A stretch of DNA of 20,000 nt from an uncultured virus (IMG/VR IMGVR_UViG_3300010885_030646) (Duplodnaviria > Heunggongvirae > Uroviricota > Caudoviricetes). Location of the stretch: positions 55,287 to 75,286 of the IMG/VR virus record IMGVR_UViG_3300010885_030646. The stretch is one strand, 5' to 3'. Numbering within the stretch: position 1 is the stretch's first letter; every line of letters begins with the position of its first letter. The notes under the pieces were generated by a model. That model saw nothing but the letters and a program-made list of their open reading frames with translations, ran no database searches and was not told where the DNA came from. The translations under genes and the position numbers were made by a program. Below, piece by piece: positions 1-20,000 of this stretch.

Positions 1-828
1 TAGTACAAAATTATCAAAGTAGTAATCTAAGCCAAAGAATGGATTTCTTCCTGCAGACTTTGAAACACCGGCCACTGCGCCACTGCTGTTCAAGTCAGGT
101 TGTACACCTTCAACTGTGGACGGTGCACCACCACTTTGTATCAACAGGTTGTACTGACTCACTGCTATCTTGCTGGTTTTTTGTAAGGTAGTGTATTGTT
201 CTGGAGTCATCAAATACCAACCAATGTTGTAGGTGTAACTGGCATACTGGTCTAACACATTGTTCCTGGGTGTAAATGTTGATTGGTTGGTCTGGGCAGC
301 TGATATAATTTGTTTGGTGTTGGCCGCTGTGACACCATCCTCACCAGTGGCACCCACACCAGGTTCGCCACCGGGACGGCCTTCTGAATCGTTGCCGGTG
401 TTGGCTGGCGGAACACTTTGTGTTTCTGTCAGGGTCTTTACCGGCGGGTTGGTTCCGGTTTCGGTATTCTGTGCCAAGGTGGCAGCTTCGGTAGTGGTCA
501 ATCGACCTGTGCTGGCCGGAGCCGGTGCAGGATTCTGTGTGGCACCGGCGGCGCTGTTAGCAACATCTGCGGCTGCTGACTGTGCAGGGGGTTCATCAGG
601 AATGGCCGCTATCTGTGCTTGAACATCAGTTGCTCGTTGTTCTAATGTGGCTATTCTCTCTTGGGTTCTTGCTATAGTTGCTTCTTGCGATGTAATTAAA
701 TCAGCCAGTGCAGGATTGGCGCGACTTTCTGCCAAAAATCCCCCAAGCCGCGTAAGTTCACCTTGCAACTTAACAATTTCTTGCTGTATCTGGGTAAGTT
801 CAGATTGTAGCTCTGCTCTGGTTGCCAT
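1..828 (-). CDS. Virion structural protein, probably baseplate hub-like (partial, runs off the left edge)
   Basis: Not in the ORF track; translated by hand from ATG at 828: MATRAELQSELTQIQQEIVKLQGEL... (coiled coil), an Ala/Pro/Thr-rich linker, then NVLDQYASYTYNIGWYLM...GRNPFFGLDYYFDNFVL, open to position 1. Starts 3 nt after the stop of the gp53-like gene. Function is inferred from context. Confidence 0.6.
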   Translation of the reverse strand, partial: MATRAELQSELTQIQQEIVKLQGELTRLGGFLAESRANPALADLITSQEATIARTQERIATLEQRATDVQAQIAAIPDEPPAQSAAADVANSAAGATQNPAPAPASTGRLTTTEAATLAQNTETGTNPPVKTLTETQSVPPANTGNDSEGRPGGEPGVGATGEDGVTAANTKQIISAAQTNQSTFTPRNNVLDQYASYTYNIGWYLMTPEQYTTLQKTSKIAVSQYNLLIQSGGAPSTVEGVQPDLNSSGAVAGVSKSAGRNPFFGLDYYFDNFVL

Positions 829-831
829 GGT

Positions 832-1131
832 TTAAAATCCCAGCACTGAACGCAGTGTGCTCAACTTGGGCACGTAGATAAAAGTATCTATCACAAAATC
901 CAACGGAGGTTTGGTCAGTGTGTTGGGATTGCGTTGATAAAACACCCACCATAGGCCTGAGTTGTCGTACAGGTCAAATGCCAACAGGTCTGGACGATAC
1001 TGATAGGTCTGATTGATTGTGAATGGCAGGTCATCCGTTTGGCTGGGTATTGGTCTGTTGACCATGGTGTCCAAAAAGAACTGACTGTACCCTGTGGTAT
1101 AGTACGGACTGGTTGCGTTGTAGGTTGCCAT
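832..1131 (-). CDS. gp53: Baseplate wedge protein, T4 gp53-like / LysM-like
   Basis: YQYRPDLLAFDLYDNSGLWWVF..RN..L...IYVP matches the RPD..a..lYg...lwW pattern of gp53-like wedge proteins; lies in a tail/baseplate gene run. Confidence 0.7.
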   Translation of the reverse strand: MATYNATSPYYTTGYSQFFLDTMVNRPIPSQTDDLPFTINQTYQYRPDLLAFDLYDNSGLWWVFYQRNPNTLTKPPLDFVIDTFIYVPKLSTLRSVLGF

Positions 1132-3356
1132 TACCAGAATCCTCCTTTGAGTAGGTCACCATTGGCATACTGACGTAGGCTGAACTGTTGGCTCTGTTGC
1201 TTGCGGCTTTGAACCGGCAGCAGTGATATGCTTATGTTCATCTTTGTTGGCACATAGGTGGGACTGTTTTGACCAAATGATGCAGGTGCTGGTGGTTTGC
1301 TCATGCCACCTTTGGGTAATCCGGCGTTGGCCAAACGGTTGATGGCTCCACCTAGTACATTGCCCAGTATGCCACCACCCCAGGTTGTGCCAGGGCCTGT
1401 GGGATTGGTGCTTTGACGTTTGTTCAGCATGTTACTGTTGTTGACATTGGGACTGCGAGCACGTATATAGTCCACATCTACAGGCAGGTCGTAGGTAAAA
1501 GACTGCACCACACAGGGATGTTCGTTGAATTGGTATTCACCCAGTCCGGTTAGATACACCAATGGAGGTGGTGTGCCACGTTGAGGATCTTGACCATAGA
1601 ACATTTTTGTCACTGATTTAAAAAAGTGTATCACTGCCAACAGATATTCAGCCTCTGTTGTGCTTTGTGCAGTAAATGGACAACTCAGTGTGACTGGTTC
1701 AACTGAACTGCTTTGATAGTAGTAGCCTTTGTAGTTGCTGTGTGTTAGATCATAACTGGCATAGTTGGCCTTGTACGAAGTGCCAATTGTGGGCGTGTAG
1801 GGAAATATAATTCCTGTGCCTTTTAGTGGCTGTAATATTCCAGGTTCCGGAGCATTGTACAAATAATCAGCACCTGGTGCTAGTCGTAACTTAACACGCC
1901 AATCACCGTTGTTGGGATTTCTGCGCTGGTTGGCAATGGTGTTCTGTGCTCGTGCCTTGTCCAAGGTGCCTTGTTTTATGGCAGCATTGAGATTGGTACG
2001 CTCTTCTTCTTCTTCAGGATTGGCGGCAAAGTCTCCAGAAGGTTGTATTGTGACTGGATCGTCGGCACCCACAGCCTCGGGATTGAATACATTTTCAGTA
2101 ACCCCGGCAGTTCCAGTTGGATCAAAAATATTTTCTGCATTTGGGTCAACTGTGGGTTCAACTTCTATGGCTTCTGTGGCTAGTATTCGTCGATTCTCTG
2201 CTTGTTCTAGTTCCAGTGCGTCTGCTTCCTCATCTGTCATTACAGGCACATCTGTGGGTTCAAACTCTGTTGCTTCTTGTTCTGCTAGTGCTTGTTCTGC
2301 TTCGAATCTTGCCTGTTCAAATGGATCTGAGTTGGGCTCAACGTTGGCAGGATCAAATACTGATTCTTCTCCGGCGTTGATTGTCTCTCCTGGATCAAAA
2401 ACATTCTCACCAGGATCAACTGTGGGGTCAACTTCTATGGCTTCTGTGGACAAGACACGACGATTTTCAGCTTGTTGTGCATCAAGTGCATCAGCTTCCT
2501 CATCTGTTAGAAATGCCACATCTCCAGGATCAAATTCTCGTGGTTCTCCGTCGAGTTCAAGTCCTGCTTCAAATCTTGCCTGTTCAAATGGATCCGAGTT
2601 AGGATCAACATTGTTGGGATCAAATACTGATTCTTCTCCGGCGTTGAATGTATTGCCTGGATCAAACACATTTTCAACTGCGTCAGCAGTTTTACCTGGT
2701 GCGTCGCCTCTGAAATACGTTCCACCGGTTTCTTCATTGATTGCAAACCCGGGCTGTAGATTGCCATCGTCGTCATATGCAGGAAATTGACTTGGGTCAC
2801 TTGCAGGATTTAATTCAGCAGCACTTTTTGGTACTGCTGTGCTGGCTGGTAAAACATCTTTTGTGCTTTTGAAAATTGAACCAATTGAACTTGCCAAGGA
2901 TAACGCAGCCAATGGATTGGCTGCCGCTGCCCCCAGTGCCGCTGCCCCCAGTGTGTTTAGTAATCCAGATGAATTGCTTAATAAACTGCCCGAGCTGGGC
3001 GCTGGCGTTGACACATTGTATGGCAGTTGTTTGGCACCAGGATCAACCAGTGGACTTACGCCGCCATTACGATTGCCAGCTGATGCAACCGAGTCAGGAA
3101 CACCCAGGCCGGTAGCTGGTGGAGTTTTTCCAGAGGCCGAAGTCACTGCCGCAGTGGCATTGTTTGTGGCCAACTGTGTAGCTTTTACTGCTGTGGTGGC
3201 AGCTTCAACTGCCGCCAGTGCCGCAGGAGACGGTGTTCGGCCGGCTTTTTGTGCCGCAATCACTGTGTTTTGAGCCGCTGCCAACGTTTTGATTGCCACA
3301 GCATTTTCACGTTGTGCTTGTGCGGCTTGTGCGGTTAGTGATGGGGTGGTTGCCAT
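1131..3356 (-). CDS. Tail tube initiator / baseplate protein (gp48/gp54 or CIS-tube-like C-terminal domain) with a long low-complexity and acidic-repeat N-terminal region
   Basis: C-terminal ~260 aa GIIFPYTPTI...YDLTHSNY...FTAQ...PPPLVYLTGLGEYQFNEHPCVVQSFTYDLP resembles tube-fold baseplate proteins of contractile tails; directly upstream of the gp53-like gene. Confidence 0.6.
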   Translation of the reverse strand: MATTPSLTAQAAQAQRENAVAIKTLAAAQNTVIAAQKAGRTPSPAALAAVEAATTAVKATQLATNNATAAVTSASGKTPPATGLGVPDSVASAGNRNGGVSPLVDPGAKQLPYNVSTPAPSSGSLLSNSSGLLNTLGAAALGAAAANPLAALSLASSIGSIFKSTKDVLPASTAVPKSAAELNPASDPSQFPAYDDDGNLQPGFAINEETGGTYFRGDAPGKTADAVENVFDPGNTFNAGEESVFDPNNVDPNSDPFEQARFEAGLELDGEPREFDPGDVAFLTDEEADALDAQQAENRRVLSTEAIEVDPTVDPGENVFDPGETINAGEESVFDPANVEPNSDPFEQARFEAEQALAEQEATEFEPTDVPVMTDEEADALELEQAENRRILATEAIEVEPTVDPNAENIFDPTGTAGVTENVFNPEAVGADDPVTIQPSGDFAANPEEEEERTNLNAAIKQGTLDKARAQNTIANQRRNPNNGDWRVKLRLAPGADYLYNAPEPGILQPLKGTGIIFPYTPTIGTSYKANYASYDLTHSNYKGYYYQSSSVEPVTLSCPFTAQSTTEAEYLLAVIHFFKSVTKMFYGQDPQRGTPPPLVYLTGLGEYQFNEHPCVVQSFTYDLPVDVDYIRARSPNVNNSNMLNKRQSTNPTGPGTTWGGGILGNVLGGAINRLANAGLPKGGMSKPPAPASFGQNSPTYVPTKMNISISLLPVQSRKQQSQQFSLRQYANGDLLKGGFW
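2110..2675 (-). repeat. Two diverged ~267-270 bp in-frame tandem repeats (89-90 aa, acidic) plus a partial third
   Basis: gatcaaatactgattcttctccggcgttga at 2351 and 2618; tcaacttctatggcttctgtgg at 2158 and 2428; protein ENVFDPG...NAGEESVFDP...DPFEQARFEA...TDEEADAL...QAENRR...TEAIEV.PTVDP occurs twice. Confidence 0.95.
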
Positions 3357-3374
3357 AATGATTTTCCTATACAG

Positions 3375-3380
3375 TATTTA
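3375..3380 (-). promoter_or_regulatory. Putative late promoter core TAAATA for the leftward baseplate operon
   Basis: Minus strand reads gcaATAAATActg about 19 nt upstream of the ATG at 3356; resembles the T4 late promoter TATAAATA. Confidence 0.55.
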
Positions 3381-3414
3381 TTGCAGAAATAAACTGGCTA
3401 TATAATGATAAAGG

Positions 3415-3447
3415 TTGACAATGCAGTAAAAAGTGTTATAATAAATA
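3415..3447 (+). promoter_or_regulatory. Consensus sigma70-type promoter TTGACA-N16-TATAAT with TGn extended -10, overlapped by a TAAATA late-type element
   Basis: TTGACA 3415-3420, TG at 3434-3435, TATAAT 3437-3442, TAAATA 3442-3447; SD AAGGAG 3454-3459 before GTG at 3469. Confidence 0.8.
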
Positions 3448-3468
3448 CATTACAAGGAGACACTGCCT

Positions 3469-4461
3469 GTGGCAACATCTAAACGAACAGCATCCACACT
3501 GGATCCGTCGAAATCAATATCATCAACACCCACTGCACCAAAAGTAAACTATCTCAACAACAGAGACATTCTCAAAGAGATACACGCCAGTAAAAACACC
3601 TACTGCTACTACGCGGATCCCGCAGTAGACAGTCAATACGACATTATTTTGCCCGGACTGGACAAAATTAACCAGCGCACCATTGCTGAAGCCCGACGCA
3701 ATCGTGCTGACCGACTCAAACGTGAAGGCACCATTGTGGACCCTGTGAAGATTCCCAATACAGACCTGGTGTTCCGTATCACCTGCTGGGATCATATCCC
3801 AATGGCCGAGAAAAAGATTCCCAAGTCTGCACAGAAGAAAAAACAGAAAATTGAAGATCTGCTGGAGTTTGAAGACGAGCCCATTGATGATTCCCTGGAC
3901 GAACTGCTGGACGACGTGGTGCTGAACCCGGTGCGTCAGCGACTGAACTTTCCTCCATTTGAACATTGGCGATTAGATGAAAACAAGGAACGGTTCCGTG
4001 TGGGTCGTAGTCACTGGCGGGGTGATTTAGAAACTGGCTACTTCAGTCGAGATCACGGCGACATGACACGTAAGTTGGCACACATGTTTATGAAGCTGTG
4101 CGAAAGATATGCTACCAGGAGTAATTGGCGTGGATACACATACAACGAAGAAATGCGAGGACAGGCCTTGCTACAACTCAGTCAGATCGGACTACAGTTC
4201 GATGAATCAAAATCGCAGAATCCTTTTGCGTATTACACTGCCGCTATTACTAACAGCTTTACTCGCATCCTTAATTTAGAAAAGAAAAGTCAGAACATCC
4301 GTGATGACATCTTGGAGATCAACGGACTCAGTCCGTCATGGACCAGACAAAATGCCGGAAAGGCCAGCATGGCCGCATTAAGTGGACCTGTTACCATTAC
4401 CACTTACATTGTGGATAAGCCGGTAGAAGCAGTTGAATCGGATTCGGTTAACCCTGTGTAA
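3469..4461 (+). CDS. gp55: Late-transcription sigma factor, T4 gp55-like
   Basis: NYLNNRDILKEI near the N-terminus; LCERYATRSNWRGYTYNEEM...FDESKSQNPFAYYTAAITNSFTRILNLEKK is the gp55 family signature; good SD; upstream of gp47/gp46 as in T4. Confidence 0.9.
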   Translation: MATSKRTASTLDPSKSISSTPTAPKVNYLNNRDILKEIHASKNTYCYYADPAVDSQYDIILPGLDKINQRTIAEARRNRADRLKREGTIVDPVKIPNTDLVFRITCWDHIPMAEKKIPKSAQKKKQKIEDLLEFEDEPIDDSLDELLDDVVLNPVRQRLNFPPFEHWRLDENKERFRVGRSHWRGDLETGYFSRDHGDMTRKLAHMFMKLCERYATRSNWRGYTYNEEMRGQALLQLSQIGLQFDESKSQNPFAYYTAAITNSFTRILNLEKKSQNIRDDILEINGLSPSWTRQNAGKASMAALSGPVTITTYIVDKPVEAVESDSVNPV

Positions 4462-4473
4462 TTTTACAAACTC

Positions 4474-5361
4474 ATGACCATTGCCATTGCGTTTAACGGC
4501 GGGGGGTACGGTACCTATCTTGAGTGGGTACTGACCACCCTTGCTACCGGCATTCCTATTACGGCTCCGTTTGGCATAAACGGAAACAGTCACCGGTTTT
4601 ATGGAAATCATGCAAATGACATACATTCCTCTCTGTGGAAAGCAGTTGCCAGCAAAGAAAAGTCTTGTTTGTTTGTTCGACTCCACCCAAAAACACACCA
4701 ACACGAAGTACTAGATAATAATTTAAATCAAATTTTGGATGTTGCAGAAAAAGTTATCTATTTGTATCCTGATTCAGATTCAGTACTGTTAAATATAAAC
4801 AACTTCTATTCAAAAATTTGGAAGGAGTGGTGGAGTGTGCGGTTATCAGATCCAGTATTTGCCGACAACTTGTACAGTAATTGGCCGGTCAATAGAGATA
4901 CCCCGGTTACTCAGATACCAATCTGGATCAAGAGAGAAATACTCAGTTTTAATTTGATGCCATCCTGGTTTGATCAAGTTGAATGGTATCACCCAGGCCG
5001 ATGGCATCATGCACGATGTCAATTGGTATTGACCAACGAACTGCTGTACAATTTTGAATCAACTATACAGAAATTACAGAAGTTTTGCAATTTGGAATTC
5101 AAAAAGAACATCGCGGATCTTGTGCCCCTGCATGATACTATGCTATCACTACAACCGTATCTCTCCCAAGACCAGTTGTGTCACAACATAGTCAATCACA
5201 CTTTGACCAATCAACTGTTTGAATGGAGAGACATTCCGTTACCTAGCCAAAGTTGGGTACAATGGAAATTGAGAAAGTTGGGCTACGAGATTCGTTGCTA
5301 TGGGCTTGACATGTTCCCAACAAATAGTGTACAATTACGAGAACTACTATATCCTGTATGA
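4474..5361 (+). CDS. Hypothetical protein, possibly divergent sulfotransferase/P-loop-like; paralog of 10921..11970
   Basis: N-terminal beta strand plus GGGYGTYLEW loop; shares IW..RE.L and FPTN...L..LL motifs with the 10921..11970 product; ATGA overlap with gp47. The fold guess is weak. Confidence 0.5.
   Translation: MTIAIAFNGGGYGTYLEWVLTTLATGIPITAPFGINGNSHRFYGNHANDIHSSLWKAVASKEKSCLFVRLHPKTHQHEVLDNNLNQILDVAEKVIYLYPDSDSVLLNINNFYSKIWKEWWSVRLSDPVFADNLYSNWPVNRDTPVTQIPIWIKREILSFNLMPSWFDQVEWYHPGRWHHARCQLVLTNELLYNFESTIQKLQKFCNLEFKKNIADLVPLHDTMLSLQPYLSQDQLCHNIVNHTLTNQLFEWRDIPLPSQSWVQWKLRKLGYEIRCYGLDMFPTNSVQLRELLYPV
5306..5335 (+). promoter_or_regulatory. Putative sigma70 promoter for gp47, embedded in the upstream CDS
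   Basis: TTGACA 5306-5311, 18-nt spacer, TACAAT 5330-5335, 22 nt before the gp47 ATG. Confidence 0.5.
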
Positions 5362-6371
5362 ATCTATTTAAAAAAGCTGCGGTCTTTACTGATATCCATT
5401 TTGGCCTTAAGTCAAACAGTGTGTTACACAATGAAGACTGCTTGAACTTTGTGAAATGGGCCACTGCCAAAGCCAAAAGTGAAGGTTGTGAAACCTGTTT
5501 GTTCCTAGGCGACTGGCACAACAATCGATCAAGTCTAAACATTGTCACACTAAACTACAGCCTGCGGGCACTGGAGCACATGAATGCTAATTTCGACCGT
5601 GTGTATTTTATCCCTGGTAATCACGACCTTTATTATCGTGACAAGCGCGATATACAGTCAGTTGAGTGGGCACGACACCTCCCTAATATTGAGATATGCA
5701 ATGATTGGGTTTCTAGTGGCGACGTTGTTATCGCCCCTTGGTTGTGCGGAGATGATTATAAACGGATTCCTAAACTAAAAGGCAAATATATGTTTGGGCA
5801 CTTTGAGTTGCCCGGCTACCTGATGAATGCCATGGTAGAAATGCCAGATCATGGTGAAGTACGTAGAGAAGACTTTGTAAACTTTGAGCATGTGTTTACC
5901 GGACACTTTCACAAACGACAGACCAAAAAGAATATTACCTACATCGGCAACTGTTTCCCGCATAACTACGCTGATGCCAGCGATGATGAACGCGGCATGA
6001 TGATTCTAGAGTGGGGACAGGAGCCAGAGTTTCATGCCTGGCCTGCGCAGCCAAGATATCGTGTGTTAGGACTCAGCAATGTGATTGACAATGCTGCCAC
6101 TGTGCTAGCAAAAGACATGCATGTTCGTGTACAATTAGACATTGAGATCTCATACGAAGAAGCTAACTTTATCAAAGAAACTTATATTAAAGACTACGGG
6201 CTAAGAGAAATGGCTCTTATTCCAAACAAGGCAGCCGGAGTCGACACAGACATGGCGCCAGGCGAAATAAAGTTTGAATCAGTTGATCAAATTGTAACAG
6301 ATCAACTCACTAACATTGAATCTGAATTCTACGATCCAAAACTGTTGTTAAAAATATATCAAAACTTATGA
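5358..6371 (+). CDS. gp47: Recombination nuclease subunit, T4 gp47 / SbcD / Mre11-like metallophosphoesterase
   Basis: FTDIHFG, LGDWHN, GNHD, GHFE and GHFH metallophosphoesterase motifs; paired with the gp46 ATPase. Confidence 0.95.
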   Translation: MNLFKKAAVFTDIHFGLKSNSVLHNEDCLNFVKWATAKAKSEGCETCLFLGDWHNNRSSLNIVTLNYSLRALEHMNANFDRVYFIPGNHDLYYRDKRDIQSVEWARHLPNIEICNDWVSSGDVVIAPWLCGDDYKRIPKLKGKYMFGHFELPGYLMNAMVEMPDHGEVRREDFVNFEHVFTGHFHKRQTKKNITYIGNCFPHNYADASDDERGMMILEWGQEPEFHAWPAQPRYRVLGLSNVIDNAATVLAKDMHVRVQLDIEISYEEANFIKETYIKDYGLREMALIPNKAAGVDTDMAPGEIKFESVDQIVTDQLTNIESEFYDPKLLLKIYQNL

Positions 6372-7945
6372 ATCAGTTTGACAAATCTATAGATCGTTTG
6401 CAAAAACTTTACGATACTGCGGGACCGTTTTATCTGTCAGAGTTTTATCAGGCCGACGGAGACAAAAAATTATATAATTTTCTAACTTCTGTTTATCAGA
6501 TCGAATACACCACTAATTTTCGAATTCTAATAGTCCAAGACTGCATAGATGTGTACGATTATGAAGACTTGCCAGGAAAAGCCATATGTACGTTACAACA
6601 ATACGTTAGTCAGATAGATATTAGCAATTTTTTTGTTGTAGTTGTAACTGGCAATAAAAACATAGACACCGAACTAGCGCAAGTACAAAAGTTGTATTCT
6701 ACCGATGATTGTAAAATGCAAAGTCATATTGTCAACAATGTCAAATACACTGCAACTCATCAACAACAAGACACATTTTGTGTATTGCCATGGGTGCATT
6801 TATACGTTGGTCCCGACGGAAATGTGTTACCATGTTGTGTTGCTGATCAAAAATTTCCAATGGGTAATATCAATGATGCTTCGGTAGATGACATTTCAAA
6901 ATCGTCTGTATTTAATCTTCTACGAACAAACATGTTGACTGGCAAACGTAGTAAGGAATGCAACCGATGTTATATCCAAGAGGATGCTGGATTGATGAGT
7001 GCAAGACGATCTCACAACGCTCAATGGTCTCAAAAAAAATTAAATATCGAATCTAGTGGAGTACTTAAAACGTTTGAGCCGGTTTATCTTGATATAAGAT
7101 TGAACAATATCTGCAATCTCAAATGCAGAATGTGCAATGGCTATTTTAGCAGTGCTATTGCACAAGAAGAATCGAAGCTTTTTGGTAATCAACAATCATT
7201 AGATGCAAGCATGCAATCTGCACAAAAAGCACTAGCACTTGAAGAGATTATTAAATATTTGCCACAAGCAGAAAAAATATATTTTGCAGGTGGAGAACCA
7301 TTGCTTGCTCTAGAACATTACAAAATATTAGATGCATTAATTGAATGTGGCAATACTGACCTAGAAGTAACTTACAACACCAACTTTACTTCACTTGCAT
7401 ACAAAGATATTTCTGTCTTGGACTTATGGAAAAAATTCAGTCAAGTAAAAGTTGGAGCAAGTCTCGATGCAATAGGACGTGTAGCCGAATATGTCAGGCA
7501 CGGAACCAAGTGGCCTACTATTGAATCTAACTTAGCATCTCTCAAACTACAGTGTCCTCATGTGAATTTTACCGTGACTTCAACTGTGGGATTTTTAAAT
7601 ATTTCCAGTTTAATTGAGTTGCAAACAACATGGCATGAAAACAAAATTTTAGATATTTCAAAATTCTCAATACAAGCTATGATAGGACCAGATCACTTGA
7701 CGCTAACAGTATTGCCAACCGAGCACAAAGACCGACTTGATTATAAAATAAAAAATCATATCAACTGGTGTTACCAAAATCAAGCAACTACTCTTGCGGC
7801 ACAGTGGAAAAATGTGTTACAATACATGTGGAGTAAGGACTCTTCGCAGTTTCTATCTGAATTTAAAAGATTAACTAGATTAATGGATCAATTTAGAAAC
7901 GAATCATTAAGTGTAGTATTACCAGAGTTTTCTAGTTTTATATGA
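6368..7945 (+). CDS. Radical SAM protein with a SPASM/twitch-like Fe-S domain preceding the SAM domain and an extra ~130-aa N-terminal region
   Basis: CVLPWVHLYVGPDGNVLPCC...CNRC (SPASM/twitch-like); CNLKCRMC (CxxxCxxC); FAGGEP; YNTN; SLDAIG...EYVRHG. Confidence 0.9.
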   Translation: MNQFDKSIDRLQKLYDTAGPFYLSEFYQADGDKKLYNFLTSVYQIEYTTNFRILIVQDCIDVYDYEDLPGKAICTLQQYVSQIDISNFFVVVVTGNKNIDTELAQVQKLYSTDDCKMQSHIVNNVKYTATHQQQDTFCVLPWVHLYVGPDGNVLPCCVADQKFPMGNINDASVDDISKSSVFNLLRTNMLTGKRSKECNRCYIQEDAGLMSARRSHNAQWSQKKLNIESSGVLKTFEPVYLDIRLNNICNLKCRMCNGYFSSAIAQEESKLFGNQQSLDASMQSAQKALALEEIIKYLPQAEKIYFAGGEPLLALEHYKILDALIECGNTDLEVTYNTNFTSLAYKDISVLDLWKKFSQVKVGASLDAIGRVAEYVRHGTKWPTIESNLASLKLQCPHVNFTVTSTVGFLNISSLIELQTTWHENKILDISKFSIQAMIGPDHLTLTVLPTEHKDRLDYKIKNHINWCYQNQATTLAAQWKNVLQYMWSKDSSQFLSEFKRLTRLMDQFRNESLSVVLPEFSSFI

Positions 7946-10023
7946 TCCATATTAAAAATTTAACTGTTAAGAACTTTATGAGTGTGGGCAATGCCACACA
8001 GGGTATTGACTTTGACCGTAACGACCTTACATTGGTATTAGGCGAAAACTTAGACTTAGGTGGAGATGGATCACGCAACGGAACTGGCAAGACCACAATC
8101 ATCAATGCCCTAAGTTATGCCTTGTATGGCCAAGCACTTTCAAACATCCGCAAAGACAATCTAGTAAACAAAACCAACGGCAAGAACATGCTTGTGAGTT
8201 TGGACTTTGTTGTAAATGGTCAAGAGTACAAGATCGAACGTGGTCGTAAACCAAATGTGCTACGATTTTATGTCAACAACGAAGCTCAAGCTGTCACAGA
8301 TGAAGCACAAGGCGACAGTCGTGAAACACAAGATGCTATCGAACGTGTGATGAATATGAGTCATGACATGTTCAAACATGTGTTGGCCTTGAACACCTAC
8401 ACTGAACCGTTCCTGAGTTTAAAAGCCAACGACCAACGCAACATCATTGAGCAGTTGTTGGGTATTACCCTACTAAGTGAACGTGCTGATGCCATCAAGG
8501 AACTCAATCGGCAGACCAAAGACAGTATCTCGCAAGAAGAATTCCGTATACGGGCAGAACAAGAAGCCAACAAACGCATTGAAGAACAGATTGAAAGTTT
8601 GAAACGCAGGCAAGTGCTCTGGCAGAAGAAGTACGACAGTGATGTAGCGTACCTTGTGGCACAATATGATGATCTAGCCAAGATCAACATCGATGTTGAA
8701 TTGCTAGCTCACAAAGATCTAGCTGTATGGACCACACGTAAACAACAACAGGATGCGTATACTGCACTGGTTGGTCGCCAAACTGCTTGGCAACAAAAAC
8801 AACACCGAGACATTGGCGAGCTGGAACTAACTCTTAACACGCTCAGTCATATTGATATTCAAGCAGAACTACAAGCACATGCGGACTTGGCTGCTTACAC
8901 ACAAAAAGCCAAAGACATTGCCGATCTTGAAAAACTGATTGCTAGGTGCGTTACAGACGAGGCAAAAGAACAAAAAGTTATTGATAAACTCCGAATCGAA
9001 ATTGCGGAATTAAAAAATCACAAGTGTTATGCATGTGGACAAGACTTCCACGATGCCAATCATGAAACAGTATTGGGCACAAAAGAGAAGGCATTGCAAG
9101 AAGCCTCTCTGCAAGCATTGAGTACTAATGGTCAGTGGATGGAAAATACAGATGCATTACAAGCATTGGGTGCGCTGGGCACAAAACACACCACACACTA
9201 CGATACAGAAACACAAGCCATTCGTCATTCAAGCGAACTAGAAAACATTCAGCACAAGATTGATGCCAAACGTGCGGAAACAGATCCTTACGCTGAACAA
9301 CTGGCAGAGCATACACTGGTAGAGGTTGGTACACACCCTGTTACGCATTATGATACAGAAGCACAAGCTGTTGAGCATCGCAGTCGTATGAATACATTAC
9401 TGACTCAGATTGCTACCAAAGGAGAAGAGAAGGATCCGTACACTGAACAGATTGTTGAAATGCAACAACAGGCATTGCAGACTGTGAGTTACGATGCACT
9501 CAATGATCTCACAAGATTACAAGAACACCAAGACTTCTTGCTCAAACTGTTGACATCCAAAGATAGTTTTGTACGTAAAAAGATTATTGATCAGAATTTG
9601 AGTTATCTAAACGCACGACTGACGCACTACTTGGATCGTATTGGCTTGCCACACACTGTGAAATTCCAAAACGACTTGAGTGTGATGATTGAAGAACTGG
9701 GTCGTGAACTAGACTTTGATAACTTGAGTCGTGGCGAACGCAATCGTTTGATCTTATCAATGTCATGGGCATTCCGTGATGTATGGGAGAGTCTGTACAG
9801 CCCAATTAACTTGTTGTTCATTGATGAACTCATCGACAATGGTTTAGATACTCAGGGTGTAGAGAACGCACTAGCACTGCTGAAGAAGATGAGCCGAGAG
9901 CGCCACAAGTCAATCTGGCTTGTGAGCCACAGAGATGAACTAGCCGGACGTGTGGAGAACATTCTCAAAGTGATAAAAGAGAATGGTTTTACCAGTTACA
10001 ATACCGACGTAGAACTTGCATAA
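7942..10023 (+). CDS. gp46: Recombination ATPase subunit, T4 gp46 / SbcC / Rad50-like
   Basis: KNFMSVG, Walker A NGTGKTT, central CYAC zinc hook, signature LSRGE, Walker B LFIDE, H-loop VSH. Confidence 0.95.
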   Translation: MIHIKNLTVKNFMSVGNATQGIDFDRNDLTLVLGENLDLGGDGSRNGTGKTTIINALSYALYGQALSNIRKDNLVNKTNGKNMLVSLDFVVNGQEYKIERGRKPNVLRFYVNNEAQAVTDEAQGDSRETQDAIERVMNMSHDMFKHVLALNTYTEPFLSLKANDQRNIIEQLLGITLLSERADAIKELNRQTKDSISQEEFRIRAEQEANKRIEEQIESLKRRQVLWQKKYDSDVAYLVAQYDDLAKINIDVELLAHKDLAVWTTRKQQQDAYTALVGRQTAWQQKQHRDIGELELTLNTLSHIDIQAELQAHADLAAYTQKAKDIADLEKLIARCVTDEAKEQKVIDKLRIEIAELKNHKCYACGQDFHDANHETVLGTKEKALQEASLQALSTNGQWMENTDALQALGALGTKHTTHYDTETQAIRHSSELENIQHKIDAKRAETDPYAEQLAEHTLVEVGTHPVTHYDTEAQAVEHRSRMNTLLTQIATKGEEKDPYTEQIVEMQQQALQTVSYDALNDLTRLQEHQDFLLKLLTSKDSFVRKKIIDQNLSYLNARLTHYLDRIGLPHTVKFQNDLSVMIEELGRELDFDNLSRGERNRLILSMSWAFRDVWESLYSPINLLFIDELIDNGLDTQGVENALALLKKMSRERHKSIWLVSHRDELAGRVENILKVIKENGFTSYNTDVELA

Positions 10024-10101
10024 TTTAGCATTGTAGGCATATTTTTTAACCAATCAACTTTAAGGCATAACTATAACGCAAGGATAAATCGCACACAACA
10101 C

Positions 10102-10530
10102 ATGACATGGCTATATCAAGATACCCCAATTGAGACATTGCCCGAAGAGTGTGTTGGATTTGTTTACTTGATCACAAATAATCTTTCTGGACGCAAGTAC
10201 ATAGGCAAAAAATTAGCAAAATTTAGTAAAACAACTTACAAAACTGTAACACAAAAGAACGGCACAAAGAAGAAGAAAAAGATACGCTCAAAGATCGACA
10301 GCGATTGGCGAGAGTACTATGGGTCAAGCCCAGAATTGACTTTAGACATCGAAAAACTAGGCACCAAAAACTTCACCAGAGAAATACTTTATTACTGCGG
10401 ATCAAAATCTGAATGTAGTTATGTCGAAGCAAGAGAACAATTTGCAAGACAAGTATTAGAGTCACAAGATTATTACAACGGCCATATTCAAGTTCGTGTG
10501 CATGGCTCACACATCATAAACAAAATTTAA
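10102..10530 (+). CDS. Small standalone GIY-YIG family nuclease
   Basis: GFVYLITNNLSGRKYIGKK (GIY-YIG motif), YYGSS, F.REIL, E...Q, YYNG; 142 aa with no C-terminal DNA-binding repeats visible. Confidence 0.85.
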   Translation: MTWLYQDTPIETLPEECVGFVYLITNNLSGRKYIGKKLAKFSKTTYKTVTQKNGTKKKKKIRSKIDSDWREYYGSSPELTLDIEKLGTKNFTREILYYCGSKSECSYVEAREQFARQVLESQDYYNGHIQVRVHGSHIINKI

Positions 10531-10544
10531 CAGGCAACAATTAC

Positions 10545-10925
10545 GACTCTGTGTTGAGTGTTTGACTCAACCCCATTGAAGAACGGTGAGATACCCGGGC
10601 TGGACTTGGGCGTCAAAGGCAATTGCTAACTTAAGGCAACAAATGGTCGGGGCTATGTGAAAAAGATACAACCCCAGCTCGTAGGACTTGGATCTATATC
10701 GGGTCACTAGGGTTCCGTTGATATGTGAAGCTTGAGTAGGGGGTACCGGTCAACCGCCTCCGCGTTGGAAACAACAATCTCATTATGATAGATGACTGCT
10801 ATACTCAGATAATGGCGTTTTTTGTTCACCGTGCATACGGTGAACTATGACCACGTAATCTAGATAATAGCTAAGAAGAAAAATGTGATTGAGCTCAAGC
10901 GAAATCACAGATTAGCGTAGCTAAT
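10545..10925 (+). ncRNA. Candidate large structured non-coding RNA of unassigned class
   Basis: ORF-free gap with many stems read by eye: GTTGAGT/ACTCAAC (10553-10571), CCCGGG/CTTGGG (10594-10610), GACTTGGAT/ATCGGGTC (10685-10705), GTTG-GAAA-CAAC (10764-10775), GTTCACCGT-GCAT-ACGGTGAAC (10824-10845), plus long-range TGAGTA/TACTCA. The G-U pairs and the GAAA tetraloop favour the plus strand. Confidence 0.6.
10884..10925. terminator. Two hairpins at the convergence point of the two operons (possible terminator or 3' end structure)
   Basis: TGTGATT/AATCACA (10884-10909), followed on the minus strand by a T-rich tract (plus-strand AAGAAGAAAAA, 10873-10883); ATTAGC-GTA-GCTAAT (10911-10925) overlapping the stop codon of the convergent gene. 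Confidence 0.45.
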
Positions 10926-11970
10926 CTTTCTTAATCAACTGATGTATGTTGGGTTCTAACAACTTGTGTAGGTCTTGTGTATTGGTAGGAAATTTTTCCA
11001 ATTGCCAATTTTTTAAATTAAGATTATGTCTATAAAGCAATGCATTTTGTATGATTACTTCTTTGTAGAAATCTAAATTAAATCTTTCAAGACTCAGATA
11101 TTCGTTATGCACAATAGCATTGATAATGCGATCAAAGTGTCTTGAAAAGTATTGATCATGTTTTAATCTCCAAACGTTATATATCAACTGCCATTGGCTA
11201 ATCTGTGTTGAACTAATTGAAATATCAATAAAATGTAATATTTCAGTTGCTACAGAAAATAGATCATTCCATACATCATCTGTGGTGTACAATAAATGTG
11301 GTAATTTTTTATTGATGGCAGAATTGTACAACAGTTGGTTGTGTGGAGTGTAGTCGTAGAACATCAGTGCTAATTTTTCTCTGTTGTCCCATATGGTATC
11401 ATTGAATTTATCATCCATGCCTGTAAAAAATGTTTCTTTGTATGTTTCCCATGAGGCATCAATGCTGTCAACACCAACACCATTGCAATTCATTGGATAT
11501 CGGTCGTTGTAGATAGCATTTAATTGATCCGTTGACTGATACTCAAATTGAACCAATGGTAGATCATGTTGTTGAATCCAATCTACTAGCTTTTTTCTAT
11601 CTTCAAAAATATAATCTATGGCAAGTTGTTGTTGGGCAACAGTTGCCTCTGCTATTGTTATTGCAAACAGTTCTTGTAATGCCTGAGTTGTTGACATGCT
11701 ATTAACATAAAAACACACAACTGGTAATTCACTGTTAAAATTCACTGCCTTGCTGTATTTTTGTTTGGTCTCTTCAAACCCCCAGGACAGTAAAATTTTT
11801 TGTTGATGAAAATTTTTAGCAGTAGTGTCTGGATTAACTACACAATCAATTAACTGATTATCATCAATTAGGTACTGTGTTTGTCCAGATAAAAAATACA
11901 AACTCCAGATAACAAAATGTCCACCGGTGTTGTGAGGAAAAAATAAAAAAACAAATTTAGTTGAATTCAT
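10921..11970 (-). CDS. Hypothetical protein, paralog of 4474..5361 (possibly sulfotransferase-like)
   Basis: Likely start MNSTKF at 11970 (short overlap with the upstream gene) rather than 12015; NTGGHFVIWSL, IWDNREKL and C-terminal LEKFPTNTQDLHKLL parallel the other ORF; visibly AT-rich. Confidence 0.55.
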   Translation of the reverse strand: MNSTKFVFLFFPHNTGGHFVIWSLYFLSGQTQYLIDDNQLIDCVVNPDTTAKNFHQQKILLSWGFEETKQKYSKAVNFNSELPVVCFYVNSMSTTQALQELFAITIAEATVAQQQLAIDYIFEDRKKLVDWIQQHDLPLVQFEYQSTDQLNAIYNDRYPMNCNGVGVDSIDASWETYKETFFTGMDDKFNDTIWDNREKLALMFYDYTPHNQLLYNSAINKKLPHLLYTTDDVWNDLFSVATEILHFIDISISSTQISQWQLIYNVWRLKHDQYFSRHFDRIINAIVHNEYLSLERFNLDFYKEVIIQNALLYRHNLNLKNWQLEKFPTNTQDLHKLLEPNIHQLIKKD

Positions 11971-12295
11971 CTGGCCAATCACGGAACAGTGCATGTTGTA
12001 TCGTGCCGGAAACAAACTGATTGAAACTTCGATGTTTGGTTTCTAGTTCACCTTCAAGCGGAGCAACACGTCGAAATGCTGAATCCATTTGAGCCATGTC
12101 CTTGAACTCCATCAGTATCATCCATTCGGGCATGTCTGCAATACTTCTGAATCCCATCTTACATCTAGTAATGCGATAGTCTTGCATCTTGCCTTCTGAT
12201 TTCAAATGATCAAAGAAACTCTTCATGCCGTTGACCCAGTCTAAGTCTGAGATGTCGCCTTCTTTGTCTGCCCAAATTGTGTAAATGTCTGCCAT
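11957..12295 (-). CDS. DUF6614-like small protein (probable dimeric alpha/beta barrel)
   Basis: HL...G....YRITR.K.G......EW.I.MEF..MAQMD.AF..V.......E..H pattern recalls DUF6614; recognised from memory only. Confidence 0.5.
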   Translation of the reverse strand: MADIYTIWADKEGDISDLDWVNGMKSFFDHLKSEGKMQDYRITRCKMGFRSIADMPEWMILMEFKDMAQMDSAFRRVAPLEGELETKHRSFNQFVSGTIQHALFRDWPDEFN

Positions 12296-12296
12296 G

Positions 12297-12728
12297 TTAT
12301 AGTGGTCCTAAAATTTCAAAACCTTCAAGGTCTTGTTTGTACAGATGTGCCTGATCCAAGTACAAGTACTCAAATCCACGGTCTCTGTAGATTGCACACT
12401 CTGTTTGTAAACTTGAGATACCCAGACGTAGTCGAGGTGTACGGTAGTTCCAAGCAAACTGTGCGGCTAATAAATTTCGATCATCGTAGCGTTTCATCAT
12501 GGAAAACGCCACCAGTTCACCCGCATCCCTGTAGCCAATAAGATCCATGCCGGGCTCTGTAAACTGGCTATCAAACAGTGGCATTACACTGCCAAAGTGT
12601 TTGTAGATACAATAGGTTCTGTAGATGTCTTGCAGTTCAGCAATGTCGGGGTCGGTGATGTAGTACCAGTCCACTCTAGGCTGGTATGTTGTTTTTTTCA
12701 AGTTGATTCTAGCAAACTGATAAGTCAT
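12297..12728 (-). CDS. GNAT-fold protein resembling the C-terminal domain of aminoacyl-tRNA-protein transferases (ATE/Bpt)
   Basis: YRDAGELVAFS...QFAWNY..P.LRLGISSLQTE...RDRGFEYLYL parallels the ATE_C pattern y..dgkLvAv...ytfyDp.....sLG.ysil.ei..a...gl.y.YLG. Confidence 0.55.
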   Translation of the reverse strand: MTYQFARINLKKTTYQPRVDWYYITDPDIAELQDIYRTYCIYKHFGSVMPLFDSQFTEPGMDLIGYRDAGELVAFSMMKRYDDRNLLAAQFAWNYRTPRLRLGISSLQTECAIYRDRGFEYLYLDQAHLYKQDLEGFEILGPL

Positions 12729-13231
12729 AGTCTAGGATCTTTCCTATGTTGGAACAGTGCTGTGAGATAATGGTTGGGCCATGAGTCATAAAATCCTTTT
12801 GCAGCCATTTGTGTTGCTTTGGTGTTGAGATCACTTAGGCTTTGTACCAGGGCCAGTGCGTATGTACCTTGATTCATGCAGATACCATTGACCATTTCTA
12901 CATCAGCCGGATGATCTTCTAGCACCAATATATCTGCATCTAATAGAAATTCTTGATTGGCCTGGTCTAAACTAGAAGCAAACAGCTCGTGTGGCCATTC
13001 TGTAGGATCGTACGCATAGATAATCACTTCTCGATTGCCCATGCCGTACCTGGCTCTGTTCTTGAGATCAAAGTATGGGTCTGATCCAACGAACACTTCA
13101 TAACTGCGTTTCAAACGTGCTGATCGTGCATAAGGACAGGGCGGAAATCCGCCCAACGCAGGATGCGGAACTTCTACAAAGTTCTGAATCCACTGTTCGA
13201 TATCGTGTTTGACTTGATCTATGTTCAGCAT
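12725..13231 (-). CDS. DUF1415-like protein
   Basis: WIQNFVE.P...LGG.PPCPYA and later LEDHP...LVQ..S.L resemble the CPFA and FHP motifs of DUF1415-type proteins. Confidence 0.45.
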   Translation of the reverse strand: MLNIDQVKHDIEQWIQNFVEVPHPALGGFPPCPYARSARLKRSYEVFVGSDPYFDLKNRARYGMGNREVIIYAYDPTEWPHELFASSLDQANQEFLLDADILVLEDHPADVEMVNGICMNQGTYALALVQSLSDLNTKATQMAAKGFYDSWPNHYLTALFQHRKDPRL

Positions 13232-13237
13232 GATGTG

Positions 13238-13414
13238 TTAGAAAAACGGCAGGCCTGATTTTTTAGTGGTCTCTAAGTTGTCTTTGATAATTTCAGAAAC
13301 AGCATTGCGTTCATCAACACTGAGATTCAGTGCTGCCTCGTAGGACAGGCCGCCTCGCATGTACCAGACCATTTTTAGTGCTTCGGATTTGATTGATTTT
13401 GCCTCTTTGTCCAT
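13238..13414 (-). CDS. Small baseplate/tail assembly protein (gp51-like, or gpT-like frameshift extension)
   Basis: MDKEAKSIK..ALKMVWYMRGGLSYEAALNLSVDER..V..II..NLE resembles the short helical proteins that follow tail/hub chaperones. The frame is open upstream past the slippery site at 13468-13474. Confidence 0.6.
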   Translation of the reverse strand: MDKEAKSIKSEALKMVWYMRGGLSYEAALNLSVDERNAVSEIIKDNLETTKKSGLPFF

Positions 13415-13452
13415 TTGTTCCACCCAGTTGGAAATTTGGTCAGAGTCCAGTA

Positions 13453-14289
13453 CTAGGAGGCGTCCGCGAAAAAACTTGTCATGTCTAGTGTAATGGCCTG
13501 CAGGTAATCTCGTGTGCATTCGCCACACACAATTTTCAATGGTTGTATTTCTGCACTTAATTTTGTTTCAATAATGTGATCTCTGATTTTACTAAACAGT
13601 CTACGATCACAATTCTTCAACATGTCTTCGATGTATTCAGGTTCGCTTACCAATGCACCGGGAGTTTTCACTGCGGCAATGCTTTGTGCCAACGCACTCA
13701 CAGTGATTTCAGTAAGTTTCATCAATGCCGCACTGAGTGCAGACATGCGTTGCTCTTCGGGCATTTCAGTGCCGGGCAACACTTGTAGTATTTTTTGTTC
13801 TTCAAACTGACGTTGATTGTTTTCATTGAGATTTTGATAGGACATTGGTTTGAAATATATTTCAAGATCGCCTTCGGTTACAGGTTTTGAATAGTCAGGT
13901 GCTCGCATGTTTTCCAGCATGTTGCGCAGATCAATACCGTAGTCTGCTTCATTTTTGCAGTGTGGACAAGTGGTGGAAATTTCCATAGTAGTCCCGTAAC
14001 TGGCCATGCGTATTGCAACCAAAATAGTGTCAACATCCGTGGCAGGCATGCCCCAGGGATCCTTGATCGCAGGAACACAACTTTTGATAACATTGACCAC
14101 AGCGTTGCCGTTGAACAAGGCATCAGGAGTCTTGTATGCAATTTCATCAATGGCTGTCATTGGATAAACTGGAAGTTCTTGGTTGGCTGGCATCACAATT
14201 GCGCCATCTGCATAGTATTTTCCTCCGCTGGGCAATTTAACATACACAGCCGGCTGTCTAAAATATTGTGTTAATGGGTTATTTGACAT
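13453..14289 (-). CDS. gp26: Baseplate hub assembly chaperone, T4 gp26-like
   Basis: VKLPSGG.YY, VYPMTAIDE, D.DTILVAIRMASYG, CPHC and CGEC zinc motifs, C-terminal SFF; AGGA SD upstream. Confidence 0.75.
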   Translation of the reverse strand: MSNNPLTQYFRQPAVYVKLPSGGKYYADGAIVMPANQELPVYPMTAIDEIAYKTPDALFNGNAVVNVIKSCVPAIKDPWGMPATDVDTILVAIRMASYGTTMEISTTCPHCKNEADYGIDLRNMLENMRAPDYSKPVTEGDLEIYFKPMSYQNLNENNQRQFEEQKILQVLPGTEMPEEQRMSALSAALMKLTEITVSALAQSIAAVKTPGALVSEPEYIEDMLKNCDRRLFSKIRDHIIETKLSAEIQPLKIVCGECTRDYLQAITLDMTSFFADAS

Positions 14290-14303
14290 GATTTTTTCCT
14301 AGG

Positions 14304-14309
14304 TAAATA
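14304..14309 (+). promoter_or_regulatory. Putative late promoter TAAATA, 5 nt before the ATG
   Basis: ggTAAATAtagttATG; no SD between the motif and the start codon. Confidence 0.55.
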
Positions 14310-14314
14310 TAGTT

Positions 14315-16684
14315 ATGGCAACTATGTACACCCCTGAAGAAAAAGCAGAAATCGAAGCGCGAGCGGCAGATGAAATAAAACGTCTTGGCGCTGTCAGCAA
14401 TGAAACTAAAATGGCCATGATGGACATGTCTGTTGGTATCAAAGGGTTCACTGCTAGTCTAACCAAAGGATTCGGGCAACTGGGGTCTTCTGCGTTAGGT
14501 TTGACCAAGCAACTGGCCGGTGGCGAAACTGGCTTATCTGTATTCAATGATTCAATTGGTGGCGTAACAAATATGTTAGGCGATCTAGCAGGGTTAATTC
14601 CTTATGTGGGCGGCGCACTTAAAACAATGATCAAAGGCGCAGGCGAGTATACACAGGCAGTAAACAAGCAAGCAGATTTACTGAACAAAAATTATCAAGA
14701 AATGTCCAAACTTGGTGCCACAGCATCCGACGGCGTTCAAGGGGTTTATGACAATCTAAAACGCATGAACTACGGCACCGACGAACTGGACAAGTTTGTG
14801 AGTATTGTTAGAGAAAACTCAACAACGTTGGCGCATTTTAGTGGCACAGTCAGTCAAGGACTTGGAGAAATGGCTGCAGTGTCGCAGTCCTTAAAAACCA
14901 GCGGCATGAGCCGAGAGTTTGAACTCATGGGCATAAGTGTTGATGAAATGAACAAAGGCATTGCTGGTTTTTCAAAGATGCAAGCGTTGACAGGATCACG
15001 ACAAAAACTATCCTCAGAACAGCAGGCCGAGGCAGCTGCCAAATATATTAAAGAAACAGACTTACTGGCAAAAATGACTGGCCAGAGTAGAGAAAAACAA
15101 CAGGCGCTGGAAGAAAGCGCCATGGCAGAAGAACGCTTTGCCGGCTACAAGTCAGAATTGGCAGAACGAGCTAAACTAGGCGATGAAGCGGCGGCAGAAC
15201 AACTGAAGCAGGTTGAAAGATCACAGAAAATGCTGGCAGATGCTTCGCCCGAAACACGCAAAGGGTTCTTAAACATTCTGTCGGGCACAATGGATACTCC
15301 TGAAGCACAGAAGTTATTGTTAACTATGCCAGAGGCAGCAGCAGTAGCAGGTAAAAAGATGTTCGATGCCGGTGAATTGCAGGACGCAATGTTACGGGAT
15401 CTAACAGCTGGCCAAAAGAATGCTCAACAAATGGCACAAATGGGCATCAACGATTCGAGCTATATCAAGTATACCGAGCAAATGAAGTTAAAGGCGCAGT
15501 TTGAATCCGGTACACTGGCAGAACGCGAAGCACAGGCTCTTAAAGAACAAACAATCACAGATCAAAATACCAAAGATATAGTTGATACCAACATTAAAAA
15601 CCGTGCATCACGCGACAGTTTGCAAGATTTACTCAATGCCGGGATTGGTCCAGTTTCTACTGCCATGAAGGGAGCAGCATCTGCTACCGAAAGTGTTATC
15701 ACGGGCTTTGAAAAATTAGCGGCATCTATGGGCGTTCCGACTAAAAAACGCGATGCGGCACCAGCGGCAGGTGGAGCAGGAGGTGGAGCCTCTGCGGCAG
15801 CCCCAGCGGCAGCTAAGCCAGCGGCAGGTGGAGCAGGAGGTGGAGCCTCTGCGGCAGCCCCAGCGGCAGCTAAGCCAGCGGCAGGTGGAGCAGGAGGTGG
15901 AGCAGGAGGTGGAGCCTCTGCGGCAGCCCCAGCGGCAGCTAAGCCAGCGGCAGCTAAGCCAGCGGCGGGTGGTGGAGCAGGAGGTGGAGCAGGAGGAGCC
16001 GGAGGAGCACCAGCAAAACCCAGCCCTCGACCACCAGAAGGATCCGGAGCATCAGAATCTGGCTCTGAAAAAGTTGATTTAACAAAAATATTAAAATTTA
16101 CTGCTAGATCTGGCAGCCAACAAAGTTTTGAAGGACTAACCGACACATTTAAAAATTCTGTTATCTCTGCCGCAACTGAGTATAGTAAATTAACCGGCGG
16201 TGTGTTGCAGATTAACAGTGCTAAACGAGATCCAGCAGACCAGCAAAGAATCTGGGATGAATCAGTAGCAGCCGGCAGAACGGGTGTAACTGCCAGTGGT
16301 ATGCCTATAGGCAAACCAGGCCGTAGTCTACACGAAAAAGGCGAAGCAGTTGATATTCAAAATTACAACGATCCAATAGCTGTGACAGCCATGAACAAAT
16401 ATGGATTGACACAAAAAGTGCCCAAAGATCCTGTGCATTTCCAGGCTGCAGACGGCGGCATAGTTCCTCCGTTGCCAGGGGGAGCAAATGTACTGGCAGG
16501 TGAAGCCGGCCAGTCCGAAGCAGTGGTTCCATTGCCGGATGGCAAGACAATACCTGTGCAAATGGTGGGCAATGAAGAACAAATGAGCATGATGTCTGCA
16601 CAGCTGGATAGACTAGACCAAATGGTACGCATAATGCAAACTCAAGTGGGTGTGTCAGAGCAATTATTGAAGTATGCACAGTGA
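14315..16684 (+). CDS. Tape-measure/hub-like virion protein with a C-terminal M15-type Zn peptidase (peptidoglycan hydrolase)
   Basis: Long helical Ala/Gly/Met/Gln-rich body; C-terminal INSAKR...Q..IW...PGRSLHEKGEAVDI...DPVHFQ (SxHxxGxAxD...H); then GGIV...AGEAGQSEAVVPL, a motif common at tape-measure C-termini. Confidence 0.7.
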   Translation: MATMYTPEEKAEIEARAADEIKRLGAVSNETKMAMMDMSVGIKGFTASLTKGFGQLGSSALGLTKQLAGGETGLSVFNDSIGGVTNMLGDLAGLIPYVGGALKTMIKGAGEYTQAVNKQADLLNKNYQEMSKLGATASDGVQGVYDNLKRMNYGTDELDKFVSIVRENSTTLAHFSGTVSQGLGEMAAVSQSLKTSGMSREFELMGISVDEMNKGIAGFSKMQALTGSRQKLSSEQQAEAAAKYIKETDLLAKMTGQSREKQQALEESAMAEERFAGYKSELAERAKLGDEAAAEQLKQVERSQKMLADASPETRKGFLNILSGTMDTPEAQKLLLTMPEAAAVAGKKMFDAGELQDAMLRDLTAGQKNAQQMAQMGINDSSYIKYTEQMKLKAQFESGTLAEREAQALKEQTITDQNTKDIVDTNIKNRASRDSLQDLLNAGIGPVSTAMKGAASATESVITGFEKLAASMGVPTKKRDAAPAAGGAGGGASAAAPAAAKPAAGGAGGGASAAAPAAAKPAAGGAGGGAGGGASAAAPAAAKPAAAKPAAGGGAGGGAGGAGGAPAKPSPRPPEGSGASESGSEKVDLTKILKFTARSGSQQSFEGLTDTFKNSVISAATEYSKLTGGVLQINSAKRDPADQQRIWDESVAAGRTGVTASGMPIGKPGRSLHEKGEAVDIQNYNDPIAVTAMNKYGLTQKVPKDPVHFQAADGGIVPPLPGGANVLAGEAGQSEAVVPLPDGKTIPVQMVGNEEQMSMMSAQLDRLDQMVRIMQTQVGVSEQLLKYAQ
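15761..16010 (+). repeat. In-frame 57-bp tandem repeat (PAAGGAGGGASAAAPAAAK) x3 with 12- and 15-bp sub-duplications
   Basis: Identical units at 15761-15817 and 15818-15874; third unit 15875-15943 has an extra 12 bp; then ccagcggcagctaag again and a degenerate tail. Confidence 0.95.
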
Positions 16685-16690
16685 TCACGG

Positions 16691-16696
16691 TAAATA
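16691..16696 (+). promoter_or_regulatory. Putative late promoter TAAATA for the portal gene
   Basis: ggTAAATAttac in the short intergenic gap; AAGGA SD follows. Confidence 0.55.
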
Positions 16697-16722
16697 TTAC
16701 AGTATGCAAAAGGAAAATGTAA

Positions 16723-18531
16723 ATGGCTGAAACAGAAAATGGTCGTAAGCGCGGTTGGCTCAAGTATTTCAAAGTGGCCGCAGGTGACGCCAACGGCCAA
16801 CTGAGTCCTATTTCTGGGCGTTATCAAGCAGGCATACCCGGCTACGATCGCCAAACCGGCTACACTGGCAACACCGGAACCGGAAATGATTTTGCATTTC
16901 GTAACTATGCCAGCAGACTGCCTGAAGTGTACTCGGGCCATCCCAATCGTGTTGAACGTTACAATCAGTATGAAAACATGGATCTTGATTCGGAAATCAA
17001 TGCATGTCTAGATATCATTGCAGAGTTCAGCACACAGAACAACGAAGATAACAACACACCGTTTGATATCACATTCAAAGACACTCCCACTGATCACGAA
17101 GTGGAAATTATTAAAAAACAACTGCAACAGTGGACCAAACTGAACAAGCTGGACCAGCGCATGTTCAAACTGTTCCGCAACACCATCAAGTACGGTGACC
17201 AGGTGTTTGTGCGTGATCCAGAAACATTTGAAATGTACTGGGTTGACATGGTCAAGGTCAGCAGAGTCATTGTGAATGAATCAGAAGGCAAGCGTCCTGA
17301 ACAGTACATCATCCGTGACATCAATCCCAACTTTCAAAACCTAAGCATTGCACAAAAGACCACCAGCGACTACTATGTGAGTAGATCAACAGGTAGTACA
17401 GGACAAACAAACTATTCCAACAGCAACGGCGGCGCCGGAGGTGGCGGAGGTGGCACAGTGGGCAACAGCAGATTTGCACAGGCCATGAACGAAACTTGTA
17501 TTGATGCCAAGCACGTGGTGCACATGAGTTTGAATGAAGGATTGGATTACTTTTGGCCATTTGGACAAAGTATCTTGGAGAACATCTTTAAAGTTTACAA
17601 GCAAAAAGAACTGCTGGAAGACTCTGTGCTGATCTATCGTGTGAGTCGTGCTCCAGAGCGTAGAGTGTTTAAAATTGATGTGGGTAATATGCCCAGCCAC
17701 ATGGCCATGGCCTTTGTGGAACGTGTTAAAAACGAAATGCACCAGCGCAGAATTCCCACAGTGAATGGTGGCGGACAAAATCTAATGGATGCCAGTTACA
17801 ATCCACTCAGCATCAACGAAGATTACTTTTTCCCACAAACAGCCGACGGACGTGGTTCCAGTGTAGACACCCTACCAGGCGGCACAGGACTGGGCGAAAT
17901 TGATGATTTGAAGTATTTCAACAACAAAATGGCCCGTGGTCTGCGTGTGCCTAGTAGTTACTTGCCCACTGGTCCTGACGACTCAGACCGTGCAATGAAC
18001 GACGGAAAAGTAGGCACAGCACTGATACAAGAGTACAGATTCAATCAATATTGTGAACGTTTACAGCGTTTAATAATGCAGAAACTGGATGACGAATTCA
18101 AGATGTTCATGAAATGGCGTGGTTTTAACATTGACAACAGCATTTTTGATATTGTACTAGGCCCACCACAGAACTTTGCCAGTTACCGTCAAGCAGAAAT
18201 GGACACCAGCAGAGTTGGTACATTCAGTACACTGGAGCAGTTGCCCTATATGAGCAAACGTTTCTTAATGGAACGTTACCTAGGGCTGAGTCAAGAAGAG
18301 ATTGTGGAGAACGAAAAACTCTGGCGTGAAGAACGCGATCAGCCTGAGTTAAGCACCACACAAGGACAAGATCTGCGTAGTATTGGTATTACTCCAGCAG
18401 GTATGGAAGCAGATATCAACACCGGTGAAGAACTGGCAGCTATGCCGCCTGCAGGTAGTCCTGATGTTCCTGGTGCCCCAGCTGGTCCTGGAACAGCACC
18501 CACAGCCGCTCCTCCGCCAGCGGCAGCATAA
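16723..18531 (+). CDS. gp20: Portal (vertex) protein, T4 gp20-like
   Basis: LLEDSVLIYRVSRAPERRVFKIDVGNMP, EDYFFP...GRGSSVDTLPGG..LGEIDDLKYF..K..RGLRVPSS and E.RF..YC.RLQ are gp20 family signatures. Confidence 0.96.
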   Translation: MAETENGRKRGWLKYFKVAAGDANGQLSPISGRYQAGIPGYDRQTGYTGNTGTGNDFAFRNYASRLPEVYSGHPNRVERYNQYENMDLDSEINACLDIIAEFSTQNNEDNNTPFDITFKDTPTDHEVEIIKKQLQQWTKLNKLDQRMFKLFRNTIKYGDQVFVRDPETFEMYWVDMVKVSRVIVNESEGKRPEQYIIRDINPNFQNLSIAQKTTSDYYVSRSTGSTGQTNYSNSNGGAGGGGGGTVGNSRFAQAMNETCIDAKHVVHMSLNEGLDYFWPFGQSILENIFKVYKQKELLEDSVLIYRVSRAPERRVFKIDVGNMPSHMAMAFVERVKNEMHQRRIPTVNGGGQNLMDASYNPLSINEDYFFPQTADGRGSSVDTLPGGTGLGEIDDLKYFNNKMARGLRVPSSYLPTGPDDSDRAMNDGKVGTALIQEYRFNQYCERLQRLIMQKLDDEFKMFMKWRGFNIDNSIFDIVLGPPQNFASYRQAEMDTSRVGTFSTLEQLPYMSKRFLMERYLGLSQEEIVENEKLWREERDQPELSTTQGQDLRSIGITPAGMEADINTGEELAAMPPAGSPDVPGAPAGPGTAPTAAPPPAAA

Positions 18532-18534
18532 ATA
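18529..18534 (+). promoter_or_regulatory. Putative late promoter TAAATA overlapping the portal stop codon, 5 nt before the next ATG
   Basis: caTAAATActtgtATG. Confidence 0.55.
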
Positions 18535-18539
18535 CTTGT

Positions 18540-18761
18540 ATGATTTTAAACGAACTTTACCAGCGTGAACCCGAAGGCTATCAAGATGTCGCACAGGACA
18601 ACAGCCAGCCTCAAAAGAATCAACTGCGTAAAACTCGTTTGACACTACGACAGTTGAGCAAGCTACGTCAGATGAACGATGTACGAACTTACGAATACAA
18701 AGAGAAACTCAAAGATATTCGCAAACAGTATGCTCCCCCGGCCGCCCCTCCTGGCCTTTGA
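18540..18761 (+). CDS. Small basic head-region protein (position of T4 gp67/68 prohead core genes)
   Basis: 73 aa, RKTRLTLRQLSKLRQM; lies between portal and protease; function inferred from synteny only. Confidence 0.55.
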   Translation: MILNELYQREPEGYQDVAQDNSQPQKNQLRKTRLTLRQLSKLRQMNDVRTYEYKEKLKDIRKQYAPPAAPPGL

Positions 18762-18800
18762 CCATGTCATAAATTAGTCAAAACTACCAGTTTTGACGTC

Positions 18801-18806
18801 TAAATA
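18801..18806 (+). promoter_or_regulatory. Putative late promoter TAAATA
   Basis: tcTAAATAtg in the intergenic gap upstream of the ORF at 18870, which has SD GGAGG. Confidence 0.45.
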
Positions 18807-18869
18807 TGCTCAGTTTACTGCTTTTGTGTAAGTAGTAAACATGAGCCATAACCTTTTGGAGGAAACAAT

Positions 18870-19637
18870 ATGACATCAAAATTTGAACAGTTAATTGAAT
18901 TTGTAATTAACGATGAAGAAGCAAAAGCTAAAGAACTTTTTCATGATATCGTTGTTGAGAAATCACGCGAAATCTACGAAAGTCTAATGGAAGAAGAAGA
19001 AGGCGAAGAACTAGCCACTGAAGAAGTTGATGAAGGTATGGAAAACGACGGCGACGCTGCCGACGATTTGATCACCGACGTGGAAACTGAAGAAGAAGGC
19101 ATGAACGAAGAAGACGACATGGATGCTGAGTTTGATGACGAAGCAGAAGAAGCCGGTGATGATCTAACAAAAGACATGGAAGGTGACCGTGACGCAGGAG
19201 AAGGCGATATTGAAGATCGCGTTGTTGACCTAGAAGACAAACTAGACGAACTAATGGCTGAATTTGAAGCCATGATGGGCGGCGAAGGCGGCGAAGAAGA
19301 ACAAGAATTTGACATGGATGCTGGCGGCGACGCAATTGAAATGGATGATACATCCGAAATTATGCCAGAAATGGGCATGATGGAAGCTGTAAGTTTATCC
19401 AAAGTAGCTCCTGCTAAAATGGGCGACGACGGTGCCAACACCAAAAGTGTAGTGCCACAGAACTCAGGCGCAAAAGGTATGCAAGGCTCTCCAGTTCGAA
19501 TGACTGGTGACACTGCACAAGGCCGTCCTGCTCCGTCTGTGAAAGACATGGGCATGACAACAAGTCCTAAGCAAGGTGCCGCACCCAAGCCAGTGACCAC
19601 ACAGGCCGCAGGCGTAAACACTAAATCTCCAGTATAA
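18870..19637 (+). CDS. Highly acidic prohead core / scaffold-like protein
   Basis: Very Glu/Asp-rich, coiled-coil segment IEDRVVDLEDKLDELMAEFE, strong GGAGG SD, directly upstream of the prohead protease. Confidence 0.6.
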   Translation: MTSKFEQLIEFVINDEEAKAKELFHDIVVEKSREIYESLMEEEEGEELATEEVDEGMENDGDAADDLITDVETEEEGMNEEDDMDAEFDDEAEEAGDDLTKDMEGDRDAGEGDIEDRVVDLEDKLDELMAEFEAMMGGEGGEEEQEFDMDAGGDAIEMDDTSEIMPEMGMMEAVSLSKVAPAKMGDDGANTKSVVPQNSGAKGMQGSPVRMTGDTAQGRPAPSVKDMGMTTSPKQGAAPKPVTTQAAGVNTKSPV

Positions 19638-19643
19638 GCGATT

Positions 19644-20000
19644 ATGGCTCGTTACTTACAAGAACACTTGACATTCTCACAAGCGCAGGTAAAACTGCTG
19701 AGTGAGGATGCTCCTGACGGTTCTGGTAAAACGCTTTACATGGAAGGCATCTGCATTGAAGGTGATAAACGCAATGCCAATGACAGAATATACCCTGCTC
19801 ACGAAATTCGCAAAGCAGTTGGCACTATCAATGAACAACTGCTTAGTGGCAATTCGGTATTGGGAGAAGTAGATCACCCAGATGATCTTAAAATTAACTT
19901 AGACCGTGTGAGTCACATGATTGATAAAATGTGGTGCGACGGTGCAATTGGTTATGGAAAATTGAAGATATTACCAACGCCAATGGGTCAACTGGTTAAA
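19644..20000 (+). CDS. gp21: Prohead protease, T4 gp21-like (partial, runs off the right edge)
   Basis: Not in the ORF track; translated by hand: MARYLQEHLTF...LYMEGICIEGDKRNANDRIYP...VLGEVDHPDDLKINLDRVSHMI...GKLKILPTPMGQLVK; N.N.R.Y and GE.DHP are gp21 motifs. Confidence 0.92.
   Translation, partial: MARYLQEHLTFSQAQVKLLSEDAPDGSGKTLYMEGICIEGDKRNANDRIYPAHEIRKAVGTINEQLLSGNSVLGEVDHPDDLKINLDRVSHMIDKMWCDGAIGYGKLKILPTPMGQLVK

Follow-up and report, generated by a model that had tools for sequence, protein, structure and literature searches.

A pseudoknotted ~390-nt RNA of T4-like freshwater phages shares its 3′ half with RNAs that carry the Polynucleobacter-1 motif

RNAs that combine large size, an intricate fold and an invariant core are seldom met; in the past, such RNAs have proved to be ribozymes or central machines. 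Two phage-associated representatives of ornate RNAs are GOLLD and ROOL, which are large, often occur in phages or prophages and are described as self-assembling multimers (bioRxiv 10.1101/2024.12.08.627333). The closest described relative of the RNA presented here is the Polynucleobacter-1 motif (Rfam RF01718), which was listed as a probable RNA, possibly cis-regulatory, of Burkholderiales and of fresh or estuarine water (Weinberg et al. 2010, PMC2864571). In most of its rows, the supplementary alignment of that study extends through a hairpin that takes part in a pseudoknot and through a GGUACCGG...CCGCCUC hairpin, and not into the repeat module described below; it also cites a copy in a Polynucleobacter chromosome (PMC2864571). 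A full-text literature search returned no further paper that names the motif.

We analysed a stretch of 20,000 nucleotides (the window) of a 75-kb IMG/VR record from an uncultured virus; the same sequence occurs, without a difference, in a complete phage genome of 346,856 bp that has terminal repeats. An initial annotation, made by inspection of the letters, had proposed a non-coding RNA at positions 10545-10870. Our data indicate that the locus encodes a real, elaborately folded RNA of ~390 nt at 10544..10935 on the plus strand, the form that we call type A; profile searches with nhmmer, structure statistics and the occurrence of G-U but not A-C pairs all identify it. The RNA lies in the 390-nt gap between a gene for a GIY-YIG protein of 142 aa (10102-10530, plus strand; Pfam SegE_GIY-YIG, E 9.5e-33; phrog_447) and a convergent gene (10921-12015, minus strand). 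Its first bases are located just 3′ of the GIY-YIG stop codon, its conservation sets in at ACGACTCTGTG, whatever the upstream context, and its 3′ end is the U-tract behind a terminator (~10935). The hairpin at 10885-10908 and the terminator at 10909-27 belong to the RNA, so that it reaches ~65 nt further than the 10870 initially assumed. The neighbouring genes are T4-like and code for a gp47-like phosphoesterase, a radical-SAM/SPASM protein, gp46/SbcC, a T4 baseplate protein and a T4 portal protein.

To compare the RNA with known families, we searched the window against Rfam. No match was obtained with Rfam 15 at the gathering cut-offs, nor with any of 4227 families at E values up to 10 over positions 10400-11000; RNase P RNA, GOLLD, ROOL, T-box and the other Rfam families thus gave no covariance-model match at this threshold. 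Neither a tRNA nor a tmRNA was found in the window by ARAGORN or Rfam. These results agree with the initial annotation, which had found no match of the candidate to tRNA, tmRNA, RNase P or group I/II intron cores. A group I intron was also rejected on its context and topology: the upstream gene has its own stop codon, a terminator follows, and the helix order does not fit, the pseudoknot being formed by a hairpin loop and a strand that lies 5′ of the last hairpin. Like GOLLD and ROOL as they have been described, the RNA is large, elaborately folded, non-coding, phage-associated and found by comparative genomics, but it is smaller and shares no sequence or covariance-model similarity with them.

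RF01718 (gathering cut-off 37 bits) matched neither the window nor the type-A relatives L005, L048 and L062. A relationship became visible among the weaker nhmmer matches, which contained a second form of the RNA, type B, that occupies the same locus as type A and shares only its 3′ half. The type-A profile matches type-B loci over profile positions ~207-420 with E values of 1e-25 to 1e-14, and the 5′ half of type B was recognized as RF01718 in all 11 loci scanned, with scores of 77-122 bits. A third 5′ domain characterizes type C, for which Rfam gave no match in seven loci (three searched at E up to 1, four at gathering). Types A, B and C all have two TGAC-repeat modules (TGAC-R1 and TGAC-R2) on either side of a hairpin, then an A-rich linker, a hairpin in which G-A mismatches stand in tandem, and the terminator. 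Since sister phages carry at the same locus an RNA that combines this 3′ half with an RF01718 5′ half, the RNA of the window is a variant of a known orphan RNA. The novelty that the initial annotation had made dependent on Rfam therefore holds for the window, which is without a match, and does not hold in full, because the sister RNAs carry RF01718 as their 5′ domain.

The likeness to the Polynucleobacter-1 motif includes the locus in sister phages, the orientation behind a GIY-YIG gene and before convergent baseplate-side genes, the freshwater habitat and the homologous 3′ half, with its pseudoknot-loop hairpin, CCGTTG joining strand and helix around a GGTACCGG...CCGCCTC hairpin. An equivalent pseudoknot is marked in the 2010 alignment of the type-B RNA (PMC2864571). 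The 5′ architecture of RF01718, on the other hand, consists of three hairpins followed by a closing helix with two more, and is not present in the window: the 141-nt Rfam model describes only the type-B 5′ domain, whereas the 5′ domain of the window (10545-10614, ~70 nt) is different and shorter, with one closing helix around a hairpin and a further helix that carries a hairpin of its own. The 2010 alignment ends before the repeat module, the tandem G-A hairpin and the terminator. Additionally, unlike the motif as listed, the RNA of the window belongs to a phage and forms the 3′ end of its transcription unit. That a stop codon precedes it, that it has a terminator of its own and that the genes beyond converge on it all speak against a 5′ leader. 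The known motif is thus one of three exchangeable 5′ domains on a conserved ~390-nt phage RNA; an orphan motif catalogued in 2010 becomes tied to a much larger RNA, and what was taken for a leader at the 5′ end of bacterial transcripts is placed at the 3′ end of a transcription unit in phages.

The folding energy alone provided weak and unremarkable support for a structured RNA. The comparison with shuffled controls on both strands, which the initial annotation had named as a check, showed a single sequence that folds only weakly better than its shuffles, with -114.7 kcal/mol and a z-score of -2.01 for the plus strand (2 of 100 shuffles as good) and a z-score of -1.71 for the minus strand. For comparative analysis, 77 related loci were gathered via the gp46 protein. 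The gap sequence was detected by BLAST in ~30 of them at 75-93% identity, even where gp46 was only ~60% identical; this high identity could partly stem from endonuclease-driven gene conversion and not from RNA function. A 22-nt core pattern matched at least 120 IMG/VR viral contigs, and the nhmmer profile found 163 places among 198 loci, which yielded 101 distinct full-length sequences. Two alignments were used, one of 24 sequences (A1) and the nhmmer alignment of 101 sequences, which served for pairwise covariation.

From the 24 sequences, RNAalifold predicted 96 pairs, 40 of them with compensating changes. The final structure is this model revised by the pairwise covariation in the 101 sequences and then tested against shuffles. 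Two RNAalifold elements were discarded in the revision: the helix GTCA 10612-15/TGAC 10794-97, which clashes with covarying pairs, and a hairpin over 10706-37, which shows no covariation and clashes with the covarying helix 10733/10782. The revised structure comprises 88 pairs in 18 helices. Within the 24 sequences, 95.1% of the cells were paired compared to 87.1% in shuffles, changes on both sides occurred in 43 pairs compared to 20.1, and the covariation score was 0.287 compared to 0.130. None of 500 shuffles reached the observed paired share, both-side-change count or covariation score. When the 3′ partners were slid by 1-3 columns, pairing fell to 32-46%. G-U pairs are frequent and A-C pairs rare in the plus-strand reading, which identifies the plus strand as the RNA strand. 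The candidate RNA of the initial annotation is therefore real, as judged by covariation that no shuffle of its 24 relatives equals.

Protein coding was excluded for this region. Each reading frame is interrupted by 6-12 stop codons, always of two or more kinds; reassigning one kind of stop would open none of the frames, and 242 of the 284 gap runs in the alignment are not multiples of three. The stretch 10544-10935 is not coding.

The RNA begins with the 5′ domain (10545..10614; helices 1-4 of the tested structure) that is replaced by other sequence in types B and C. Its outer helix, GAC 10545-47 with GTC 10612-14 (pair 10545-10614: GC 87 and CG 12 of 101 sequences), holds the hairpin 10554-70 and the helix CCCA 10572-75/TGGG 10607-10 (pair 10573-10609: CG 87, GT 9, GC 5 of 101), which in turn holds the hairpin 10580-10601 (pair 10584-10597: CG 77, TA 12, AT 11 of 101). 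The first of these hairpins had been seen initially as 10553-10571, and its stem 10554-59/10565-70 shows both-side changes at all six pairs. A helix AACGG 10582-86/CCGTT 10715-19, proposed to close a large domain, gives way to local pairing of CGG 10584-86 with CCG 10595-97; the bases of a hairpin proposed at 10590-10614 sit in three other helices. The 5′ domain is followed by the hairpin TTGCT/GGCAA with a 7-nt loop (10623..10639; helix 5, both-side changes in 2 of 5 pairs) and by a long hairpin with a GGGG/CCCC stem and an internal loop (10643..10682), in which covariation among the 101 sequences is seen at the pairs 10649-10675 (TA 51, GC 38, CG 7) and 10656-10670 (TA 84, CG 17). The next hairpin (10685..10705; pair 10687-10703: CG 90, TA 11 of 101) carries the 5′ strand of the pseudoknot, ATCTAT 10692-97, in its loop (helices 8 and 9). 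The 3′ strand of the pseudoknot is ATAGAT at 10788..10793; helix 9 has both-side changes in 3 of its 6 pairs, and the pair 10694-10791 is CG in 44 and TA in 43 of the 101 sequences. All three of these hairpins had been anticipated (the long one as 10649-10675), and the alignments bear them out. A GGACTTGG repeat pointed out at 10602 and 10684 is present, but its two copies vary independently in A1.

The centre of the RNA is its most conserved part, with 44 of the 58 columns of the core 10706-10763 invariant among the 101 sequences. It starts with a near-invariant joining strand of 27 nt, ACTAGGGTTCCGTTGATATGTGAAGCT (10706..10732), without supported pairing, in which 26 consecutive columns (10706-10731) are at least 97% conserved in that alignment. 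A three-way junction (10733..10782) follows, where TGAG 10733-36 pairs with CTCA 10779-82 (pair 10733-10782: TA 58, AT 41 of 101) around a bulged hairpin, 10739-61, and a GNRA hairpin, 10764-75. The TGAGTA 10733-38/TACTCA 10802-07 helix of the initial annotation is displaced by this pairing. Both inner hairpins had been recognized correctly: the GGGGG/CCTCC stem around CGG-TCAA-CCG is nearly invariant (pair 10739-10761: GC 75, AT 26 of 101), and the hairpin GTTG-GAAA-CAAC, in which the pair 10766-10773 occurs as four pair types, keeps a GNRA loop above a stem of 3 bp or more in 99 of 114 distinct sequences.

The 3′ part contains two modules of similar build. Module 1 (10793..10814) consists of TGAC, 6-7 variable bases and the repeat R1 (10803-14, ACTCAGATAATG); module 2 (10848..10869) consists of TGAC, 6 variable bases and the repeat R2 (10858-69, ATCTAGATAATA). 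Between R1 and R2 lies a 9-bp hairpin (10824..10845; helix 15, both-side changes in 3 of 9 pairs), already noted initially and confirmed by the alignments, whose stem sequences differ in types B and C. An A-rich linker of varying length (10870..10884), which has TCGCTTCGCTC here in many relatives, leads to a hairpin with a 6-bp stem, tandem G-A/A-G mismatches, two G-C pairs and a tetraloop (10885..10908) that also occurs in types B and C. Its covarying pairs include 10885-10908 (AT 57, GC 33 of 101), 10888-10905 (GC 56, TA 22, AT 8 of 101) and 10893-10900 (GC 85, AT 14 of 101). The RNA ends with an intrinsic terminator (10909..10933), a stem-loop at 10909-27 followed by TTTCTT. It was found in a terminator scan, has the features of an intrinsic (Rho-independent) terminator at the end of the conserved unit, and its stem covaries (pair 10912-10924: TA 51, CG 33, AT 13 of 101; pair 10913-10923: TA 51, CG 41 of 101). 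Covariation, G-U pairs on the plus strand only, the GNRA loop, the pseudoknot and the invariant core bear out a multi-domain, tertiary-folded RNA as initially suggested, while its division into two closed domains does not stand. The helices 10545-47/10612-14 and 10572-75/10607-10, the pseudoknot, the hairpin 10885-10908 and the terminator were absent from the initial annotation.

The RNA is carried by a clade of T4-like freshwater phages with genomes of 332-347 kb. By BLAST, one copy was present in each of two complete type-A genomes; with the type-A query, the type-B and type-C forms in two other near-complete genomes went undetected. A GIY-YIG gene lies upstream on the same strand in 80 of 80 type-A loci with at least 1600 nt of upstream sequence, directly adjacent to the RNA in 63 and separated from it by a gene of ~1 kb in 17. 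Because it is fixed and not sporadic, this gene looks like a core gene and not like a roaming homing endonuclease. Of 57 loci with sufficient downstream sequence, 56 have their first recognized downstream gene on the opposite strand (none was recognized in the remaining one); these 56 genes code for DUF6614 (32), a baseplate protein (16) or a relative of the 10921-12015 product (8). Conservation is higher in the GIY-YIG gene, the RNA and DUF6614 than in gp46. The RNA starts ~10-25 nt behind the preceding stop codon, whichever gene precedes it, and no shared upstream promoter motif was seen by eye in 16 loci. Among these giant lake phages, a widespread group, the RNA is a gene with one copy and a fixed place.

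To assess expression, contigs from RNA libraries were examined. Contigs from relatives (four runs of four studies, at least 85% likeness) cover 10085-10882, and three of them span the 3′ end of the GIY-YIG gene and the 5′ domain of the RNA. This is a weak hint that gene and RNA are co-transcribed; such contigs show neither strand nor ends, and DNA carry-over may occur. Apart from one run, no contig lies before 9914 or after 10940, and, the flanks being less conserved, the missing cover there is uninformative on transcript ends. A joined form that skips the segment between the repeats was not present among the contigs, in which rare forms are dropped.

The direct repeats R1 and R2, 55 nt apart, show an unusual pattern of variation. 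They differ from each other by a fixed CTC against TCT and by the last base, whereas the two copies agree in all seven bases behind CTC/TCT in 106 of 108 distinct sequences. The AGATAAT repeat of the initial annotation (10807 and 10862) falls here; it is present and highly non-random. Where the repeats vary, the bases are identical, and not complementary, between the copies. Each of the four possible A/G combinations at the two main variable sites is common, and the rarer C, AC and GAG states also match between the copies. The mutual information is 0.97 for 10807/10862 and 1.07 for 10811/10866, in both cases the full column entropy, while other columns reach at most 0.37 with the variable repeat sites. 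Although just 4 nt separate the two variable sites, they vary almost independently. Because the repeat columns match fully and are yet nearly independent of everything else, the pattern is not accounted for by linkage, phylogeny or ordinary gene conversion, and the variation among the sequences indicates that the likeness of R1 and R2 is maintained by selection. Repeats that are identical to each other while drifting freely offer a sharp handle for testing.

We know of no simple base-pairing model that would explain repeats of this kind. A complement of R1/R2 was not found inside the RNA, where the best complementary stretches were inconsistent among 11 loci, and no position was enriched for one within 2.5-4 kb flanks of 129 loci. 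Strict 11-nt complements in three complete genomes were limited to the repeats themselves and 1, 3 and 1 unrelated sites, two of which, once translated, fall in open reading frames. The residues of the GIY-YIG protein do not track the repeat state; the top mutual information was 0.24 for the first variable site and 0.64, at a hypervariable column, for the other. In the single-sequence fold, R1 pairs with R2; under that model, sequences with A at 10807 and G at 10862 should be favoured, and none has this combination. Template switching by a reverse transcriptase between the repeats was dismissed, with no RVT_1 match in four near-complete genomes. A promoter reading of TGAC...GATAAT was likewise rejected: the spacing is ~10 nt and the module occurs only at these two places, with one loose match elsewhere in the 75-kb record.

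A further parallel is the translational bypass of T4 gene 60, which uses matching take-off and landing sites and involves a homing-endonuclease cassette. As there, two short sequences match across a distance of ~50 nt and enclose a hairpin, the phage is T4-like and an endonuclease gene is the neighbour; matching take-off and landing sites would likewise give identity covariation. In contrast to gene 60, no open reading frame enters R1 or R2; stops lie upstream in every frame, single-base length changes before R1 break any frame, and bypass or a mini-ORF via the repeats was rejected. Recognition of R1 and R2 by each other or by a shared partner, in a way undescribed for natural RNAs and with the exchangeable 5′ domains as adaptor modules of one conserved machine, is a long shot. 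It might take the form of an intramolecular, parallel-stranded like-with-like pairing of R1 and R2, or of a two-armed guide in which the same changeable sequence is read twice, for example on the two arms of an inverted DNA or RNA target.

Since the RNA has no room for a promoter upstream and has a terminator of its own, we infer that transcription of the upstream operon continues into it and that it forms the 3′ end of the operon transcript. This transcript would probably be trimmed to a stable RNA that acts in trans. Its tightly folded core could hold R1 and R2 as identical single-stranded elements on both sides of a hairpin, where they may engage two copies of one partner, or one partner twice, with the exchangeable 5′ domain as an accessory. 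Our best guess is a processed 3′-end RNA that acts as a putative folded scaffold. We are highly confident of a pseudoknotted, multi-helix RNA of ~390 nt, single-copy and fixed in position, that is type A of a larger RNA. The mechanism taken as one is tentative and may well be wrong in some step, and for the explanation as a whole, including both parts, we consider the chances about even. 3′-UTR-derived sRNAs also end in an intrinsic terminator, and like them the RNA lies directly behind a stop codon and has an A-rich single-stranded stretch, terminal hairpins and a U-tail; the examples known to us are all far smaller and less structured. The location at the 3′ end of a plus-strand unit, always facing minus-strand genes, the terminator, the lack of promoter space and the RNA-library contigs that bridge gene and RNA would also suit a cis-acting 3′ UTR that shields the upstream message from 3′ exonucleases and insulates the convergent units, without a role in trans. 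We regard this as unlikely, as the invariant core, the pseudoknot, the GNRA loop and the identical repeats exceed the needs of a stabilizer or insulator, and in 17 of 80 loci a different upstream gene precedes an unchanged RNA.

Size, pseudoknot, multi-helix junctions, GNRA loop and near-invariant joining strands are typical of catalytic RNAs, and two sites of the same sequence flank a 43-nt hairpin segment. It seems nevertheless quite unlikely that the pseudoknotted core is a ribozyme that catalyses, for instance, its own excision or cutting and joining at the repeats: no Rfam ribozyme or intron matches at E up to 10, exons are lacking, the helix order is unlike that of the group I core, and a repeat-joined form is missing from the RNA-library contigs, although these drop rare forms. 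The strong conservation of the GIY-YIG gene, the RNA and DUF6614 compared to gp46 could also reflect an element that acts as DNA, either a homing site or co-conversion tract of the GIY-YIG protein or repeats and a palindrome with a function in DNA. Variants would be slipped-strand pairing or invasion of the downstream DNA copy by the upstream RNA copy, similar to a plasmid primer RNA; the identity of direct repeats is what pairing of one copy with the complementary DNA strand of the other requires. However, the 43 compensating pairs, the G-U pairs on one strand and the covarying pseudoknot reveal selection on RNA, the GIY-YIG gene is fixed in 80 of 80 loci, whereas a selfish gene would be sporadic, and the state of the repeats is not mirrored in its residues. 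Converging genes are unlike a replication origin, and the three fixed differences between R1 and R2 (CTC against TCT) would weaken such a hybrid, so that an element of this type is very improbable. The modest z-scores of -2.0 and -1.7 on the two strands and the missing Rfam match are what functionless chance hairpins in a decayed gene or in spacer DNA would give as well; this reading is refuted by the nhmmer spread over more than 100 distinct conserved sequences, the covariation and the shuffle test, and by the homology to an Rfam-linked RNA, and its probability is negligible. The preferred reading remains the processed 3′-end RNA with a putative scaffold function.

Outside the IMG/VR contigs, matches were few. 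Phage records in GenBank gave no DNA match to the RNA, and only a 340-nt segment of gp46 matched Pseudomonas PA5oct-like jumbo phages, at ~69%. Among bacterial genomes, 3 of 79 pattern matches were real, all of them in contigs of metagenome bins: two in contigs of 148 kb and 183 kb of one Haliscomenobacter-labelled bin and the third in a Flavobacteriales bin, on a contig of 1.7 kb. The probable explanation is that contigs of phages ended up in bacterial bins. The DNA runs that contain the stretch are lake and freshwater metagenomes.

In addition to type A, the form of the structured RNA that the window carries, a third form of about 450 nt, type C, was found at the same locus. Type C RNAs lie at L013:3541-4100, L070:4455-4960 and L071:8073-8560, and additional examples were found at the related loci L015, L023, L040 and L043. 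The type C repeats read CTCACATGAAG and TCTACATGAAT, and comparison of the 5′ and middle parts with Rfam families gave no match. The A-rich linker that leads from the second direct repeat, R2, to the tandem G-A hairpin is otherwise variable, but a short motif, TCGCTTCGCTC, recurs in it and is represented in types A, B and C. This motif was observed in many relatives (for example at L005:8490-8510 and in L075 and L069), and it is absent from the linker of the window.

Within the 5′ domain of type A, position 10560 in the loop of the first hairpin co-varies as a Watson-Crick pair with position 10611, the single unpaired nucleotide that separates two helices. The combination is GC in 60, AT in 25 and GT in 7 of the 101 distinct aligned sequences, a pattern which suggests that the two bases may form a lone tertiary pair.

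Convergent to the RNA lies a three-gene cassette (11957-13231, − strand) encoding a DUF6614 protein (E = 2.4e-22), an ATE_C-like protein with a weak match (E = 0.00098) that does not reach the Pfam cut-off, and a protein of 168 aa. Among the 57 RNA-keeping loci with enough downstream DNA, at least 16 lack this cassette, and thus the RNA and the cassette are not obligately linked. A 364-aa ORF (10921-12015, − strand) matched no Pfam or PHROG family. As listed, it shares its first 59 nt with the end of the DUF6614 ORF, so its true start may be located further inside. Relatives of this ORF are 28-32% identical and occupy one of two placements, either on the − strand, 3′ of the RNA, or on the + strand, where they separate the GIY-YIG gene from the RNA (examples are L087, L098, L107 and L133). 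The ORF looks like a movable insert.

Upstream, a radical-SAM/SPASM gene (6368-7945, + strand) separates the two recombination nuclease genes, gp47-like and gp46-like. Among relatives, the radical-SAM/SPASM gene is missing, placed elsewhere or only 22-30% identical. The gp46/SbcC gene (7942-10023, 693 aa) occurs in two lengths among relatives, with matches of 2079 nt versus about 1760 nt, and the form in the window therefore has about 106 extra residues.

Two large contigs of 148 and 183 kb (L229 and L243), each of which carries the phage RNA, were assigned to one metagenome bin of 6.9 Mb that bears the label Haliscomenobacter. Both contigs probably belong to jumbo phages and were placed in a bin with a bacterium, and they are at best a faint hint of the host.
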